From contig NZ_JAZKXX010000035.1 in assembly GCF_045611865.1 (NCBI RefSeq), positions 26,939-90,938 on the forward strand: a stretch of 64,000 nt of DNA, read 5' to 3'. Position numbers and translations under genes: made by a program. The number at the start of each line of letters is the position of its first letter. The stretch's first letter is position 1. Source of the DNA: Methanobrevibacter sp. (lineage in GTDB: Archaea; Methanobacteriota; Methanobacteria; Methanobacteriales; Methanobacteriaceae). The notes under the pieces were generated by a model. The model was given only the letters and a program-made list of their open reading frames with translations, was not told the origin of the DNA and ran no database searches. Of the stretch, positions 1 through 64,000 are shown piece after piece.

Positions 1-16
1 GATTCTATATATACTT

Positions 17-649
17 TCATAATTCTTTCCTATGATGTTTCTTGAAAATATCTTTAGTTAAATCATAATCATAATTATTGAATTTAACAGGTTTTGCATA
101 AACTCTTTTAATTACGTTCGCTTTTGCAAATCCTGAAGTTAATTTCCTATCTTGAGTTTTAATTACATGGACCTTAACTATGTGTTTGTCGATTTTAACA
201 ACATCCCCCGGAGCTATTTCAAAATCCCTGTCTAAATCTAGTTTGTATGAATCTACTTCCCCATGCAAATCAACTGAAAATCCAATACGTGCTGGAATTT
301 CAACAGAATTCGCCCAAATAGTACTAATATCTTCAATTTTAGCTTTATTAACTCTTTTATCTCCCACTTCAATACTTGTAACTTCAACTTGGCCTAAATC
401 AGAAAGTAAAACATCCCCACTTTTTAACTCATCACTTGGGGATAAATCAATTGTTGTTTTGTGAGACTTGTCTTGCTCTGAAATAATCAATCTATAAGGT
501 TTAGGTTTTTTTAAAGAAACCACATCTTTAAAAACATGCCCACAATCCTCACATTTTAATAAATATTCCTCAGTAAATTTCTTTTTTGAGGACTTTTGCT
601 TTGAATTTATAATTTCAATCTCATCAGAACCACAAATTGGACAATCCAT
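17..649 (-). CDS. Archaeal zinc-ribbon protein of unknown function (COG1326-like, name from memory)
   Basis: 210-aa ORF. N-terminal CPICG...CEDCG zinc ribbon followed by a beta-rich domain. Sits 12 bp downstream of the aconitase-family small subunit gene on the same strand. Confidence 0.55.
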   Translation of the reverse strand: MDCPICGSDEIEIINSKQKSSKKKFTEEYLLKCEDCGHVFKDVVSLKKPKPYRLIISEQDKSHKTTIDLSPSDELKSGDVLLSDLGQVEVTSIEVGDKRVNKAKIEDISTIWANSVEIPARIGFSVDLHGEVDSYKLDLDRDFEIAPGDVVKIDKHIVKVHVIKTQDRKLTSGFAKANVIKRVYAKPVKFNNYDYDLTKDIFKKHHRKEL

Positions 650-661
650 TTTTATGCCTCC

Positions 662-1144
662 TTAATCATCATTTAAATAATGGTTTACTAACCCACCATC
701 TTCTAAAATATTTAACATGAACTCTTTAAATGGTTCAAAACTCTTTTCTTCCCCAGTAGTTTCATTAATCAAAGAACCTTCAGTCAAATCAATGCTTATG
801 ATATCCCCATCCCTAGCTTCAATATCTGAAACTATAACTGGAAGGCCAATATTGATTGCATTTCTGTAAAAAATCCTTGCAAATGATTTGGCAATGATTG
901 CATCAACACCCGCAGTTTTAATTGCAACAGGAGCCTGTTCTCTTGATGAACCACATCCAAAGTTTTCATCAGCTACAATTATATCTCCTTTTTTAACATT
1001 TTTTGTAAAATCCGGACGTTCTCCTTCCAATACATGATCTGCTAAATCTTGAGGATTGAATGTTCTTAAATATCTTCCAGGAATAATGACATCTGTGTCG
1101 ATATTTTTCCCAAAAGTCCATGTTTTACCTTTAATAATATTCAT
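662..1144 (-). CDS. Aconitase-family dehydratase small subunit (LeuD/HacB). The YLRT loop suggests methanogen homoaconitase small subunit.
   Basis: Motifs GKNIDTDVIIPGRYLRT, ENFGCGSSREQAP and AKSFARIFYRNAINIGLP. Track start 1153 is GTG; first ATG is at 1144. The YLRT versus YLVY specificity loop is recalled from M. jannaschii HacB/LeuD work. Confidence 0.8.
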   Translation of the reverse strand: MNIIKGKTWTFGKNIDTDVIIPGRYLRTFNPQDLADHVLEGERPDFTKNVKKGDIIVADENFGCGSSREQAPVAIKTAGVDAIIAKSFARIFYRNAINIGLPVIVSDIEARDGDIISIDLTEGSLINETTGEEKSFEPFKEFMLNILEDGGLVNHYLNDD

Positions 1145-1234
1145 TAATATCACTATAAAATTATTAATAAAAAAAATGAAGTATTTGGAAGATCCAAATA
1201 CGAAATAAGTAAGTTGGTGATTTGATAATTTATT

Positions 1235-2752
1235 CTATTTTAATGGTTTTGAGAATTCTTTTTCAACACCTTCACGATACATTGAATTCATAGTACAGAA
1301 CGGTATGATTCTACCATCAGGTGTTGCATAGTGGATAACACATTTTTTAACTCTGTCTTCATCAAAATTAAATGGATCCATAAAATGCATGCATGAAATA
1401 AGCATTGCATCTTTAGAGAAATCTCCTAAAGCATCATAGTCTCCTTTAGCAAATACATTGTACAATATCTTTGTAATATCCAAATCATTTGGAGATCTAC
1501 TTGTATGAATCATTTTAGCTAAATTACCAGCTAAACCTGCTAAAACTCTTTTACGAGACCCAAATTTGCCTTTTTTAAGCTTCTCATTGTATTCTTTTAG
1601 TTTATCACATAAATCATCCACATCAATGAAATTTGTGATTGGAATTAATTTATCTTTTCCATCACCCTCGGTTTTTTCCCTAAATACATAAGTAGCAATT
1701 CCACAATGTTCATGGCAGTTTAAGGTAACTTTAGCTGATTCTTCACCATCCAATAAGGAAATGAACTCTGCAATCGGTTCAACAAAAGATGGTGGATAAA
1801 ATGCACTAGTCGGAACTTGACCATCAGTTTCATTATCAATGATGTTAACAAAATCAGGAATAGTAATTCTTTGCTCTTCCACATGTTCTGATGGAGTCCT
1901 TCCTGAAAATGAAACCGGTTGGAAATTAACACCATAAATAATGTCATTATTGTCAAAAGCAAATTTAATTATTTCGCCAACTTGATTATCATTTACGCCT
2001 TTGACCAATGTAGGAACCAACACAACACCTAAACCTGCTTCCCTACAGTTTTCAATAGCTTGAAGTTTGTCAGGAAGTAAATCTCTTCCTTTATTTTGAA
2101 TATAAGGTTCAGGAGTCACACCCTCAAAAGAAAGATAAACAGTATTTAAACCTGCTTCTTTTAATTCACTAGCTAAATTTTCCCTTTTAGCTATTCTTAT
2201 ACCATTAGTGGCTATTTGAACATGAGTAAAACCTTCTTCTTTCGCCATTTTGACTAAATCAATAATATCTTTTCTGACAGTAGGTTCACCACCCGCATAT
2301 TGGATAGCCGGACATGGATGAGGTTTCAAATTTCTTAAATTCCTAAGCATTTGTCTTATTTCATCTTGAGTTGGCTCATATAAATATCCTGCAGCTGCGG
2401 CATTAGCAAAACAAACTGGGCATTTTAGATTACATCTGTTTGTTACATCAATTAAACCCAATACAGTGGATGTTTCATGTTTTGAACATAACCCACAATT
2501 GGTTGGGCAAGCCCCACTATCATCAACACAAGGATTTTCAACACCTGTTATTGAAGGAGTGAATTTTTCAACTCTAGTGTACAATTCATTATCACTCCAA
2601 TAAGTGTTTTCAAACTCCCCATGCTCATCACAGGTCTTTTTGATGAAAATTTTACCATCCTCATCATAAACTTCTGCCTCAAGGGGTTTACCACACTCAG
2701 GGCATAAACTTTTTGTATTTTTAATTTTCAAAAAAATCACCTTTTCTAACAA
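1235..2752 (-). CDS. tes: Radical SAM enzyme, tetraether lipid synthase (Tes / GDGT-MAS, MJ0619-like) family
   Basis: 505 aa. N-terminal zinc ribbon CPECGK...CDEHG, radical SAM CNLKCPVCF motif, and a size and architecture like MJ0619-type enzymes. Divergent neighbour is carS. Confidence 0.6.
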   Translation of the reverse strand: MLEKVIFLKIKNTKSLCPECGKPLEAEVYDEDGKIFIKKTCDEHGEFENTYWSDNELYTRVEKFTPSITGVENPCVDDSGACPTNCGLCSKHETSTVLGLIDVTNRCNLKCPVCFANAAAAGYLYEPTQDEIRQMLRNLRNLKPHPCPAIQYAGGEPTVRKDIIDLVKMAKEEGFTHVQIATNGIRIAKRENLASELKEAGLNTVYLSFEGVTPEPYIQNKGRDLLPDKLQAIENCREAGLGVVLVPTLVKGVNDNQVGEIIKFAFDNNDIIYGVNFQPVSFSGRTPSEHVEEQRITIPDFVNIIDNETDGQVPTSAFYPPSFVEPIAEFISLLDGEESAKVTLNCHEHCGIATYVFREKTEGDGKDKLIPITNFIDVDDLCDKLKEYNEKLKKGKFGSRKRVLAGLAGNLAKMIHTSRSPNDLDITKILYNVFAKGDYDALGDFSKDAMLISCMHFMDPFNFDEDRVKKCVIHYATPDGRIIPFCTMNSMYREGVEKEFSKPLK

Positions 2753-2884
2753 TTTTACATTATTAGCTAACTTACATAATATTATATATTTAAAGTAATA
2801 TCATATTTAAACTTAATTAATATATACTAGAAAATAACATAGATATACATAATAAAAGTTAAACTGAAATGGAGAAAAAATCTA

Positions 2885-3451
2885 ATGACTATTAACATTC
2901 AACTATTCCTAATTGCGTGTGTTACAACACTTTATTTCATACTTCCAGCTTATTTTTCAAATGGTGGAGCGCTATTGTTCGGTGGCGGAACCCCAGTTGA
3001 CTTCGGAAAAAGTGATAGCAACGGCAATCGTTGGATTGGAGATGGAGTGACCTGGAGAGGCGTAGTGGCAGGGACACTCATAGGAATGATTACCGGTGCG
3101 ATTCAAGGATATTTTGGTCCATACCTCATTTCAGAATTTGGACAATACATCATTACCCCAATAATCACAGATGTGTCTAGCGGAATACTTATAGGATTTT
3201 TACTTGGTTTTGGTGCTCTTTTAGGTGATGCTTTAGGTAGTTTTTTAAAAAGAAGACTCGGAATTGGAAGAGGAAAACCTGCACCAATTCTAGATCAATT
3301 AGATTTTATAATTGTGGCATTAATTTTAGTTTCATTGGTTGTTAAATTAAATTGGCAATTTATAGCAATAGCTCTCTTATCAACACTAGCTATACATTTA
3401 TTAACCAATACTGGAGCCTATTTATTGGGCCTAAAAGATGTATGGTATTAA
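2885..3451 (+). CDS. carS: CDP-archaeol synthase (CDP-2,3-bis-O-geranylgeranyl-sn-glycerol synthase, DUF46)
   Basis: 188-aa polytopic membrane protein with PAYFSNGGA...GTPVDFG...GDGVTWRG...LGDALGSFLKRR...LDQLDF, typical of CarS. Confidence 0.8.
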   Translation: MTINIQLFLIACVTTLYFILPAYFSNGGALLFGGGTPVDFGKSDSNGNRWIGDGVTWRGVVAGTLIGMITGAIQGYFGPYLISEFGQYIITPIITDVSSGILIGFLLGFGALLGDALGSFLKRRLGIGRGKPAPILDQLDFIIVALILVSLVVKLNWQFIAIALLSTLAIHLLTNTGAYLLGLKDVWY

Positions 3452-4467
3452 ATATACTTATTCATCATTACTGCAGTTCCAACAGCAGGCGCCACAACAC
3501 ATTCTTCATCTGTTAAAATGTCACCCATGGATTTAACTTCAAGACCTAAAAGTTCTGCTGCTTTTTTATCTAAAATATCTTTACCAAGACCTGTTGTAAT
3601 GATTAAATCTAGTTTTTGAGTCTCAACAACCTGTTTTAAACCATCGGCAATTTGTTCAACCTGCTTTTGATGAATAAATTTGGACATTTCTATAATATCC
3701 TCCATTGTTAACATCTCTAAATCAGCACATACAACACGGGCAATCCTTTTTGCACATTCTATTTTTGACTTTCCTTCACCATCAAAAGTGTCACAAACAT
3801 AATCATCTTCACTGATTAAATCCAAAACAGTGAAAACATCAGCAGTCTGTGCAAATAGCTCACTAGCTACCCTATACTCTTTACCATTTAACTCAACCTT
3901 ATCTAAAAAACTAGCAAGATTTGTTCTTAAGGTGCCTGTATAGACTAATTCTCCAGTAGCAGATCTATCAAAATCGGATTTACCTATTGCACATTCTTTT
4001 CCATTTTTAATAGGGATTATATCTGTAGTGGTGCTTCCTGTATCAACAAATATGCAATTATCAGAAATTAAAGTTGCAATTTGGGCTGTTGCAATCCAAT
4101 TTGCAGCTGCCGCTTTAAGTGGAGTTTTTTCTATTTCTTCTTTTGACATCATTCCATCAATACCAACATAAGCAATTGGACAGCCAAATGTTTTTTCACA
4201 TTTTTCAACGACATCTAAAACCCCATCCTTTTTAGTATCATATGCATCAACAAGTTCAGCAGTCATTGAAATGCCAACAGCATCAATTTCTGAAACTGGA
4301 CAAATGTTTTCTATTAATTCCAATAAAACTCTTGACAAATCATCATTATTGCTCCACATTGGAAGATATGCAAAATCAACCTCGATATTTTTTATATCTC
4401 CACCATCAAAATCAATTACTGCCAAATCAGTATTTGCTCCACCAATGTCAAATCCGGCCACCTTCAT
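3448..4467 (-). CDS. ASKHA/hydantoinase-fold protein of the H4MPT-linked C1 pathway family (TIGR03123-like); possibly methanofuran synthase MfnF
   Basis: 339 aa. N-terminal FDIGGANTDLAV and internal VDTGSTTTDI phosphate-binding motifs of the hydantoinase A/ASKHA fold. Start lies 1 nt after the stop of the upstream ATP-grasp gene. Confidence 0.5.
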   Translation of the reverse strand: MKVAGFDIGGANTDLAVIDFDGGDIKNIEVDFAYLPMWSNNDDLSRVLLELIENICPVSEIDAVGISMTAELVDAYDTKKDGVLDVVEKCEKTFGCPIAYVGIDGMMSKEEIEKTPLKAAAANWIATAQIATLISDNCIFVDTGSTTTDIIPIKNGKECAIGKSDFDRSATGELVYTGTLRTNLASFLDKVELNGKEYRVASELFAQTADVFTVLDLISEDDYVCDTFDGEGKSKIECAKRIARVVCADLEMLTMEDIIEMSKFIHQKQVEQIADGLKQVVETQKLDLIITTGLGKDILDKKAAELLGLEVKSMGDILTDEECVVAPAVGTAVMMNKYI

Positions 4468-4468
4468 A

Positions 4469-5557
4469 TTATATTCTCCTAATTTCTAATTCATCGCCAA
4501 CTTTTTTAAACTCGACTTCACCATCTAAAGAGATATCCAAATCATCAATGACAATTTCACCATTTAATAACTCAATTATTGATTTTCCAATATTAAAATT
4601 GGCTATTTTAGTTAATCCAACATATGGAGTTGTGAATCTTGAGTTTATTTCTAAAAAGTAAACTGAATAAACGTCTTTTTCATCAGCATTAATTAACAAA
4701 TCAACACCAACAAAACCTTTTATACCATCAATAGCTTCAACTGCTTTAGTTGCAATTTCGAATGCTTCTTGTTTGAATTTAGTATCATAAGGTAATTTTC
4801 CACCAGAATAAGCTCCTTCAACACCAGTTAACTCAACAAATTGCTTGTTTAAACTTATCGGAATAGATTTTTTACCATCTGAAATTAAACTAACACTTAT
4901 ATCTGTTCCTTCAATGTACTCTTGGACTATGATTCTTGAACCTGGTTTAAAAATGTTTTCTAAATCATATGACAAATCTTCAATATTCTCTATTACAACA
5001 ATATTTTCACAATCAACACCAATTAATGGTTTTATAATTAATTTTAATGGAGTTAACGGGTCTTCAGCCTGCCATTTTTCATGTAAGTTTTCAATGGCTC
5101 TTTTCCAATATCCCTTTGGATCTATCTTAAATCTAAATGACCTCGGTTGAGGCACTACATTAAATAGATTTTCATAAGTTTCAAATTTATCAGATGCCTT
5201 AAGACAAGCTTCTGCTGAAGAAGTAAATGTTTTGACATTATTTTCTTCCAGAATTTTAGTAATACGATAAAGATTATTATTGTTTTCAGCGGCAATGAAA
5301 ATAGCATTATTGAATTTTGCCGCATTTTCGCAAAGCCAATCAATTACATCACAATCAATAAATATCGGATTGACATTATCATATTTATCTAAAACGTTCT
5401 CATAGGATTCATTGATTACCAAATCTACTTTAAAATCAACCAATTCATCCAAAAGTGAAAAAATTAAGGCTTCAGCTTCTGAAATGATAGATCTGTCTTT
5501 TTCACTAGAAGCCGTAAAGTACTCGAATACTAAAATAGACTCATTCTCGTTTGTCAT
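4469..5557 (-). CDS. ATP-grasp carboligase (COG2232-like); possibly tyramine-L-glutamate ligase MfnD
   Basis: 362 aa. C-terminal half has an ATP-grasp pattern ([13 protein letters not shown]...VQEYIEG...GFVGVDLL...[10 protein letters not shown]). Translationally coupled to the hydantoinase-fold gene. Confidence 0.5.
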
Positions 5558-6863
5558 AAGTAATCATCATACCGTTTAAGTTTAAATCATCAGCAGGGAA
5601 TCTCATTTTATCCCCATCAAAGACCATATGGACCAAAGCGTCTTCTTTTGCTTCAAAGTCTTTGACAGTGATGTCTTCATCAATTGAAATCATTTTTCTT
5701 GTAAATGAAGACATGATATCTTCAGGAGCTTTGATGTCTAATAAACCATCCTGATAATACTGTTCAATTGCATCAACAGTTAATTTAGCAGAATCCCCTT
5801 GACCATAAGGATTTGGAGCATTTTTCATTGCATTTGCAAATTCTTCATCAGATAGAATCTTTCTAGCATTTTCCAATATGACATCCTTATCTGAACCAAC
5901 TAAAATATTTCCCCCAGCAGTTACAGTTTCTGGTCTTTCCGTATTGTATCTTAAAGTTAAAGCAGGTACATTTAATGTAATTGCTTCTTCTTGAAGACCC
6001 CCTGAGTCTGTTAGGATTAAAGTTGAATTAGAAGTTAAAAGTAAGAAATCAAGATAGCCTATTGGTTTTACAATATGGACATGTTCCAAATCATTTAATT
6101 CATCGAATAAACCAAAATTTTGTAAGGTATTTTTGGTTCTTGGGTGAATTGGAAAGATAATGTTCATGTCCCTTAATTCTTTTAATGCACCAATGATATT
6201 TGTTACCCTTTGCTTATCATCAACGTTTTCTGCCCTGTGCATTGTCAAAGTTAAGATATTTTCCATGTTTTCAATATCCAACTCTGCTAAGGATTCTTCT
6301 TCAAAACCTCTTTTTTTAGCTATTTCCAAGTGTCTAAAACAAGCATCTACAACAGTATTTCCAGTAATTAATAAGTTTTCTCTTGAAAATCCTTCAGCCA
6401 GAAGATTGATTGCTGACTGTTCGGTTGGAATGAAATACATGGTTGAACAGACATCTGCAGCCATCCTGTTAATTTCTTCAGGCATGGTCATGTCAAATGA
6501 CCTAAGTCCAGCTTCCACATGACCTACTGCAATGTGTAATTTAGCACATACAAGTGCTCCGGCAAGCACCGCATTGGTATCACCCTGCACAAGAACTATG
6601 TCAGGTTTTTCTTCTAAAAGAACCTCTTCAATACCTTGCATCATTAAACCAGTTTGTTTACCATGAGTTCCTGAACCTACATGAATATTATAATCCGGAG
6701 CAGGGATTTCCAAATCTCTAAAGAAATTATCGGACATTTCCTTATCATAATGCTGACCAGTGTGTAAAATTATTTGGTCAATGCCTCTATTGGAAATTTC
6801 ATCAATAATTGGGGCCATTTTAATGATTTCTGGCCTTGTTCCTAAAATAGTTGCTATTTTCAT
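5541..6863 (-). CDS. wecB: UDP-N-acetylglucosamine 2-epimerase (non-hydrolysing) with a C-terminal extension of about 70 aa
   Basis: [19 protein letters not shown]...HTGQHYD...VQGDTN...HVEAGLRS...TDSGGLQEE motifs. Track start 6878 is TTG; ATG is at 6863. The 3' end overlaps the next gene by 17 nt. Confidence 0.85.
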
Positions 6864-6924
6864 AATATCACTTATCAATATATTTATAAAAAATAGGTTA
6901 AATAATTTTTAGAAAAAAATTTGA

Positions 6925-7263
6925 TTAAAAAAAGATTAAAAGTGAATCTACAATAAAATTACCTATTGCTATAGAACCTATTACAAAACCTAATGAAGTA
7001 GAAACTGCAAGCATTGCAACATTAAGTAAAAATGCTTCTAAAAGCTCAGGTACTGAAATTTCACCTTCACCACGTATTTTAACACGAAGACTAGCAATAA
7101 TAGGCATAATAGAGATAATTGCACCAATACCCACAATAACTATGGTTGCAATAATCCATAAATTAGGATCATCGTGATAAACTGCAAGATAATATCCTAA
7201 AGCAAAACCAATAATAATATCAAGTATGGAATACTTATCAAAAACGTCATACACAAGACCCAT
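6925..7263 (-). CDS. Small integral membrane protein, unknown function
   Basis: 112 aa, about 4 hydrophobic helices, no recognisable motif. Confidence 0.6.
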   Translation of the reverse strand: MGLVYDVFDKYSILDIIIGFALGYYLAVYHDDPNLWIIATIVIVGIGAIISIMPIIASLRVKIRGEGEISVPELLEAFLLNVAMLAVSTSLGFVIGSIAIGNFIVDSLLIFF

Positions 7264-7322
7264 AATACACCTTCCAATATTATATAGATTTATCCACCAT
7301 TTAAAAGTTTTTATAAATATAA

Positions 7323-8186
7323 TTATCCCCGTACATCCTTCAAACTTTTTATCATTGACTCACGAATAGCATATTTTTTCTGCAAATCTGTTAGTGAATC
7401 AACTAAATTTCGTCTAAATCTTTCGCAGGCATAATCGTCATATTTAAATTTAATACCATCATACTGAATATCCATTAAAATCAAGTAATCTGGTTCTAAA
7501 ACCTTAATGTATGCCCTTGGTTCATCTTCAGAAGGATTCAATAACTTTTCAACTTCATCCAACCCCATTTTGCCAATGGCCACATCAACAAATACCCTCA
7601 TCATTTTCCTTACCATATTCCATAAAAATGACTCTCCATAAATATCAACAAAGATTGGAGAAAGAGTATCATGAAGATTTGGAAATTCCTTTTTGTGATA
7701 GTCATCCAAATCAACTTTTGTGATTTTAATATCATCAATAGTTCGAGTAGTTGTTTTTTGAAAACGTTTTGTGAAATTTGTAAAGTTATGTGTGCCTTTA
7801 AACACATCTGCAACTTCTCTTAACTTATCGATGTCTAAATCTTGGAACAACATATAACGATATTGTCTCATTTGAGCATATCTTGGTTTAAAGGCATATC
7901 TTACAGGAGCACTAGCTAGAATCTGGATATCATCAGGCAGGGAATTGTTGATTTCATTTACTCGAACTTCTTTTTCTGATTGAAAACTGATTACATTACC
8001 CAAACTATGAACACCCGCATCAGTTCGGCCTGCAATTCTAAATCTGGAAGCTTTTAAATCATCAATGTAGTTGAGTTTACGTAAATGATAAATTAACTCT
8101 TCTTCAACGGTTCTGAGGTCAGGTTGTCTTTGAAAACCATGAAAATTAGTTCCAATATATCCAATTTTAAGTGCTGTTCGCTTCAT
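7323..8186 (-). CDS. truA: tRNA pseudouridine(38-40) synthase TruA
   Basis: KIGYIGTNFHGFQRQP and GRTDAGVHSLGNVISF catalytic Asp motif. ATG at 8186. Confidence 0.85.
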   Translation of the reverse strand: MKRTALKIGYIGTNFHGFQRQPDLRTVEEELIYHLRKLNYIDDLKASRFRIAGRTDAGVHSLGNVISFQSEKEVRVNEINNSLPDDIQILASAPVRYAFKPRYAQMRQYRYMLFQDLDIDKLREVADVFKGTHNFTNFTKRFQKTTTRTIDDIKITKVDLDDYHKKEFPNLHDTLSPIFVDIYGESFLWNMVRKMMRVFVDVAIGKMGLDEVEKLLNPSEDEPRAYIKVLEPDYLILMDIQYDGIKFKYDDYACERFRRNLVDSLTDLQKKYAIRESMIKSLKDVRG

Positions 8187-8230
8187 CACTATAATATTAA
8201 ACTCAATGTAAAATAAGCTTTTAGGAAAAT

Positions 8231-8791
8231 TTATAATTTTACAGCATATTTAAAATCATTTGTTTGAGGATTAATTTCCAATTCGTGGATTTGTTTATCC
8301 ATATGCACTGTTTGAAGCTCATCGTTTGCATCCACACTAATAACAAATCCCATTTTCTTCCAAAATTGAAGAGCACCTTTCAGATTTTTATGAGTGTGCA
8401 AATAAATGTCCTTATAGCCAGAGGTATTTGCAAAGTTTTCAGCCACACAAAACATTTTTGAAGCTAAACCACAGCGCCTATATCTTTCATCAACAAACAA
8501 TCTCCATATGCTGGATGTTGTGTCTTTAGAGTACAAATGCCTAAATGCTGGAAAATCTTTATCATATGATCTAATTCCAATTGTTGCTATAATTTCACCT
8601 ATTTCACTATAAGCAACGTAAAAATTATTTCTTTTAGGGTTAATATAATATTCTTCCATATTCATAATATCTTGATGCCATTCAGGAACGTAATCAAACC
8701 CCATTTCTTTTTTAATCATTTTAAATAAAAATTCTTGAACCTCAGCAATTTGTTCTGAATTTCCACTTAATTCTTTAATAACAACATCCAT
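8231..8791 (-). CDS. GNAT family N-acetyltransferase
   Basis: LFVDERYRRCGLASKMF acetyl-CoA binding (R/Q-x-x-G-x-A) motif. About 186 aa. Confidence 0.75.
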   Translation of the reverse strand: MDVVIKELSGNSEQIAEVQEFLFKMIKKEMGFDYVPEWHQDIMNMEEYYINPKRNNFYVAYSEIGEIIATIGIRSYDKDFPAFRHLYSKDTTSSIWRLFVDERYRRCGLASKMFCVAENFANTSGYKDIYLHTHKNLKGALQFWKKMGFVISVDANDELQTVHMDKQIHELEINPQTNDFKYAVKL

Positions 8792-9144
8792 ATTAATCAC
8801 TTTAAAAAAAAAAGTATTACAATTTATAAATAATTTATTCTATTAGTAATACTTTTTAATAAATTTTGAATACTTAATATTGATGAAGTTCAAATTAGTA
8901 TATAAAATTTATTATTTGATTATTTTAAAAAAATAGAGAGCCACATCGAAAGGTCATTAAGCATTGAAAATACTTCAAATTTCGTTATTTTAAAATCACA
9001 GTGAAATAAAAAAATAGGAAAATAGTTTGAAGCAATAGGAGGAGAGAAAGGCATATCTGAAAGATAGGTGTTTTGGCAGTATGATAATAAATTCAAAATC
9101 TATTTACTTCAAACTCCAATCAATAATATATCCAACATAGTATA

Positions 9145-9168
9145 AATACTTTTTTATAAAAAAGTATT
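9145..9168. terminator. Perfect 24-bp A/T palindrome downstream of the MATE gene (terminator-like)
   Basis: AATACTTTTTTATAAAAAAGTATT equals its own reverse complement. About 60 bp past the MATE stop, with T-runs on both strands. Confidence 0.35.
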
Positions 9169-9226
9169 ACATTATTATTAAAAAAATATAAATAAGTATT
9201 AATTAACTAAAATGGATAAAAAAACA

Positions 9227-10588
9227 TTACCTCAAAAGTTTTTTAATAGACAAATCTGCCCAAATCAAAGTGATATTATTAGAAACAATTTCACCTAAAA
9301 CAATACCCATCCAGGCACCCCATACACCATAACCCAAAACAACACCTAATAAAATAGCAAAAAGTATTGTAAATCCTGTTTCTCTCATAATTGTTTGAAA
9401 CATTGCAGTTAATCCCTTTCCAATTCCTTGGAAAACATAAGTTGAAGCAACTCCCACAGCCATTGTTGGATAGTAAATTACAATCCAAGATAGAAAACCA
9501 GTCAACTCTGAAGCAATTCTTATGCTACTTCCACTAGAAGCGAATATTGATGCAATATCACCTGCAAAAAGATTAGTCAAAAAGGCTACAACAAATGCAA
9601 TTACTATCGAAATTTTCATTGCATATCTATGGACAATCTGAATGTTTTTATAGTTTTTAGCACCATAATTAGCTGCAATAACACTAATTAAAGCTGTTCC
9701 AATAGCTAAAAGTGGAGTTGTTCCAATTGTCACTATCCTCCAACCGGTCGAATAAACCGCAACCGAATCTGTTGACCCGACAAAAGTTAGGAGTGCTGAG
9801 AAAATTGCTGCAAAAAATGCATTGTTTAATAGCTGAATGCTAGCTGGAATACCAACTTTAACTATGTCTTTTGAGATGCTTCTTTTAAAATCAAAATTGC
9901 TTGCACCAATCTGCAGGTAAGTGTCTTTCTTTACATAAAACCAATAGCACAAAACAAGGATTACGAAGAGTGATGACAACAAGGTTGCTATTGCCGCACC
10001 TTTAACTCCCAGATTCAATGAGTATATGAAAATCGGATCCAAAACCATGTTCAAAATAGCTGAAGATATCATTGCATACATCGGCCTAGTTGTGTCACCC
10101 TCACCCCTAAAAATACCATACAATGCATTTGAAAGTATAATGAAAACTGAACCTAAAATGATAATCATGCCGTAATCAGTTGCATAAGAAATAGTTTGAC
10201 CGACACCCATGGCATTTAAAATTGGATTCAATGAAAAAAACAATATTACCGTAATGATTAGAGAAACAACAATATCCAATATGATTGCGTGAACTGAAGC
10301 GTTATCTGCTTTTGTCTTATTGTTCTCACCAAGATACTTTGATATTGCAAAAGCAGCGCCTGCTCCTAGACCATTTCCAAAACCTACTAAAATCATAAAT
10401 ATTGGTGTGAAAAAACCAACCCCCGCAAGGGCATCAGCCCCTAAACCAGACACCCAAGCAGCATCAATAAGATTGTATAAACTAGAAATGAGTAATGATA
10501 TAATCAAAGGTATAGACATGTTAATTAATGCTTTTTTAGGATTTCCAAGCATTATATCTACATTATTTGATGAATCATTACTTAACAT
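9227..10588 (-). CDS. MATE family efflux transporter
   Basis: 453 aa, 12 predicted TM helices, with N-terminal LGNPKKALINMSIPLIISLL...DAAWVSGLG typical of MATE/NorM. Confidence 0.8.
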   Translation of the reverse strand: MLSNDSSNNVDIMLGNPKKALINMSIPLIISLLISSLYNLIDAAWVSGLGADALAGVGFFTPIFMILVGFGNGLGAGAAFAISKYLGENNKTKADNASVHAIILDIVVSLIITVILFFSLNPILNAMGVGQTISYATDYGMIIILGSVFIILSNALYGIFRGEGDTTRPMYAMISSAILNMVLDPIFIYSLNLGVKGAAIATLLSSLFVILVLCYWFYVKKDTYLQIGASNFDFKRSISKDIVKVGIPASIQLLNNAFFAAIFSALLTFVGSTDSVAVYSTGWRIVTIGTTPLLAIGTALISVIAANYGAKNYKNIQIVHRYAMKISIVIAFVVAFLTNLFAGDIASIFASSGSSIRIASELTGFLSWIVIYYPTMAVGVASTYVFQGIGKGLTAMFQTIMRETGFTILFAILLGVVLGYGVWGAWMGIVLGEIVSNNITLIWADLSIKKLLR

Positions 10589-10689
10589 AAGTAATAGTTA
10601 AAATTTATTCAAATATAAAATTAATTATTTAAAAAAAGAAAAAAATTCTAAAATTAAAATAGTTATTATGAAATTTGCATATTTTAATT

Positions 10690-11304
10690 TTAGAGATTGT
10701 TTATTTCATCAAAAAGCAAAATATCATCACATATAACTTCAAGCAATTCCGGGTCGTGACTAACCGCCAATATTCCAATATTATTGGCTTTAGCATAATT
10801 TATCAGTTTTTCCCATATTTGTACTTGAGTTACAGCATCAAGCATTGTACTAATCTCATCAGCAATGATAAATTTTGTTTTTGGATTGAGAGCTCTCAAT
10901 ATACTGAAACGTTGCAGTTCCCCACCGGAAAGTTCACTAGGCCAACGAGTCAACCATTGATCCTTAAGACCAAATGTATCCTTTAAATCTTGTGGAGGAG
11001 TCCATGATTCGTTCAATACTTTATCCATCTTCCATTTAGGATTCATGGTTTTTTCCGGATGTTGAAAAATCAATTGTACCGGGTAGAAATCCTTATCTGG
11101 AATTTTATTACCATCAATAGTCACTTCTCCAGAATAATGAGTAAGATAACCAGAAAGTATTTTGCATAATGTAGATTTACCACTACCACTATCACCCATT
11201 AAACCAATAATTTGATTACTATTGAGAGACAATGAAACATCTTTCAATATCTGTCTTTTCTTATTATATGAAAAAGTAATATTCTTTGCTTCAAGATTCA
11301 TCAT
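10690..11304 (-). CDS. ABC transporter ATP-binding protein (peptide/nickel type, NikE/DppF-like, short form)
   Basis: Walker A GDSGSGKST, signature LSGGELQR, Walker B IIADE. Overlaps the upstream ATPase gene by 14 nt. Confidence 0.85.
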   Translation of the reverse strand: MMNLEAKNITFSYNKKRQILKDVSLSLNSNQIIGLMGDSGSGKSTLCKILSGYLTHYSGEVTIDGNKIPDKDFYPVQLIFQHPEKTMNPKWKMDKVLNESWTPPQDLKDTFGLKDQWLTRWPSELSGGELQRFSILRALNPKTKFIIADEISTMLDAVTQVQIWEKLINYAKANNIGILAVSHDPELLEVICDDILLFDEINNL

Positions 11305-12238
11305 TAGCCCCCTCGAAATTAAAGCATCTAATCATTACACCCTCATGTTCAATTAGTTCGGGCTTATTATCCTTACACTTGTCTAAGCGAATCGAACAAT
11401 TTTCCCAGTAAGGACATCCCGGAAGGTCCTCCAATGGCTGAACACCTTCTGTCAACTTGAAACCGTTTCTTGGAAGAGAATTGATTAAAGCTTTAGTGTA
11501 TGGATGCAATACATTATCCACGTTTTTGAAGTTTTCAACTTTGTTGATTTCTATAACATAACCGGAATAGAAAATTGCAATCCTATCTGCAGTCTTTAAA
11601 GCAACATCAATTTCGTGAGTAATCAGTAACACGCCTTTACCATGCTCTTTTAGATTCTTAATATCCTCAATTGTTTCTTTGACACTTTTCGCATCAAGAC
11701 CTGGTGTTGGTTCATCAGCAATTAACAAATCCGGGTCGCCAATCAAAGCTGTAGAAAGCAATACCTTTCTTGCCATACCTCCGGACAATTCAAAAGGATA
11801 TAAATCATCTACGTTTTCATCCAATCCGTATCTGGCAAAGATTTCTCTTTGCTTTATCTTTTTCTCGGCATGTTCCTTTTCATCCTTACATTCACCGATT
11901 GCCTGTTCAGACACTTTCATAAGAGGATCCAAGAAATTAACTGATTGAGGTATCAGACAGATTTCTTTTCCCCTTATTTTTTCTTTCATCTCCTGGTCTA
12001 AAAGATTGCATTTATATTTGATTTCCCCAGTTACATTGGAGTTATAAGGTAGAATCCCTAAGATTGAGTGAGCTAAAAGACTTTTACCTGAACCGCTGGA
12101 ACCCAATACGGCAACGATTTCTGCTTCATCCACGTCTATTGTCAAATCTGATATTACCTTTGAATCGTGCCTATTCAATCCCTGAACGTATTGTGTAAAA
12201 GATATTGATAAATTATTTACTTCTAACAATTTTCCCAT
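11291..12238 (-). CDS. ABC transporter ATP-binding protein (peptide/nickel type, DppD/NikD-like) with Cys-rich C-terminal domain
   Basis: GSSGSGKS, LSGGMARK, LIADEPT. C-terminal PGCPYWENCSIRLDKC. The track start (TTG 12277) would overlap the permease gene; ATG is at 12238. Confidence 0.85.
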   Translation of the reverse strand: MGKLLEVNNLSISFTQYVQGLNRHDSKVISDLTIDVDEAEIVAVLGSSGSGKSLLAHSILGILPYNSNVTGEIKYKCNLLDQEMKEKIRGKEICLIPQSVNFLDPLMKVSEQAIGECKDEKEHAEKKIKQREIFARYGLDENVDDLYPFELSGGMARKVLLSTALIGDPDLLIADEPTPGLDAKSVKETIEDIKNLKEHGKGVLLITHEIDVALKTADRIAIFYSGYVIEINKVENFKNVDNVLHPYTKALINSLPRNGFKLTEGVQPLEDLPGCPYWENCSIRLDKCKDNKPELIEHEGVMIRCFNFEGANDES

Positions 12239-12251
12239 AATATCACCCAAT

Positions 12252-13106
12252 CTAGTTATTTGCCTGTGAAGGATCAAATAATCGTTTTAAGTTATCGCCT
12301 ATAATATCAAACAACAATACCACTATCAACAGCGCAAGACCTGGGAAGAATGCCAGCCACCAAGCACCCATTGCAAGATATGTCATTGATTCCGCCAATA
12401 TAATACCTATTGCAGGTTCATGCGGTGATAAACCGAATCCCAAGAATGTTACGCTTGATTCGTGCATGATTGCATGCGGGAATACCAATAAGGTTCCTAC
12501 GAATATTTGAGACAATACTAAAGGCAGGATATGTTCTTTTGCAATCCATAGTTTGCTTTTACCAAATCTTCTGGATAATGCAACATATTCTGATGTGTTG
12601 ATTTGCAGCACCTCAGCCCTAAGTACCCTAGTTAGGTTAACCCAATGCGAGAACGCTACCGCCATCATTACACCGAAAGCCCCTTTACCTAAAGCAATGG
12701 ATATCATCATAATCAATAGGATATGAGGTATTGATGCGAATAAATCGATTAACCATGATACGAATTCATCACAGAACTTGTTTGTGCTTGCAAGAAACGC
12801 CAAGAGTGTAGCTATAATACTGGATAATACTGAAGCGACAATTCCAATCATAATACTCAAACTTAGACCCTTGAGTGTTCTGACGAACATGTCTCTGCCC
12901 ATCCAGTCAGTACCGAAAATATGTTCAAATGATGGAGGCTGCATTTTTATAGCAAAATCTGTAGGCAAATTAGCGTTAATCATTGTTCCACTAATAAAAA
13001 TGACCAGTAAAAGCAATCCAGTAAGCCCAATAGTTAAAAGTGTTTTTTGCCTTAAGTTTAGAGAACTAAACAAACCCTTATTATACCATGGAAGCTCACT
13101 CATCAT
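12252..13106 (-). CDS. ABC transporter permease (DppC/NikC-like)
   Basis: Polytopic. N-terminal TDWMGRDMF motif typical of the DppC family. Operon position. Confidence 0.8.
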   Translation of the reverse strand: MMSELPWYNKGLFSSLNLRQKTLLTIGLTGLLLLVIFISGTMINANLPTDFAIKMQPPSFEHIFGTDWMGRDMFVRTLKGLSLSIMIGIVASVLSSIIATLLAFLASTNKFCDEFVSWLIDLFASIPHILLIMMISIALGKGAFGVMMAVAFSHWVNLTRVLRAEVLQINTSEYVALSRRFGKSKLWIAKEHILPLVLSQIFVGTLLVFPHAIMHESSVTFLGFGLSPHEPAIGIILAESMTYLAMGAWWLAFFPGLALLIVVLLFDIIGDNLKRLFDPSQANN

Positions 13107-14091
13107 CCTCACCTCTCAATCTTGGATCAACATATTGATAAATCAAATCAGCAATGAAATTTCCTGCAAATACGAAAATGGTACTGACAATAACGATACC
13201 TAATAATAATGGAACGTCAGACCTTAATCCTGCAGCAACTGTTGCTTGGCCAATACCAGGATATGCGAAAACCTGTTCAACAAGAATTGTTCCACCGAAT
13301 AACTCATTGAATGATAAAAACTGAATTGTGATTGCTGGAAGCAAAATGTTTCTTATTCCGTGATTTTTAATTATTCCCCAGAAACTTTCGCCTCTAGCCT
13401 GTGCAAATAGGAAATAATCACTTTTTTTAACACTAATAAGTTTATCCCTTGTATACATGGTAAGGGAAGCAATACCTACAATACTTAATGTTATCGCTGG
13501 CAATATCAACCTATATAACCATTGCCAAAATGTTACCGAGTCTGATAATTGCCCAATCGGAACTGAAAGCCCAATAGGGAACCAACCTAAATATACTGAA
13601 AAGACCATTAAAAATACTAATCCTATCCAAAAGGTAGGTGTAGATTGTAAAATGTAACAATAAGTTTTGATTGCTCTATCTATCCAAGTTCCTTCTTTTG
13701 CACCTGCAACTACACCTAATCCAAAACCAACAACAGCAGAAATTACCCAAGATACAGCCATAAGAGTAAATGAAGCTGTGAATTTTTGAGCGATTACTTC
13801 AGTTACAGGCACTCTATAAATCAATGAGAAACCCATACTTCCAGATGCCAAAGTATGAAGCCAACCAAATACTCTTTCACCTAAAGATAAATTTGTTCCC
13901 CAGTATTCACCCACAATAGCTAATTGCTCTTGACTGACAATTCTTTGCCCAAGATAAGCTTTAACAGGATCGATTGGAGATAGTTGAATCATTATAAAAC
14001 TGATTGCTGCAATTACAATTAACAAAATTAGTAATCTAATAGCCTTAAATCCTAAGAATTTAGCTAACTTTTTATTGTTAATTTTAATCAA
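13096..14091 (-). CDS. ABC transporter permease (DppB/NikB-like)
   Basis: 331 aa, polytopic. PIDPV...YLG N-terminal motif of the DppB family. Only a TTG start is available. Confidence 0.8.
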   Translation of the reverse strand: MIKINNKKLAKFLGFKAIRLLILLIVIAAISFIMIQLSPIDPVKAYLGQRIVSQEQLAIVGEYWGTNLSLGERVFGWLHTLASGSMGFSLIYRVPVTEVIAQKFTASFTLMAVSWVISAVVGFGLGVVAGAKEGTWIDRAIKTYCYILQSTPTFWIGLVFLMVFSVYLGWFPIGLSVPIGQLSDSVTFWQWLYRLILPAITLSIVGIASLTMYTRDKLISVKKSDYFLFAQARGESFWGIIKNHGIRNILLPAITIQFLSFNELFGGTILVEQVFAYPGIGQATVAAGLRSDVPLLLGIVIVSTIFVFAGNFIADLIYQYVDPRLRGEDDE

Positions 14092-14157
14092 CTCTTATCA
14101 ATTTGTTAAAAAAAAGAATAAAAAATGATTTATAAAAATAAATCATTTTAATTTAAA

Positions 14158-15765
14158 TTATGCTTCTGTTGCATTAATACGTGACCAATCGTAGATGTTA
14201 CCCCAGATATCTCCACCGTGTGGGTAGATGAGGTGAGTACTATTGGAAATATCTAAATCATCACTTACGAAGTAAGTGTAATCAACAGTTCCAATCCATA
14301 AGAATGGATATTCGGAAGTAGCTTGTTGAGCTGCTTGTGACCAGGTAGAGTATGAAGCATTTAAGTCTTGAGCCATTGCTGCATCAATTAATGAGTCTAC
14401 AGCAGTGTTGTTAAGAGCTTCAGGGTTATCATAACCTACACATGCTACTCTTGAATCATATTGGTGTTCAATTTCGTATGGGTCAGCTGAACCGAATCCC
14501 CATACTACTCCTTGAGAGTATTTGTTAGGGTCGATGTCGTCCCAACTTCCACCTACAGGTGTTACATCAATACCGATTTTTTTAGCTTGTTCTGCAACAG
14601 CTACAGCAATTGCTTGTCTTTCTGTTGCTTTTGAGTTATAGTAAACAGAGAATGCTGCAGGTTTTCCATCTTTTTCAACGATACCGTCACCGTCAGTGTC
14701 TTTCCATCCAGCTTCAGCAAGAACCGCTTTTGCTTCATCAATTTGACCATCTTTGAATGTGGATTCAAATGCCCATGGTAATTGGCTAGCAACACCATTG
14801 TAGGATACATTACCATATCCATTGAATGCACCATCTAATAATGCTTGTCTGTCAATACCAATGTTTAATGCTTCTCTGATAGCAGGATCACCAGTTACAT
14901 TGTTACCAATAGCTATACCCTCTTCATTGGTTTTTCCTTCATCCATTTGTGTAGGTAATGAGATTCCCCGTACGTCAATAGAATCGAAGTATTCCATGTG
15001 GTATCCATCAATTTTTTCATTAGCATATGCTAATTGTACTTCAGCAATGTCAACATCACCGTTTTTAACTGCTGCAAATGCTGCATCAGGATCAAGGAAT
15101 AAGTTGGTTATTTTTTCGAAGTATGGTTCTTCACCATAATAATCAGGGTTTTTCTCTAAGATAAATTGTTGACCTTTATCCCATTGAGCTAATTTATAAG
15201 GTCCAGAACCGATTGGGTTTTGACCGTATGAATCTTCATTATAATTAGCTTCTGGAACAATTCCCACATCAGTTAATTTGTTAACAAATGTTGAATCTGC
15301 TTTATCAAGAGTGAATACTACTTTAGTATCACCATCTGCTTTAGCTTCTTTCATTGAGCTTAAATCTGCTCCTTCACCTAATTCTTTTGCTTTATTATAT
15401 GAGAATGCTACATCTTTTGCGGTTAATTTAGAACCATCTGTGAATTTTACATCATCCCGAATTTCTACTGTGTATGTTTTTAAATCATCAGATATTTCAT
15501 AATCTGTAGCCAAGTCATTTACAAAATTATTGTCTTTGTCTCTTTTTAAAAGTGTACTTTGAATAAGTGGTTCTGTTCCAGAATCGTGGTATCCCCAACC
15601 ATGCATTGGGTCGAAACCGAATTCCGGTTCTTCACCGTGAGCAGCAACACATGCAACCAATTCATTAGGAGCATGTTCTGTGCTTCCTCCGCCCAAAGCA
15701 ACTGCAGCTATAGCAACTATTGCGATAACAGCTACTACTGCACCGATAATATACTTTGTTTCCAT
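14158..15765 (-). CDS. ABC transporter substrate-binding protein, family 5 (peptide/nickel), membrane anchored
   Basis: 535 aa. N-terminal hydrophobic anchor, then family-5 SBP-like sequence (GSGPYKLAQWDKGQQFILEKNPDYYG). First gene of a five-gene operon. Confidence 0.8.
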   Translation of the reverse strand: METKYIIGAVVAVIAIVAIAAVALGGGSTEHAPNELVACVAAHGEEPEFGFDPMHGWGYHDSGTEPLIQSTLLKRDKDNNFVNDLATDYEISDDLKTYTVEIRDDVKFTDGSKLTAKDVAFSYNKAKELGEGADLSSMKEAKADGDTKVVFTLDKADSTFVNKLTDVGIVPEANYNEDSYGQNPIGSGPYKLAQWDKGQQFILEKNPDYYGEEPYFEKITNLFLDPDAAFAAVKNGDVDIAEVQLAYANEKIDGYHMEYFDSIDVRGISLPTQMDEGKTNEEGIAIGNNVTGDPAIREALNIGIDRQALLDGAFNGYGNVSYNGVASQLPWAFESTFKDGQIDEAKAVLAEAGWKDTDGDGIVEKDGKPAAFSVYYNSKATERQAIAVAVAEQAKKIGIDVTPVGGSWDDIDPNKYSQGVVWGFGSADPYEIEHQYDSRVACVGYDNPEALNNTAVDSLIDAAMAQDLNASYSTWSQAAQQATSEYPFLWIGTVDYTYFVSDDLDISNSTHLIYPHGGDIWGNIYDWSRINATEA

Positions 15766-15803
15766 TTTATTTTCCTCATTAAAAATTGATATATTAAATC
15801 TAA

Positions 15804-15868
15804 AGTAATATCCACTTTTAGTTATTACTAAATTATAAAAATATAAGAAATAAGTAATACTTATTTCT
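15804..15868. promoter_or_regulatory. Two inverted repeats in the promoter region of the ABC importer operon (operator candidates)
   Basis: AGTAATA-N12-TATTACT at 15804-15829, and the palindrome AGAAATAAGTA-A-TACTTATTTCT (perfect arms around a central base) at 15846-15868. They lie 39-103 bp upstream of the SBP start codon and flank an A/T-rich TATA-like stretch. Confidence 0.4.
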
Positions 15869-15989
15869 ATAAAGATATTACAATCAATATTATAATTTTA
15901 AGAGTATATAAAAATTACGATTATATTTCAAATTAGTATTACTTTTTTAATATATGCCTAAATCAAAAAAATAGAAAAAAATAAAAAGA

Positions 15990-18407
15990 TTAGAATAGTG
16001 GATCTTTCACCATTCCAATTCTAAAGGAGTTTAAGATAACAAACAATGTCAAACCTAAATCTCCAAAACCAACAGACATCATCAATGTAATAATACCCAA
16101 AATAGCAAGAATTACACACAGTAATTTAACTGCAATAGCCAAAGTAATATTCTGCTTAATAATACCCATGGTCTTATGGCTTAAGGAGAACAGATATGGG
16201 AGTTTTGAAATATCGTCCTGCATAAGAGCAACATCCGCTGTTTCAATAGCCACATCAGAACCTGCCGCACCCATTGCAATACCAATATTAGCACGTGCCA
16301 GGGCCGGTGCATCGTTAATGCCGTCACCAACCATAGCCACATCACCAAATTTATTCCTAATTGTATCCAAAATGTTTAATTTGTCTTCAGGAAGCAAATC
16401 TGAGAAAACATGCTGAATACCTATCTCTTCAGCAACATTGCTGGCTGCCATTTTATTGTCACCGGTGAGCATTACAGTCTCAACACCTTTGTCTTTTAAA
16501 TCAGCAATGACTTTAGAGGCATTTGACCTTATTTTATCGGATACTGTAATTAAACCAATGAAATTTTTAGCATTTCCAATGAAAACAACAGTTTTGCCTT
16601 CAGCATAACTTTTTATTTCATCCCTTGAAATATCAAATGAACTTCCTTCAATTAAAGACTCATTAGCCGCATAGAATTGCTCACCGTTAATGTTAGCAAT
16701 GATTCCTTTGCCGGGAACATTTTTAAACTCTTCAATTGTATCGAAAATAATATTGTTTTCATCAGCATAGTTTACAATTGCTTGAGCAATAGGGTGAGAT
16801 GATTGGGATTCCAAAGAAGCTGCAATTTCGATAACTTCTTCAGCTGAATAGCTCTCATCCATAACTTTTACATCACTAAATACCAATTTTCCTTCAGTTA
16901 ATGTACCAGTTTTATCAAAGATTACTGCTTTAACATTGCGCATTTCCTCGACATAAGTACTACCCTTGATGATGACTCCATTACGGGTAGCTGAGGTGAT
17001 TGCAGATACCATTCCAACCGGTGTTGAAATTAAAAATGCGCATGGACAAGAGATTACTAAAAGTGAAAGAGCTTTATAAACCCAGTCAGTTAAGTTTTGA
17101 CCAAATAACAATGGTGGAATAAATGCAACACAAATTGCAGCAACCATCATGATTGGAGTATAATATTTGGCCACTTTTTCAACCAATGTTTCAGTTTCAG
17201 ACCTGTTGAGTTGGGATCTTTTGACTAAGGTTACGATTTTTGAAATGACTGAATCTTTAGCAACTGTGGTTACTTTAATTTCTAGATAACCATCTTCATT
17301 AACAGTTCCTGAAAATACATCATCCCCAACTTCCTTTAAAACTGGAACACTTTCACCAGTAATTGAAGCTTGGTTAATTGATGAAGAACCGTGGATTACT
17401 TCACCATCTAAAGGCACTTTATCTCCAGGTTTAACAATAACAATGTCTCCAATGTCTACTTCATCAACGTTTCTTATCTCTTCTTTGTCTCCTACTTTAA
17501 CTCTTGCAGTGTCTGGAGCAATTTCAACCAATGCTTTAATTGAACGTTTTGCTCTATGTTCGGCATAGTCTTCTAAAAATTCTGCAATATAATATAGGAA
17601 AGTAACGGCAGCACCTTCTTCAGGATGCCCTATAATAAATGATGCAACACATGCAATACACATCAACATTGCAGGACCAATTGTGTGTCTGTTAACTAAT
17701 GATTTATATGCTAAAATAGCTATTTCATAACCTGCAATAGCCGCACCAATCATATATGTAATAGTGACAATTGTCGGGTCAAATGATAACCATTCAAAAA
17801 CATGTCCTAAAACAAATAATATTCCACTTGCAACGATGATTTGGATAGGCCTATTAACTATTAATGGTTTTCCTTCAGCCAATAATTCTCCATTTCCGTG
17901 TGAATGTTCATGGCCATGGTCATGTTCATCTTCATCAGCACAATCTGGACAAGCACATAAACTGAATTCAACATCATCATCGTCATGACAACCGCAATCA
18001 TCATCTGTACAAACATCTTCTTTTGCATGGTCGTGACTATGCTCATGCTCATGATGCTCGTGACCGTGGTCATGATGATGCTCATGGTCGTGACTATGCT
18101 CATGCTCATGATGCTCATGACTGTGATCATGGTCATGATGATGCTCATGCTCATCATCATCTGCACAATCAGGACAACCACAAAGACTTATATCAACATC
18201 TTCATTATGATCAATTTCTTCTCTGTAATCATATACACTTAAATCAGTTTTTTCCTGATAATCTTTCAACAATTGTTTATCATAATGATTAGGATTTTCA
18301 CAGTGAATTTCATCACAATTTGGGTCTAAACAGATGTAATTGAAATGTTCTGGATTGTGACAGTTTTCGTCATCACAATCTGCATCATAACATCTATTTT
18401 CTACCAT
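15990..18407 (-). CDS. Heavy-metal translocating P1B-type ATPase (Zn2+/Cd2+-type signatures) with a non-canonical His/Cys-rich N-terminal region
   Basis: CPC in TM6 (SCPCAFLISTP), DKTGTLT, SSHPIA, GDGINDAP, N-x7-K (NITLAIAVK) and D-x-G (GDLG) in the last helices. No GMxCxxC HMA domain. Has HEHHHDHDHSHEHH-type tracts. Confidence 0.85.
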   Translation of the reverse strand: MVENRCYDADCDDENCHNPEHFNYICLDPNCDEIHCENPNHYDKQLLKDYQEKTDLSVYDYREEIDHNEDVDISLCGCPDCADDDEHEHHHDHDHSHEHHEHEHSHDHEHHHDHGHEHHEHEHSHDHAKEDVCTDDDCGCHDDDDVEFSLCACPDCADEDEHDHGHEHSHGNGELLAEGKPLIVNRPIQIIVASGILFVLGHVFEWLSFDPTIVTITYMIGAAIAGYEIAILAYKSLVNRHTIGPAMLMCIACVASFIIGHPEEGAAVTFLYYIAEFLEDYAEHRAKRSIKALVEIAPDTARVKVGDKEEIRNVDEVDIGDIVIVKPGDKVPLDGEVIHGSSSINQASITGESVPVLKEVGDDVFSGTVNEDGYLEIKVTTVAKDSVISKIVTLVKRSQLNRSETETLVEKVAKYYTPIMMVAAICVAFIPPLLFGQNLTDWVYKALSLLVISCPCAFLISTPVGMVSAITSATRNGVIIKGSTYVEEMRNVKAVIFDKTGTLTEGKLVFSDVKVMDESYSAEEVIEIAASLESQSSHPIAQAIVNYADENNIIFDTIEEFKNVPGKGIIANINGEQFYAANESLIEGSSFDISRDEIKSYAEGKTVVFIGNAKNFIGLITVSDKIRSNASKVIADLKDKGVETVMLTGDNKMAASNVAEEIGIQHVFSDLLPEDKLNILDTIRNKFGDVAMVGDGINDAPALARANIGIAMGAAGSDVAIETADVALMQDDISKLPYLFSLSHKTMGIIKQNITLAIAVKLLCVILAILGIITLMMSVGFGDLGLTLFVILNSFRIGMVKDPLF
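18025..18144. repeat. Tandem duplication (57 bp + 63 bp units) inside the ATPase gene, encoding the His/Asp/Glu tract
   Basis: Unit CATGGTCGTGACTATGCTCATGCTCATGATGCTC... occurs twice back to back. The second copy carries a 6-nt insertion and a few substitutions. Confidence 0.8.
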
Positions 18408-18425
18408 AGTATCACCAATTAAAAA

Positions 18426-18800
18426 TTATTCTAATATATGTTCTAAACCTACTTTGTAAATCATCTCAATATGAAGGTCAGTAAGTGAATATCTTGCCAT
18501 TTTGCCTTCTTTTTGGTATTTGACAATATTATTTGCACGTAATATCCTTAATTGATTTGAAACAGTTGTTTGATTTAAACCCAATGCTTCTGAGATATCA
18601 CATACACATAAATCATCAACACAAAGTAGTGAAATAATTTTTAATCTTGTTGGATTTCCGAATATTTTAAAAAATTCTGATAAATCTGAGTATTCTTCTT
18701 CTAAAAGCATTCTCTCTTTTACACGAGCAACTGCATCTTCATGAGCATCGAATACTTCACAGAGATCATCATTTTCATTTTCAAGATTATTATTTTTCAT
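18426..18800 (-). CDS. ArsR/SmtB family metalloregulatory repressor
   Basis: 124 aa. Winged HTH with NPTRLKIISLL, an LCVCDISEAL alpha-3 Cys motif, and QTTVSNQLRILR recognition helix. Immediately upstream of the ATPase on the same strand. Confidence 0.85.
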   Translation of the reverse strand: MKNNNLENENDDLCEVFDAHEDAVARVKERMLLEEEYSDLSEFFKIFGNPTRLKIISLLCVDDLCVCDISEALGLNQTTVSNQLRILRANNIVKYQKEGKMARYSLTDLHIEMIYKVGLEHILE

Positions 18801-18804
18801 ATTA

Positions 18805-18880
18805 TCACATATATTATATGTTTACATATTATGATATGTTTATGTATTTAAATGTTGTCATATCATGATATTGTGATATG
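18805..18880. promoter_or_regulatory. Candidate ArsR operator/promoter region with repeated TGATAT/ATATCA half-sites
   Basis: Perfect 12-bp palindrome ATATCATGATAT at 18860-18871, plus related copies CATATTATCACATAT, CATATTATGATATG and TTGTGATATG within 80 bp upstream of the arsR start. Confidence 0.5.
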
Positions 18881-18903
18881 TTATTTTAAAAAAAATAATG
18901 GTG

Positions 18904-19377
18904 CTATTTTTTAACAACACCAGTTAATGTCCCATCAATGACACAATCAAAATCTATTTTTTCCAACCAGCCTGCTTTAGCAAACATATCCATAAAACAA
19001 ACTCCAATCAATAGGCCATTTTCCTTTAAAATGTCTGCAACTAAAGCCTTCACTTCTTCAGTATCAACATCATACTTAGGCATAGATAGGCCGCCCAATA
19101 ATACGACCACATCAGATTCATTAGGGTTAGAAACTTCGTCTTTTAGGACCATAGCATAAGGTTTAGCATCAAACTGATGGCAATCACCAACATCCAACAA
19201 TGGGATGAAATGAGTTTCCTTATCTCTTACAGCATAGGCCAACAATTCAGCAAACGGAGTGCAAACTCCCGGAGAGCCAATGAAAGTGATTTTTTCTGCA
19301 TCTCCAACTTCATCCTTAAATGTGACGAGTTGTCCAGTAATTCCTTTCCATTCAAAAACATCTTCCATGAAAATCAT
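18904..19377 (-). CDS. Conserved hypothetical protein
   Basis: 157-aa ORF with normal composition and no motif I can assign. Confidence 0.6.
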   Translation of the reverse strand: MIFMEDVFEWKGITGQLVTFKDEVGDAEKITFIGSPGVCTPFAELLAYAVRDKETHFIPLLDVGDCHQFDAKPYAMVLKDEVSNPNESDVVVLLGGLSMPKYDVDTEEVKALVADILKENGLLIGVCFMDMFAKAGWLEKIDFDCVIDGTLTGVVKK

Positions 19378-19419
19378 CCAATTAACTATAATACTAAAAA
19401 AAGAAAAAGGAATTTATAA

Positions 19420-19830
19420 TTAGAAATTATAGGATTCCATTATTTCGCCAGCGATATTTCTGATTTCAGCAGTGGCCTCTCCCAAGTGGAAAATGGCTAA
19501 TTTGAAACCTGTTTCATCATTATAGATACTTTCTAAAAATTCATTACCCTTAACAATACTATCAGCGAAGTCGTAACTTTCTTCAAACACTGCTTTACCA
19601 TAGTATCTTAGAAAATCAGTTTCAACCAATGCGACAATTTCAACGTAAGGATTTTCACAAATTTGCCTATAAACTTCTTTTTGATTTCCTACACCAAAAT
19701 AGATCTTGCCATCTTTTAGCAAATGGAATCCAAGAGGTCTGTTTTTAGGTTTATCTTCATCTACAGTTGCTAAGAAAAATACTTTTGCTTCATTCATAAA
19801 TTCATCAATTCTTTGTGCACCTTCTACCAT
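19420..19830 (-). CDS. Pyridoxamine 5'-phosphate oxidase-like FMN-binding split-barrel protein
   Basis: 136 aa. VFFLATVDEDKPKNRPLGF...DGKIYFGVGNQKEVYRQICENPYVEI pattern typical of the PNPOx-like family. Confidence 0.65.
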   Translation of the reverse strand: MVEGAQRIDEFMNEAKVFFLATVDEDKPKNRPLGFHLLKDGKIYFGVGNQKEVYRQICENPYVEIVALVETDFLRYYGKAVFEESYDFADSIVKGNEFLESIYNDETGFKLAIFHLGEATAEIRNIAGEIMESYNF

Positions 19831-19889
19831 TTTATCACCTTTAAGTAATTATATACTAAATTAAATATTTAAATTTAACTAAAACAGAA

Positions 19890-22148
19890 TTAATCAACAT
19901 CTTTTAGGGCTTCAACCATATTTAAATCATTGATTTTATCTGAAAACAATAAATTAACACCAATTGATATTGTAAATGTTATAACAGCCACCAATAATAT
20001 ATTTCCCCAAGTTAGTGATGGAATATAATAAAGTGAATCCCCCGCAGCATTCATCATTAATGTCATAAAGTAAAATCCTAGCGGAATTCCCAAAATAAAA
20101 CCAATAGCTGTGAAGATTATATTTTGTGTTAACAATAACTTCCTTAAAACATTGGTCTTAAAACCTAAAACCTTTAAAGTAGCAATTTCTCTTTCCATTT
20201 CTGTAAATGATAGAATACCTAGATTATATAAAACTAAAATAGCCAATGCAACTGCCACAAAAGTAACGACATAAACCATCATCATTACTGATTGAGTTAT
20301 GGAATCCCAACTTTCTTTCATTTCATCAATAGTTGAAACAGATTTAATGGAATCAAAGTTCTCACCGAACTTTTCTTTAGTTAAAATGTTAGATGGTGTA
20401 AAATCTAAACCTTGATCTTCTAGGGTATCTGGAGACATTATTAAACCTTGTGAAATTGGTTCTGCATGGATTTGACCAATTTTTGATACAACCCAATTAT
20501 CACTTCCAACTATATGCCACTTGATTTCATCTCCAATGCCCAATTTAAACCTATCAGCAAGTTTAACCGAAATAGAAACATCCCCTTCATCAATTTCAAT
20601 TGGATTTTTATTACTGTCAGTATATGATATTAAATCCGTGTTATTTGACACCAAAAGCGATGCCCTATCCTCTATATCATTTGCTTTAAGCTCAATTAAT
20701 TGCTGCATGATAAAACTACCATCAGTCTCATTCAAGATATAGTAGACTTCCAATGGATTTGCTTCATTTGAAAGTAACAGTTTTGATTCAAAATGACTAA
20801 TGTCATCATATTCCCATGTCTTTAAATCATTCATACTATCATTCATACCAAATGCTGCAATTAAAAGTGCAACACAACCCATTACTCCAACTATTGTCAT
20901 TAATGCTCTAAATTTATTTCTTCTTGCATCACGCCAATTCCAACGAAGATTGAAACTTAAATGCCTCCAAAATCCTGATTTTTCAATTAAACTGCTTGAT
21001 GAAACATTCGGAGCTTTTGGCCTTAAAGTATTTGCAGGATTTTCTTTTGAAATCCGCCTACATGACAAGTAAGTGACTAAAACAGATGATGTAACCATCA
21101 AAAGAGCCATGTAAATGAAACTCATATCAAAACCCGGATTCCAACTTGGCATACTATAGGTTGCAGTCATTGTTGGATAAAACATTCTAGGAATTATCAT
21201 TGGTCCTGTGATTAGGCCTAAAATGGCCCCTGCTAAAACTGGCCAAAATCCATAAGACAAATAATGCAATATTATCGTTTTATCTTTATAACCAACAGCC
21301 TTTAAAATTCCAATTTGGGTTCTTTGGTGTGTAATAATCCTAGTCATGGTTGTTAAAAGTGTTAAAAATGTAACTAAAATAAATACAATCGGAAATACAT
21401 CCCCAATCATTTTATGCTGACCCATTTCATCTGAAAATTTAGAAACACTGATTTGATCATCTTTTTTAGTAAATGACAAATAATCAATCGAATCATCTAA
21501 TTTATCTTTAAAATCACTACTGGAATCATTATATTTGACAAGTAAGGTATTGTAATCCAAATCTCCAGGATATGCCTTATATGATAAATATGCAAAACCA
21601 ATTTGTGAAAAATCAGGAGTTAACGAAGATGGAGATGATTCATAAATGTATTCCGGAGAATAACCCAACCCCTTAATCTTTTTTGTAATGGTCAAATTAT
21701 CAAATTCAAAAGTTATCTTATCTCCAACCTCCAAATCACGAGCATCAGCAAAACGTTCATCCAACCAGACCCCAGACGCATCCGAGGGGTCAAAATCCTC
21801 ACCCTCAGTTGAATAGAATTTGGATATCGTTCCTTTTTCAACAAAGTGCAGCGTGATGTCAGGCTTGTCCTGCATATCTGAAACAGACTGAACTACAGCT
21901 TGCCTATCAGTTTGTGTAGAAAATTGGCTTATTTTATCGACTGATGAATCATCAAAATCAGTATTGTAAATCCAACCATCAGCCATGTTAGTTTGTGTGT
22001 AATAATCATCGGAAGTCTGAACTAATCCATAATACTCCCCATAAATTCCACAGTAAGCAAAAATACCCAAAAATGCCATTAGAAATATAGCAATAAACTG
22101 TGTTTTATTGATTTTTATATCCCTCAGCATTTTTTTAGATAATGACAT
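19890..22148 (-). CDS. FtsX-like ABC transporter permease, double-FtsX (MacB/YxdM-type) architecture
   Basis: 752 aa. N-terminal TM, a large extracytoplasmic domain and a 3-TM FtsX block, repeated twice. No ATPase gene adjacent. Confidence 0.75.
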   Translation of the reverse strand: MSLSKKMLRDIKINKTQFIAIFLMAFLGIFAYCGIYGEYYGLVQTSDDYYTQTNMADGWIYNTDFDDSSVDKISQFSTQTDRQAVVQSVSDMQDKPDITLHFVEKGTISKFYSTEGEDFDPSDASGVWLDERFADARDLEVGDKITFEFDNLTITKKIKGLGYSPEYIYESSPSSLTPDFSQIGFAYLSYKAYPGDLDYNTLLVKYNDSSSDFKDKLDDSIDYLSFTKKDDQISVSKFSDEMGQHKMIGDVFPIVFILVTFLTLLTTMTRIITHQRTQIGILKAVGYKDKTIILHYLSYGFWPVLAGAILGLITGPMIIPRMFYPTMTATYSMPSWNPGFDMSFIYMALLMVTSSVLVTYLSCRRISKENPANTLRPKAPNVSSSSLIEKSGFWRHLSFNLRWNWRDARRNKFRALMTIVGVMGCVALLIAAFGMNDSMNDLKTWEYDDISHFESKLLLSNEANPLEVYYILNETDGSFIMQQLIELKANDIEDRASLLVSNNTDLISYTDSNKNPIEIDEGDVSISVKLADRFKLGIGDEIKWHIVGSDNWVVSKIGQIHAEPISQGLIMSPDTLEDQGLDFTPSNILTKEKFGENFDSIKSVSTIDEMKESWDSITQSVMMMVYVVTFVAVALAILVLYNLGILSFTEMEREIATLKVLGFKTNVLRKLLLTQNIIFTAIGFILGIPLGFYFMTLMMNAAGDSLYYIPSLTWGNILLVAVITFTISIGVNLLFSDKINDLNMVEALKDVD

Positions 22149-22319
22149 AGTATAATATTAGGAAAATGAAATATAAAAAACTCACTAAACTGATTAGATA
22201 TATCTGATTGACATTTCTATTTTAATCAAAAATCCAACAGACTCCATTACCATTAGAAAATAATTTAAATAAATACTAAACATATATTATAATAACTATT
22301 AACTTTCAGAGGTTCAAAC

Positions 22320-22610
22320 ATGGAAAAAATGGAAATTGAATTAACAGAGGAACAATTGAAAAAGGTTGAAATTTTAAAATCTGAAAACATAAGTATCGGA
22401 GATGCAATTGACCTTCTTTTTGAAGTTAAAGAAGAAATTTCAAACCAAATCGAAGATAAAGATTTGATTGAAAAAATGAATGAAGCTGGTTTTGATTTAA
22501 GTAACAAAACAGAAAACTTGAAGAAAAATTTCGGTGATGCAGAAACCTACGACAGAACCGCCCACGATGCCAAACATGGACTAAAATGGTCCAAATTTTT
22601 CAAATTCTAA
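22320..22610 (+). CDS. Small acidic hypothetical protein
   Basis: 96 aa, charged and helical-looking. Preferred over the antisense low-complexity ORF 22265-22507. Followed by a hairpin. Confidence 0.5.
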   Translation: MEKMEIELTEEQLKKVEILKSENISIGDAIDLLFEVKEEISNQIEDKDLIEKMNEAGFDLSNKTENLKKNFGDAETYDRTAHDAKHGLKWSKFFKF

Positions 22611-22619
22611 AATTTTACT

Positions 22620-22641
22620 AAAGTGATTTAATTATCACTTT
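22620..22641 (+). terminator. Hairpin plus T-rich tract after the small ORF
   Basis: AAAGTGAT-TTAATT-ATCACTTT (8-bp stem) begins 10 nt after the stop codon and is followed by TATTATTT. Confidence 0.4.
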
Positions 22642-22788
22642 ATTATTTAAACCAATACTTTTTTTAAATCAACCCATTAAAATAAGTTAATTTTAATAAT
22701 TAAAATAATATCGCCCTCATCAAACAATACATATAAAACATTTCAAAACAAAAATTATATTATAATAAATTCTACAGGAAAAATGTAA

Positions 22789-23526
22789 ATGTCATTTAAA
22801 AAAGATGAAATGTTAATAATGCCCGCTGTTGACATTAAGAATGGAAAATGTGTGCAACTTGTCCAAGGAGAACCAGGAAGCGAAATGGTTGAAATAGAAA
22901 ATCCTGAGCTTGTTGCAAAACACTGGGAGGATTTAGGAGCAAAGAACATCCATGTTATTGATCTTGATGGAACAATAAATGGAGTTGCTAGCTTTGATAT
23001 TATTAAAAAAATTTTAAATGAAGTTTCTGTTCCAATTCAACTTGGTGGTGGAATCAGAAGTGTCGAATATGCAAAACAGCTTCTAGATTTAGACATTAAA
23101 AGAATAATTATTGGAACTATGGGAATACAGCACCCAGAGACCATTACACAACTTTCAGATGAATATGGTTCAGACAGAATCATGATTTCACTCGACAGTA
23201 AATACAATAAAGTCGTGATTAAAGGCTGGCAGGAAAAAATAGATAAAAGCCCAGTAGAACTTTCAAAAGAGTTTAAAGAACATGGTGCAGGAAGCATTTT
23301 ATTTACAAATGTTGATGTGGAAGGTCTTTTAGGTGGTTTTTACACTGAACCTGTAGAAGAGTTAAAAAAATCTGTTGACATTCCAATAGTCTATTCTGGC
23401 GGAATTACAACAATTGATGACATTGTAAAATTAAACAAAAGTGGTGTGGAAGGAGTTGTAATTGGTTCTGCACTATATAAAGATAAAATTGATTTAACTG
23501 AAGCTTTAAAATACCAAAAGAGGTAA
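22789..23526 (+). CDS. hisA: ProFAR isomerase HisA
   Basis: MPAVDIKNGKCVQLVQG, IHVIDLDG, QLGGGIRS and SGGITTIDD motifs. The true start may be an internal Met (22810 or 22819). Confidence 0.85.
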   Translation: MSFKKDEMLIMPAVDIKNGKCVQLVQGEPGSEMVEIENPELVAKHWEDLGAKNIHVIDLDGTINGVASFDIIKKILNEVSVPIQLGGGIRSVEYAKQLLDLDIKRIIIGTMGIQHPETITQLSDEYGSDRIMISLDSKYNKVVIKGWQEKIDKSPVELSKEFKEHGAGSILFTNVDVEGLLGGFYTEPVEELKKSVDIPIVYSGGITTIDDIVKLNKSGVEGVVIGSALYKDKIDLTEALKYQKR

Positions 23527-23530
23527 TTGA

Positions 23531-23995
23531 ATGAAAAAAATAATGGCAAGCGGAACATTTGATTTATTACATCCAGGTCATGGAGTTTACCTTCAGGAAG
23601 CAAAAAACCTTGGTGGATATAATTCTAAACTATATGTGGTTGTAGCACGTGACTCAACAGTTGAAAAAAGGAAAAGAGTGCCAATTGTCGGTGAAAACCA
23701 ACGTTTAGAATTAATCAAGATGTTAAAACCCGTTGATGAAGCTTATCTTGGTAACGAAGATGGGGACATATTTAAAATTGTAAAAGAAATTGACCCCGAT
23801 ATTATAGCTATTGGACCTGATCAAACCCACAATGTTGAAAAACTACAAAAGGCCGTTGATAAGAGAGGTTTAAAAGCACGTGTACAACGTGTTAAGGTTT
23901 ATCATAAAGATGAACTTGACAGCAGCTGTAAAATTATTAAAAAGATTAAAAATACTGACTTTGAAGGAAAAATATTAGATAACTGTGAAGATTAA
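23531..23995 (+). CDS. ribL: FAD synthase, archaeal cytidylyltransferase-type (RibL)
   Basis: 154 aa. [20 protein letters not shown] nucleotidyltransferase motif. Size and sequence resemble MJ1179-type RibL. Confidence 0.75.
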
Positions 23996-24008
23996 GGAGA
24001 TTATTAAA

Positions 24009-25031
24009 ATGTTTAATGTAGCAATTATAGGAGCAAGCGGATATACTGGTGGAGAGCTTTTGAGAATGCTTTTAAACCATCCAAAAGTAGAAATTACCGA
24101 CATTACATCAAGACAATACGATGGAATCCCAGCACACAAAATCCATCCACACATAAGAGATTCTGGACTTGTCTTTAAAAACAAAAGTCCTGCTGATTTA
24201 GATGCAGATGTCGTATTTACTGCAACCCCACACGGAGCATCAATGAAAATCGTTCCAGAAATATTGGATACTGGTGCTAAAGTAGTTGATTTAAGTGGAG
24301 ATTACAGATACAGAGATACAGCGGTTTATGAAAAATGGTATGGAATGGAACATACTGATAAAGAAAATAAAGGAGCATTTGGACTTCCTGAATTATACAG
24401 AGATGAGATTAAAAAAGCAAATCTTGTTGCAAATCCTGGATGTTTCCCAACAGGTGCAATCCTATCATCATACCCACTAGTTAAAAATGATTTGGTTGAC
24501 AGAATTATCATTGATTCGAAAACTGGAGTTAGTGGAGCCGGTGTGAATCCATCAACTACCACACATTACCCTAATATTGCAGACAATGTAAATCCATATA
24601 AAATATCATCACACAGACATATGTCTGAGATTCAACAAGAGTTAAAAGGATTTGAAGGTGTTAAAGTATCATTTACACCCCATTTAGTTCCAGTCAACAG
24701 AGGAATTCAAACTACAAGTCATAGCTTTTTAAATGATGAAAACCTAGATATAACTCCAGACGAAATTAGAAAATTATACGAAAAAGAATATGGTGGAGAA
24801 TACTTTATCAAACTTATGGATGAAGGAGAAATACCTCACTTAAGTGCTGTTAGAGGGTCCAACTTTGTACATATTGGTGGATTTGAAATTGACGAAACTG
24901 GAAGACTTGTAATGCTTTCAGCAATTGATAACCTTGTTAAAGGTGCATCAGGTCAAGCTATCCAAAATACGAACATATTGCTTGGATTAGATGAGAGCAC
25001 TGGATTAACACACTTCGGTCTTCATCCTTAA
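24009..25031 (+). CDS. argC: N-acetyl-gamma-glutamyl-phosphate reductase (ArgC/LysY family)
   Basis: [25 protein letters not shown] active-site Cys, and [17 protein letters not shown] at 24009 follows an AAGGAGA RBS; the track start is an upstream GTG. Confidence 0.85.
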
Positions 25032-25052
25032 CATCAAAGAGGAGATTATAAA

Positions 25053-25541
25053 ATGAAAAGAATAATAGTTTATTATTCTCAAGGGGGAAAAACAGATTTA
25101 GTTGCTAAAACATTGGCTAAAAACTTAAATGCAGATTTAGTTAGAATTCATGATTTAAAAAATCGTGAAGGATTTAAAAATAAAATATTGTCCTCAATCA
25201 ATGCATTTAGAGAAGTTAAAACCGATATTGTTCCTGCAAGAGTAGATTTGAGTGCGTATGATACAGTTTACTTTGGAACACCAACCTGGGCGGGAAATCC
25301 AACACCTGCAATTTTAACTATAATTGACAGGTGTGATTTGAGAGCTAAAGATGTTGTTTTATTTGCTACAATGGATGCGAAAAATGGTGAAAGCAATATT
25401 GAAAGGCTTGAAGAAAAAGTTAAAATTCGTGGAGCTAGAATTGTGGAAAGTTTTACAATCACCACTAAGGATAAAAGCCCTGAAAAATTAGTTAGTGATA
25501 CAGAGGCAATTATTGATACAAAAGTTTTGAAAATGTACTAA
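25053..25541 (+). CDS. Flavodoxin-like protein
   Basis: 162 aa. IIVYYSQGGKTDLVAK FMN-phosphate loop-like N-terminus. RBS GAGGAG upstream. Confidence 0.65.
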   Translation: MKRIIVYYSQGGKTDLVAKTLAKNLNADLVRIHDLKNREGFKNKILSSINAFREVKTDIVPARVDLSAYDTVYFGTPTWAGNPTPAILTIIDRCDLRAKDVVLFATMDAKNGESNIERLEEKVKIRGARIVESFTITTKDKSPEKLVSDTEAIIDTKVLKMY

Positions 25542-25553
25542 CAGGTAGATTAA

Positions 25554-26033
25554 ATGGCTAAAGACAAAAAATATGAACTCAAAATTAAAGCAATTGAAAA
25601 CGGTACAGTAATAGACCATATTACTGCAAACAAAGCACTGCATATCTTAAAGATTTTAGATCTTCCAGATGATGAAACCAAAAATGTTACCGTTGCTATG
25701 AACGTTTCATCTAGCGAAATTGGCAGGAAAGACATAGTGAAAATTGAAAATAGGGAATTGGACCATAAAGAGCTTAATCAAGTTGCATTAATTGCTCCGA
25801 AAGCTACAATTAATATTATTAGGAACTTTGAACCTATTAAAAAAGACAAAATTATTCTCCCCGATAAAATCACATCAATTATCAAGTGCACTAATCCAAA
25901 ATGTATTACAAATTATGAAAGTGAACCTATCACACCCACTTTTAATGTGATTAACAAATACCCCCCAGTAGTTAGGTGCCACTACTGTGAAAAATTAATA
26001 AAAACAGAAGATATCGATGAACAATTCGAATAA
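25554..26033 (+). CDS. pyrI: Aspartate carbamoyltransferase regulatory chain PyrI
   Basis: [15 protein letters not shown], and a C-terminal zinc domain CTNPKC...CHYC. Confidence 0.85.
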
Positions 26034-26037
26034 TCTT

Positions 26038-27246
26038 CTATTTATTTATCAAATAATCTGCTAATCTTTTTGCTAATGCAAGTATTGTTAATATTGGTGG
26101 TTTTCCAGGAGATATTGGCAATACACTTGCATCACAAACATACAGATTAGATATTTCTGTTTGTAAATTAGAATCAACTATTTTTCCAATTGGAGCTGTT
26201 CCACCAGGATGTGCTCCCCTATAAACTGTTGAACCGATTGTTGTTGGGTCAACACCTGCTTTTTCAAGAATAAAACCTGCAGTAGCAGTCCCTTCAGCCA
26301 AATATCTGATGTCATTTATCGTATTTATCTTAACAACATCCCCATTATCATCAACATAACCTTTACATTCATCAGCTGTTTTAACCATGATAGATAAAAT
26401 ATCACTATCAGTTACTCCACCATAAGGAATATTTGCTTTAATGAATGATGAAAAATGAGGAGATAATACAAAGTTTTTACCTATCACCAAACCAGCCATT
26501 TGAACTTCTGTGTTGAAATTAATGTCTTTTATATAACCTCCAACACTTACAAACGGATCAAAGAATATTTCACGACCGGCTTCACTAATTCCAGACTTTC
26601 TTAAAATCAATGTTGAACCGATTGCACCAGCTGATAAAATTACTAAATCATCCTCAATTATTTCTTCTTTATCCTCCTTGATGAGTTTTACACCACAAAC
26701 TTTGCCGTTTTCTTTTAAAACTTCTGTCACTTCTGCTTCACAGATTAATGTTGCCCCATTTTCAACTGCTTCATCGACAAAGTCCTTACCAGACCATTTT
26801 GCATCTGCAGGACATCCAAATGCACACATCCCGCATTGAATACACTCTTTTTCTAGGATTGCCTTTGGCATTTTTAAAGTTTCAAGGCCAAGTTCATGAC
26901 CTGCATCCAAAAATAATTGAGTTCCCTTACCGATATGTGAATCATCCAATTGGTGAACGCCAACCAGTTTTTCAACATATTCATAGGCTTCAGTTAAGTC
27001 AACATCATAATCATGTAATTCACTATCTAGTGCCCTCACCATATTTGACATGGACACCAATGTTGCACCACCAATACAGGTGGTTGTAAGTAAATCGACA
27101 TCTTCAGAGTATTTATCATAATAGTTAAATGCATCTTTTGATTTTATATATGGTCCTTTTTCAATAATGATTATGGGAATATTTTCCTTTGCAAGTTCAC
27201 GAGCCAATATCCCTCCACCAGCACCAGTTCCAACAATAACAACCAT
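26038..27246 (-). CDS. FAD-dependent GMC-like oxidoreductase with an embedded 4Fe-4S ferredoxin motif
   Basis: N-terminal VIVGTGAGGGILAREL dinucleotide fold, an internal CIQCGMCAFGCP (CxxCxxCxxxCP), and a GMC-like C-terminus (YVCDASVLP). Confidence 0.65.
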   Translation of the reverse strand: MVVIVGTGAGGGILARELAKENIPIIIIEKGPYIKSKDAFNYYDKYSEDVDLLTTTCIGGATLVSMSNMVRALDSELHDYDVDLTEAYEYVEKLVGVHQLDDSHIGKGTQLFLDAGHELGLETLKMPKAILEKECIQCGMCAFGCPADAKWSGKDFVDEAVENGATLICEAEVTEVLKENGKVCGVKLIKEDKEEIIEDDLVILSAGAIGSTLILRKSGISEAGREIFFDPFVSVGGYIKDINFNTEVQMAGLVIGKNFVLSPHFSSFIKANIPYGGVTDSDILSIMVKTADECKGYVDDNGDVVKINTINDIRYLAEGTATAGFILEKAGVDPTTIGSTVYRGAHPGGTAPIGKIVDSNLQTEISNLYVCDASVLPISPGKPPILTILALAKRLADYLINK

Positions 27247-27348
27247 TTCATCACCAAATTTTTAATTAATATGTCAATTGTTATATTGCCATTACTACTA
27301 TAAAAAAACTTTTATTTAATATGTTTCATAAAAGTAATATTAATATTA

Positions 27349-28737
27349 ATGTTTTTGAGTGATACAATGGAAGAATATATTGACTTATTCGATAAAGTTA
27401 TTGCAAAAACCAGCCAAAATGTAGATTACATCGACATCAGATATGGAAGAGGAGAAAACACTTCCATATTAATGAAAGATGGAAATGTCGATGAGATTAA
27501 CACTGGAATGAGCTTAGGAGCAAGAATAAGAGTGTTAAATAATGGAGCTTGGGGTTTTGCATATACAACAGACTTATCTAAAATTAATGAAATTACTGAA
27601 ACAGCTATCAAATTATCAAATTCACTAAAAGGAGACGTAACTTTAAGTGAAAGTGATATTATCAAAGATAAAATTGCAGTTGACGTGAAAATACAATTTA
27701 AAGATGTGTCAATTGAAGAAAAAAAAGACATCATGAAAATTGCCAATGATGCAGCCACAATCGATAAGGTAAACAGCACAACAACCAGTTATGTTGACAG
27801 TGAAGTTGATGAATTGTTTATGAACAGTGAAGGCAGTGAAATTGAAGTAAAAACCAGCAGAGTTAGAATGGCTTTAAATGCATCTGCAACCGATGGTGAA
27901 ATAATCCAATTTGGTCATGGAAGTCTTGGAGGAGTTAAAGGATTTGAACTTATTCAAAATGCAGACATTGAAGATTTTGGAAGAAAAATAGGTGAAAAAG
28001 CTGTAAGACTGCTTGATGCAAAACCTGCCCCTTCAGGCCAATTTCCAGTAATAGCAGACCCAGAACTTACAGGAGTATTAATCCATGAAGCATTGGGCCA
28101 TGCTGTTGAAGGTGATTTGATATTACAGAACGATTCAATCCTAAAAGATAAGATTGGCACACAAATTGCATCAGAAATCGTGAATATCTTTGATGATGCA
28201 AGTCTAAGAGAAGGCTTCGGATATTATCCATATGATGTTGAAGGTGTTAAAACCAAACCAAATCAGTTAGTCAAAGACGGTAAACTAATTTCACTTTTAA
28301 ATTCCAGAGAAACAGCATCAAAATTAAATATGAAATCATCTGGAAATGCCAGATCAATAATATCTGACCAACCAATCGTCAGGATGAGCAATACTTATCT
28401 ACAACCTGGTGAGAATACATTTGAGGAATTGTTTGAGGGCATTCCTAATGGAATTTATCTTAAAGGTTCAAGAGGAGGTCAAGTTGACACTGGCAAAGGT
28501 ATTTTCCAGTTTAACGCCGCTGAAGGATACATTATTGAAAATGGTGAGATAACAACACCTGTAAGAGACGTTTCCCTTTCAGGAAATATTCTAGAAACAC
28601 TTAAAAACATTGATGCTATTGGAAATGATTTTAAATTAAGCGTTGGATTTTGTGGAAAAGACGGCCAAACTGCTCCAGTTGGTGACGGTGGACCTCACAC
28701 AAGAATTCAAAATGCATTAGTTGGAGGTATGGGATGA
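27349..28737 (+). CDS. tldD: TldD/PmbA family metalloprotease (TldD-type)
   Basis: 462 aa. [11 protein letters not shown] (HExxxH) motif and a C-terminal GxC...DG pattern of TldD. Confidence 0.8.
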
Positions 28738-29294
28738 TGATAAGCGATAGAGCTGGAAATTACTTAGTCAAAATAGCTAAAGATTCTATTAAATATTATT
28801 TAGAAAATGGAAAAAAACTCGAAAAGCCTGCTGATTATCCAATCGAATTAGATGAAAATCTAGGTGTCTTTGTAACTTTAAACAAAAATTTTAGACTTAG
28901 AGGATGCATTGGATATCCAGAGCCAATTATGCCTGCAATTGATGCAACAATGGAAGCTGCTGTTTCAGCTGCCGTGAACGATCCAAGATTTCCCGAAGTC
29001 AGTATAATTGAATTTGATGATTTGGATTTTGAAGTTACTGTTTTAACCAAGCCAGAAATGATTGTGGTGGCACATCCAAATCAATACTTTGATGAAATAG
29101 AAATTGGCCGTGACGGATTAATAATCCAGAAAGGATTTGCAAAAGGACTATTGCTTCCACAAGTAGCTACAGAAAATAAATTTGATACAGAAGAATTTTT
29201 AGAACAAACATGTATGAAAGCAGGAATTAGTGCAGACAGTTGGATGGATGAAAGCTGTGACGTGTACAAATTCCAAGGACAAATTTTTAAATAG
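28734..29294 (+). CDS. AMMECR1 domain protein
   Basis: 186 aa. GVFVTLNK...[10 protein letters not shown]...DPRFP motifs. 4-nt overlap with tldD. Confidence 0.8.
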
Positions 29295-29302
29295 TGATAA
29301 CA

Positions 29303-30328
29303 ATGATGATTCCAACAATACCTACTCCCGAAGAATTGCTTGACAAGGGATTCAGCAGAGGTAAAAAACAAGCCGACTTAATAAGAAGTCAAAAAATGCC
29401 AAAACACTTGAAAGGTAAAAGAATTGAAGAAAGAAGAGTAGTTACCTCATGTCAAGTTATTAAAGATAAATTAAAATCAATCTTAGACGCAGTTCCAGAA
29501 ATTGAAAGCCTACACCCTTTTTATCAGGATTACATCGACATTACCGTTGGCGTGGATGATATGAAACAAGCATTAGGAGCACTTAACTGGGCTTATGGAA
29601 TTATAACCCAACTTGAAAAGGAATATGGTGCAAAAATTAGGAAAAATCCGTCTGAAAAAGCAACTTCAATCCAAAAACAAGCTTACGGAAGAATAGCTTC
29701 CGTTGTAAACAAAATCAAAAAGGATTTGGATTTCCTAGACTTTGCAAAACAGAACCTGAGGAATATGCCGACAATCGATTTTGATGCAAAGACAATAGTA
29801 ATTGCAGGTTTTCCAAATGTGGGAAAATCAACATTACTTCGCCAAATTTCAGGAGCAGATCCCCAAGTTGCAAACTACCCATTTACAACCAAAGGTATTC
29901 AGATAGGCCACGTCGAAAGACATTGGCAAAGCGTACAAATCATTGATACTCCAGGACTTCTAGACAGACCAGTTCTAGAGATGAATGACATTGAAATGAA
30001 TGCAATTGTAGCTTTAGAACACCTGGCAGATGCAATACTGTTTATTTTTGATGCTTCAGAAACCTGCGGATTCCACTTGGACAATCAATACAATCTATTA
30101 AAGCAAATTGAAAAGATTTTTTCTGAAATTCCAGTTTTCTATCTATTCAACAAAATGGATCTTATTGAAGATAAAGAATACCTCAACGAATATATAGATA
30201 ATCCTGAAAATTCTATTTTCATATCTGCCATTGAAGGAGAAGGTGTTGATGAAATCAATAAGGTTATTGACACAATAAATAAAATAGACAGGACTATTGA
30301 AGAAGAAGACGATGATGATTATTACTAG
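29303..30328 (+). CDS. NOG1-family GTP-binding protein
   Basis: IPTIPTPEELLDKGF N-terminus, G1 GFPNVGKST, G2 PFTT, G3 DTPG, G4 NKMD. Acidic tail. Confidence 0.85.
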   Translation: MMIPTIPTPEELLDKGFSRGKKQADLIRSQKMPKHLKGKRIEERRVVTSCQVIKDKLKSILDAVPEIESLHPFYQDYIDITVGVDDMKQALGALNWAYGIITQLEKEYGAKIRKNPSEKATSIQKQAYGRIASVVNKIKKDLDFLDFAKQNLRNMPTIDFDAKTIVIAGFPNVGKSTLLRQISGADPQVANYPFTTKGIQIGHVERHWQSVQIIDTPGLLDRPVLEMNDIEMNAIVALEHLADAILFIFDASETCGFHLDNQYNLLKQIEKIFSEIPVFYLFNKMDLIEDKEYLNEYIDNPENSIFISAIEGEGVDEINKVIDTINKIDRTIEEEDDDDYY

Positions 30329-30662
30329 ATGACTTGAATATTCAAAGCCCATCTATTTTTTATTTAATTTTTCAATTTCAACAGTCCAATCTTCAATTTT
30401 TGACTCTAAACTAAGCCAGTTAGCCTTGCTAATTCTGGACACCTACACGGATTAGATTACTGCAGTAATTGTGCAAATATACGATTAAAGTAGGATTTAA
30501 AAACACTGCATATTATGAAACCACCACTTTAACTAAAAAAATTGCTGTGATTAAATGAAGAAACTACCTTTGTTTCTTCATTACCCTATGTTTTTTATTT
30601 AAATAGCCATTACTATCTTAGACTACATTAAACTTAAATATTCATAAAAAGAATATATTACC

Positions 30663-31088
30663 ATGACTTTCATGAACAATACTGCAAACATAAAACAGTT
30701 CCAATTGATTAAATTCATAAATGAAAATTGCAATGATGACCACGTGATATCAAAAATTTCAATTGTTCTTCGCCGAGACAAAATAGAGGCACCCTATTAT
30801 ATTATTACTAAAATCAGACTATCTTCATGTATTGACAAGCCAGATAATGGAGTTATTCATGCAATGGATATTTTAAATCATGTTAGAAGACATAATTTAA
30901 CTGAAAATACCTATAATGAAATTAAATCATTAATTATGGATAGTGATTATGAACCCGAGCTGGTACAAATCTCTAAAAAGGATGATAATTTGAAAATGGT
31001 TTTAATGTCTAGAAATGATAATGAATTCATTGCCCTTTTTAAAAATTATCATGAACTGTTTGACAAAATAGATAATTTGGTTGATTAG
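30663..31088 (+). CDS. Hypothetical protein (orphan)
   Basis: 141-aa ORF with no recognisable motif. First gene of the putative accessory region. Confidence 0.5.
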   Translation: MTFMNNTANIKQFQLIKFINENCNDDHVISKISIVLRRDKIEAPYYIITKIRLSSCIDKPDNGVIHAMDILNHVRRHNLTENTYNEIKSLIMDSDYEPELVQISKKDDNLKMVLMSRNDNEFIALFKNYHELFDKIDNLVD

Positions 31089-31116
31089 AAATTTATCTTC
31101 TTTATTGTTGTAAAAT

Positions 31117-31151
31117 TAATCATCAATCAAAACATATGTTAATCATCAACT
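31117..31151 (+). repeat. Two copies of the TTAATCATCAA(C/T) motif flanking the palindrome AACATATGTT
   Basis: TTAATCATCAATC (31117-31129) and TTAATCATCAACT (31139-31151). The same motif recurs three times at 37388-37485. Confidence 0.7.
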
Positions 31152-31160
31152 AGCAAATAT

Positions 31161-31199
31161 GTTAAATCGAATGTTATCAAGGTAAATATTCAAAACATT
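31161..31199 (+). repeat. Two-box repeat, copy A (GTTAAATCGAATGT-N7-GTAAATATTCAAAACATT)
   Basis: Aligns with copies at 37530-37572 and 38525-38563. Lies 64 nt upstream of the 31263 start codon. Confidence 0.75.
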
Positions 31200-31262
31200 A
31201 ACAATAATCTTTTATTTCAGAAGGAACATATTTTCTTAGTAGAATAATAATTAGGGAATTAT

Positions 31263-31961
31263 ATGAAATTATTTGTTGGCCATATTAAAGAATCTATAGA
31301 TTATGCATTAAGCGATATACTTGGACTTGTAATAATCAGTAGTTTAGTAAGTATTGCTTGTTTTATTAACAAAAATAGTTTATCTGATCCGATTTTGAAG
31401 GTAATAAATATATTTCTGCTTATCGTTGTAGGATATGGTTCATATGTATCCTGGTATGCCCTTAAAGGTCGGGACGAACATCCTCGATTTAAAAATAATA
31501 TGAGAAGACTTGTTTGGGAGGGCTTTAAGAAATCTGTTATTGTATTTATCTATTCCGGATTCTTATGGTTACTGGCTCGTCTGGCAAAACAGAATTATGC
31601 TGATGGAAACTTGATATTTACCGTGTGTTTTATTATTTTATTTGTTTTACTATATTTATGTTTAATCGCAGGATTATTAAACAGATATCTGCATAAAAGA
31701 AAATTTATAGAGGCTTTTAATCTCCTTGAAATCATTGAACTGATAAAAATATTCGATACTCAATCTTTTATAAAGGTAATTATTGCGGTTATGATTTCAC
31801 AAGCATTTGCGGCTTCAGTTGTTATCCCATTCAGTCAGGGTTTTAGTCTAATTGACATTATTTATTCAATTGCAACATTCTTTTTAGCACCATTTTTATA
31901 TATTGCCACAAAAAGGTTCATTGCATTAAATGTGTATGACTTATTGGAAAAACAATCTTGA
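31263..31961 (+). CDS. Polytopic membrane protein, unknown function
   Basis: 232 aa, about 5-6 hydrophobic helices. Confidence 0.6.
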   Translation: MKLFVGHIKESIDYALSDILGLVIISSLVSIACFINKNSLSDPILKVINIFLLIVVGYGSYVSWYALKGRDEHPRFKNNMRRLVWEGFKKSVIVFIYSGFLWLLARLAKQNYADGNLIFTVCFIILFVLLYLCLIAGLLNRYLHKRKFIEAFNLLEIIELIKIFDTQSFIKVIIAVMISQAFAASVVIPFSQGFSLIDIIYSIATFFLAPFLYIATKRFIALNVYDLLEKQS

Positions 31962-31974
31962 ATATCCTGATCAT

Positions 31975-32200
31975 ATGATAAATTTAATTTTGAAAAAGCC
32001 CCTCCTCCATATGAAGCTATTGTGGTTTCAAGAAGAGTGAATCCGAATGCTGCTAAAGCAAAAATAATCATTTAATCAAATTTTGATTGGAATTGTGATT
32101 TCAAAGAAAAAAAAACCCCTGCAGAAAATTTCATTAATTCCTCAATTAAACCAAACATAATAAATGCTTTTAAAAATGGGGTTTTAGTTTTTTCATCCAT
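31975..32200 (-). pseudogene. Remnant of a PrsW/CPBP-type intramembrane protease gene with an in-frame stop
   Basis: Manual translation from ATG 32200 gives MDEKTKTPFLKAFIMFGLIEELMKFSAGVFFSLKSQFQSKFD-TAA(32072-32074)-MIIFALAAFGFTLLETTIASYGG. The EExxK and GFxxxE motifs are in the PrsW order. It lacks the N-terminal helices, and the tail runs antisense into the 31263-31961 gene. Confidence 0.4.
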
Positions 32201-32297
32201 CCATTTTCTGTTGTAGTTTGAAGCGAAACTTTTCTTTTAATATTCAAAACTTCAATTCCAAAAAAAATAAAAAAAGAATTAAATAAGAAAGACTTAT

Positions 32298-32750
32298 TTA
32301 ATTAATTGAGTTTAAAATTGTTGTTACTGGATTGTCAGCTCCTTCAGGAGGAGTTTCACTTGACGGGATTGTATATGTTACAACACATTGGTCCTCTCCA
32401 GCAGGAATAATATATGCCATAATTGTATATCCATCTGATTCATAATTTTGTTGTTGGACTTCTTTACCGTCAGCATTATATGTTTCTTCACCAATGAATG
32501 TGTAGCCTTGGCTTTCAAGGTAAGTTTTTGCATCTTCACTATCTTTGACTGCTTCCGGAATCATTACTCCAATAGCATGATCATCATCTTGAGATAAAAA
32601 AACCACATTATCTGTTGAATTTACCACCTGGAATCCATCCGGAATTGTAAATTCATAATCTCCAATAGATATGTCTTCAGCAACAACAATGCCCATTCCT
32701 AAAACAACTAGCACGATTGCTACTACTAAAACTATTTTATTAAAATTCAT
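32298..32750 (-). CDS. Small secreted or membrane-anchored hypothetical protein
   Basis: Likely start MNFNKIVLVVAIVLVVLGMGIVVA (signal/anchor) at 32750; the track start is further upstream. Acidic extracellular-type domain. Confidence 0.55.
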   Translation of the reverse strand: MNFNKIVLVVAIVLVVLGMGIVVAEDISIGDYEFTIPDGFQVVNSTDNVVFLSQDDDHAIGVMIPEAVKDSEDAKTYLESQGYTFIGEETYNADGKEVQQQNYESDGYTIMAYIIPAGEDQCVVTYTIPSSETPPEGADNPVTTILNSIN

Positions 32751-32920
32751 TATATATCCTCCATCAATTAGTTTATTAAAACACCTATATATGCATAACG
32801 AATGAGATTTAGTGCATAAAATTTTTAAAATCATGAAAAAGGCCATTAAACATTAACACCAATGAATAGCTATTTGAAATTCAATTTTTAAACCCATTGC
32901 AACTGAATAAAGAACAATCA

Positions 32921-33040
32921 ATATGAAAAACCAAAAATTAAAAAATTTACTTTTTAGTAACTTTCAGTAAATGTAATAAAAACATCATATACTAACAAAT
33001 ACTTAATACATCCATACTCCGCTCGAAATTCATCTGAAAA
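32921..33040 (+). promoter_or_regulatory. Orphan copy (D) of the hsp20 promoter plus 5' leader
   Basis: About 75% identical over 79 nt to 37132-37210. Shares the ...ATATACTAACAAA TATA region and the leader boxes TAATACAT and GAAATTCATCT with the hsp20 upstream region (39775-39875). No ORF follows. Confidence 0.5.
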
Positions 33041-33125
33041 CTGTTAGCAAATTCACCTATCCGAATAATAACACTATCGAAGAACCAACAATGTGTTCTA
33101 ATGTCATTCAGTAAATAATATTTTA

Positions 33126-34685
33126 TTACTTATCTATTTTACATATTAGTTCCTTTTTTTCAATATATTTAACTATTTTAGGAGTATATTTTTTTAGTAT
33201 AGGGATTTTGTTCATATACTGACTAAAAAAGTTTATATCACGTTTTGTTAAAACTTTTAACCTAATTAATGATACAATATAGATGGAACTGCCAATTATA
33301 ATTCCTATGATTAAACCGGTTAATGTTTTAGGAATTAAATAACAAACGACCATTAAAATTAAATTGCAAATTAATACCTGCAATATATTTTTCCAAGGAA
33401 TTGATATTTTGGTAGTTCTAATTACCAATATCATTATTATAATCATTAATATGGCTGTGGTTATTGTTGTAGCTATGGCAGCACCTATAATACCCATTAT
33501 TTTAACAAAAGCCGCATTCAATACAATATTCATTACAGTACCCAAAAGCAGTATATACATTGGCAATCTAGGGTTTCCAGTACCTTGAAGTATGCTGCTA
33601 CTAATCATATATACGCTATAAAAAGACATTCCTATTACCAAGATACTTAAAACTCCCGAACCTGGAGTATAAACATTTCCAAACAGTAATTGAATAAGAG
33701 GCATGCTAAACATACTTATAATGACACACATTGGAATAACTGTAAGAATGCAATATCTTAAACAGTCTACAACATATTCTTGCAATAATTTTTGATTTTT
33801 TAAAACATAAGCCTCTGCTGTTGCAGGAAGCAACACTGTTGAAATTGATAGTGAAATAACTAAAGGAATTCTTGAAATAGGATCAGCAGCATTATAAAAC
33901 CCTACATCCCTAGATAACATAAAAATACCTATAACTAATGTGCCAACATCATAAATGGCCATTTCAGATAATGCAGTAATAGCTACAGGTACTGCAAAAC
34001 AAATTAACATCCACAATAAGTTTAATTCTTCTTTAAAACTTAAATCTAATGAATCTTGCGAATAGAACATTGGGCTAATATATTTTTTATATAATAATAC
34101 TGCAGTTATAGCCGAAACTATGAAACCAAATGCTCCCCCCAATACGGCCCCCATAGCATATAATCCACAATAAACAAACACAACAGCAAAAACAATTGTT
34201 GCCAACTGTTCGGCCATCCTATTAACTACCGTATATTCATTTTTATAAACTCCTTGAAATGCACCTCTCATAGCTCCTACAATTACACTAAAAGGAGTTA
34301 TTAGACTAACAGCTCTTAATGGCCACACGACTAGAGGTTTATGAAATATCTCATTTGCAATAAAATCTGATGAAAATAATAGGATAATGCTTAATAATAT
34401 TGCCATTAAAACCATGAACTTGGTTGCAGTATAAATAACTTGTCTGGTCAATGCTTTTTCATCTTTTGCATTATATTCTGCAACATATTTTGATATTGCT
34501 GGAGGTAATCCGCCAGCAGATAAAATTTGGAATATTCCTTGAAAAGGTAAAGTTAAACCATATAATCCGTATCCTTCCGGTCCGAGCATTCTACTCATTA
34601 ATAGCCTATTAATGTAACCTCCTACTCTAAAAAGTAAGTTGCCCATTACTAAAATGAAACTATTCTTAAGTACCTTATTAGACAT
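33126..34685 (-). CDS. Oligosaccharide/polysaccharide flippase (Wzx/MurJ-like MOP superfamily)
   Basis: About 519 aa, 14 predicted TM helices, with an N-terminus (NSFILVMGNLLFRVGGYINRLLMSRMLGPEGYGLY) typical of polysaccharide biosynthesis flippases. ATG at 34685. Confidence 0.75.
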   Translation of the reverse strand: MSNKVLKNSFILVMGNLLFRVGGYINRLLMSRMLGPEGYGLYGLTLPFQGIFQILSAGGLPPAISKYVAEYNAKDEKALTRQVIYTATKFMVLMAILLSIILLFSSDFIANEIFHKPLVVWPLRAVSLITPFSVIVGAMRGAFQGVYKNEYTVVNRMAEQLATIVFAVVFVYCGLYAMGAVLGGAFGFIVSAITAVLLYKKYISPMFYSQDSLDLSFKEELNLLWMLICFAVPVAITALSEMAIYDVGTLVIGIFMLSRDVGFYNAADPISRIPLVISLSISTVLLPATAEAYVLKNQKLLQEYVVDCLRYCILTVIPMCVIISMFSMPLIQLLFGNVYTPGSGVLSILVIGMSFYSVYMISSSILQGTGNPRLPMYILLLGTVMNIVLNAAFVKIMGIIGAAIATTITTAILMIIIMILVIRTTKISIPWKNILQVLICNLILMVVCYLIPKTLTGLIIGIIIGSSIYIVSLIRLKVLTKRDINFFSQYMNKIPILKKYTPKIVKYIEKKELICKIDK

Positions 34686-34769
34686 ATTCTTCACTTAATT
34701 TAATATATTATTAAAATAAAATGTATTATATAACTTTATTAAAACATAATTATAACTATTTTATGGTAG

Positions 34770-35876
34770 ATGTCTATGGATTATAAAAAGCATGATATTT
34801 TTTCACCAATGGTATTTGTTCTATTGGTTATTATTTATCTAATATTTTCAGAAATATCCTTTTATTATCTTTTAAATGAGTTAATTGGTGTTGATCTCTA
34901 CACCATTGGAGTAATATTCTTAGGAATTGTATTTTATATAATAGGTATGGCATTATCAAATTATTTTCTCAAGAATAAGGAACTTACCATAAATACTGAA
35001 AAAATAGATAAAATTTTCTCCGAACGTTTAGTTTTATCATTGGTAATAATTGGAATATTGCTTCAAATAGTAAATTTAATCTACTTGGGAGGAATTCCTC
35101 TATTTAGTGGCCATCTTAAAGCACATGCCGCAACAAGGATATGGCTATTAAGTTATTTAATCTTTTTGCCTTCAATTAATATCCTAATAGCAAAATATGA
35201 TAACAAAAAATATTATTTATTGTTTATATTAGGTTTATTGTTGTTTATAGCTACAGGTTATAGAACAACTGCAATGGCTATTGTAATAAGTGTATTGATA
35301 ACATTGTACTACACCAAGGATTTGCCTTGGAAATATTTGATATTATCCATAATTGCCATATTTATATTACTATTGGGAGTGGGTTATATTGCAGTTAAAT
35401 CAATTGAATGGCAAAACTGGTCAACAACTCCAATTGAACTATTATTCTATAGGGCAGGATATACTTTACAGGTCTTAGACCATGCAGTATTTCTACAGGG
35501 CAGCACTCACGGCCAATTATTATATAATACATTGATGGGATTTTTTAAATCTTCAGATCCAAGGGTGATTGTTGGCTCAATAACATTAGGTAAAGCGCAT
35601 TCAACAACTTCAACGATTTTTGGACCAGCATTGTTGGATTTTGGATTATATGCCATGATATTGCAAATGACAATCTTAGGATTTATAATGAATTTAGTTT
35701 ATAAAGTACAGAGTAATGTCAAGAGTATTTTCATTGGATTGTATGCAATATTGATGGCTCATTTAATAATATGGATAGAAACAGGGCCTACTGATTTGGT
35801 CGTATTTTTATTCTATTTAATTTCACTAATCATATTAATTTATTCAGTTAACATAAAAAAGGCGGGTAATAAATGA
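34770..35876 (+). CDS. Polytopic membrane protein, oligosaccharide repeat-unit polymerase (Wzy)-like
   Basis: 368 aa, at least 10 TM helices. Divergent from the flippase gene and overlapping the next gene (ATGA). The assignment rests on topology and context only. Confidence 0.5.
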   Translation: MSMDYKKHDIFSPMVFVLLVIIYLIFSEISFYYLLNELIGVDLYTIGVIFLGIVFYIIGMALSNYFLKNKELTINTEKIDKIFSERLVLSLVIIGILLQIVNLIYLGGIPLFSGHLKAHAATRIWLLSYLIFLPSINILIAKYDNKKYYLLFILGLLLFIATGYRTTAMAIVISVLITLYYTKDLPWKYLILSIIAIFILLLGVGYIAVKSIEWQNWSTTPIELLFYRAGYTLQVLDHAVFLQGSTHGQLLYNTLMGFFKSSDPRVIVGSITLGKAHSTTSTIFGPALLDFGLYAMILQMTILGFIMNLVYKVQSNVKSIFIGLYAILMAHLIIWIETGPTDLVVFLFYLISLIILIYSVNIKKAGNK

Positions 35877-36943
35877 ATATCGCTGTTGTAGCAGAAACCG
35901 CTCCTGCAAAAGCCCTAATTCCAATCATTGAAAACATCGATACGAATATCTTATCCTTGACTCATAGTGAAGGGGCAATGGAATTATTGGGTCCTTATAG
36001 TAATGAAATTCTTTCGATAGGCGAAGGTCGAAGAAGCACAACAAAGAAAAGAAGCAATTTTACAATCGCCAAACTGGTTTTAAAGGACACTTTCCACACA
36101 TATAATGCTTTAAAAAAACGCGATATTGATTTGACATTAACATGCGGGAATGCAGGGGATGTGCGTAAAGGAATCACAGCATCAAAAAAATTAAATATTC
36201 CCAAACTTCATATAGAACAGGACATCTATAACCCAATAGAAATGATAGCCTATGCAGATTTAATCACCGTCCCTAATAAGGTGGCCATGAAACAGCTAAA
36301 AGAGATGTACGATATTACAAATACCGTAAATATAAACGGATATCCTCTAGCAGAATATGTAAGCAGAGTTCCGATATTGGAACAGGAAAAAGTATATGAG
36401 CAATATAAGCGTGATGATTTTTATGTTCTTTTTTTAGGTGGGGATACAAGGGCTTCAGATATTCCCGAAATAATTAGGGAAGTGGAAAAAATAGATAAAA
36501 CAATATTTGTCATTCCATTCAGGTTTGAAACATCCACCATAACCCCCCATATCACTAAAGACAATATTCATGTTATTGAGGGTTATGTGGATTTAATTAG
36601 TTTGATGAACGCTTCACAGGGAGTGATTTATTGCGCTGGAATGGGAGTGACAATTGAAGTTGGCGCTTTAGAAGTTCCATCAGTGAAAATTTTGGGCTTC
36701 CATACCCAGCATGCAAGCAATGATTTGGCTCAAGATTTAGGAATAAATGTTGCTTCTGCGCATGATATAAATCATGCCGTTTCTAGGATGAAAAAACCTC
36801 AAGGCAAACGTTTAATTAAAAATGGTTGTAAAGCAAGCCTTAAAGTTGCCGAATTAACTACGAATATGGACTTGTTTGACCAGAATTGTGGGGGCTTGAG
36901 TAGTTTAAGGAAAATCTGGAACCAGAGAAAACAGTACCGTTAA
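35873..36943 (+). CDS. Soluble protein of unknown function with a two-Rossmann, GT-B/MurG-like appearance
   Basis: 356 aa. N-terminal MNIAVVAETAPAKALIPII, a C-terminal half YVLFLGGDTRA...VIYCAGMGVTIEVGALEVP resembling the GT28/MurG C-terminal domain. Coupled to the polymerase-like gene. Confidence 0.4.
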   Translation: MNIAVVAETAPAKALIPIIENIDTNILSLTHSEGAMELLGPYSNEILSIGEGRRSTTKKRSNFTIAKLVLKDTFHTYNALKKRDIDLTLTCGNAGDVRKGITASKKLNIPKLHIEQDIYNPIEMIAYADLITVPNKVAMKQLKEMYDITNTVNINGYPLAEYVSRVPILEQEKVYEQYKRDDFYVLFLGGDTRASDIPEIIREVEKIDKTIFVIPFRFETSTITPHITKDNIHVIEGYVDLISLMNASQGVIYCAGMGVTIEVGALEVPSVKILGFHTQHASNDLAQDLGINVASAHDINHAVSRMKKPQGKRLIKNGCKASLKVAELTTNMDLFDQNCGGLSSLRKIWNQRKQYR

Positions 36944-37131
36944 AATCTTAATTATCCTTTTTTTAGTTTCAATATATTTAAAACAATTTAGGATTAATAA
37001 ATTATACTCCATACAAGCAATTAAAATTTATTGATTAAAATAAGTATAATCTAATTTTAAAGATTTAAAAACAAGTATTTAGAACATTGATAAAATAATT
37101 TAAGAATTCGAAAAAAAATAAAGCATCAGCC

Positions 37132-37210
37132 ATATGAAAATCAAAGATTAAAAGTAATACTTTTCAATAACCTTTAGTAAATTTAATTGAAACCTTTATA
37201 TACTAACAAA
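37132..37210 (+). promoter_or_regulatory. Orphan copy (E) of the promoter-like repeat (AATAACCTTTAGTAA-N9-GAAACCTTTATATACTAACAAA)
   Basis: Strong BRE/TATA-like AAACCTTTATATA. 24/31 identities to the hsp20 promoter core. Followed by the inverted repeat AAAAGAAG(37210-37217)/CTTCTTTT(37241-37248) rather than an ORF. Confidence 0.5.
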
Positions 37211-37387
37211 AAAGAAGTCAACGAAAAATTGTATAGTTACCTTCTTTTCCGGATTTATTTGGTCAAAGAGTTTAGTTTGGAAGTAAGTATATTTTTAAAA
37301 TTTTACTTACAGAAAGTGACTAGTCAAATTTTTTAATAGTTACTCAACTATCAAAACAAATTAAGATAAATTTTTTTCATAAAACAT

Positions 37388-37485
37388 GAATCATCAACCT
37401 TAATCATCAACCAACATGATTTTTTTATTTTTAATAAGAATGGTTTAAATCAAAAAATAAGTAATTTAAAGATTAATCATCAACT
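37388..37485 (+). repeat. Three copies of (G/T)AATCATCAAC
   Basis: GAATCATCAACC (37388-37399), TTAATCATCAACC (37400-37412), TTAATCATCAACT (37473-37485). Preceded by AACATG, as at 31130-31140. Confidence 0.7.
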
Positions 37486-37529
37486 AACCATTATAATTTA
37501 AATTATAGACAATACTATACAATTTTATT

Positions 37530-37572
37530 GTTTAAATCGAATGTAACATAAAGAATAATATTCAAAATCATT
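37530..37572 (+). repeat. Two-box repeat, copy B (GTTTAAATCGAATGT-N8-GAATAATATTCAAAATCATT)
   Basis: Box 1 matches copy C at 14/15 positions and box 2 at 15/15. Lies 52 nt upstream of the esterase ATG. Confidence 0.75.
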
Positions 37573-37623
37573 AATTAGTTTTTTATACCATAATTGATAA
37601 AATGTTATTTGAACGGTGTCATC

Positions 37624-38502
37624 ATGTCAAAAATGCAAAAAATTATTGAATACGGATTTAAACATACTCGCAAGGAATACATGGACGACAAGGATGCGGC
37701 GATAAAGTACCTGGAAGAGCGTTCCATAGAGGATGATGAAGCTTACAGAATACCAAAGAGGATATATCACACAAAGGTCGAAAGTAAATACCTGTTTGAT
37801 TGTCAGATGATTGTTTTCAATGAGGTCGAAACCACCGAGCACACTGTCATTTATCTTCATGGAGGAGCATATGTCAATGAGATTGTGCCTCCCCACATTG
37901 TTTTTTGTGATAAGATTGCTAAAAAGACAAATGCAACAGTCTTCGCTCCGATTTATCCCCTTGCACCGAACCATACATATGAGGAGACATATAGGATTGT
38001 TGAGAATCTTTATAAATTTGCATTGGAGATAGACAAGCCAATAACAATTATAGGAGATTCAGCCGGAGGAGGATTGTCAGCAGCCTTTTGCGAATACCTG
38101 GCAAGCAACGGATTTGAACAACCAGAGCATCTGATTTTGATATCCCCATGGGTTGATGTATCCATGTCCGGCGATTATGATGATTATATGGAATGTGATC
38201 CTGCACTTGGGGTTGAGGTTCGTGAATTTGGCAAAATCTGGGCCGGTGATTTGGACATTAAGGACTACCGGATAAGTCCTCTATTTGGTGACGTATCCCA
38301 ACTTCCCAAGACCACACTCTTTGTGGGAACTCATGAAATAATCTATCCGGACATCATCAAATTTTACGATAAATTGAAAAGCAGTGACATCGACGTAAAA
38401 TTGTTTGTAGGTGAGGGAATGACTCATGTCTATCCGATTTACCCTTTAGTTCCCGAATCAAGGGAAGCCTTCAATCAAATCGTTGAAATAATATTGGGCT
38501 GA
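37624..38502 (+). CDS. Alpha/beta hydrolase, hormone-sensitive-lipase-type esterase
   Basis: HGGAY oxyanion motif (YLHGGAYV) and GDSAGG nucleophile elbow. ATG at 37624 after GGTG; the track start is TTG. G+C is higher than in the neighbours: 29/60 and 26/60 in two sampled lines against 21/60 in two neighbouring-gene samples. Confidence 0.8.
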   Translation: MSKMQKIIEYGFKHTRKEYMDDKDAAIKYLEERSIEDDEAYRIPKRIYHTKVESKYLFDCQMIVFNEVETTEHTVIYLHGGAYVNEIVPPHIVFCDKIAKKTNATVFAPIYPLAPNHTYEETYRIVENLYKFALEIDKPITIIGDSAGGGLSAAFCEYLASNGFEQPEHLILISPWVDVSMSGDYDDYMECDPALGVEVREFGKIWAGDLDIKDYRISPLFGDVSQLPKTTLFVGTHEIIYPDIIKFYDKLKSSDIDVKLFVGEGMTHVYPIYPLVPESREAFNQIVEIILG

Positions 38503-38510
38503 TGATGGTC

Positions 38511-38528
38511 AAACCCCGTTTTGGGTTT
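38511..38528 (+). terminator. GC-containing hairpin right after the esterase stop
   Basis: AAACCC-CGTTTT-GGGTTT starts 9 nt after the TGA. Its 3' arm overlaps box 1 of repeat copy C by 4 nt (38525-38528). Confidence 0.4.
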
Positions 38529-38563
38529 AAATCAAATGTTATGTGGAATAATATTCAAAACAT
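38525..38563 (+). repeat. Two-box repeat, copy C (GTTTAAATCAAATGT-N6-GAATAATATTCAAAACATT)
   Basis: Same orientation as copies A and B. Contains the internal inverted repeat AATGTT...AACATT. Lies 23 nt downstream of the esterase gene. Confidence 0.75.
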
Positions 38564-38833
38564 TTTTGTATTTGTATTGTGGAAGATTTAGGTTTTAATA
38601 TTATGGATATTAATATTCACTTCACATTTCATTTTGTTTCCACACAAAGTCACACTTCAAAAATATTTATTATTAATGAATGCAATATTGGGCTATATAA
38701 ACTTAATTTTTGAAGAAATAAATATAAAAAGAATTGTATTATGACTAATCAGAAAAATAATAATTTTTTGAAAGAATATTCCTGCTTTTAGGTCGGAGAT
38801 TAGTACGATTATTTTGCATCATTCCCATCAATC

Positions 38834-39532
38834 TTACATGCCCAATAGGTGGATGGTAAAAAATACCATGAATTTAGAAGTAAATATAAGGTAACATAAT
38901 ACAAGGTTTTTGGTTTTGACATACACAAATGGCAATACTATTGAACCAAATCCTACATGCAGCAACAGGGAGCCTATTGCAAATCCATATGGTATATGAA
39001 CGAGTGCAAAGAGTATCTGTGATATGATTATTGCCACCATGATGGCTGCTTTTCTACCTATTGATTTGTACAGATATGCGACTATGATAATAAATGGTAT
39101 GAATTTAATCAGTTCTTCACCAGGTAATTGGATTAGAGCACATATAATCACCACTAAGGGCGAACCGTTTATTGCTTGGGGGGTCATGCTAGCTATTCCT
39201 AGTGCACCGCCGATAATATTTGCCATCATCGTAACTGTGAGCATGAGCATGAAACCGATTATCACAATTATAATGTCTCTAGGTTTAGGCATTCTGAAAA
39301 TATTTGAGAGGTCATCTTTAAATACATACACTACAGCCAATAGTGGTGGAAAAGTAATGAGTATTGCCTTAAGCAATCCATTGCCTGTAGGAGGTATTAA
39401 ATACGGTATTGCTGCGGCTATTAAAAAGCCAATTATTAGAATTACCACATTCCTTGCTGTAAATCTAGGGTCCTCATAGAGAAGTGGTAAATCATATTCC
39501 TTATCTTCAAACTTAAAAAAATCGGTTGTCAT
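38834..39532 (-). CDS. CPBP-family (CAAX/Abi-like) intramembrane protease
   Basis: Polytopic. PGEELIKF (EExx-basic) and LFALVHIPYG (FxxxH) motifs in the expected order. ATG at 39532. Confidence 0.55.
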   Translation of the reverse strand: MTTDFFKFEDKEYDLPLLYEDPRFTARNVVILIIGFLIAAAIPYLIPPTGNGLLKAILITFPPLLAVVYVFKDDLSNIFRMPKPRDIIIVIIGFMLMLTVTMMANIIGGALGIASMTPQAINGSPLVVIICALIQLPGEELIKFIPFIIIVAYLYKSIGRKAAIMVAIIISQILFALVHIPYGFAIGSLLLHVGFGSIVLPFVYVKTKNLVLCYLIFTSKFMVFFTIHLLGM

Positions 39533-39774
39533 CTTTAACACATAATATATTTTTTGTTTTATATAACTATTATATCTAATGTGTTGAAATAACCTATGTT
39601 TCCAAGGACATCATAAAAATTGTATATTTATTTTCTACAAAAAACATTTTCAACTAATGTTAAAGTAGAATTTTATTTAATTTTAACCATTAAATTACTG
39701 CCATTACCAATATCAAGAAAATAATTCTTATATTTTATAAAATAACCTATTATTCATATTAAAAATAAAATATT

Positions 39775-39875
39775 AAAAGATTATTTTTTAAATAACTTTT
39801 AGTAACAAAAATAGAAAACTTTATATAGTAACAAAATGTAACTAATACATACTTATAGAAATTCATCTAAAAGGA
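39775..39875 (+). promoter_or_regulatory. hsp20 promoter and 5' leader (repeat copy F)
   Basis: AATAACTTTTAGTAA-N9-GAAAACTTTATATAGTAACAAAA, with the TATA at about 39818-39826, then the leader with TAATACAT and GAAATTCATCT, and an AAGGAG RBS. Confidence 0.6.
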
Positions 39876-39886
39876 GTGTGAAAAAT

Positions 39887-40447
39887 ATGGTAGATTCCGA
39901 AACCATTGAAACCAAAATTTCTGATAAAAAAGAAGAATTCGAAGAAAAAGTAGATGAAGGAAAAGAAAAATTAGAAGATAAAAAAGAAAAAGGTAAAAAC
40001 ATTGCTGACAATGTAATCAGTGATTTATACAAAACTATCGATGAAGTTAAAGATAACATTAAAAACTTACAAAAATCCGCTGATAAAAAATATACTAACT
40101 ACAAAAAATCTACTGTTCAAACATTAGATATCGATTATGTAGAAACCAAAGACACATACTACATTAAAGTAGCAGTTCCTGGCGTTGAAAAAGAAGATGT
40201 CATAATTGAAGCTGGAGACAATGATATTACCATTGAAACCACATTCAAACCATACATCGAAGAATTTGCAGAAGATGACGAAGCTGAATTAATTGCTTCA
40301 AGCATCAAAGCTGGAAGATGTGTCAAAACAATCAGATTCCAAACTAGCCTTGATCTTGAAAACATCGCTGCAAAATTCTCAAACGGAGTCGTTACAATAA
40401 CTATTCCAAAATTAATTATACCAAAACATAAAGTAAACGTGGAATGA
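39887..40447 (+). CDS. hsp20: Hsp20/alpha-crystallin small heat-shock protein with a long Lys/Glu-rich N-terminal extension
   Basis: C-terminal ACD (DIDYVETKDTYYIKVAVPGVEKEDVIIEA...KFSNGVVTITIPK). ATG at 39887 is 9 nt after GGAG. Confidence 0.8.
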   Translation: MVDSETIETKISDKKEEFEEKVDEGKEKLEDKKEKGKNIADNVISDLYKTIDEVKDNIKNLQKSADKKYTNYKKSTVQTLDIDYVETKDTYYIKVAVPGVEKEDVIIEAGDNDITIETTFKPYIEEFAEDDEAELIASSIKAGRCVKTIRFQTSLDLENIAAKFSNGVVTITIPKLIIPKHKVNVE

Positions 40448-40484
40448 ACTCCCACATTTTATCCCTTTTTTATTTTAAAAAAAA

Positions 40485-41495
40485 TTAATACCTGACCTTG
40501 CCTATGTGTCTTGTTGCACCAGGATCTTCACCATTAAAGTGAGCTAAATAATATACAAACCATTCAAGCGGAATTACAAAAATGAATGGAGATAACAATT
40601 TATCAACATCCGCATAATCTTTTAAATCATAAACTAGGGATTTGGCTTCCAAATTGTTACAAAAATCAATAGCCTTTTGTGTTATTTCATCTGATTCTAA
40701 ATCAGATGTTAAAAATATTACTGGAACATCCTTTTCTACCCTTTCAATTAATCCATGCCTAAATTCAGCAGAATATTCTGGACAGGCATGTTTAATTGCT
40801 CCTTCCATAAGCATAGTCATGGCCAATTTGTAAGAAAGACCAAAGTTAGGACCACTGCCCAAACAATAGAAAATGTCGTCATCTTTAAACTCTTCGGCTA
40901 ATTGTTTATTTTCATCTTCAGTTGCAATTAACAATTTTTCCAACATCTTAGGCATTTCAGCTAATTGTAATAACAATTCATCCCGTTCATCATAATCAGA
41001 TGCTTTAAATAAGATTTGATATAAACAAGCAAGTTGAGTAATGTAGGTTTTTGTACCTAAGATTGCTGTTTCTCGTTCACATCTTGTAATAATTGGAGTT
41101 TTAGCTTCTTTAATCATTGAACTATCCGGCTCATTAGATATTGTTACGGCATGTATTCCAAATTCATTACATCTTCTCAAAGATGCAAGAGTATCAGCAG
41201 TTTCACCGGATTGAGAAGTAAAAATAGCTATTGAGTTTTCACCATTCACTAATTTCTTATTGTAGTAAAATTCATAACCTGTATAGACTTCAATGTTAAG
41301 ATTAGTACTGGACATCCTTATTGCATCCCTAACACTATAACAAGTTGAAATAGAACTACCACAACCAATCAAATAGATTTTATCTACATCCAAAATTAAA
41401 TTAGACACATCATCCATTTTCGGCATTTCACTTTCAAATGTCTTTTTAAGTGAATCCGGCTGTTCCATCATTTCGTCATACATCTTATATTTCAT
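40485..41495 (-). CDS. Double-SIS-domain sugar-phosphate isomerase/deaminase (GlmS isomerase-domain-like, no glutaminase domain)
   Basis: 336 aa. [14 protein letters not shown] and [11 protein letters not shown] motifs of GlmS/AgaS/GlmD-type SIS proteins. Confidence 0.7.
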
Positions 41496-41585
41496 AGCTT
41501 AAACTCCTAAAATTCAATGAATAATATTATTATATTGAACATAAATATATAAAAATGTTTTTTAGAAAATAATTCAAATGATAAT

Positions 41586-42212
41586 ATGGAAATAGATTTA
41601 ACTTTAATTGGAATGAAAAAAGGAAGTCAATACGAAACAATTATAACCACCCTTAACTCACAAAATGAACCAAATGCAGCCCCTATGGGAACATTGTGCG
41701 CTGATAAAGATAAGATATTGAATCGTATTTTTAAAGGAAGCCATACTTTAGATAACATTATTGAAAAAAGAGAGTATATTGTCAATATTACACATGACCC
41801 TGAAATATTTAGATTATCCACACTTGGAAATCTTCCGGAGAAATATTTTGGAGAAAAAAACTGCCTAAAGTGTGCTGACGCTTATTTTAAATGTGAAGTT
41901 ACAAGTCTAAAGGAAGCAGTTAAACAAAGCGACCCCATCAAAAAGAAAGGTGAAGCAATCGTGATAAAATCAAAAGTCACAGAACTTGTAATAAATAATG
42001 ATACAAAGGCTTTTAACCGAGGATTCGGATATGTTGTCGAATCTTTATCTAATTTTTCACGCTTTGATTTGGTAGATGAAGCTAAAAAAGAAATATATCT
42101 TAGAAACTTTAGAGAAGCAAATCGCATTGTGACAAAAATAGGCCATAAGCAAGATATAAAAGCAATGAAGGAAATAAAAAAAGAATTAATAAAAAAAGGT
42201 TATGAACCTTAA
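41586..42212 (+). CDS. DUF447-like FMN-binding split-barrel protein (family linked to H4MPT/methanogen cofactor contexts)
   Basis: 208 aa. N-terminal YETIITT...NAAPMG pattern recalled from DUF447. Confidence 0.5.
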
Positions 42213-43924
42213 TTTACAATAACATCCATAAATTCAAATGAATCCCCATCAAACAATCCTTTATCTGATAGTTTGATTGATGGAATAACCAATAATGCCA
42301 TGAATGCCATTGTCATAAATGGAGAAACAAGCTGGCAATCCAAAGCTGAAGTCATTTGATGTAATACGGATAATTGCTCAGCAACATCATATGCGTCTTC
42401 ATTACTCATTAATCCTGCAATAGGAAGGGCTAGAGATTCATTAAAATCTTCACTAACAACAGCAATACCTCCCTTATCTTCAATGACCCTATTTACTGCT
42501 TGAGCCATCATTTCAGAGTTATAACCAACGACAATTATATTATGAGAATCATGAGCAACAGATGAAGCAATAGCTCCTTTTTTAAGGCCAAATCCTTTAA
42601 TGAATGCATTGGCAACATTATTTCCACCATAACGTTCCACAACAGCTATTTTTAAAACATCCTGGAAAATATCCGGTTGAACAATACCTTCCCTAACTGC
42701 CAATTTTGCAGTTGTTTTTTTAGTCAATAAATCACCGTCACTGCATTCGATAACATTGACTTCACATTCATCCCCCTCATAGTATATGTCAAAATCACTG
42801 GCAGATTTTTTAGAAGCATTGATTGAATTTTTGGCTTCGATTTCTGGAACATCAAATAAAACATTTTCACCATCAAATACACATTCACCACCAACATATG
42901 TCGCTAGAATATTGAAATCATGAATGCTATCTACGATTACATAATCTGCTTTTGCACCTTTTACAATAGCTCCACAATTCAAATGATAATGATATGCTGG
43001 ATTGACTGTAACCATATTAATGGCTTTTAGAATATCAATTCCTAGCTCAGTTGCTTTTTTAATGGATTTATTCAAATGTCCTTCTATTAAATCATTAGGA
43101 TGCTTATCATCACTGACTATGAAATCGAATAATGGGGAAAATATTCTCTTTTCAAATATGTCCCTAAAAATAATTCCCAAGGAACCCTGATCTTCCACCC
43201 GTGAAAAGGCATCATCTATATCAAAAAGGCTTTCCATATCCATGGCAGATGAACCATCCCTGACCATAATTTTCATACCTTTCATCTTTTTTTCGAATGC
43301 TTCTATAACATTACTACATTCGTGATCAGTCACTATATATTGCTCAAGGTATTTATCCAAATCTTCACAGGAAAGCAATGGTGCATGACCATCAATCGGT
43401 TTATTGTATTGTCTTGCCAATTCCAATTTTCTTAAAACTTCCTCATCGCCATTTATAACACCAGGATAATTCATCATTTCTCCCAAAGCAACAATTTCAT
43501 CCTTTTGAAGCAAAAATTCAATATCTGATGAATCTATAGTGGCACCAGAAGTTTCAAATTTTGTTGCAGGCACACAGGAAGGTGCGCAAAAATAAAAATT
43601 AAATGGTACCTGTTTAGCATTTTCAATCATTGCTTCAATACCCTCAATTCCCAACACATTGGCTATTTCATGAGGATCACAAATAACTGAAGTAGTACCA
43701 TGTCTTACGGCAATCTTAGCAAATTGCGCGGGTGTAATCATACTGCTCTCAATATGAATATGTGAATCAATTAAACCAGGAATCACCAATCCCCGAACAT
43801 CCATCCTTGTTTTTTCATTAACAATAATTGGAGTGACTTCAGTGAATATGCCATTTTCAACTGTAATTCTTGCAGGATAAATAGAATCAGTAAGCACGTC
43901 AAGAATATAAGCTGTAAAGGACAT
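42209..43924 (-). CDS. ade: Adenine deaminase
   Basis: 571 aa. Amidohydrolase metal motif [18 protein letters not shown] and VTDHE motifs. Length and C-terminal domain typical of Ade. Confidence 0.85.
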
Positions 43925-43927
43925 GCA

Positions 43928-45148
43928 TTAGTCCTCCTGTAAAGCATTATAAAGAAGTGGTAAAAATGTACCAATATCTGTTACAATACCTACAACTTGA
44001 GCACTGCCCCTATCAGATAATTTAGTAACCGTGGATGGGTTGATATCTACACAAATACTTTTAACCCTTGAAGGAAGTAAGTTACCAGTTGCAATTGAAT
44101 GGAGCATTGTTGCAATCATGATTACCATATCAACTTCCTGAGCATAATGTCTCATTAACTTTTGTGACTCTGCAGTATCAGTTATGACATCAGGAAGTGG
44201 CCCATCATCACGAATTGAACCTGCAAGAACATATGGAACATCATTTTTAATACACTCATACATGATTCCGCCAGTCAAAGTTCCATCTTCAACTGCATTT
44301 TTAATAGAACCCGAATTGTTAATTCTGTTAATTGCTCTCATGTGGTGAGTGTGACCATGAGCTACAATCTTTCCTGTTTCAACTTCAATACCTAAAGAAG
44401 TACCAAATAAATTAGATTCTATGTCATGAGTAGCCAAAGCATTACCTGCCATGATGACATCAATGTATCCTTCCCTAACCAAAGCAGCCAAGTATTTTCC
44501 TGAACCTGTGTGTACGATAGCCGGTCCTCCAACAATACCTATTTTTCCACCTTTAGCTTTAATTTCTTTCATTTCACGAGCAATACCATTAATTAAATTC
44601 ATCAATGGCTTTTCAGAGGATACTTCGCTGTTCATGAACTCGAATACTTGTTGTTCATCTCTTGATCTGTGAGGTGGTGTAACCTTAACACCATCCAAAC
44701 CAACCACTATTTTATCTCCAGCCTTAATTTCTGAGATTGGCTTTACAAAAGCTCTTTTTTCTTCTTCGTCGACTACAACCAAACAGTCCATTTCTATTTC
44801 TTCAACAGGAATCCAATTGCCTCCATAGAAAATGTGAGTAGTGTGATTAGATGATGAATAAAAACCTTCAGGAGCAACTTTATCTTTTGTTGATGCAACA
44901 AGATTAACTTCCTTAATATCATCGATGGATGCACCAAGAACTGACAATTCATCTAAAATAGACTCTAATAATTCGGGAGAATCTGCTGAAACTTCAATTT
45001 TTGCATGACTTACATCTGATTTTTTACGTCCAACATCAATTTCTAATATATCAAATTCTCCACCTTTGTCCATGATTATTCCCATTGTTTTAGTTAATGT
45101 CAATGAGTCAATAATATGGCCTGAAAGCTCAATTGTTCTTTTATTCAT
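43928..45148 (-). CDS. TIGR00300/LOR-SDH-type protein (archaeal-type ornithine cyclodeaminase family)
   Basis: About 406 aa. N-terminal [11 protein letters not shown] (LOR/SDH N-domain-like) and a C-terminal Rossmann [14 protein letters not shown]...[10 protein letters not shown]. Function recalled from work on methanogen OCD and the cyanobacterial ArgZ/AgrE C-domain. Confidence 0.55.
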
Positions 45149-45280
45149 AATATTTTGCTCCAATAGTTAATATTATAAATATAGTTTTTGGTGATATTTA
45201 ATGGTATTGAAAAAAGAGATATGGCCTTTGCTAAAAAACAAATCTAAAAAAATAAAAAAATTAAACTCACAAAAGCGAGT

Positions 45281-46615
45281 TTAAAGTCCGAAGAACAGAT
45301 ATATTACAAATACTATTACAAGTATCCACATACTCCAACTTAATTTTTCTTTTTGAGAAGCAATACTTGCGATTGCATAAACAATGAATCCCCAAGCGAT
45401 ACCTAGAGAGATAGAATATGTTAAAATCATCATAATAATTGTCATAAATACAGAAGCTGAAACAACTAAACTGTCCCATTGAACTTCTTTTAATTGAACA
45501 ATCATTAAAATACCAACAATTACTAATGCAGCACAAGTTACAGGAGAAGTGAACAATGCTAAGATTAACGGAGTAAAGAATATTGACAGGAAGAACAAAA
45601 TACCAGTAACAATAGCAGTTAAACCTGTTTTACCTCCAAGACCAATACCTGCTGCACTTTCCACATATGCAGTAACTGTACTTGTACCAAAGATTGCACC
45701 AACGATACCACCAACAGCATCAGCTAAAAATGCGTTTTCGATTCCAACAGCTTGACCTTCTTCATCAATAAAACCACATTGTCTACCTAATGCCATTAAA
45801 GTTCCTGTTGTATCAAAGAATGTAACAAATACAAGGGAGAACAGCATCATGATTAAGTTTGGAATATTAGTAAATAACTGTCCAAATCCACGGGCAAATC
45901 CTAAGAATAAAGATACATCAAAATCAGCAGAGATTAATTGTGCCGGAATTGTCGGCATTAATGGGTCTCCTACACCATATCCCAATACGGTAAATATTAC
46001 TCCAATAATAGCTGTGATAACTAATCCAACAAATACTGCAGCAGGGAATTCTCTTACATACAATACCAATGTAATTACAACACCAATTAATGCAAGAAGA
46101 GCTGGGGCAGCAATAAGGTTACCCATGGTAACGAAAGTTGATGGACCAGCTACAATGACTCCAGCTCCTTTAAGACCAAGGAATGCCAAGAAGAATCCGA
46201 TAGCCGCACCAATACCTAGTTTCAAATCAAGAGGAATCATGTTTAAAATAGCTTCCCTTAAACCAGAAACAGTGATTATTAAAAAGATTATGCTTGAAAT
46301 GAATACTGCTGCAAGTGCAGTTTCCCAAGTATTTCCCATTGTTAAAATAATAGTATATGTAAACAATGCATTCAGTCCCATACCCGGAGCTAATCCGACT
46401 GGATACTTAGCAACTAGCCCCATAATTATACAAGCCACACCGGAAGCAACGGCTGTTGCAAATAATACTCCGGTAACAGGCATTCCACCATCTGATAAGA
46501 TTACAGGGTTTACACCCAAAATGTAAGCCATAGCGAGAAATGTTGTAATACCTGCAATGATTTCGGTTTTAAAATCAGTCCCATTTTCCTTAAATTTGAA
46601 AAAATTATCCAACAT
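45281..46615 (-). CDS. NCS2/AzgA-family purine (adenine/guanine/hypoxanthine) permease
   Basis: MLDNFFKFKENGTDFKTEIIAGITTFLAMAYI N-terminus typical of AzgA-like permeases. About 13 TM. ATG at 46615. Confidence 0.8.
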   Translation of the reverse strand: MLDNFFKFKENGTDFKTEIIAGITTFLAMAYILGVNPVILSDGGMPVTGVLFATAVASGVACIIMGLVAKYPVGLAPGMGLNALFTYTIILTMGNTWETALAAVFISSIIFLIITVSGLREAILNMIPLDLKLGIGAAIGFFLAFLGLKGAGVIVAGPSTFVTMGNLIAAPALLALIGVVITLVLYVREFPAAVFVGLVITAIIGVIFTVLGYGVGDPLMPTIPAQLISADFDVSLFLGFARGFGQLFTNIPNLIMMLFSLVFVTFFDTTGTLMALGRQCGFIDEEGQAVGIENAFLADAVGGIVGAIFGTSTVTAYVESAAGIGLGGKTGLTAIVTGILFFLSIFFTPLILALFTSPVTCAALVIVGILMIVQLKEVQWDSLVVSASVFMTIIMMILTYSISLGIAWGFIVYAIASIASQKEKLSWSMWILVIVFVIYLFFGL

Positions 46616-46723
46616 ATAACACATCATCAGAAAAAACATAAATTCCGATGAAAATATTTTTGTAAAAATAATATTATAATATTATCGAAATGATTTTGTA
46701 ATGAAAAAATAAGATAACATGAC

Positions 46724-47590
46724 TTAATCTATTAAAGTTAAAAAGTCATAAATGATTTTTGCCGCTGCAACTGCAGTATTATCTCCTAATCTATCACTTG
46801 CAGTTTCAACAACATCCAATCCAACAATATCCTTATGAGATAAGTTTTCAATGATGGTTTCAATTTCAGATATGAATAAACCTCCGGGTGTTGGATTTCC
46901 AACATTAGGTGCAATAGCAGGTTCCATTACATCCATATCAATTGAAATGTAAATAGGTCCTTCGATTGTTGTCAAGTAATATTCAATCGCATCCATGTGT
47001 TTATGTACATCCCTACTTTTGAATGTTTGAATGTTGTATGTTGATTTTACGAATTCTTCTTCATCACGGGATGATGATCTAATTCCAATCTGAACCAGGT
47101 CCAAACCAAGCTCATGGACTCTTCTCATCACTGTTGCATGAGAATATTTTTCTCCAACAAAGTCAAATGCAAGGTCTCTGTGAGCATCAAGATGCACGAC
47201 TGTTAATTTTTCATACTTTTCGGATAATGCTTTTATAGCACCGATTGATGCTGAATGTTCACCACCAATAATTATTGGTTTAATATCCAAATTGATAAGT
47301 TCGTTGACTGTGTCCTCGACAATTTTACAAGTTTTTTCACAGTTTCCCGGAACGACATTGACGTCTCCGAAATCATAAAAAGTAGTTGATAAATCTTTAT
47401 TAAAAATAGTATTGTACTTTTCAAAACCAAATGAAGCTTCACGAACAACAATTGGTCCTAAACGTGACCCTGAGTGGTAAGAAGTAGTACTATCAAATGG
47501 AACTCCAATTATTCCAAATGAATTTTCTTTTATATTCACAATTTCTTGAGAAAATGCAAATTTCCATGGTTCATAAGTATTTAAAAGCAT
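46724..47590 (-). CDS. speB: Agmatinase (ureohydrolase family)
   Basis: GGEHS, HLDAHRD, SIDMDV and a GGL-containing loop, which are the Mn-binding motifs of arginase/agmatinase. 288 aa. Confidence 0.8.
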   Translation of the reverse strand: MLLNTYEPWKFAFSQEIVNIKENSFGIIGVPFDSTTSYHSGSRLGPIVVREASFGFEKYNTIFNKDLSTTFYDFGDVNVVPGNCEKTCKIVEDTVNELINLDIKPIIIGGEHSASIGAIKALSEKYEKLTVVHLDAHRDLAFDFVGEKYSHATVMRRVHELGLDLVQIGIRSSSRDEEEFVKSTYNIQTFKSRDVHKHMDAIEYYLTTIEGPIYISIDMDVMEPAIAPNVGNPTPGGLFISEIETIIENLSHKDIVGLDVVETASDRLGDNTAVAAAKIIYDFLTLID

Positions 47591-47625
47591 AATTAATCTT
47601 TAAAAAGGAAAATAAATAAGAGAAC

Positions 47626-48021
47626 TTATGATCCTCTAGTTCTCATTATTTTCATGTTTCCTAAAGCAACAATGTATTCAACCTCAATACCTTCAACGAT
47701 TGCGTCTTTTAAGTCTTCAGGCATTGGTAAGTCAATGGTATCATAGTTTTCCATATCCATAATTTGAACATTATCACCTTGGATAGAAATAACTTGTCCT
47801 AATCTTTTATCAATGATAGGGATATCTACTTTGTTATCTACAGGTTTAACAAGACTTCTTTTTTGGTTATCAAATACACCAACAGCTTCAATTCTTGCTT
47901 TAGCTGCTCCGTGTTTACCTGGAGATGAAGTAGTATAACTAATAATTTTACAAGCTTCTCCGCCTAAAACAATATATTTTCCAACTTTTAATGTTTTAAT
48001 TTCTACAACTTTTGTTGACAT
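47626..48021 (-). CDS. eif5a: Translation initiation factor 5A (aIF5A)
   Basis: 131 aa. Hypusination loop [21 protein letters not shown]. Confidence 0.9.
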
Positions 48022-48182
48022 TAATTTTCCTCCATTTTAAATAAAAACCGGTTTTTAATCTGATAATATAGGATTATTATTAGATTAATATAAACTATCT
48101 TTCCCATTTTATATAAAGTATTCGTTAATTTGACATATTTTAACAATGACAAAAAATTTTTCTAAAAAAGGTTTGGTTGAAA

Positions 48183-48536
48183 CTAGATTAATCCATTATT
48201 GAATGAGTATAACCACAATGAGACAGCGGCTAAAACCAAAATGACAATAACCCAAACAACAATAAATATTTTCTTTGAATCCATTTCCCCTTTAGTAATA
48301 TAACTTTCGCCAGGCTTATCGCTGGAATGCTTTTTATTGTTTTTATAGAAATCATCATTTCTCAAATAATTATAGAACATTCGAGTGATGAAATAGAATA
48401 CTACAACAAATACAAGACCAATATATGGAATTGAGCCTCCATTAAAAAACACTACAGTAATTGACGAGATTATGAGCATCAACAACATGAAAAAGCATAG
48501 TGATAAAATTATTGATAACGGTTTATTTAAAATCAT
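48183..48536 (-). CDS. Small membrane protein, unknown function
   Basis: About 117 aa, 3 hydrophobic helices and a central basic loop. Confidence 0.5.
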   Translation of the reverse strand: MILNKPLSIILSLCFFMLLMLIISSITVVFFNGGSIPYIGLVFVVVFYFITRMFYNYLRNDDFYKNNKKHSSDKPGESYITKGEMDSKKIFIVVWVIVILVLAAVSLWLYSFNNGLI

Positions 48537-48618
48537 TAGGTACACCTAAATTTATTTATCGCCTCCTCGTTTAAATATCTTTTTAAAATATAAATTACAA
48601 ATCTAAACTTGTGATAAA

Positions 48619-49080
48619 ATGAGAATAGCTATTGTATCTGGAAAAGATGAAGGGCCAACAAAATTGAATGCTTTTGATAATGCTCTAACAGATGCCGGAA
48701 TTGGAGATGTTAATCTAATAAAAGTATCCAGTATGCTTGCAGGAAATACCAAAGTTCAAAAATTGCCAAAACTTAAAGCAGGAGCTATGGTAAACTGTGT
48801 CTTGTCAACAATTACATCAAACAACCCAGGTGATGAAATAAGTGCAGTTGTTGCAGTAGCTATTGGAGAAAAACTAGGTTGCGTTATTGAAATAACCGGA
48901 ATTAATAAAGATAAAGATGAATTGATAGATGAAGCCAAAATGATGGTTAAATACATGATGGACAAACGTGGAGTTGAAATAAAAGAGTTAATCATTGAAC
49001 AATCCACAACAACTGTAGAAAATATTGCATCAGTTGTTGCATCGGTAGTTTATTTAAATGAAGACATAATTGAGGAATAA
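48619..49080 (+). CDS. pdaD: Pyruvoyl-dependent arginine decarboxylase
   Basis: 153 aa. Self-cleavage region NLIKVSSML, and size typical of PdaD. Confidence 0.85.
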   Translation: MRIAIVSGKDEGPTKLNAFDNALTDAGIGDVNLIKVSSMLAGNTKVQKLPKLKAGAMVNCVLSTITSNNPGDEISAVVAVAIGEKLGCVIEITGINKDKDELIDEAKMMVKYMMDKRGVEIKELIIEQSTTTVENIASVVASVVYLNEDIIEE

Positions 49081-49082
49081 AA

Positions 49083-50942
49083 ATGGACGCTAAAACAAAA
49101 CAAATAGCTACTGATTTATCTTATGAAATCATAAGAGAAGTCGGAAGAGCAATCAGACCATACGTGGGAAAAGAAGAGTCTGGTGAAAAAGTTAAAATGG
49201 GTGCCGATGGAACTCCAACTTCATTAATTGATGTAATAGCTGAAGACAAAATAATCAATATTTTAAAAAATGCACCAGTATTATCCTACATTGTAAGTGA
49301 AGAAATTGGTGAATTAAAATTAGGTAAAGGTACTAAAAGAAGTGTTGTTTTAACACAAGAATTGAGACGTGATGATTTAAAGGACGATGAAATTCCAAGT
49401 TTTATATTCTTAATTGATCCTGTTGATGGAACAAACAATGCAATTAAAGAAATTCCTGCATTTGGAATATCCATAGCAGTTGCTGAAGTAAACCAAGGAC
49501 GTCTTGCAACATTAAATGATGTGGAACTTGGTTTTATAAGCAATTTTGCAAATGGTAACTTCTTTGAAGCTGAAAAAGGAAAGGGATGTTGGCTAAATAA
49601 TGAAGAAGTGCAACCTAGTGACGTCATTAACATTAGTGACATGACCCTTGGAGGATTTACCAAAAGTGGAACATCAGAAGCTTCAAAATTAGTTGACAAT
49701 GCCCGCCGTATGAGAGTTCTTGGAAGTGTAGTATTAGAATTATCATATGTGGCAAGTGGAAGATATGATGCCTTTTTGGACCTAAGAGGAAGTAGAATAC
49801 TAGATATTGCAGCCTCAAAATTAATTTTAGAAGAAGCAGGATGTATCATAACCAACAAATATGGTCAAAAACTTAACAATAATTTAAGCATTTATGAAAA
49901 AACAATCGTAGTTGCCGCAAATAATAAGATACTCCACAAACAAATGATTGATATTTTAAATGATAATCAGACTGACTTTATTGGAAAAATCGGCCTAATT
50001 TCAAGAATAGACCAAACAAGACCAATACTATTTTCTGCAAAAATAATTGATTATCTTTTAACCAATGGAAGAGAAGTGGAAATCGAAAGAAGACTAGCCC
50101 ATAAATTAACTGAACTAAAAGAAAATCCTGATTTAGACAATATCATCAAAAAAGTAAAAGAAAATCATCCCGAAATTGCAGATTCACTGAACAATATTAA
50201 CTTTAACATTGATTATAACCAACTCGCCCAAAATATTTTTGACTTTGATTGTGATATGGCGGTTATTCTTGGAGGAGACGGAACACTTCTCCGAGCACAG
50301 GCCAAAATGAAACCTGAAATCCCAATTTTCGGAATAAATATGGGAACTGTCGGATTTTTAACAGAAATTGAGGCAGCACATACCTTTGAAGCATTAAATG
50401 ATATTCTCAGTGGGGATTATTATAAAGAAAAAAGAACCAGACTTGTTGTTTCACACGAAAATCACAACTTCACTGCAATGAATGAAGTAGTTGTAATGAC
50501 TGACAAGCCCGCAAAGATGCTTCACTTTGAAATACAAGTAGACGGAGAAATAATTGAAGAAGTAAGAGCAGACGGATTAATTGTTTCAACTCCAAGTGGT
50601 TCAACAGCTTATGCAATGTCTGCAGGCGGACCAATAGTTGATCCTAAGGTTGGAGGATTTGTCATTATACCAATTTGTCCTTATAAACTTGGAGTAAGAC
50701 CTTTTGTAGTATCCGACAACAGTGAAATTACTGTTAAATTACTTAAGAAAGGTAAAACTGCAGTATTCGTAATGGACGGGCAAATTAATGAAGAAGCAGA
50801 ATATGAAGAAGAAATCAAGTTTAAAAAGTCCGATGAAGATGCGTACTTCATAAGGACTTCCACCAAATATTTCTATGAAAAAGTTAAAGACAAATTGAAT
50901 AAAGGTGGAATCGACAATACCCCTCGGTGCAACAATGAATAA
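49083..50942 (+). CDS. Bifunctional NADP phosphatase (IMPase-like) / NAD kinase fusion (MJ0917-type)
   Basis: The N-terminal half has IMPase motifs (LIDPVDGTNN, WDIAAS-like LDIAASKL). The C-terminal half has NAD kinase motifs GGDGTLL and NE...DGLIVSTPSGSTAY. Confidence 0.85.
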   Translation: MDAKTKQIATDLSYEIIREVGRAIRPYVGKEESGEKVKMGADGTPTSLIDVIAEDKIINILKNAPVLSYIVSEEIGELKLGKGTKRSVVLTQELRRDDLKDDEIPSFIFLIDPVDGTNNAIKEIPAFGISIAVAEVNQGRLATLNDVELGFISNFANGNFFEAEKGKGCWLNNEEVQPSDVINISDMTLGGFTKSGTSEASKLVDNARRMRVLGSVVLELSYVASGRYDAFLDLRGSRILDIAASKLILEEAGCIITNKYGQKLNNNLSIYEKTIVVAANNKILHKQMIDILNDNQTDFIGKIGLISRIDQTRPILFSAKIIDYLLTNGREVEIERRLAHKLTELKENPDLDNIIKKVKENHPEIADSLNNINFNIDYNQLAQNIFDFDCDMAVILGGDGTLLRAQAKMKPEIPIFGINMGTVGFLTEIEAAHTFEALNDILSGDYYKEKRTRLVVSHENHNFTAMNEVVVMTDKPAKMLHFEIQVDGEIIEEVRADGLIVSTPSGSTAYAMSAGGPIVDPKVGGFVIIPICPYKLGVRPFVVSDNSEITVKLLKKGKTAVFVMDGQINEEAEYEEEIKFKKSDEDAYFIRTSTKYFYEKVKDKLNKGGIDNTPRCNNE

Positions 50943-52353
50943 TCTTGTAATTGACCTAACACATGGTGGAGTAAAAATAGCTATTAGTTTAGCTAAAAAA
51001 GGAAAAAATGTCCTTGCATATGACCTTTATAATACACTAAAACCTATCGATAGTAGGATGTTAGCCATCTATAACATAGAAATCATCAAATTAGAAGATT
51101 TAACTGATTTTAAGGGAGATATGAATGTGATTTATCCCATCCATATGCCTTTAACCTTTAAAGAAATCAAATCATATAATCCTGATTTAAATTACACTTT
51201 TCAAAGCCATCACGAATCCGTTCGTGATATTTTAAGTGATTGGGGAGAAGATATTTTAAAAATTGAAGTTACGGGAGTTAAAGGAAAAACAACTTCTGTT
51301 TTCATGCTCAAAGAAATTTTAATTGAAGATAATCCATTAATTTTATCAAGTTTGGGTGCTTTATTATATGAAAACAATAAGGAAATTATCCTAAAAAAAG
51401 ATATTTCTATTACACCCGCAAATATTAAAGAAACAATTGATTTGGCATATAAAATAGCAAATCCTGTTTGTAAAATTGCTGAAGGCATTGTTGAAAGTGA
51501 AAATTTAAGAAAGTATAACACAGCAATTTTTGAATCATCATTAGGTGCGAGTGGAATTGGTGATGTTGGACTCCTGTTAAATATTGCAGAAGATTATCCT
51601 ATTGCTAAAGGCAAAAGTAGTGCATCTAAAGCTAAAAAGCAAGTATTTAACTGTAAATGCGTATGCATTCAAAAAGAAGCATTCGACAAGTATTATTCAG
51701 ATATCAAACACGACAAGATCAATACCTTTTCGCTTACTGATGAATCCTCAAATCTATACATAAAAAATGTTAAATATGATTTAGACAAAACACATGCAGA
51801 TATAGAGTATAATAATGTTAAAACAATCAATGGCAACGCCATTTCGGGAAAGTTGAGTTTAAAAAGCTTCGCACCAGGACCTCACCATGTAAGCAATCTT
51901 TTGGGAATTGTATTGACTTGTCTTAGTTTAGAAATTGACACCACCAAAATAATAAATGGAATCAAAAATTATAAAGGAATTCCGGGCAGAACAAATAAAA
52001 AAACGATTGAAAACTCAATAATTATTGAAGAAATCAATCCTGGGTTAAATACACAAGCCATAAAAGAATCCATAAACATGATTAATAATTTAGACGATTA
52101 TTATATCTCCATTGGCGGAGATTATGGGATAACTTGTGAAGAAATTAATGAAGAAAAATTATCTGGCTTTTTAAATACATTAAATCATGATATTCTTTTA
52201 ACTGGAGAAGTTGGAAAATCAATAGCTCCAAAACTAACTGTAGACACCAAATACTATGAAAATTATTCAGACATTTATGAGTTGGCTATAAAAAATAATA
52301 AAAATCTTCTTTTCATATTTCGTTCAGATTATAGGAAACTCAAACAGAGATAA
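50935..52353 (+). CDS. cfbE: Mur-ligase-family protein, probable coenzyme F430 synthase (CfbE)
   Basis: N-terminal VIDLTHGG Rossmann-like start, and a Mur ligase P-loop VTGVKGKTT. ATG overlaps the nadK stop by 8 nt. hemC is downstream. A pseudomurein peptide ligase is not excluded. Confidence 0.5.
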   Translation: MNNLVIDLTHGGVKIAISLAKKGKNVLAYDLYNTLKPIDSRMLAIYNIEIIKLEDLTDFKGDMNVIYPIHMPLTFKEIKSYNPDLNYTFQSHHESVRDILSDWGEDILKIEVTGVKGKTTSVFMLKEILIEDNPLILSSLGALLYENNKEIILKKDISITPANIKETIDLAYKIANPVCKIAEGIVESENLRKYNTAIFESSLGASGIGDVGLLLNIAEDYPIAKGKSSASKAKKQVFNCKCVCIQKEAFDKYYSDIKHDKINTFSLTDESSNLYIKNVKYDLDKTHADIEYNNVKTINGNAISGKLSLKSFAPGPHHVSNLLGIVLTCLSLEIDTTKIINGIKNYKGIPGRTNKKTIENSIIIEEINPGLNTQAIKESINMINNLDDYYISIGGDYGITCEEINEEKLSGFLNTLNHDILLTGEVGKSIAPKLTVDTKYYENYSDIYELAIKNNKNLLFIFRSDYRKLKQR

Positions 52354-52465
52354 TTTTCTAAAAATTGAAACATTTAATATATATTAATTGCAAAAATTAA
52401 AAATGTAACAAAAGGTTACACTTTAAACTTTATATAATTAGATTTTAAAAACTTGGAGATAATAG

Positions 52466-53338
52466 ATGATTGTAGGAACACGAGGTAGTCAATTAGCTTT
52501 AGTACAAACTAAACAAGTATGTGCTGATTTATCCAAAATTACTGGAGAAACTATTGATATCGAAATTATCAAGACCAAAGGGGATAAAATTACTACTTCC
52601 CAATTGTACAATATGGATTCTAAAGGATTATTTACTAAAGAATTAGATATTGCACTTTTAGATGAAGAGGTTGACTTTACAGTACATAGCTTTAAAGACT
52701 TGCCAACTGAATTGGATGAAGATTTAGAAATAATAGCTGTTCCAAAACGTGAATCTCCAAATGAAGTATTAATATCTTCAAAAAAATGGGCTGAATTAGG
52801 TCCAGGATCAAAGCTTGGAACCAGTAGCCTTAGAAGAGAAGCATTTTGTAATCTTTATGAAAAAGAATTTGAACTTAAACCTATAAGGGGAAATATCGAA
52901 ACTAGGATTGATAAAGCTTTAAATACTGATTTAGATGCAACCATCATGGCTCAAGCAGGCATTAAAAGATTAAATCTAACAAAATACATCAAAGAAGTAT
53001 TTCCACTTGATTATATCACACCACCTGCAGGCCAGGGTGCATTAGCTATTATCACTAGAAAAGATTATGATAAAAACGAAGTTATCAAAAATGCTTTAAA
53101 TGATTATGTATCAATGCAAGAAGTATTTGCAGAAAAGAAAGTCTTAGAAGAGCTTGGTGTTGGTTGTCAATGGCCAATAGGCGCAATAGCTCAAATGAAA
53201 GACAAAGAATTTAATATTTATTCAATATTATTGACTAAAGAAGGAGAAATCCTTAAAGAGCAAAACGCGAAAGGTTCTATAAGGGATGCGGTTGAACTTG
53301 GCGGCCGTATAGGAAGACTTTTCGCGGATTATGTTTAA
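52466..53338 (+). CDS. hemC: Hydroxymethylbilane synthase (porphobilinogen deaminase)
   Basis: IVGTRGSQLALVQT, KGLFTKELD, RGNIETR and PAGQGALAI motifs. Confidence 0.9.
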   Translation: MIVGTRGSQLALVQTKQVCADLSKITGETIDIEIIKTKGDKITTSQLYNMDSKGLFTKELDIALLDEEVDFTVHSFKDLPTELDEDLEIIAVPKRESPNEVLISSKKWAELGPGSKLGTSSLRREAFCNLYEKEFELKPIRGNIETRIDKALNTDLDATIMAQAGIKRLNLTKYIKEVFPLDYITPPAGQGALAIITRKDYDKNEVIKNALNDYVSMQEVFAEKKVLEELGVGCQWPIGAIAQMKDKEFNIYSILLTKEGEILKEQNAKGSIRDAVELGGRIGRLFADYV

Positions 53339-53352
53339 ACGGAGGAATTAAA

Positions 53353-54306
53353 TTGGAAACTATTAACGTAGGAGTTATTGGGGTAGGCGCAATGGGTGAA
53401 AACCACGTTCGTGTATACCACAAAATGGAAGAAGCGAATTTACTCGCTGTTAGTGATGTGAGCGAAAGAGCACTTAAAAAAATTGAAAAGAAATATGGTG
53501 CAAAAGGATATACTGACTATAATACGCTACTTGAAAACCCCGAAATAGAAGCTGTAAGTGTCTGTGTTCCAACTACATTCCACCATGCAGTAGTAATGGA
53601 AGCTATTAAACATAAAAAACATGTTTTAGTTGAAAAACCAATAGCATTCACATTAGAAGAAGCTGAAGAAATGATTGCTGCTGCAAAAGAAGCTGGAGTT
53701 ATGCTTGCAACAGGACACGTTGAAAGATTCAACCCTGCGGTTCAAAAAGCTAAAGAACTTATTGAAGATGGAGTTATTGGAGATGTAGTATCTGCATTTG
53801 CAAAAAGAGTAGGACCTCTCCCACCAAGAATTAAAGACGTTGGTGTTTCAATTGATTTAGCTATTCACGATTTAGATATTATGAATTTTTTATTCGATGA
53901 AGAGGTCACCCAAGTTTATGGAGCAATGAACTCCAGTTTTGATGACAGCGAATTCGAAGACCATGCAGAAATAATGGTTAACTTTGATAATGAAACAACT
54001 GGAATTATTGAAGTAAATTGGTTAACACCATATAAAAGGAGAGAATTAGAACTTACCGGTACTGCAGGAATTATTTCCGTAGATTATATTAAACAAAGTA
54101 TTGAAGTATACGGTAAATTTGCTCAAGATATACAAATTAAACATGAAGAACCACTTAAAGGAGAATTGAAATCATTCCTAAATGCAGTAGTAAATGAAAT
54201 CGAACCTGAAATTACTGGTGAAGACGGACTTAAAGCTCTTAAAATGGTTATTGCCGCTAATAGATCTTCTAAAGAACATAAACCTATTAGTTTTGAGGAA
54301 TTATAA
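53353..54306 (+). CDS. Gfo/Idh/MocA family NAD-dependent oxidoreductase (possibly a UDP-sugar 3-dehydrogenase)
   Basis: VGVIGVGAMGENHVRVY Rossmann N-terminus and an EKP motif (VLVEKPIA). TTG start 7 nt after GGAGGA. Confidence 0.7.
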   Translation: METINVGVIGVGAMGENHVRVYHKMEEANLLAVSDVSERALKKIEKKYGAKGYTDYNTLLENPEIEAVSVCVPTTFHHAVVMEAIKHKKHVLVEKPIAFTLEEAEEMIAAAKEAGVMLATGHVERFNPAVQKAKELIEDGVIGDVVSAFAKRVGPLPPRIKDVGVSIDLAIHDLDIMNFLFDEEVTQVYGAMNSSFDDSEFEDHAEIMVNFDNETTGIIEVNWLTPYKRRELELTGTAGIISVDYIKQSIEVYGKFAQDIQIKHEEPLKGELKSFLNAVVNEIEPEITGEDGLKALKMVIAANRSSKEHKPISFEEL

Positions 54307-54319
54307 TTAAGGTGATAAA

Positions 54320-54928
54320 GTGAAACAAAAATTAATTAACAAAGCCCAAGAACTCAGACAACATGGATTTACCACTGGTGAAATTGCAGATGAACTTAAT
54401 GTTAGTATGGATACCGCTAGATGGTTAACTCTTCAAAAAGCTGAAGAAAAGACTGAAGCTCCTGTTGACTTTGCTATTAACTGGAAAAGCATTGGTGGAA
54501 ATTCAACCCGTTTAAGTTATGTTTCTGGGGCATTAAGCGATATGGCTTTATCCCATGGTGATGCCGATACTATTGTAGGCATTGCAGTTAGCGGAGTTCC
54601 ATTTGCAACAGTTATGGCAGATTTTATTGAAGATATGACTGGACTTGATACTTCTTTAGCTATTTTCCACCCAAATAAACACAGAAAAGATGCGGATAAT
54701 ACTGAAGATGAAGGTACAATCAGTACCAACTTCGGAAGTGTTGAAGGTAAAAAAGTTGTCATTGTTGACGATGTTATTACCAGTGGGAAAACAGCTCGCG
54801 AAGTCATTCACACAGTAAAAGATTTAGGTGGAGACCCTACCTGTGTTACTGTATTAATCGATAAAGCAGGACTTTCCGAGATTGAAGGTGTTCCTGTTGA
54901 ATCTTTAATTAAAGTTAGTAGATTATAA
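54320..54928 (+). CDS. Orotate phosphoribosyltransferase-like protein with N-terminal HTH (GfcR/PyrE-like regulator family)
   Basis: N-terminal HTH ([22 protein letters not shown]) and the PRTase PRPP loop [13 protein letters not shown]. Confidence 0.7.
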
Positions 54929-54963
54929 ATCTACTTATATTTTTTTAACCACTTAACCACAAC

Positions 54964-54973
54964 TTTTATATAT
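54964..54973 (+). promoter_or_regulatory. TATA-box candidate for the HIRAN gene pair
   Basis: AACTTTTATATAT lies 51-60 nt upstream of ATG 55024, inside a 95-bp intergenic gap. Confidence 0.35.
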
Positions 54974-55023
54974 GCAATGAAACAATTTTAAAATACTTAC
55001 CCACATAATATGCACAAGGTGAT

Positions 55024-55419
55024 ATGATGTATATAACAATAATCGCATTCAATAAGTTCCATGGCTCCAAACCACTAGTTTTAGAAGGATTAGTAAAATT
55101 AGTTAAAGAACCAGACAATAAATACGATGCAGAAGCAATAGCCTGTGAAATGAGATATTTCGGAAAAATAGGTTATCTGGCAAACAGTACACAAACTGTA
55201 ATCAAAGGATGCATGAGTGCTGGACGTGTTCTTGATAAAATTGATGATGGATACTTTGCTAAAATTAAATTTGTCACAGACCATGCTGCAATTGCTAAAA
55301 TTTTAACACCTGATGAATTTATTAAAGAAATTGAAAATCAGGAAAGCGACATACATTATTTATGTGAAGACCCATCAGGCGTTGATTTAGAAAAAATTGA
55401 AAAAAACTTCATCAAGTAG
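55024..55419 (+). CDS. Stand-alone HIRAN domain protein
   Basis: 131 aa. FHGSKPLVLEGLVKLVKEPDNKYDAEAIACEM...GKIGYLANS matches the HIRAN pattern (xEPxNxYDxNAI...GYV/L). RBS GGTGA. Confidence 0.7.
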   Translation: MMYITIIAFNKFHGSKPLVLEGLVKLVKEPDNKYDAEAIACEMRYFGKIGYLANSTQTVIKGCMSAGRVLDKIDDGYFAKIKFVTDHAAIAKILTPDEFIKEIENQESDIHYLCEDPSGVDLEKIEKNFIK

Positions 55420-55422
55420 GTG

Positions 55423-56370
55423 ATGCTAATGATAATCAATAGTGACATAACATTTGATTATGAACTATTAACTGCCCAAGTCCACGAAAATATGGTAATA
55501 ATTCCAATTAAAACCACTCCAAATTATAGATTAGACATAATAACACTTAAAAAAGCAATTGAACTAGGTCTTGGCGAAGTTAAAGAATGTGAACAGTCCA
55601 CAGTTAACACATTAATTGTCAAGAATGATGCCATAACCCCACTAATATTAATTGATGGGGAGGAAGTAATTGGAGGAGATCAAAACCGTTTAGTCAACTC
55701 AACAATACTTGTTGCTCCTAAAAGCCAGATGAAAATTCCTGTAAGTTGTACCGAACGGGGCAGATGGGCTTATAAAAGTGAATTTAAAAATTCAGAATAT
55801 ATTGCAAATTATGAAACCCGCCGTGCCAAAATGAATGCCTCCAGATTAAACAGACCCGTGCAAAATACAGTCTGGTCCTCAATTGACAGTCTTGAGACTG
55901 TAAACGAATTTTGTTCACCGACAAGTGCAATGTCAGAAAGTTATGATAATCTAAAAATAGACCACAACGAATTCATAAAAGCGTTTTCTATCGAAGATAA
56001 TCAGAATGGTGTTGTGATAATAATAAATGGAGAAATTAAAGGATTCGAATTATTTTTAAATTCAGAAATATACAAAGAATTTCATGAAAAAATCCTGAAA
56101 AGTTATTTGATTGATGCAAAAAATGAAAATACTACCTTTTCAATCAACATCGATGAAGTTAAATTAGTGCTTGATAAAGCGATTGCTTCAAATTTCGAAA
56201 AAAAGAAAAGTGAGGGTCTTGAAGAAGTGTATGAATTTGAAAATGAATCTGGATTTGGAAAATTATACTCCTATGACCAAGAAATTATTCATTGGTCTTA
56301 CTTTAAACAAATTGAAGAAAATTCATTTAATGAATCAGAAGAAGATGTAGAGTTAGTGCCTGATGTCTAA
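55423..56370 (+). CDS. Uncharacterised protein resembling the DUF6569/'ARPP-1' family (from memory, unverified)
   Basis: About 315 aa. Starts within 4-12 nt of the HIRAN stop (GTG 55420, ATG 55423 or 55429; GGTG RBS). Conserved-looking block LILIDGEEVIGGDQNRLVNSTILV...IPVSCTERGRW. Confidence 0.45.
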   Translation: MLMIINSDITFDYELLTAQVHENMVIIPIKTTPNYRLDIITLKKAIELGLGEVKECEQSTVNTLIVKNDAITPLILIDGEEVIGGDQNRLVNSTILVAPKSQMKIPVSCTERGRWAYKSEFKNSEYIANYETRRAKMNASRLNRPVQNTVWSSIDSLETVNEFCSPTSAMSESYDNLKIDHNEFIKAFSIEDNQNGVVIIINGEIKGFELFLNSEIYKEFHEKILKSYLIDAKNENTTFSINIDEVKLVLDKAIASNFEKKKSEGLEEVYEFENESGFGKLYSYDQEIIHWSYFKQIEENSFNESEEDVELVPDV

Positions 56371-56387
56371 CTTCACATCTAACTAAC

Positions 56388-56729
56388 TCATTGATAAAGA
56401 GCAGAAACATCATCAACTACTCGAGATTCAGTAATAAATTCTGTAGAATCCTGTTTTTCATTAGAAACCCCGCCAATTACCCCAATACTTTGAATTGTAT
56501 CTTTTAGTAGGGTCATTGATATTACTCCAAGCCCTTCCTGAGACAATACAAACAAATCCAAAAACATTTCATCTTCTCCAACAATGAATGCTGGTTCGAT
56601 TACATCAGCGGATTTTGTTTGAACTTTAATTAAAATATTTTTTATTTCACTTTCACCATCAATTCCAATTTCATCTCTAATATTCTTATCTAAATTTTTA
56701 ACTTTTTCGCTCCAATTTATCGAATTCAT
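56388..56729 (-). CDS. Small acidic hypothetical protein
   Basis: 113 aa. Converges on the preceding gene with a 17-bp gap. Confidence 0.5.
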   Translation of the reverse strand: MNSINWSEKVKNLDKNIRDEIGIDGESEIKNILIKVQTKSADVIEPAFIVGEDEMFLDLFVLSQEGLGVISMTLLKDTIQSIGVIGGVSNEKQDSTEFITESRVVDDVSALYQ

Positions 56730-56901
56730 ATCAATTACCTCTTAATTTAGGCTTAAAATATAATCCCATATAATTCTCTCGATAAAATAGCATATAATTG
56801 TATTTTAACTGCAAAAAAGTGTAAAATCACAAATGCACAATGGGTTATGATAGTCTAAAAACAGCATTTAAATAAAAAAAAAAGTGTTTAAGAAAACTGA
56901 A

Positions 56902-57465
56902 TTAATCTTCAGCTTTCTCTTTTTTATCCTTTTTGTTAACAAGGACTAATTTTTCATTTTCTTCGTCAACTTCCATTACGATAGGTTCGTCTTCAACAGC
57001 ACCCGGATCTTTTTCCACACATTCATTAATTTTAGCTTGAATTGTCCCAATGTCTTCAGTATCGATTAAATCCACAATTTCTAACTGGTTTTGGAATCTT
57101 TCAATACCCTCGAGAGGAACATTTTCAACAAATGGAATAGCTCCGGTTGCTCCAGTAATTTTCTTTTTGTCAGGGTCTGCTCCGTTTTCATATAATGCTT
57201 TGATACTTTGACCTGTGATGTGGCCTTGTACTTCCGCACCCGTAATGATTAGAAAACGGATGTTAGGGTTTGAAATAATATTTGCAACTACTTTTTCTAT
57301 TCCTAAGTTTTCTGTTTTACATGGACCTGCGATTGCTGCCCCAGATAATTCTCCTTCAATGTGAGAAGCAAGTGTGGTTACTGCAACAGGGCTTTCAGGA
57401 TCACCCACTACATAATCCCCACTAATAACCGGCCAACCATCTGCAGGAGCTTTTTTATCAGCCAT
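56902..57465 (-). CDS. MtrA-like corrinoid-binding protein lacking the C-terminal membrane anchor (soluble MtrA paralogue)
   Basis: Closely parallels MtrA ([37 protein letters not shown], and GHITGQS containing the cobalt-ligand His). Ends in a Lys/Glu-rich tail instead of a TM helix. No other mtr genes nearby. Confidence 0.7.
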
Positions 57466-57583
57466 TATAAATCCTCCAAATATTCAGTTAAATATGACTA
57501 TATATTAAAGTATATTTAAATATTATGCAAGTTAATTTGTGCAACTATCACATTTATAACTCCCAATTTGCAAAATAATACCC

Positions 57584-58108
57584 ATGAACATTAATGTAGC
57601 ACTTTTTTATTTTATTAACAGAGGGCTTGAAAATCCATTTTTTGATTTAATACTTCCACAATTCACCAATATTGGAGGATTTGTAGGAGTATTTGTGCTA
57701 TGTACATTATCAATTATCATTTTCAAATATTATAACAAAGAAAAATACTTAAAGATAGCAAAATCATGTTTGTATGCTCTTTTAATCTCTGCAGCCATTG
57801 CATTGTGCCTTAAATTAGCCATTGTTGAAAAAAGGCCTTTTGAAGTTTTAAGTAATGTTCATCAACTTGTTATACCATCAGAACCCAATTCATTTCCTTC
57901 CGGACATTGCTCATCAACATTTAGCGTAATAACAATATTAATCCACGACCTGTGGGAAAACAAGGCTATTGTAATTCTTTTAGCAATTTTTTGTGTGTTA
58001 ATTGCATTTTCAAGAGTATACTGTGGAGTTCACTACCCGTCAGATGTGGTGGTTGGAGCGATGGTTGGAATTTTAAGTGGAATATTAGTCTTGAAGTTAA
58101 AAATATAA
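57584..58108 (+). CDS. PAP2-family lipid phosphatase (undecaprenyl/dolichyl-diphosphatase-like)
   Basis: KxxxxxxRP (KLAIVEKRP), PSGH (FPSGHCS) and SRxxxxxHxxxD (SRVYCGVHYPSD) motifs. Confidence 0.8.
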   Translation: MNINVALFYFINRGLENPFFDLILPQFTNIGGFVGVFVLCTLSIIIFKYYNKEKYLKIAKSCLYALLISAAIALCLKLAIVEKRPFEVLSNVHQLVIPSEPNSFPSGHCSSTFSVITILIHDLWENKAIVILLAIFCVLIAFSRVYCGVHYPSDVVVGAMVGILSGILVLKLKI

Positions 58109-58387
58109 CTCTGATGGATGACCAATATATTCAAAATCATCTTTATTTTTTAAATATTTAACACCGATGACTTTTCCATCAGGAAATTTTGTTACAACAC
58201 TCATCCCATCATTGATATCAATAACTATTACTTTTGTGTTTTTCTCACCTTTAGTTTCAATTTTAATTATATCATCATTCTGGATTAATTCGCCATCTTC
58301 AAATTCGTTACTTACATCTGTGGAAAACCAATGTTGTGGTAACTTAACCCTTAATCCTAAACCATCTAATAAATCTTTTACATGCAT
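58097..58387 (-). CDS. Hypothetical protein
   Basis: 96-aa ORF. The 3' end overlaps the PAP2 3' end by 12 nt (convergent). Confidence 0.45.
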   Translation of the reverse strand: MHVKDLLDGLGLRVKLPQHWFSTDVSNEFEDGELIQNDDIIKIETKGEKNTKVIVIDINDGMSVVTKFPDGKVIGVKYLKNKDDFEYIGHPSELYF

Positions 58388-58484
58388 CTTTATAATCTCC
58401 TTAAAAATATTTTTAATATCTACATGAAATTATATAAAAAAAGAATATTTAAAGATATTGTAACTTTTCAAGGGTGAAAAGTAA

Positions 58485-59003
58485 CTAAACTAAAAAATGA
58501 ATTTTATTTTTATCAATATCTTCCAGAGTATGAGGCTTAGGAATGTCATCAGAATGGCCCAAAGCGAGAATGCCTACAATCCTGTAATGATCATCAATCT
58601 TTAAAATATCCCTAACAACGTCTTCAGAATCCTGGCCGTCTTTACTTCTAAGACGTATCTGAACCCAGCAACTTCCCAAGTCAAGCTCAGTAGCCATTAA
58701 ATGCATGTGAGTTAAAGCAATAGATGAATCCTCACACCAAGTATCGGCCACCAAAGTATCTGCAACTACAACTATGGCTTTATCCGCCCCTTTAATTAAA
58801 TCCGCCCCATGGTCTTTAGCTTGAGACAATTTATTTAAGATTTCTTTTCTTTCAACAACCATAAAATTACATGGTTTTCTATTCATACTAGTAGGAGCTA
58901 GAAGCGCTGCTTGTAAGATTTTATCAAGCTCATCTTTAGTGATTTTTTCATCATTAAATTTTCTTGTACTTCTTCTTTTAAGCATTAAATCAGTTAATGT
59001 CAT
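58485..59003 (-). CDS. Nitroreductase family protein
   Basis: RRSTRKF N-terminal motif. 172 aa. Confidence 0.75.
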   Translation of the reverse strand: MTLTDLMLKRRSTRKFNDEKITKDELDKILQAALLAPTSMNRKPCNFMVVERKEILNKLSQAKDHGADLIKGADKAIVVVADTLVADTWCEDSSIALTHMHLMATELDLGSCWVQIRLRSKDGQDSEDVVRDILKIDDHYRIVGILALGHSDDIPKPHTLEDIDKNKIHFLV

Positions 59004-59300
59004 GAATAAAAATTAGAGTTTTTTAATAGATATAAGTTTTGAAGATGATTGTTGAGTATTAAAATGGTAATCTATAAAAAAAATTCGAAGCTACGGCAGT
59101 GCAACTTCGAATTTGAAAATTTTTCACGACTTGTTAATCAGTCATTCATATTTTTATTTTCATAGAATATAAATTAATTGGTTTGAAAAAAATTACCTCT
59201 AATAAAAAAAGCCCAAACATCCTAATTAAACTTCAAAGTAACTAATTTATCACCAAAACTTTAAATACAGAATCAAATAATGCTATTTCAAGGTGATAGA

Positions 59301-60065
59301 ATGTTAAACTTTGAAAAACTATCTAAAGTATATTTTAGTCCTTCTGGAACTACAGAAAAAATCGTGAACGAAGTTGCAAAGAATTTTAACATGAATAGAG
59401 AAAACTATGATTTGTTAAGTTTTGATAGTGAAAAAAACTTTAATAACGAATTAGTAATTTTTGGAATTCCTGTTTTTGATGGTAGAATTCCAAAATTAGC
59501 ATGCGAAAGACTTTCAAAAATGAAAGGAAATAATACCAAAGCTATTGTAATATTGAATTATGGAAATATGGACTATGGTGATGCATTACTTGAACTTACC
59601 GAACTTTTAAAAGAAAATAATTTCCAAATTGTTGGTGTAGCAACAACCGTTAGTCAAAATTCATTATTTAATCAAATAGGTCATAACCGTCCTGATGAAA
59701 GGGACCTTGAAAAAATCAATGAATTCTCACAAAAAATTGTTGAAAAACTTAAAAACAACAAAGAAAACGAAATTTTTGTAAGTGGATACAAACCATATTC
59801 CTCCTATAAAACACCAAAATTTTCAGTTAGTTGTGATAAAAATTTCTGCGTTGAATGCCTTGATTGTGTATACACCTGTCCTGAAGAAGCTATTATGGAA
59901 AATACTCCAACAATGACAAATCTTGATGATTGTACCCGTTGCAGCACTTGTATTAATGTTTGCTCAGAAGGCGCCAGATCATTTACAGGTGATGCATATA
60001 CTCATGAAATGGAAAATGCTGTTGAAAATTTCCTTGAGCGAAAAGAAGCGGAATTTTACCTCTAA
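59301..60065 (+). CDS. Flavodoxin-like domain fused to a 2x[4Fe-4S] ferredoxin domain (EFR1-like)
   Basis: N-terminal VYFSPSGTTEKI, and C-terminal CVECLDCVYTCP and CTRCSTCINVCS. ATG at 59301 follows AAGGTGA. Confidence 0.7.
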   Translation: MLNFEKLSKVYFSPSGTTEKIVNEVAKNFNMNRENYDLLSFDSEKNFNNELVIFGIPVFDGRIPKLACERLSKMKGNNTKAIVILNYGNMDYGDALLELTELLKENNFQIVGVATTVSQNSLFNQIGHNRPDERDLEKINEFSQKIVEKLKNNKENEIFVSGYKPYSSYKTPKFSVSCDKNFCVECLDCVYTCPEEAIMENTPTMTNLDDCTRCSTCINVCSEGARSFTGDAYTHEMENAVENFLERKEAEFYL

Positions 60066-60270
60066 AACTCCAACACTAGTGAAAAATCATCACTAGTGCC
60101 ATTATTTTTTTTCTTATTTTTACACCAAAACAATACTAATTTTTCCATGTTAAATTTATAATAGCTTATAATATAATATAACCTTATAAAATTGTTTTAT
60201 ATTAAAAATAGATAGTTTTAAAAATGATTAAAATAATAAAACTAAATTACAATAGAAATGAGGTTAAAAT

Positions 60271-60603
60271 ATGGAATTTAAAAACAAAATTGACAAGAAC
60301 ACATTATGTAAAAAAGATAATTTCTCAAGAAAGGACCATATAAAAGTCCATATACTTTTTAAAATAGCTGAAATCAACCAAAAGCTTAAAAAACAGGATA
60401 AAACCTACAAATACTATGAAAAAATAATTGAAATTTGTAATAAATATCCTAAAAATGAAAATATGATACTTTTCAAGATACAAACCCTTAAAAAATTAAA
60501 TAGACCATACAAACGTTTAGAATGTATCGAAAATCTGTTAAAAATAAATCCCTACAATAAAACTGCACTTTTCATTATTGCTAACTCATACAAAGGTGAA
60601 TAA
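60271..60603 (+). CDS. Small TPR-like hypothetical protein
   Basis: 110 aa, helical repeat-like (YKYYEKIIEI...KINPYNKTALFIIANSY). Confidence 0.45.
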   Translation: MEFKNKIDKNTLCKKDNFSRKDHIKVHILFKIAEINQKLKKQDKTYKYYEKIIEICNKYPKNENMILFKIQTLKKLNRPYKRLECIENLLKINPYNKTALFIIANSYKGE

Positions 60604-60604
60604 G

Positions 60605-61501
60605 ATGTTTCATAAAAATAAAATGGAGAAAATAGAAAAAAATGGGTTTAACTATCTGGAAAATGGCAAAATACTAAAAGCAAAAAGAGAATACATAAAA
60701 GGACTAGCCATAGACCCCAATAATGTGTTTATTCTCAATAATTTGGCACAAGTTTATAAAATGCTAAATGAAAAAGACAAATCAAAAGGATATTTAGAAC
60801 GATTTGTTGAAGAATGCGACAGACAGTCCGTTGGAAATGATGAGCAAATATTAATCATGAAAATATATGCTCTAGCCGACCTTAAAAGAGATTCCCAGTT
60901 TAATGAAACAGTGAACCTTTTGGTTGAATTATATCCTGAAAATACCTTTGGTTTATATCAAAAATCCATGATTCTTGAAAAAGATAAAAAACCACAAGAA
61001 GCTCTTAAATACATCAACAAAATTTTAGAACTAGATGCGCATAATATTGTTGCACTACTTGCAAAAGGCAGAAATCTTGTAGAACTTAAAGAGTACGATA
61101 AAGCAGAAGAATGTTATAATTTAGTTTTTAAAATTGAACCTAAAAATAAGGCTGCAATAAATTTGAAAGCCAAATTATTTAAAACAAAAAATAATCAGGA
61201 AAACACTATTTGCGCACATGATTTGATGTTAAAAGGAGTAGAATTTTGGGAAAGAGAAGATTTAAAAAAAGCAGATAATTTCTTAAATAAAGCTTTAGAG
61301 ATGGATTCCAGTTTTGATGAAATATGGTATTGTAGAGGAGAATTGTTTGTGAGAATGGGAAGAATTAATGATGCTATAAACTCATTTAATAAAGCGTTTG
61401 AAATAAATCCTGAAAGTGGAGGAATAGTTAAGAAAAAAGAATTTTATAAGATGCTTAATGCAATGAAAAAAGTAAACACAATTCTAGGTTATGAAAAATG
61501 A
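60605..61501 (+). CDS. Tetratricopeptide repeat protein
   Basis: Multiple TPR-like units (AKREYIKGLAIDPNN, ALKYINKILELDAHN, AEECYNLVFKIEPKN, AINSFNKAFEINPES). ATG at 60605 after GGTGA. Confidence 0.7.
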   Translation: MFHKNKMEKIEKNGFNYLENGKILKAKREYIKGLAIDPNNVFILNNLAQVYKMLNEKDKSKGYLERFVEECDRQSVGNDEQILIMKIYALADLKRDSQFNETVNLLVELYPENTFGLYQKSMILEKDKKPQEALKYINKILELDAHNIVALLAKGRNLVELKEYDKAEECYNLVFKIEPKNKAAINLKAKLFKTKNNQENTICAHDLMLKGVEFWEREDLKKADNFLNKALEMDSSFDEIWYCRGELFVRMGRINDAINSFNKAFEINPESGGIVKKKEFYKMLNAMKKVNTILGYEK

Positions 61502-61538
61502 CATCATAAATAATGATTCATTTCTTTAATTCTTTTAA

Positions 61539-61746
61539 TTATATCTTTACACAGTTGTTTTTACAGCCATTAATAACCATTATCGGCTGTTTTTTAAGCA
61601 TTGCATTATTAATACCATCTATATCGGCTGAAGTGGAACCCATACAAATAGAAATGACATTACGCTCCAACATCTCCAACTGCAACACGCCAAACCAATC
61701 CATTAGGACTCATCCCATTACACGGAGCCAATGCTACTTTTTTCAT
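61539..61746 (-). pseudogene. Frameshifted small Cys-rich (DGC-type zinc-binding-like) gene, start-coupled to the thioesterase stop
   Basis: Manual translation: ATG 61746 gives MKKVALAPCNGMSPNGLVWRVAVGDVGA-TAA (61660). The +1 frame continues ERNVISICMGSTSADIDGINNAMLKKQPIMVINGCKNNCVKI-TAA (61539). The ATGA overlap with the upstream stop supports a once-functional gene. Confidence 0.4.
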
Positions 61747-62141
61747 AATTTAAACCCTGTCCCAATAAACTGAGCAATATCTCTTCCACTATCATCAGAC
61801 ACATCAACATTAACAATAGAAGAAGTTCTACCACTTTTTCTACAAGTGGCCTTTGCTATTAATTTATTTCCTTTTGGAGCAGACAAATAATGAATATCAA
61901 CTTGCTGTGCAACAGTTAACTGGTGGATTTGATTAGATAAAACTGCAAAAGCAAAATCGGCCAAGGTAAAAATTACTCCCCCCATTACACCACCATACGC
62001 ATTTTTGTGATCATCTGTTACCTCTAAAGAGCAAATTGCTTCATTCTCAGTCAATTCATCTAAAGTGATGCCAATATTTACTGCAAATTTATCCTTGTAA
62101 AAGAACTCTCTTGCACTTTCTAATGTATCAAAATTAACCAT
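61743..62141 (-). CDS. PaaI-family hotdog-fold thioesterase
   Basis: 132 aa. NAYGGVMGGVIFTLADFAFA motif. Confidence 0.75.
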   Translation of the reverse strand: MVNFDTLESAREFFYKDKFAVNIGITLDELTENEAICSLEVTDDHKNAYGGVMGGVIFTLADFAFAVLSNQIHQLTVAQQVDIHYLSAPKGNKLIAKATCRKSGRTSSIVNVDVSDDSGRDIAQFIGTGFKL

Positions 62142-62179
62142 ATTTCACACCTAATAATAAGTTTTAGTTCACAAATTAC

Positions 62180-63316
62180 TTAAAATTTATGAACAATGGG
62201 AATTAACCAAACTAAAATTATCGAAAGTAAACAGGATATGATAACTGCTGGAGGATAAAACAAGTACCCCAATATTATACCTATCCCTACAACAATAACA
62301 GTCGAAATTAAAGGAAGATGATTTTCTAAAGCCAATGCAAGAGCAACATTTCCTTTATCTACTTCTTTTAAAGCATTTGCAGATATTATGGATAATAATG
62401 CTACAATAATAAAATCAATTCCATAACATGCCTGAGCTACAAATGAATAAAAGTTTTGTGCTACAAAAATAGACAAATATGGAATCAGAGATAAAACAAA
62501 CATTGATGCGGCGATAGACCACATAACCCTCCCATCAATTTTGTTTACAATAGAAAACAAATTATGATTATAGTTCCAATAATTAAAACAGACAATAAAA
62601 CTAATTGCATAAGCAATGAATTCAAGTTTTAAGTCAAATAATGATTCCCAAGATCCATTTACGGCCATACCTATATCAAGAACAATGACCGTTAGAATAA
62701 TAGCTACAATAGCATCAAATAATGCTTCAAATCGTTCGCTGCTTTCAATTTCAGATTTTGTCATGACAATCATCAAAAACCATAACAAAGTAGCAAAAAC
62801 ACATGAAATATAGATTCCTTGAGGATAAACAGTGTAAGTTACTAAAAATCCTATTAATATTAATAAAACAGGAACGTATCGCCTATAGTCTTTTAAATTG
62901 ATTAATTTGAGTTTTTCATTATAAGGATTTGCACGAACAACCAAATAAGTTGATAATGTGTAAAATATATTTGTTACTAGAAATAACAAACCAAACATGG
63001 TTTCAGCAGCTATTGATGTTGGATGTAGAGAAACCCAACTTGCAAAGTAAGGAATTATCGATATTATAAATATTAAAATTCCATAAACAAACACAACGGC
63101 ATTATCAATCTCATCAACAATTTGAAATAGATTGTGATCATTATACCAAGTGATGAAAATAATTAAAAAACATAATAGATATGTGATATACCTCATATTT
63201 AAACTTAAAATTGCATTTAAGGTTGCTTCAGAAGGTTGAGGTAATTTTAAAACTAAAACAGTAATAATGATTGCAAGAATTGCATCCATAAATGTTTCAA
63301 ATCTATTCGTTTGCAT
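62180..63316 (-). CDS. TMEM175/DUF1211-family K+ channel-like protein with two tandem 6-TM repeats
   Basis: The TM1 signature occurs twice: RFETFMDAILAIIITVLVL (aa 5-23) and RFEALFDAIVAIILTVIVL (aa about 195). The two halves align throughout (WYNDHNLFQIVDEID versus WNYNHNLFSIVNKID; IIPYFASWV versus LIPYLSIFV). Confidence 0.7.
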   Translation of the reverse strand: MQTNRFETFMDAILAIIITVLVLKLPQPSEATLNAILSLNMRYITYLLCFLIIFITWYNDHNLFQIVDEIDNAVVFVYGILIFIISIIPYFASWVSLHPTSIAAETMFGLLFLVTNIFYTLSTYLVVRANPYNEKLKLINLKDYRRYVPVLLILIGFLVTYTVYPQGIYISCVFATLLWFLMIVMTKSEIESSERFEALFDAIVAIILTVIVLDIGMAVNGSWESLFDLKLEFIAYAISFIVCFNYWNYNHNLFSIVNKIDGRVMWSIAASMFVLSLIPYLSIFVAQNFYSFVAQACYGIDFIIVALLSIISANALKEVDKGNVALALALENHLPLISTVIVVGIGIILGYLFYPPAVIISCLLSIILVWLIPIVHKF

Positions 63317-63505
63317 ATAAATAATGATTTAATTTTAATAATTAATAAGTTTTTAAAAATTTATCCAAATAGGAATTTTTAGAAAATATCCTTAAAGGTT
63401 AAAAAAATAGAAAAATAAACAAGGAAATCTATTAACCTAATGTGAACCACCCATCATAATGAGTAGCATCAGATTTTTTTGAAATCTCCCTGTAGAATAT
63501 CAAAC

Positions 63506-64000
63506 TTAGTCATTTGCTAAATTATCAAAGTATCCTTGGATAAATATAACTGGTGTTCCTTTATCTCCAGAACCACTGGTTAAATCACATAATGAACCAA
63601 TCAAGTCAGTTAATACTCTTGGAGTTGTTCCTTCGGTAATCATTTGTCCAGTTAAATCTTTATCTTTGCTTCTAATTTCTTCCTTAATAGCTTCTTTTAA
63701 TTCATCACCTTTCAAATCAGCGAATTTATTATCAGAAACATATTTTAGTTTAATTTCATTTGGATATCCTACCAATCCACTTGTGTGTGCTGGTGAAACA
63801 ACAGGATCCGCCAATTCCCAAATTTTTCCAACAGGATCTTTAAATGCTCCATCCCCATAAACCATTACTTCAATTTGTTTACCAGTGAGGTCAATTAATC
63901 TTTTTTGTACTTCGTTGACTAACTTATCTCCTGTTTTTGGGAATAATTTTAATCTTTCTTCTGTTGCTTTGTTAGAACCAAGTAAACCATAATCTGGATT
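63506..64000 (-). CDS. C-terminal part of a CofE-family (F420-0:gamma-glutamyl ligase-like) protein, truncated by the window edge
   Basis: The frame stays open upstream of the tracked Met to position 64000 (...NPDYGLLGSNKATEERLKLFPKTGDKLVNEVQKRLIDLTGKQIEVMVYGDGAFKDP...). The C-terminus TPRVLTDLIGSLCDLTSGSGDKGTPVIFIQGY parallels the CofE ADELASAANLVMGQ..EGIPVVIVRGY. The central motifs diverge from canonical CofE. Confidence 0.45.
   Translation of the reverse strand, partial: NPDYGLLGSNKATEERLKLFPKTGDKLVNEVQKRLIDLTGKQIEVMVYGDGAFKDPVGKIWELADPVVSPAHTSGLVGYPNEIKLKYVSDNKFADLKGDELKEAIKEEIRSKDKDLTGQMITEGTTPRVLTDLIGSLCDLTSGSGDKGTPVIFIQGYFDNLAND

Follow-up and report, generated by a model that had tools for sequence, protein, structure and literature searches.

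What does a pair of small genes, one coding for a stand-alone HIRAN protein and the other for a member of the ARPP-1/DUF6569 family, do between the housekeeping genes of a methanogen? HIRAN domains bind free 3' DNA ends, as in HLTF, and a preliminary description of this DNA had proposed a defence or repair module of an undescribed kind. We found that the locus, which lies in a window (the whole stretch analysed) of 64,000 nucleotides of Methanobrevibacter sp. DNA, is a genuine operon of two genes, carried by a methanogen of the gut or rumen. It is a member of a HIRAN-ARPP module that was already described computationally in 2022. Its features are as follows.

54964-54973, + strand: TTTTATATAT, TATA-like and a candidate archaeal promoter for the two genes (sequence; a weak assignment)
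55016-55023, + strand: Shine-Dalgarno-like AAGGTGAT of the HIRAN gene (sequence)
55027-55419, alternative start 55024, + strand: HIRAN gene, 130 aa (Pfam, PDB profile, Foldseek)
55418-55424, + strand: AGGTGAT, Shine-Dalgarno sequence for ARPP-1, which shares bases with the HIRAN stop TAG at 55417-55419 (sequence)
55429-56370, + strand: ARPP-1/DUF6569 gene, 313 aa (Pfam PF20208, gene callers, AF2)
55573-55803, + strand: predicted beta-rich insert of ARPP-1, residues ~49-125 (alignment, AF2 strand order, PMC9503650)
55681-55683, + strand: Q85 codon
55747-55749, + strand: C107 codon
56388-56729, - strand: orf113, convergent acidic ORF of 113 aa, 17 bp downstream of ARPP-1 and at the far edge of the variable site

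The product of the first gene is a HIRAN protein, in which a HIRAN barrel (about residues 1-95) is followed by a conserved helical acidic tail (ENxESDxHYL). Pfam HIRAN (PF08797) matched it at E=5.2e-5 and 23.4 bits, narrowly missing the gathering score of 24.7, and most homologue clusters have a precomputed PF08797 match, some of them flagged weak. Profile searches of PDB sequences returned the stand-alone lp_0118 (3k2y) at E=0.026 (A2) and 0.046 (A6); next in rank came five HLTF HIRAN sequences (E 0.6-0.8). The AF2 model is mediocre (pLDDT 67, with a poor loop at residues 46-62); its top 13 Foldseek matches in the PDB are all HIRAN structures (HLTF 4xzg, 4s0n, 4xzf, 6kcs and 5bnh; lp_0118 3k2y), with probability 0.60-0.95 and TM 0.37-0.44. 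These three lines of evidence bear out the stand-alone HIRAN gene that had been proposed, with its likely start moved from 55024 to the ATG at 55027, because homologues begin MYITI. A 17-sequence HIRAN profile gave 2,488 matches, and among the 120 listed all were Methanobrevibacter-like.

The motif EPxNxYDxxAI is invariant across the HIRAN clade, with N, D, E, A and I as the invariant positions, and the pocket segment reads EPDNKYDAEAI in the window, DPNNPYDKNAI in HLTF and ESGNQYDDNAI in lp_0118. Presumably D94 of HLTF has a role in the pocket for the 3'-terminal nucleotide, and HLTF Y72 is apparently not conserved in the window protein. Y93 of HLTF, which lies in the aligned segment, is one of two tyrosines stacking on the bound dinucleotide (PMC4666394). 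The fold and the pocket motif xPxNxYDxxAI are common to the window protein and to HIRAN of HLTF and Rad5, whereas the window protein stands alone with 130 aa, without a fused SWI/SNF ATPase or RING domain, and has an extra conserved segment, NSTxTVxKGxMSxGRxYDKI, in addition to its acidic tail. In HLTF and Rad5, HIRAN binds a 3'-OH DNA end and drives fork reversal. The window HIRAN may likewise bind such ends, which is an extrapolation because its HIRAN score is marginal, loop 46-62 is poorly modelled and Y72 is apparently unconserved.

The product of the second gene is a full-length member of the ARPP-1/DUF6569 family. Pfam ARPP-1 (PF20208) matched at E=5e-77 and 259.6 bits (cut-off 27) over profile positions 2-297 of 297, and homologue names at NCBI include 'ARPP-1 family domain-containing protein' and 'DUF6569 family protein', so the family named in the preliminary description was the right one. 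The names 'tubulin-like' and 'SpoVG' carried by some database homologues were rejected, as nothing found supports them. The longest ORF runs from a GTG at 55420 to 56370. The end at 56370 had been placed correctly, but not the start at 55423 with about 315 aa; the ATG at 55429 is the likely start, because gene callers and homologues have 313 aa. About 5,900 clusters at 50% identity match the window protein at E<=0.001.

An alignment of 60 diverse members, 27-62% identical to the window protein, revealed 12 invariant residues, all of them present here: E53, G77, G82, Q85, R87, V105, C107, E109, R112 and W113 in the predicted insert, and Q145 and W149 outside it. The ARPP fold has been described as a beta-meander core with an inserted beta-rich domain bearing the invariant residues (PMC9503650), and the AF2 model of the window protein (pLDDT 84, pTM 0.85) is compatible with this in its order of strands and helices, the one aspect compared. 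ARPP-1 is without a structural relative in the PDB: Foldseek with the model had no match at E<=1e-3 in either the PDB or BFVD, and a profile of 60 ARPP-1 sequences gave no meaningful match among PDB sequences. Sliding clamps and PheRS, the top Foldseek matches, were discarded as noise (TM ~0.1). The structure searches suggested at the outset thus placed the HIRAN model among HIRAN structures, but yielded no relative for ARPP-1. ARPP-1 had no match in PADLOC, PHROGs or NCBIfam, and our literature search for DUF6569 and PF20208 found the domain mentioned nowhere beyond PMC9503650.

The two genes lie on the + strand with a gap of 9 nt. The reported overlap between the second ribosome-binding site and the first stop codon is real. 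Of the co-translation deduced from it, co-transcription stands as likely, but translational coupling was rejected as a conserved trait of the family, because gaps reach 210 nt (39-83 nt in L014-L016, 210 nt in L087). The AGGTGA 5' of the HIRAN start is kept in 5 of the 6 aligned sequences covering the region and reads AGACGA in L002. A TATA-like box belonging to the pair had also been claimed. The element sits 54-63 nt upstream of the ATG at 55027; its octamer TTTATATA (54965-54972) has 19 occurrences in the window, where 12.9 would be expected, and is kept in the closest relative, L002, but not in L007-L013. The octamer is a plausible archaeal TATA box, well placed but unproven.

HIRAN+ARPP is one of three conserved two-gene ARPP neighbourhoods set out by Iyer, Burroughs, Anantharaman and Aravind (Viruses 14:1977, 2022; PMC9503650, section 3.8 and Fig. 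7c). The window locus matches it in domains, order, tight linkage and conserved Cys and Gln, and differs from it in nothing of kind; the pairing itself is therefore not new as a discovery claim, contrary to what the preliminary description supposed. The 2022 authors proposed that ARPP is a Cys-dependent enzyme acting on sugar moieties, and drew an analogy with SRAP, in which a conserved Cys acts on a sugar in a DNA context (PMC9503650). The likeness of ARPP-1 to SRAP, HMCES and YedK is one of analogy only and not of membership, since its fold is unrelated, with no PDB match by sequence or structure, and its conserved Cys is internal (residue 107) and not the N-terminal Cys2. SRAP proteins form a covalent DNA-protein crosslink to abasic sites in ssDNA, through a thiazolidine link that needs Cys2. 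As the putative catalytic Cys of ARPP-1 is internal, this chemistry is inapplicable to it as such.

ARPP was originally delineated as a family within predicted conflict systems centred on ARG, and is associated with ARG, Macro and phosphatases (PMC9503650). The window pair has the ARPP-1 family in common with these predicted anti-ADP-ribosylation systems, but they are bacterial and the pair is archaeal. Beside the pair there is no ARG, rhodanese-phosphatase, Macro or NADAR, nor a Nudix/WYL transcription factor, chaperone or REase, and the locus lacks the defining combination of an ARG gene with a phosphatase and/or Nudix/WYL factor. The earlier remark that the usual partners (ARG, phosphatase, nuclease, helicase) are missing next to the pair is therefore correct. 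HipA-HIRAN (HipI) operons and PDC-M03 likewise have a stand-alone prokaryotic HIRAN in a small operon, but the partner in the window is ARPP-1 and not a HipA kinase.

The association of the two genes is highly conserved. HIRAN lies directly upstream of ARPP-1 on the same strand at every Methanobrevibacter/Methanosphaera locus from L005 to L017 and at L019 and L022, and the same arrangement is found in L001, L086-L088 and L170-L172. More than 20 loci, with ARPP-1 identities falling to 36%, all keep this adjacency and order, and the pair occurs in at least nine genomic contexts across the clade. The two genes stay joined in every case while their context differs between lineages, and they move as a unit. 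In a neighbour-joining tree of 84 ARPP-1 sequences the HIRAN-linked copies form a single clade, all sampled HIRAN-linked loci with a named taxon are from Methanobrevibacter or Methanosphaera, and these copies look vertically inherited. The dN/dS values of 0.044 for HIRAN and 0.093 for ARPP-1, with 0.03-0.09 for flanking genes, show that both genes are under strong purifying selection, comparable to their housekeeping neighbours.

Outside this clade ARPP-1 has other partners. The gene immediately upstream codes for a WYL transcription factor in 9 of 60 cases, an XRE-HTH+Peptidase_M78 (IrrE-like) protein in 7, a REC domain in 3, MerR in 2 and Translin in 1; the survey covers the best 80 of at least 594 confirmed ARPP-1 loci (at least 599 pattern matches), so that these frequencies come from a biased sample. 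Downstream genes are heterogeneous, with RecQ seen twice. Both WYL regulators (PafBC, DriD) and IrrE are responsive to ssDNA or DNA damage, and the exchange of HIRAN for WYL or IrrE-like partners fits an ARPP-1 effector that stays constant and is served by a sensor of nucleic acids or damage. Besides RecQ, DNA-repair genes were seen near the pair itself, namely Ogt in YE315 and exonuclease VII in the M. smithii-like L086; these repair neighbours are few and could be there by chance.

Taken together, these findings lead us to favour, tentatively, an accessory DNA-end or DNA-damage response in which HIRAN guides ARPP-1, and as a whole explanation we hold it at slightly less than even confidence. 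The two genes would be co-transcribed, and HIRAN would recognise free 3'-OH ends where DNA is single-stranded or frayed. Sources of such ends may be replication forks that have stalled or broken, gaps, or linear DNA entering the cell. HIRAN would then recruit or license ARPP-1, which implies that the two proteins are coupled physically or functionally. ARPP-1 would be an enzyme with a fold lacking a solved relative, using Cys107, Glu109, Arg112 and Trp113 together with Gln85, Asn86 and Arg87 in the beta-rich insert. Its chemistry and physiological trigger are conjectural: its target may be a sugar moiety at the DNA end or close to it, be it deoxyribose, an ADP-ribose adduct or an abasic site, and the reaction may proceed via a covalent thiol intermediate. 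The response would be chromosomally inherited in Methanobrevibacter and Methanosphaera, and the pair would belong neither with the core housekeeping genes nor with classical mobile defence cassettes.

The genomic site of the pair bears on this interpretation. The upstream flank is a GfcR-like PRTase gene (NCBIfam PRK02277, 1.6e-75) and an MtrA paralogue lies on the other side, both unrelated to the pair, as had been stated. Flanking genes comprise GfcR-like PRTase, GFO/IDH/MocA, HemC, CfbE, NAD kinase, orf113, MtrA, PAP2 and nitroreductase, and the ten genes around the pair (49083-54928 and 56388-59003) have housekeeping-type Pfam assignments or none. The convergent 113-aa ORF noticed earlier, orf113, is real: it is 62-85% identical in about ten syntenic species, with no match in Pfam, NCBIfam, PADLOC or PHROGs. 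It was rejected as a third component of the module, because it keeps its place beside MtrA and, in most relatives, lies apart from the pair.

In L092-L094, the GfcR-like gene and orf113 are directly adjacent, 32 bp apart, and the pair is absent within 7 kb either side of the junction. This supports the proposed insertion between housekeeping genes, and the view of the pair as a self-contained unit inserted at the GfcR-like/orf113 site. Among close relatives the site is empty, or holds the pair, a type I methylase and specificity (M+S) module, or both, so that the pair adjoins this module in many of them and the M+S genes part orf113 from ARPP-1. The locus is thus not universally conserved apart from variable regions, the outcome that would have told against the original idea, as its presence varies at one and the same site. 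No restriction subunit was seen beside the M+S genes, no tRNA genes flank the pair, no compositional anomaly or GC shift was found at it, and direct or inverted repeats around it were limited to short AT-rich chance matches. An alignment of empty, M+S-only and filled sites disclosed no insertion scars. Run in alignment mode on 67 ORFs of the window, PADLOC returned matches to mad3, mad8, Csa3 and pVip, none placed on an ORF; ten window ORFs scanned individually gave none of these four.

Such a variable site beside type I methylase and specificity genes fits a conflict role as well as accessory repair. The pair might be a module of immunity to viruses or plasmids that sits in a small defence hotspot, which we consider doubtful although it deserves serious attention. 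HIRAN would sense free 3' ends of foreign linear DNA, whether incoming or replicating, or short products of DNA degradation, and activate ARPP-1 as an effector, which would modify or block those ends or act on ADP-ribosylated targets. The origin of the ARPP family in ARG-centred predicted conflict systems, the occurrence of every combination at the GfcR-like/orf113 site, and the many contexts of the pair, of which some include AAA_14/DUF4143 ATPases, an integrase or a gene with a SocA/Panacea antitoxin domain in the vicinity, are consistent with this. WYL and XRE-M78 proteins, seen above as partners, are also typical regulators of defence systems. HipA clusters predicted to be defensive contain stand-alone HIRAN genes (PMC11706625), and the window HIRAN gave weak matches to phrog_27141 in PHROGs (3e-5) and to the candidate PDC-M03B (E=0.009), the latter its only match in PADLOC-DB v2.0.0, where no model matches the pair at a meaningful score. 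However, ARPP-1, which has no PADLOC or PHROGs match, was found in 0 of 50,697 phage records, in 1 of 2.9 million IMG/VR contigs and on 3 of 72,556 plasmids; neither gene evolves rapidly, the dN/dS of 0.04-0.09 being like that of the housekeeping neighbours; and the HIRAN-linked copies appear to be inherited vertically in a single clade. The pair comes without a nuclease, NADase or membrane effector, and the M+S genes lack a visible restriction subunit. As regards a defence island, presence is variable and type I methyltransferase and specificity genes are neighbours in relatives, but the neighbours in the window are housekeeping-type or without Pfam assignment. With database matches missing, near-absence from phages and plasmids and no compositional anomaly, the defence module of the preliminary description is not established, and the accessory DNA-end response remains our preferred reading.

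A different possibility is that the pair has no DNA substrate at all and serves NAD+/ADP-ribose metabolism or signalling, the HIRAN pocket binding a nucleotide or an ADP-ribose-like small molecule and ARPP-1 processing the ribose moiety. The HLTF HIRAN accommodates just a dinucleotide (PMC4666394), ARPP is associated with ARG, Macro and phosphatases (PMC9503650), and the M. smithii-like L017 and L086 carry a NAMPT-HIRAN-ARPP-1 operon, with NAMPT 1 nt upstream of HIRAN, as well as a second ARPP-1 copy. The NAMPT link is found in this one lineage only, though, and no NAD or ADP-ribose gene adjoins the window pair; the NAD kinase gene (49083-50942) is 4 kb away, inside the conserved housekeeping block. 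The partner swaps, moreover, involve DNA-binding or DNA-damage regulators. We regard this version as improbable.

By analogy, HIRAN could also neutralise or repress a growth-inhibiting ARPP-1 in a toxin-antitoxin-like or self-regulating module. The small upstream and larger downstream genes are tightly spaced and relocate as a unit, HTH regulators fill the upstream slot in other lineages, and HIRAN is a predicted antitoxin of HipA-like kinases in HipA operons (PMC11706625). Nothing points to toxicity of ARPP-1, however, which belongs to no known toxin family in Pfam or PADLOC, and which often has no adjacent small partner, with gaps of 200-500 nt to unrelated genes. There is one copy per locus except in L017 and L086, synteny is stable in about ten species, plasmids and phages show no enrichment, and HIRAN has no HTH domain for autoregulation. 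Such a module is therefore quite improbable. That HIRAN and ARPP-1 are merely adjacent and functionally unrelated, for which the want of direct interaction evidence speaks, is scarcely credible, since adjacency and order hold across at least nine contexts and more than 20 loci, the most distant with 36% ARPP-1 identity.

In summary, what is new compared with the 2022 description (PMC9503650) is that the HIRAN-linked form belongs to one gut and rumen clade of Methanobacteriaceae and occupies a variable site, and that the partner types of ARPP-1 extend to M78, REC, MerR, Translin and NAMPT. A bolder version of the preferred reading, in our view unlikely though attractive, is that HIRAN-ARPP-1 is a self-sufficient NAD+-linked surveillance of DNA ends in host-associated methanogens, in which HIRAN would catch 3' ends of foreign or damaged DNA and Cys107 of ARPP-1 would covalently adduct, or remove, the sugar or ADP-ribose lesion there. 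Bacterial ARPP-1 would then be the same effector wired to WYL, IrrE-like, MerR or REC sensors, and a previously unseen fold would bring new enzymatic chemistry to DNA repair or immunity. ARPP-1/DUF6569 is a large family with an invariant Cys/Glu/Gln/Arg constellation, and the methanogen pair is its simplest context, one predicted DNA-end reader with one predicted enzyme, and hence the cleanest entry point to the function of the family. Should ARPP-1 prove to act on ADP-ribose adducts or sugars at DNA ends, it would represent a new enzyme class in DNA repair or nucleic-acid immunity, and would also bear on genome biology in Methanobrevibacter, which dominates among the methanogens of the human gut and rumen.

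Two same-strand ORFs lie between the GfcR-like PRTase gene and the MtrA paralogue of the window. The preliminary description had observed this pair, together with a convergent acidic ORF 17 bp downstream; both were confirmed, with minor corrections to the coordinates of the pair, which we start at ATG 55027 and ATG 55429. The features of this region are:

54320-54928: GfcR-like PRTase gene (NCBIfam PRK02277, E=1.6e-75)
55024 or 55027 to 55419, plus strand: gene 1, HIRAN, 130 aa from ATG 55027
55420-56370 (longest ORF), plus strand: gene 2, ARPP-1, 313 aa from ATG 55429, the start given by gene callers and homologues
56388-56729, minus strand: orf113, acidic, 113 aa, convergent with gene 2
56902-57465, minus strand: MtrA paralogue

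ATG 55027 is favoured as the start of gene 1 because AAGGTGAT stands at 55016-55023 and homologues open with MYITI. ATG 55429 is preceded by a good Shine-Dalgarno sequence, AGGTGAT (55418-55424), which shares bases with the TAG stop codon ending gene 1. The TATA-like box previously assigned to the pair is plausibly positioned, and, judged by sequence, TTTATATA at 54965-54972 is a plausible candidate archaeal TATA box; against it, the octamer occurs 19 times where 12.9 copies are expected in the AT-rich window, and that of the pair is kept in the nearest relative only. In GC content the pair does not differ from its flanks. Orf113 and a 96-aa ORF (58097-58387, minus strand), which both flank the MtrA paralogue, match no Pfam family; since 62-90% identity is retained in syntenic Methanobrevibacter relatives, we regard both as real genes. 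A 619-aa inositol-monophosphatase-like/NAD-kinase fusion (49083-50942, plus strand) lies directly upstream of CfbE (50905-52353, plus strand). The longest CfbE ORF shares 38 nt with this fusion gene, and a later start codon is suggested by the CfbE of relatives, called at 472 aa.

Gene 1 narrowly missed the Pfam HIRAN gathering score (23.4 bits against 24.7, E=5.2e-5). Most clusters of its homologues have precomputed PF08797 matches; family profiles searched against PDB sequences matched first the stand-alone HIRAN lp_0118 (3k2y) and next HIRAN sequences of HLTF, five in all, aligning EPxNxYDxxAI with HLTF DPNNPYDKNAI; and the 13 best Foldseek matches of its AF2 model, itself only moderate (pLDDT 67), were all HIRAN structures. 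As these three independent lines agree, gene 1 is a stand-alone HIRAN despite the marginal Pfam score, as had been called before. In the clade, HIRAN residues 53-74 (130-aa numbering; 55186-55248) form a nearly invariant segment, NSTxTVxKGxMSxGRxYDKIxD, which is unmatched in the alignment with HLTF and overlaps the lowest-confidence AF2 region (residues 46-62); it might make contact with ARPP-1 or serve as an additional loop for binding DNA.

Gene 2 codes for a full-length ARPP-1/DUF6569 protein (PF20208, 259.6 bits, E=5e-77, profile positions 2-297 of 297), so that the family assignment made originally proved correct. Its AF2 model is good (pLDDT 84, pTM 0.85); no relatives were found in PDB or BFVD. 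The family is large, with 5,910 representatives matching at E<=0.001 (50% clustering). An alignment of 60 members, 27-62% identical to the window protein, has 12 invariant residues (E53, G77, G82, Q85, R87, V105, C107, E109, R112, W113, Q145 and W149), all present in the window protein. Two homologues, P0018 and P0041, carry the names 'tubulin-like protein' (NCBI MAG) and 'DNA-binding cell septation regulator SpoVG' (JGI); neither name has profile or structure support, and both look like mis-annotations.

A literature search for the ARPP domain returned only Iyer, Burroughs, Anantharaman and Aravind 2022 (PMC9503650), where section 3.8 introduces ARPP as a domain of predicted conflict systems built around ARG. 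That section describes absolutely conserved Cys and Gln residues, a duplicated beta-meander with an inserted beta-barrel, and, outside ARG systems, three conserved two-gene neighbourhoods, with HIRAN, a WYL transcription factor and a deacetylase; sugar moieties are proposed as targets, possibly via an SRAP-like covalent Cys link. SRAP is an analogy only: the folds are unrelated, and the ARPP-1 Cys is internal (position 107) whereas that of SRAP is N-terminal. The window pair thus belongs to the published HIRAN-ARPP module. Its earlier interpretation, as a DNA-end-sensing defence or repair module of undescribed type, is supported in part; the claim of novelty falls, since the pairing is in print, as a computational description with a mechanistic proposal, in section 3.8.

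We scanned ARPP-1 loci with one genome per species and analysed the best 80 of at least 594 confirmed loci. Among these 80, HIRAN was the gene immediately before ARPP-1, on the same strand, in each of the Methanobrevibacter loci from L005 to L017 (L numbers denote relatives' loci or contigs) and in both Methanosphaera loci (L019, L022), and was absent from the remaining loci, which span Methanobacterium, further archaea and numerous bacterial phyla. Further pairs occur in Methanobrevibacter sp. YE315 (L001), on M. smithii-like contigs (L086) and on unassigned metagenome contigs (L087, L088, L170-L172). When 84 ARPP-1 proteins were placed in a neighbour-joining tree, the HIRAN-linked copies, 17 in number, formed one clade, within which two non-adjacent copies were nested, the M. 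intestini tandem duplicate and L018. Against the 83%-identical relative L002, dN/dS was 0.044 for HIRAN and 0.093 for ARPP-1, with 0.03-0.09 for the neighbours NADK, CfbE, HemC, GFO, GfcR-like and MtrA. ARPP-1 was 64% identical to its counterpart in L007, compared with 78-93% for flanking proteins; it diverges faster than its flanks in absolute terms, yet is clearly constrained.

Other genes take the place of HIRAN elsewhere, as seen from the immediately upstream gene at 60 non-HIRAN ARPP-1 loci.

Recurring upstream genes at 60 non-HIRAN ARPP-1 loci
WYL/WCX transcription factor: 9/60
XRE-HTH + Peptidase_M78 (IrrE/ImmA-like), 440-470 aa: 7/60, including L032, L038, L039, L055
Bare receiver domain: 3/60, all Methanobacterium (L021, L024, L036)
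MerR regulator, Actinomycetota: 2/60 (L040, L054)

Single look-ups beyond this set added a Translin gene (L174) and one further WYL transcription factor. The XRE-M78, receiver, MerR and Translin partners do not figure in the three neighbourhoods given in PMC9503650. Downstream genes of ARPP-1 loci followed no pattern, which, with the recurring upstream types, suggests that ARPP-1 is a constant effector behind interchangeable small sensors or regulators. Several of these partner types, namely PafBC- and DriD-type WYL regulators and IrrE, are responsive to DNA damage or ssDNA; defence systems, too, have WYL and XRE-M78 proteins among their regulators. Our leading reading, held tentatively, is that the pair serves an accessory, vertically transmitted DNA-end or damage response of Methanobrevibacter and Methanosphaera. 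HIRAN would most likely target ARPP-1 to free 3' DNA ends or ssDNA, where ARPP-1 would most likely act as a Cys-dependent enzyme on a sugar moiety.

The order NADK-CfbE-HemC-GFO-GfcR-HIRAN-ARPP1-...-orf113-MtrA is retained in L002 to L013. In the sister species L006-L013 (for example L007:6895-9143), ARPP-1 and orf113 are separated by a type I methyltransferase of 557 aa and a half-size specificity subunit of about 190 aa (192), called by PADLOC as MTase_I and Specificity_I; such genes occur at the site also in the L095-L108 range, and no restriction subunit was seen near them. The window has none at the equivalent position, 56371-56387. Metagenomes were scanned with the GfcR-like protein (81-92% identical in relatives) as seed; tblastn on the loci obtained then recovered every combination of pair and methylase/specificity genes among close relatives.

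States of the interval from the GfcR-like gene to orf113
Empty, the two genes 32 bp apart: L092-L094
Methylase + specificity subunit only: L098, L107, L129, L108
Pair only: window, L002, L005
Pair + methylase + specificity subunit: L100, L103
Kef-like transporter + pair + methylase + specificity subunit: L095, L102, L012
Short contigs stopping inside or just past ARPP-1: L096, L101 (pair), L097 (transporter + pair)

The interval is a small variable hotspot; repeats, tRNA genes and insertion scars were not found at its boundaries.

This variable site beside methylase/specificity genes, and the history of the ARPP family in predicted conflict systems, would fit a dedicated anti-virus or anti-plasmid system, the main rival, which we consider unlikely: the pair has no mobile-element association, no rapid evolution and no recognisable effector. 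ARPP-1 matched nothing in PADLOC or PHROGs, none of 50,697 phage records, three of 72,556 plasmids and, partially, one of 2.9 million IMG/VR contigs (L085:5001-5384, query residues 24-143, 35% identity, on a 72-kb contig), which may represent the margin of a provirus or contaminating host DNA. HIRAN gave weak matches only (PDC-M03B, E=0.009; phrog_27141, 3e-5), and the ten genes around the pair (49083-54928, 56388-59003) have housekeeping-type Pfam matches or none. An alignment-mode PADLOC scan of 67 window ORFs matched mad3 (2 ORFs, 1e-25), mad8 (2 ORFs), Csa3 (2e-20), pVip (2e-16), ATPase-Toprim and AriA; these may be generic domain matches, and they belong to other window ORFs than the ten checked singly, in which none appeared.

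In more distant species the pair is located elsewhere: between a HAD hydrolase and Ogt (YE315), near a SocA/Panacea gene and CobD (L014), adjoining an aldo-keto reductase (L015), between MarR and CBAH (L087), between LOG/acetyltransferase genes and an MFS transporter (L170), and after a Mur-ligase-like gene (L171). Its genomic context is thus stable in the short term and variable over the longer term. M. smithii/intestini-like genomes carry ARPP-1b followed by NAMPT-HIRAN-ARPP-1a (L017:3102-6903, L086:8001-11802), with a NAMPT-HIRAN gap of 1 nt and, as neighbours of the cluster, exonuclease VII (XseA/XseB), AAA_14/DUF4143 ATPases and a phage-type integrase. By its gene order, this putative operon links the archaeal pair to NAD+ salvage and would favour an NAD/ADP-ribose small-molecule role, to which we give little credence. 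A toxin-antitoxin-like arrangement, suggested by analogy with HipA-HIRAN, appears quite improbable, and adjacency of HIRAN and ARPP-1 by chance is scarcely credible.

The pairing and its mechanistic proposal are already known, and both proteins stand under standard database names. Not found in the text of PMC9503650 are the variable site with type I methylase/specificity genes, the confinement, in our sample, of the HIRAN-linked clade to host-associated Methanobacteriaceae, and the M78/IrrE-like, REC, MerR, Translin and NAMPT partners; confirming any of these would take a full census. The archaeal HIRAN-ARPP pair is the simplest context of the ARPP-1 family, and the locus is of moderate interest.

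Follow-up and report, generated by a model that had tools for sequence, protein, structure and literature searches.

The window analysed here, 64,000 nucleotides of a Methanobrevibacter sp. contig (NZ_JAZKXX010000035.1), carries towards its far end a reverse-strand gene for a membrane protein of the TMEM175 family (Pfam PF06736, formerly DUF1211), in which two repeats, hereafter called A-type and B-type, follow each other in one reading frame (Table 1). In the intergenic region upstream, our reading of the sequence found no clear Shine-Dalgarno element. Downstream, after 38 nt and on the same strand, follows a thioesterase gene with its own AGGTG ribosome-binding site, which occupies this place in 16 of 18 orthologue loci and is better conserved (84-90% identity) than the channel (70-78%). 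A gene for F420-0:gamma-glutamyl ligase, located upstream, is a neighbour in this window only, and neither of the two enzymes suggests a function for the channel.

Table 1. Features of the fused TMEM175 locus and of the split pair in the same genome
Feature	Position	Strand	Basis
Fused two-repeat TMEM175 gene, 378 codons plus TAA stop (62180..62182)	62180..63316	-	ORF list, translation
Repeat I, A-type, residues 1-189	62750..63316	-	Pfam E 5.5e-21; clade A
Repeat II, B-type, residues 190-378	62183..62749	-	Pfam E 6.2e-21; clade B
TM1, residues 3-23, predicted pore-lining helix of repeat I	63248..63310	-	AlphaFold2 helix H3-23; residue table
TM7, residues 194-213, predicted pore-lining helix of repeat II	62678..62737	-	AlphaFold2 helix H194-213; alignment; residue table
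TM6-TM7 linker, residues 186-193 (TKSEIESS), fusion joint	62738..62761	-	Junction comparison, 26 fused proteins and 15 split pairs
Hotdog-fold thioesterase gene	61743..62141	-	Pfam 4HBT, E 2.8e-9
Upstream intergenic region, AT-rich, 189 nt, presumed promoter	63317..63505	-	Direct reading
Split A gene, 191 aa, best own-genome match of the N half	own genome, C31:687..1262		phmmer E 5.6e-43
Split B gene, 189 aa, best own-genome match of the C half	own genome, C31:121..690		phmmer E 1.1e-44

Against PF06736, for which the curated cut-off is 25 bits, the whole protein matched over two stretches (E 3.1e-40, 137 bits) and each half taken alone covered the profile from end to end (positions 1-88 of 88; 75.3 bits for the N half, 75.1 bits for the C half), so that protein and halves alike belong to the family and the prospect of a second half unrelated to the first falls away. 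Aligned with each other by BLASTP, the halves share 54 of 186 residues (29% identity, 55% positives) without a gap (E 5e-29), a similarity that, to judge by the alignment, is far above what hydrophobic composition alone would lead one to expect. This bears out the sequence-only reading, which had described a 378-aa protein of two homologous halves of about 190 residues and asked for just such a self-alignment. The variant TM1 motifs and the downstream blocks that it quoted are likewise present in the protein (RFETFMDAILAI, RFEALFDAIVAI, WYNDHNLFQIVDEID, WNYNHNLFSIVNKID), the blocks reading WYNDHNLF and WNYNHNLF. Weak matches to the Pfam families YrhC and TgpA_N were rejected as they fall below their own cut-offs and are located in hydrophobic helices, and no NCBIfam model matched the fused protein. 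Both halves evolve under purifying selection (dN 0.12-0.21; dS above 1, i.e. saturated; omega about 0.1 or less).

A monomer model that AlphaFold2 produced from 33 aligned fused homologues (mean pLDDT 89.7, pTM 0.87) consists of 12 long helices, six per half, and this count, together with superposition on solved TMEM175 structures, agrees with the six transmembrane helices per half that had been predicted from the letters. When the model was compared with the PDB by Foldseek, the eleven best matches were all chains of human TMEM175 with both repeats aligned (TM 0.67-0.81), headed by 6w8p_B (TM 0.81 over 427 columns at 18% identity); CmTMEM175 (5VRE), the single-repeat channel from a cyanobacterium, matches no more than one of its halves (TMq 0.41, TMt 0.78). 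The two homologous six-helix repeats are thus predicted to lie adjacent, placed like neighbouring protomers and arranged as in animal TMEM175, which upholds the earlier claim of a eukaryote-like two-repeat architecture in an archaeon, and TM1 and TM7 would be the helices that line the pore. A complex prediction with two copies of the fused protein scored 0.30, short of the mark of 0.42, and we count it neither in favour of a dimer nor against one.

The genome itself is a 2.0-Mb draft of 80 contigs with about eight TMEM175-domain genes, whose loci include C62:39660-40241, C8:1282-1866, C31:121-1262, C51:375-1148, C60:38341-38610 and C78:64066-64610. Besides the fused gene and a split pair, the set comprises two genes of about 193 aa that stand alone, two longer genes and one that is apparently broken by stops, a marked paralogue expansion for this family. 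To our minds the most informative fact is the split pair, which lies outside the coordinates that the sequence-only reading dealt with and represents an unfused, coupled version of the two repeats within the same genome, A lying upstream of B on the same strand with stop and start codons overlapping by 4 nt. Next to this pair stand two tandem paralogues of another kind (L002:1509-2399 and 2424-2750, both on the forward strand), each of which begins MHYTGPVYR...CSW.KC.FC with a radical-SAM-like cysteine motif. Among 40 loci from related genomes that we compared, 15 are split pairs; gene order is A then B in every one of them, and the coding regions overlap in 14 (by 4-77 nt when each gene is taken to begin at its first possible start codon) and abut in the remaining one. 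Overlap of this sort is commonly the mark of translational coupling, by which subunits are produced in equal amounts. Split A genes are 55-58% identical to the N half of the fused protein, and so are split B genes to its C half.

For the pore helices we tabulated residues across 26 fused proteins and 15 split pairs (82 A/B-clade sequences) and 97 other family representatives. In TM1 the key positions are held by R5, F9, M10 (in place of the signature Ser), D11, A15, the gate residue I16 and T19, with K24 at the helix end; their counterparts in TM7 are R195, L199, F200 (again at the Ser position), D201, A205, gate residue I206 and T209, with D214 at the helix end. Arg, Asp, Ala, gate Ile, Thr and a Trp show little or no variation, either in the two halves of the 26 fused sequences or in the 30 split ones, and the equivalents of Arg24, Asp30, Ala34 and Trp74 of MtTMEM175 are invariant in both repeats; the TM1 Arg, Asp, Ala, gate and Thr positions are what the fused protein has in common with the single-repeat bacterial channels. 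In characterised members the gate residue is Ile23 (CmTMEM175), Leu35 (MtTMEM175) or I46/I271 (human), and K+ selectivity is conferred by a layer of threonines, Thr38 in MtTMEM175 and T49/T274 in the human channel (PMC7176437, PMC10216561). With a gate Ile that is invariant across the 82 A/B-clade sequences and a Thr38 equivalent kept in 81 of them, both repeats carry the hydrophobic gate and Thr layer of the family, and the presence of both in either pore helix is shared with human TMEM175.

The RxxxFSD signature, by comparison, is kept only in part: Arg and Asp are there, as is Phe (repeat II has Leu instead), and the Ser is lost, with repeat I having Met and repeat II Phe in its place, unlike human TMEM175. 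This position is hydrophobic in all 82 A/B-clade sequences save for Gly or Ala in four split A genes, as against Ser or Thr in 70 of the 97 other representatives, so the non-canonical residues first spotted in this one protein (Met/Phe for Ser, Ala for Gly) are real and hold clade-wide. In both crystal structures, those of CmTMEM175 and MtTMEM175, the Ser belongs to a hydrogen-bond triad, Ser29-His77-Asn95 in MtTMEM175, that positions helices 1-3 (PMC7176437). In the methanogen protein this triad is replaced, namely by M10, D60 and Y78 in repeat I and by F200, Asn and Ile in repeat II. Throughout the clade the substitutes are Met, Phe, Tyr or Ile for Ser, Asn, Asp or Thr for His (a minority of split genes retain the His) and, for Asn, mostly Tyr in A and Ile or Ser in B. 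Over the whole alignment Ser/Thr and His occur together in 66 sequences, are both missing from 93 and are mixed in 33, figures that are descriptive only as the sequences are related.

A second clade-specific feature sits right after the pore helix, where Lys is present without exception in the 41 A-type units and an acidic residue (Glu or Asp) without exception in the 41 B-type units; Glu or Asp is also found in 82 of the 97 other representatives, and the Lys at the outer end of TM1 sets the A-type repeat apart from most homologues. The site adjoins the one at which MtTMEM175 binds hydrated K+ at its outer mouth. From this we infer that A and B may be built to alternate round the pore, forming a ring of two positive and two negative charges at its outer mouth; such a ring may itself enforce the alternation, which fusion of the two genes would have made obligatory.

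Loss of the Ser-His-Asn triad and the changed charge of the outer pore ring are the reasons to consider that the protein may have the TMEM175 fold without a K+-preferring leak, and may instead provide a proton or non-selective cation pathway or have a regulatory or structural task in the membrane. Channels that have been studied lost their activity when the signature motif was mutated (PMC10216561), so that with the signature Ser and its partners replaced, conduction properties ought not to be assumed; moreover, the K+ selectivity of bacterial homologues is weak (PK/PNa 2-5; PMC7176437), and human TMEM175 conducts protons as well (PMC8956256). Against this stand the residues that gate and select, i.e. 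the gate Ile and the Thr38-equivalent layer, and the Arg, Asp and Trp of the inter-subunit network, all of which are invariant in both halves, and the strength of purifying selection across many species points to a molecular function that has been conserved. We regard a protein without the K+-preferring leak as rather unlikely, albeit as the most serious competitor to the cation channel subunit that we favour.

How the fused gene came about was addressed with two trees. In a tree of 196 half-domains, all split A genes and all fused N halves form one clade (A; SH-aLRT 97), all split B genes and all fused C halves form another (B; SH-aLRT 98), and the other single-repeat members of the family fall outside both. 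Within A and B the fused halves sit three levels deep, behind split pairs from four genus-level groups, although support at the root of the A/B subtree is poor for one node, a basal one in clade A (SH-aLRT 32). A more careful tree (LG+C20, with ultrafast bootstrap and SH-aLRT), which compared the fused proteins with concatenated A+B pairs, recovers the 26 fused proteins as a single clade (98/96). Its sister (94/89) is a group of split pairs that belong to the same genus, more distant split pairs branch below, and one change of state is enough to explain the data. Because the half-domain tree is rooted by outgroups and parsimony favours it, we take the split arrangement as ancestral and the fused gene as derived; the direction, fusion rather than fission, appears well supported but is not proven.

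The joint tells the same story at the level of residues. In fused proteins it reads (K/R)xxE(I/F)E(D/S)(T/S)E-RFEA, and free B proteins start M-(E/D)-(T/S)-E-RFEA, which makes the E-S-S-E ahead of RFEA in our protein the counterpart of a free B N-terminus. The linker between TM6 and TM7 measures about 8-12 residues in fused proteins, and can be so short because a six-helix repeat begins and finishes on the same side of the membrane. On the evidence of trees and joint, the gene goes back to a single in-frame fusion of coupled, already diverged A and B genes inside the Methanobacteriaceae.

One locus lies between the two states: in Methanosphaera sp. rholeuAM6 (MVAA01000033.1; L033:376-1542, reverse strand) A and B share one frame, with a TAG directly before the ATG of B, so it is either one substitution away from a fused gene or freshly split, and in the trees it groups with the split pairs. 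An unrelated tandem pair of single-repeat TMEM175 genes occurs in another genus-level group, g12 (L047:304-1671 and L048:360-1727, both forward); its genes are separated by a gap of about 75 nt rather than overlapping, carry Thr at the FSD position and belong to a distant clade, from which it follows that tandem duplication recurs in the family.

Could the two-repeat form nevertheless be the older one, either shared with eukaryotic TMEM175 or original in the Methanobacteriaceae and repeatedly split since? Fission by nonsense mutation would be mechanistically easy, as the lone TAG between the in-frame A and B of rholeuAM6 and several fused-type frames with internal stops illustrate, and the weak basal node of clade A leaves some room at the root. 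With outgroups included, however, the fused halves remain nested behind split pairs in both clades, and because fused genes form a single clade an ancestral fused gene would call for at least three independent fissions. Moreover, of the 27 genus-level groups in the family, 22 yielded no fused form at E<=1e-40. The trees contained prokaryotic sequences, and human TMEM175 was compared by score: repeat I of the human protein is the better match for both halves and repeat II the poorer one (N half, 23.2 and 12.4 bits; C half, 19.9 and 7.9 bits), which gives no collinear N-to-I and C-to-II signal and hence no sign of a fusion inherited in common with the eukaryotic gene. We therefore consider an ancestral two-repeat form very improbable. 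As for the sequence-only reading, which had left it at an independent or an ancestral example of the fusion and suggested a phylogeny of the separate halves, the first option holds and the second does not: the phylogeny recovers clades A and B and makes the fusion a derived one, nested among split pairs of the Methanobacteriaceae, and the human repeats, compared by score, display no I- or II-specific affinity.

Given the nesting among split pairs and the non-collinear similarity, the methanogen fusion arose independently of the eukaryotic one and, as far as the sequences speak, is convergent with the animal fusion and not ancestral to it. Human TMEM175 (PDB 6W8N/6W8P/6WC9) likewise has two homologous six-helix repeats per chain and its fold superposes over both, but it is longer (504 against 378 aa), its inter-repeat linker far exceeds that of the methanogen protein, and it resides in the lysosome, whereas the archaeal plasma membrane is the expected location here. 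CmTMEM175 (5VRE) and MtTMEM175 (PDB 6HD8) are members of the same Pfam family and each half aligns with CmTMEM175 along its length (E 4e-12 for the whole fused protein, 6e-4 for the C half); they are, however, homotetramers of one six-helix chain rather than two diverged repeats covalently joined. The direct evolutionary source is to be seen in the coupled A-B pairs (C31:121..1262 in the own genome; L034-L046 elsewhere), which have the same clade-specific residues and differ in making two polypeptides from overlapping genes instead of one chain.

The fused gene is no peculiarity of one assembly. Its closest relatives are named Methanobrevibacter and come nearly all from ruminant or other animal gut assemblies, and the source DNA itself was found in bovine-gut sequencing runs, none of those listed being recorded as RNA. 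The databases hold hundreds of near-full-length relatives, labelled only 'TMEM175 family protein' or 'DUF1211 domain-containing protein', with orthologues at 70-86% identity in many assemblies. A survey of 314 Methanobacteriaceae genomes with the fused protein as query found the gene intact in at least 54 of them (about 65 full-length frames), namely in 34 of 102 genomes of its own genus-level group, 17 of 26 of a second and 3 of 8 of a third, among them complete single-contig genomes such as G210; a Methanosphaera genome carries a truncated copy. Some genomes have a pair of fused paralogues, of which one reaches at least 70% identity and the other 47-56%. By this reconstruction the fused gene went on to spread, and to duplicate, in lineages of Methanobrevibacter and Methanosphaera; split pairs are still present, one of them in the genome studied here.

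Full-length fused-type frames interrupted by one to four stops were also seen (G249:C141:12827-13942, G297:C133:7687-8751, G260:C22:26397-27524, G038:C10:62742-63860), and these may have decayed into pseudogenes or represent a secondary splitting of the fused gene. A contig of 2690 bp labelled Agathobacter sp. MAG (L065, JAXJTU010000084.1) contains a fused gene with the same identity to our query as that of an uncultured Methanobrevibacter (L066); it was binned with a Firmicutes genome and is probably a mis-binned methanogen contig and not a case of transfer.

That the fused frame is an assembly or sequencing artefact, a frameshift joining adjacent genes of a metagenome-assembled genome, might be suspected of an 80-contig draft and of split pairs whose overlapping frames are one indel away from fusion, but it is refuted by the recurrence of the frame in assemblies made independently: it is uninterrupted in more than 100 non-redundant proteins (376-381 aa, 71-86% identity) from separate assemblies and sources, the intact frames just described include that of the single-contig G210, the fused linker is conserved, unlike the termini of split pairs, and the fused genes form a clade of their own.

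Beyond the archaea, a search of 1.84 billion cluster representatives returned two-repeat forms as 2 of the best 150 clusters. One (379 aa) is the fused clade itself, with one member labelled Methanosphaera; the other (394 aa) includes a protein of Furfurilactobacillus siliginis (WP_057808584.1, 395 aa) that aligns with the methanogen protein from end to end at 29% identity, and four further clusters of such Lactobacillaceae relatives turned up among 5.8 billion proteins. In the tree the two halves of the Lactobacillaceae protein group with each other and with further single-repeat representatives, at a distance from clades A and B, and they retain Ser or Thr at the FSD position, which identifies them, as judged by this placement, as the product of an independent duplication and fusion. 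A metagenomic protein (P0320, 437 aa) has two Pfam TMEM175 stretches as well. A profile search for longer proteins, based on a single-repeat alignment, spanned 413-2000 aa, above the 333-412 aa in which two-repeat forms lie, and yielded, besides P0320, mostly single TMEM175 domains joined to other domains. All in all, the two-repeat layout recurs in prokaryotes.

This has to be set against the prevailing description, cited as established knowledge by the sequence-only reading and indeed stated in reviews and structure papers, that prokaryotic TMEM175 channels have one six-helix repeat and form tetramers, whereas the animal ones have two repeats and form dimers (PMC10216561, PMC7176437, bioRxiv 10.1101/2024.11.01.621492). 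Our full-text literature searches, in which coverage of journals was incomplete, found no description of a two-repeat or heteromeric prokaryotic TMEM175 and no paper on split A-B pairs, so that the two-repeat form is apparently undescribed in the literature searched. Such proteins are common in their own lineage, as the survey demonstrates, but we are not aware of a description.

Taken together, we think it probable that the gene encodes a functional two-repeat TMEM175 cation channel subunit of a ruminant-gut Methanobrevibacter, which stems from fusion of a coupled A-B pair and works as a dimer with pseudo-four-fold symmetry. In mechanistic terms, separate A and B proteins would assemble as an alternating A2B2 tetramer, and the fused chain would fix that arrangement, so that two copies make a homodimer with a pseudo-four-fold pore of TM1 and TM7 helices like that of human TMEM175. 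The gate residues I16 and I206 and the Thr layer of T19 and T209 would then make up a leak pathway through the cytoplasmic membrane with a preference for K+. The likely product is a cation leak channel in that membrane, dimeric and with pseudo-four-fold symmetry. More tentatively, and with rather less confidence than we have in the fusion and the channel, we suggest that the Methanobacteriaceae may preserve all stages of the passage from four-fold to two-fold symmetry: stand-alone genes, an obligate A2B2 channel whose Lys/Glu pair enforces alternation, and the fused dimer. If true, this would mean that prokaryotic TMEM175 includes a heteromeric class not described before, and that nature has here repeated the step from which the lysosomal channel of animals arose.

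A link to Parkinson's disease is known for TMEM175, a non-canonical K+/H+ channel. Duplication with fusion of channel subunits is a familiar route. For this reason, and since similar bacterial cases exist, the surprise is moderate rather than high. What our findings do mean is that the review statement of single-repeat homotetramers in prokaryotes and two-repeat dimers in animals only is incomplete, and that an archaeal lineage seems to have made the animal-type architectural step independently, with the precursor A-B pair surviving in the same genomes. No physiological role is known for any prokaryotic TMEM175 (PMC10216561), and a protein of 378 aa without organelle targeting offers a small, tractable system. 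Such a system would lend itself to the questions of how pore-helix asymmetry originated and affects gating and selectivity, and whether there are heteromeric TMEM175 channels in prokaryotes.
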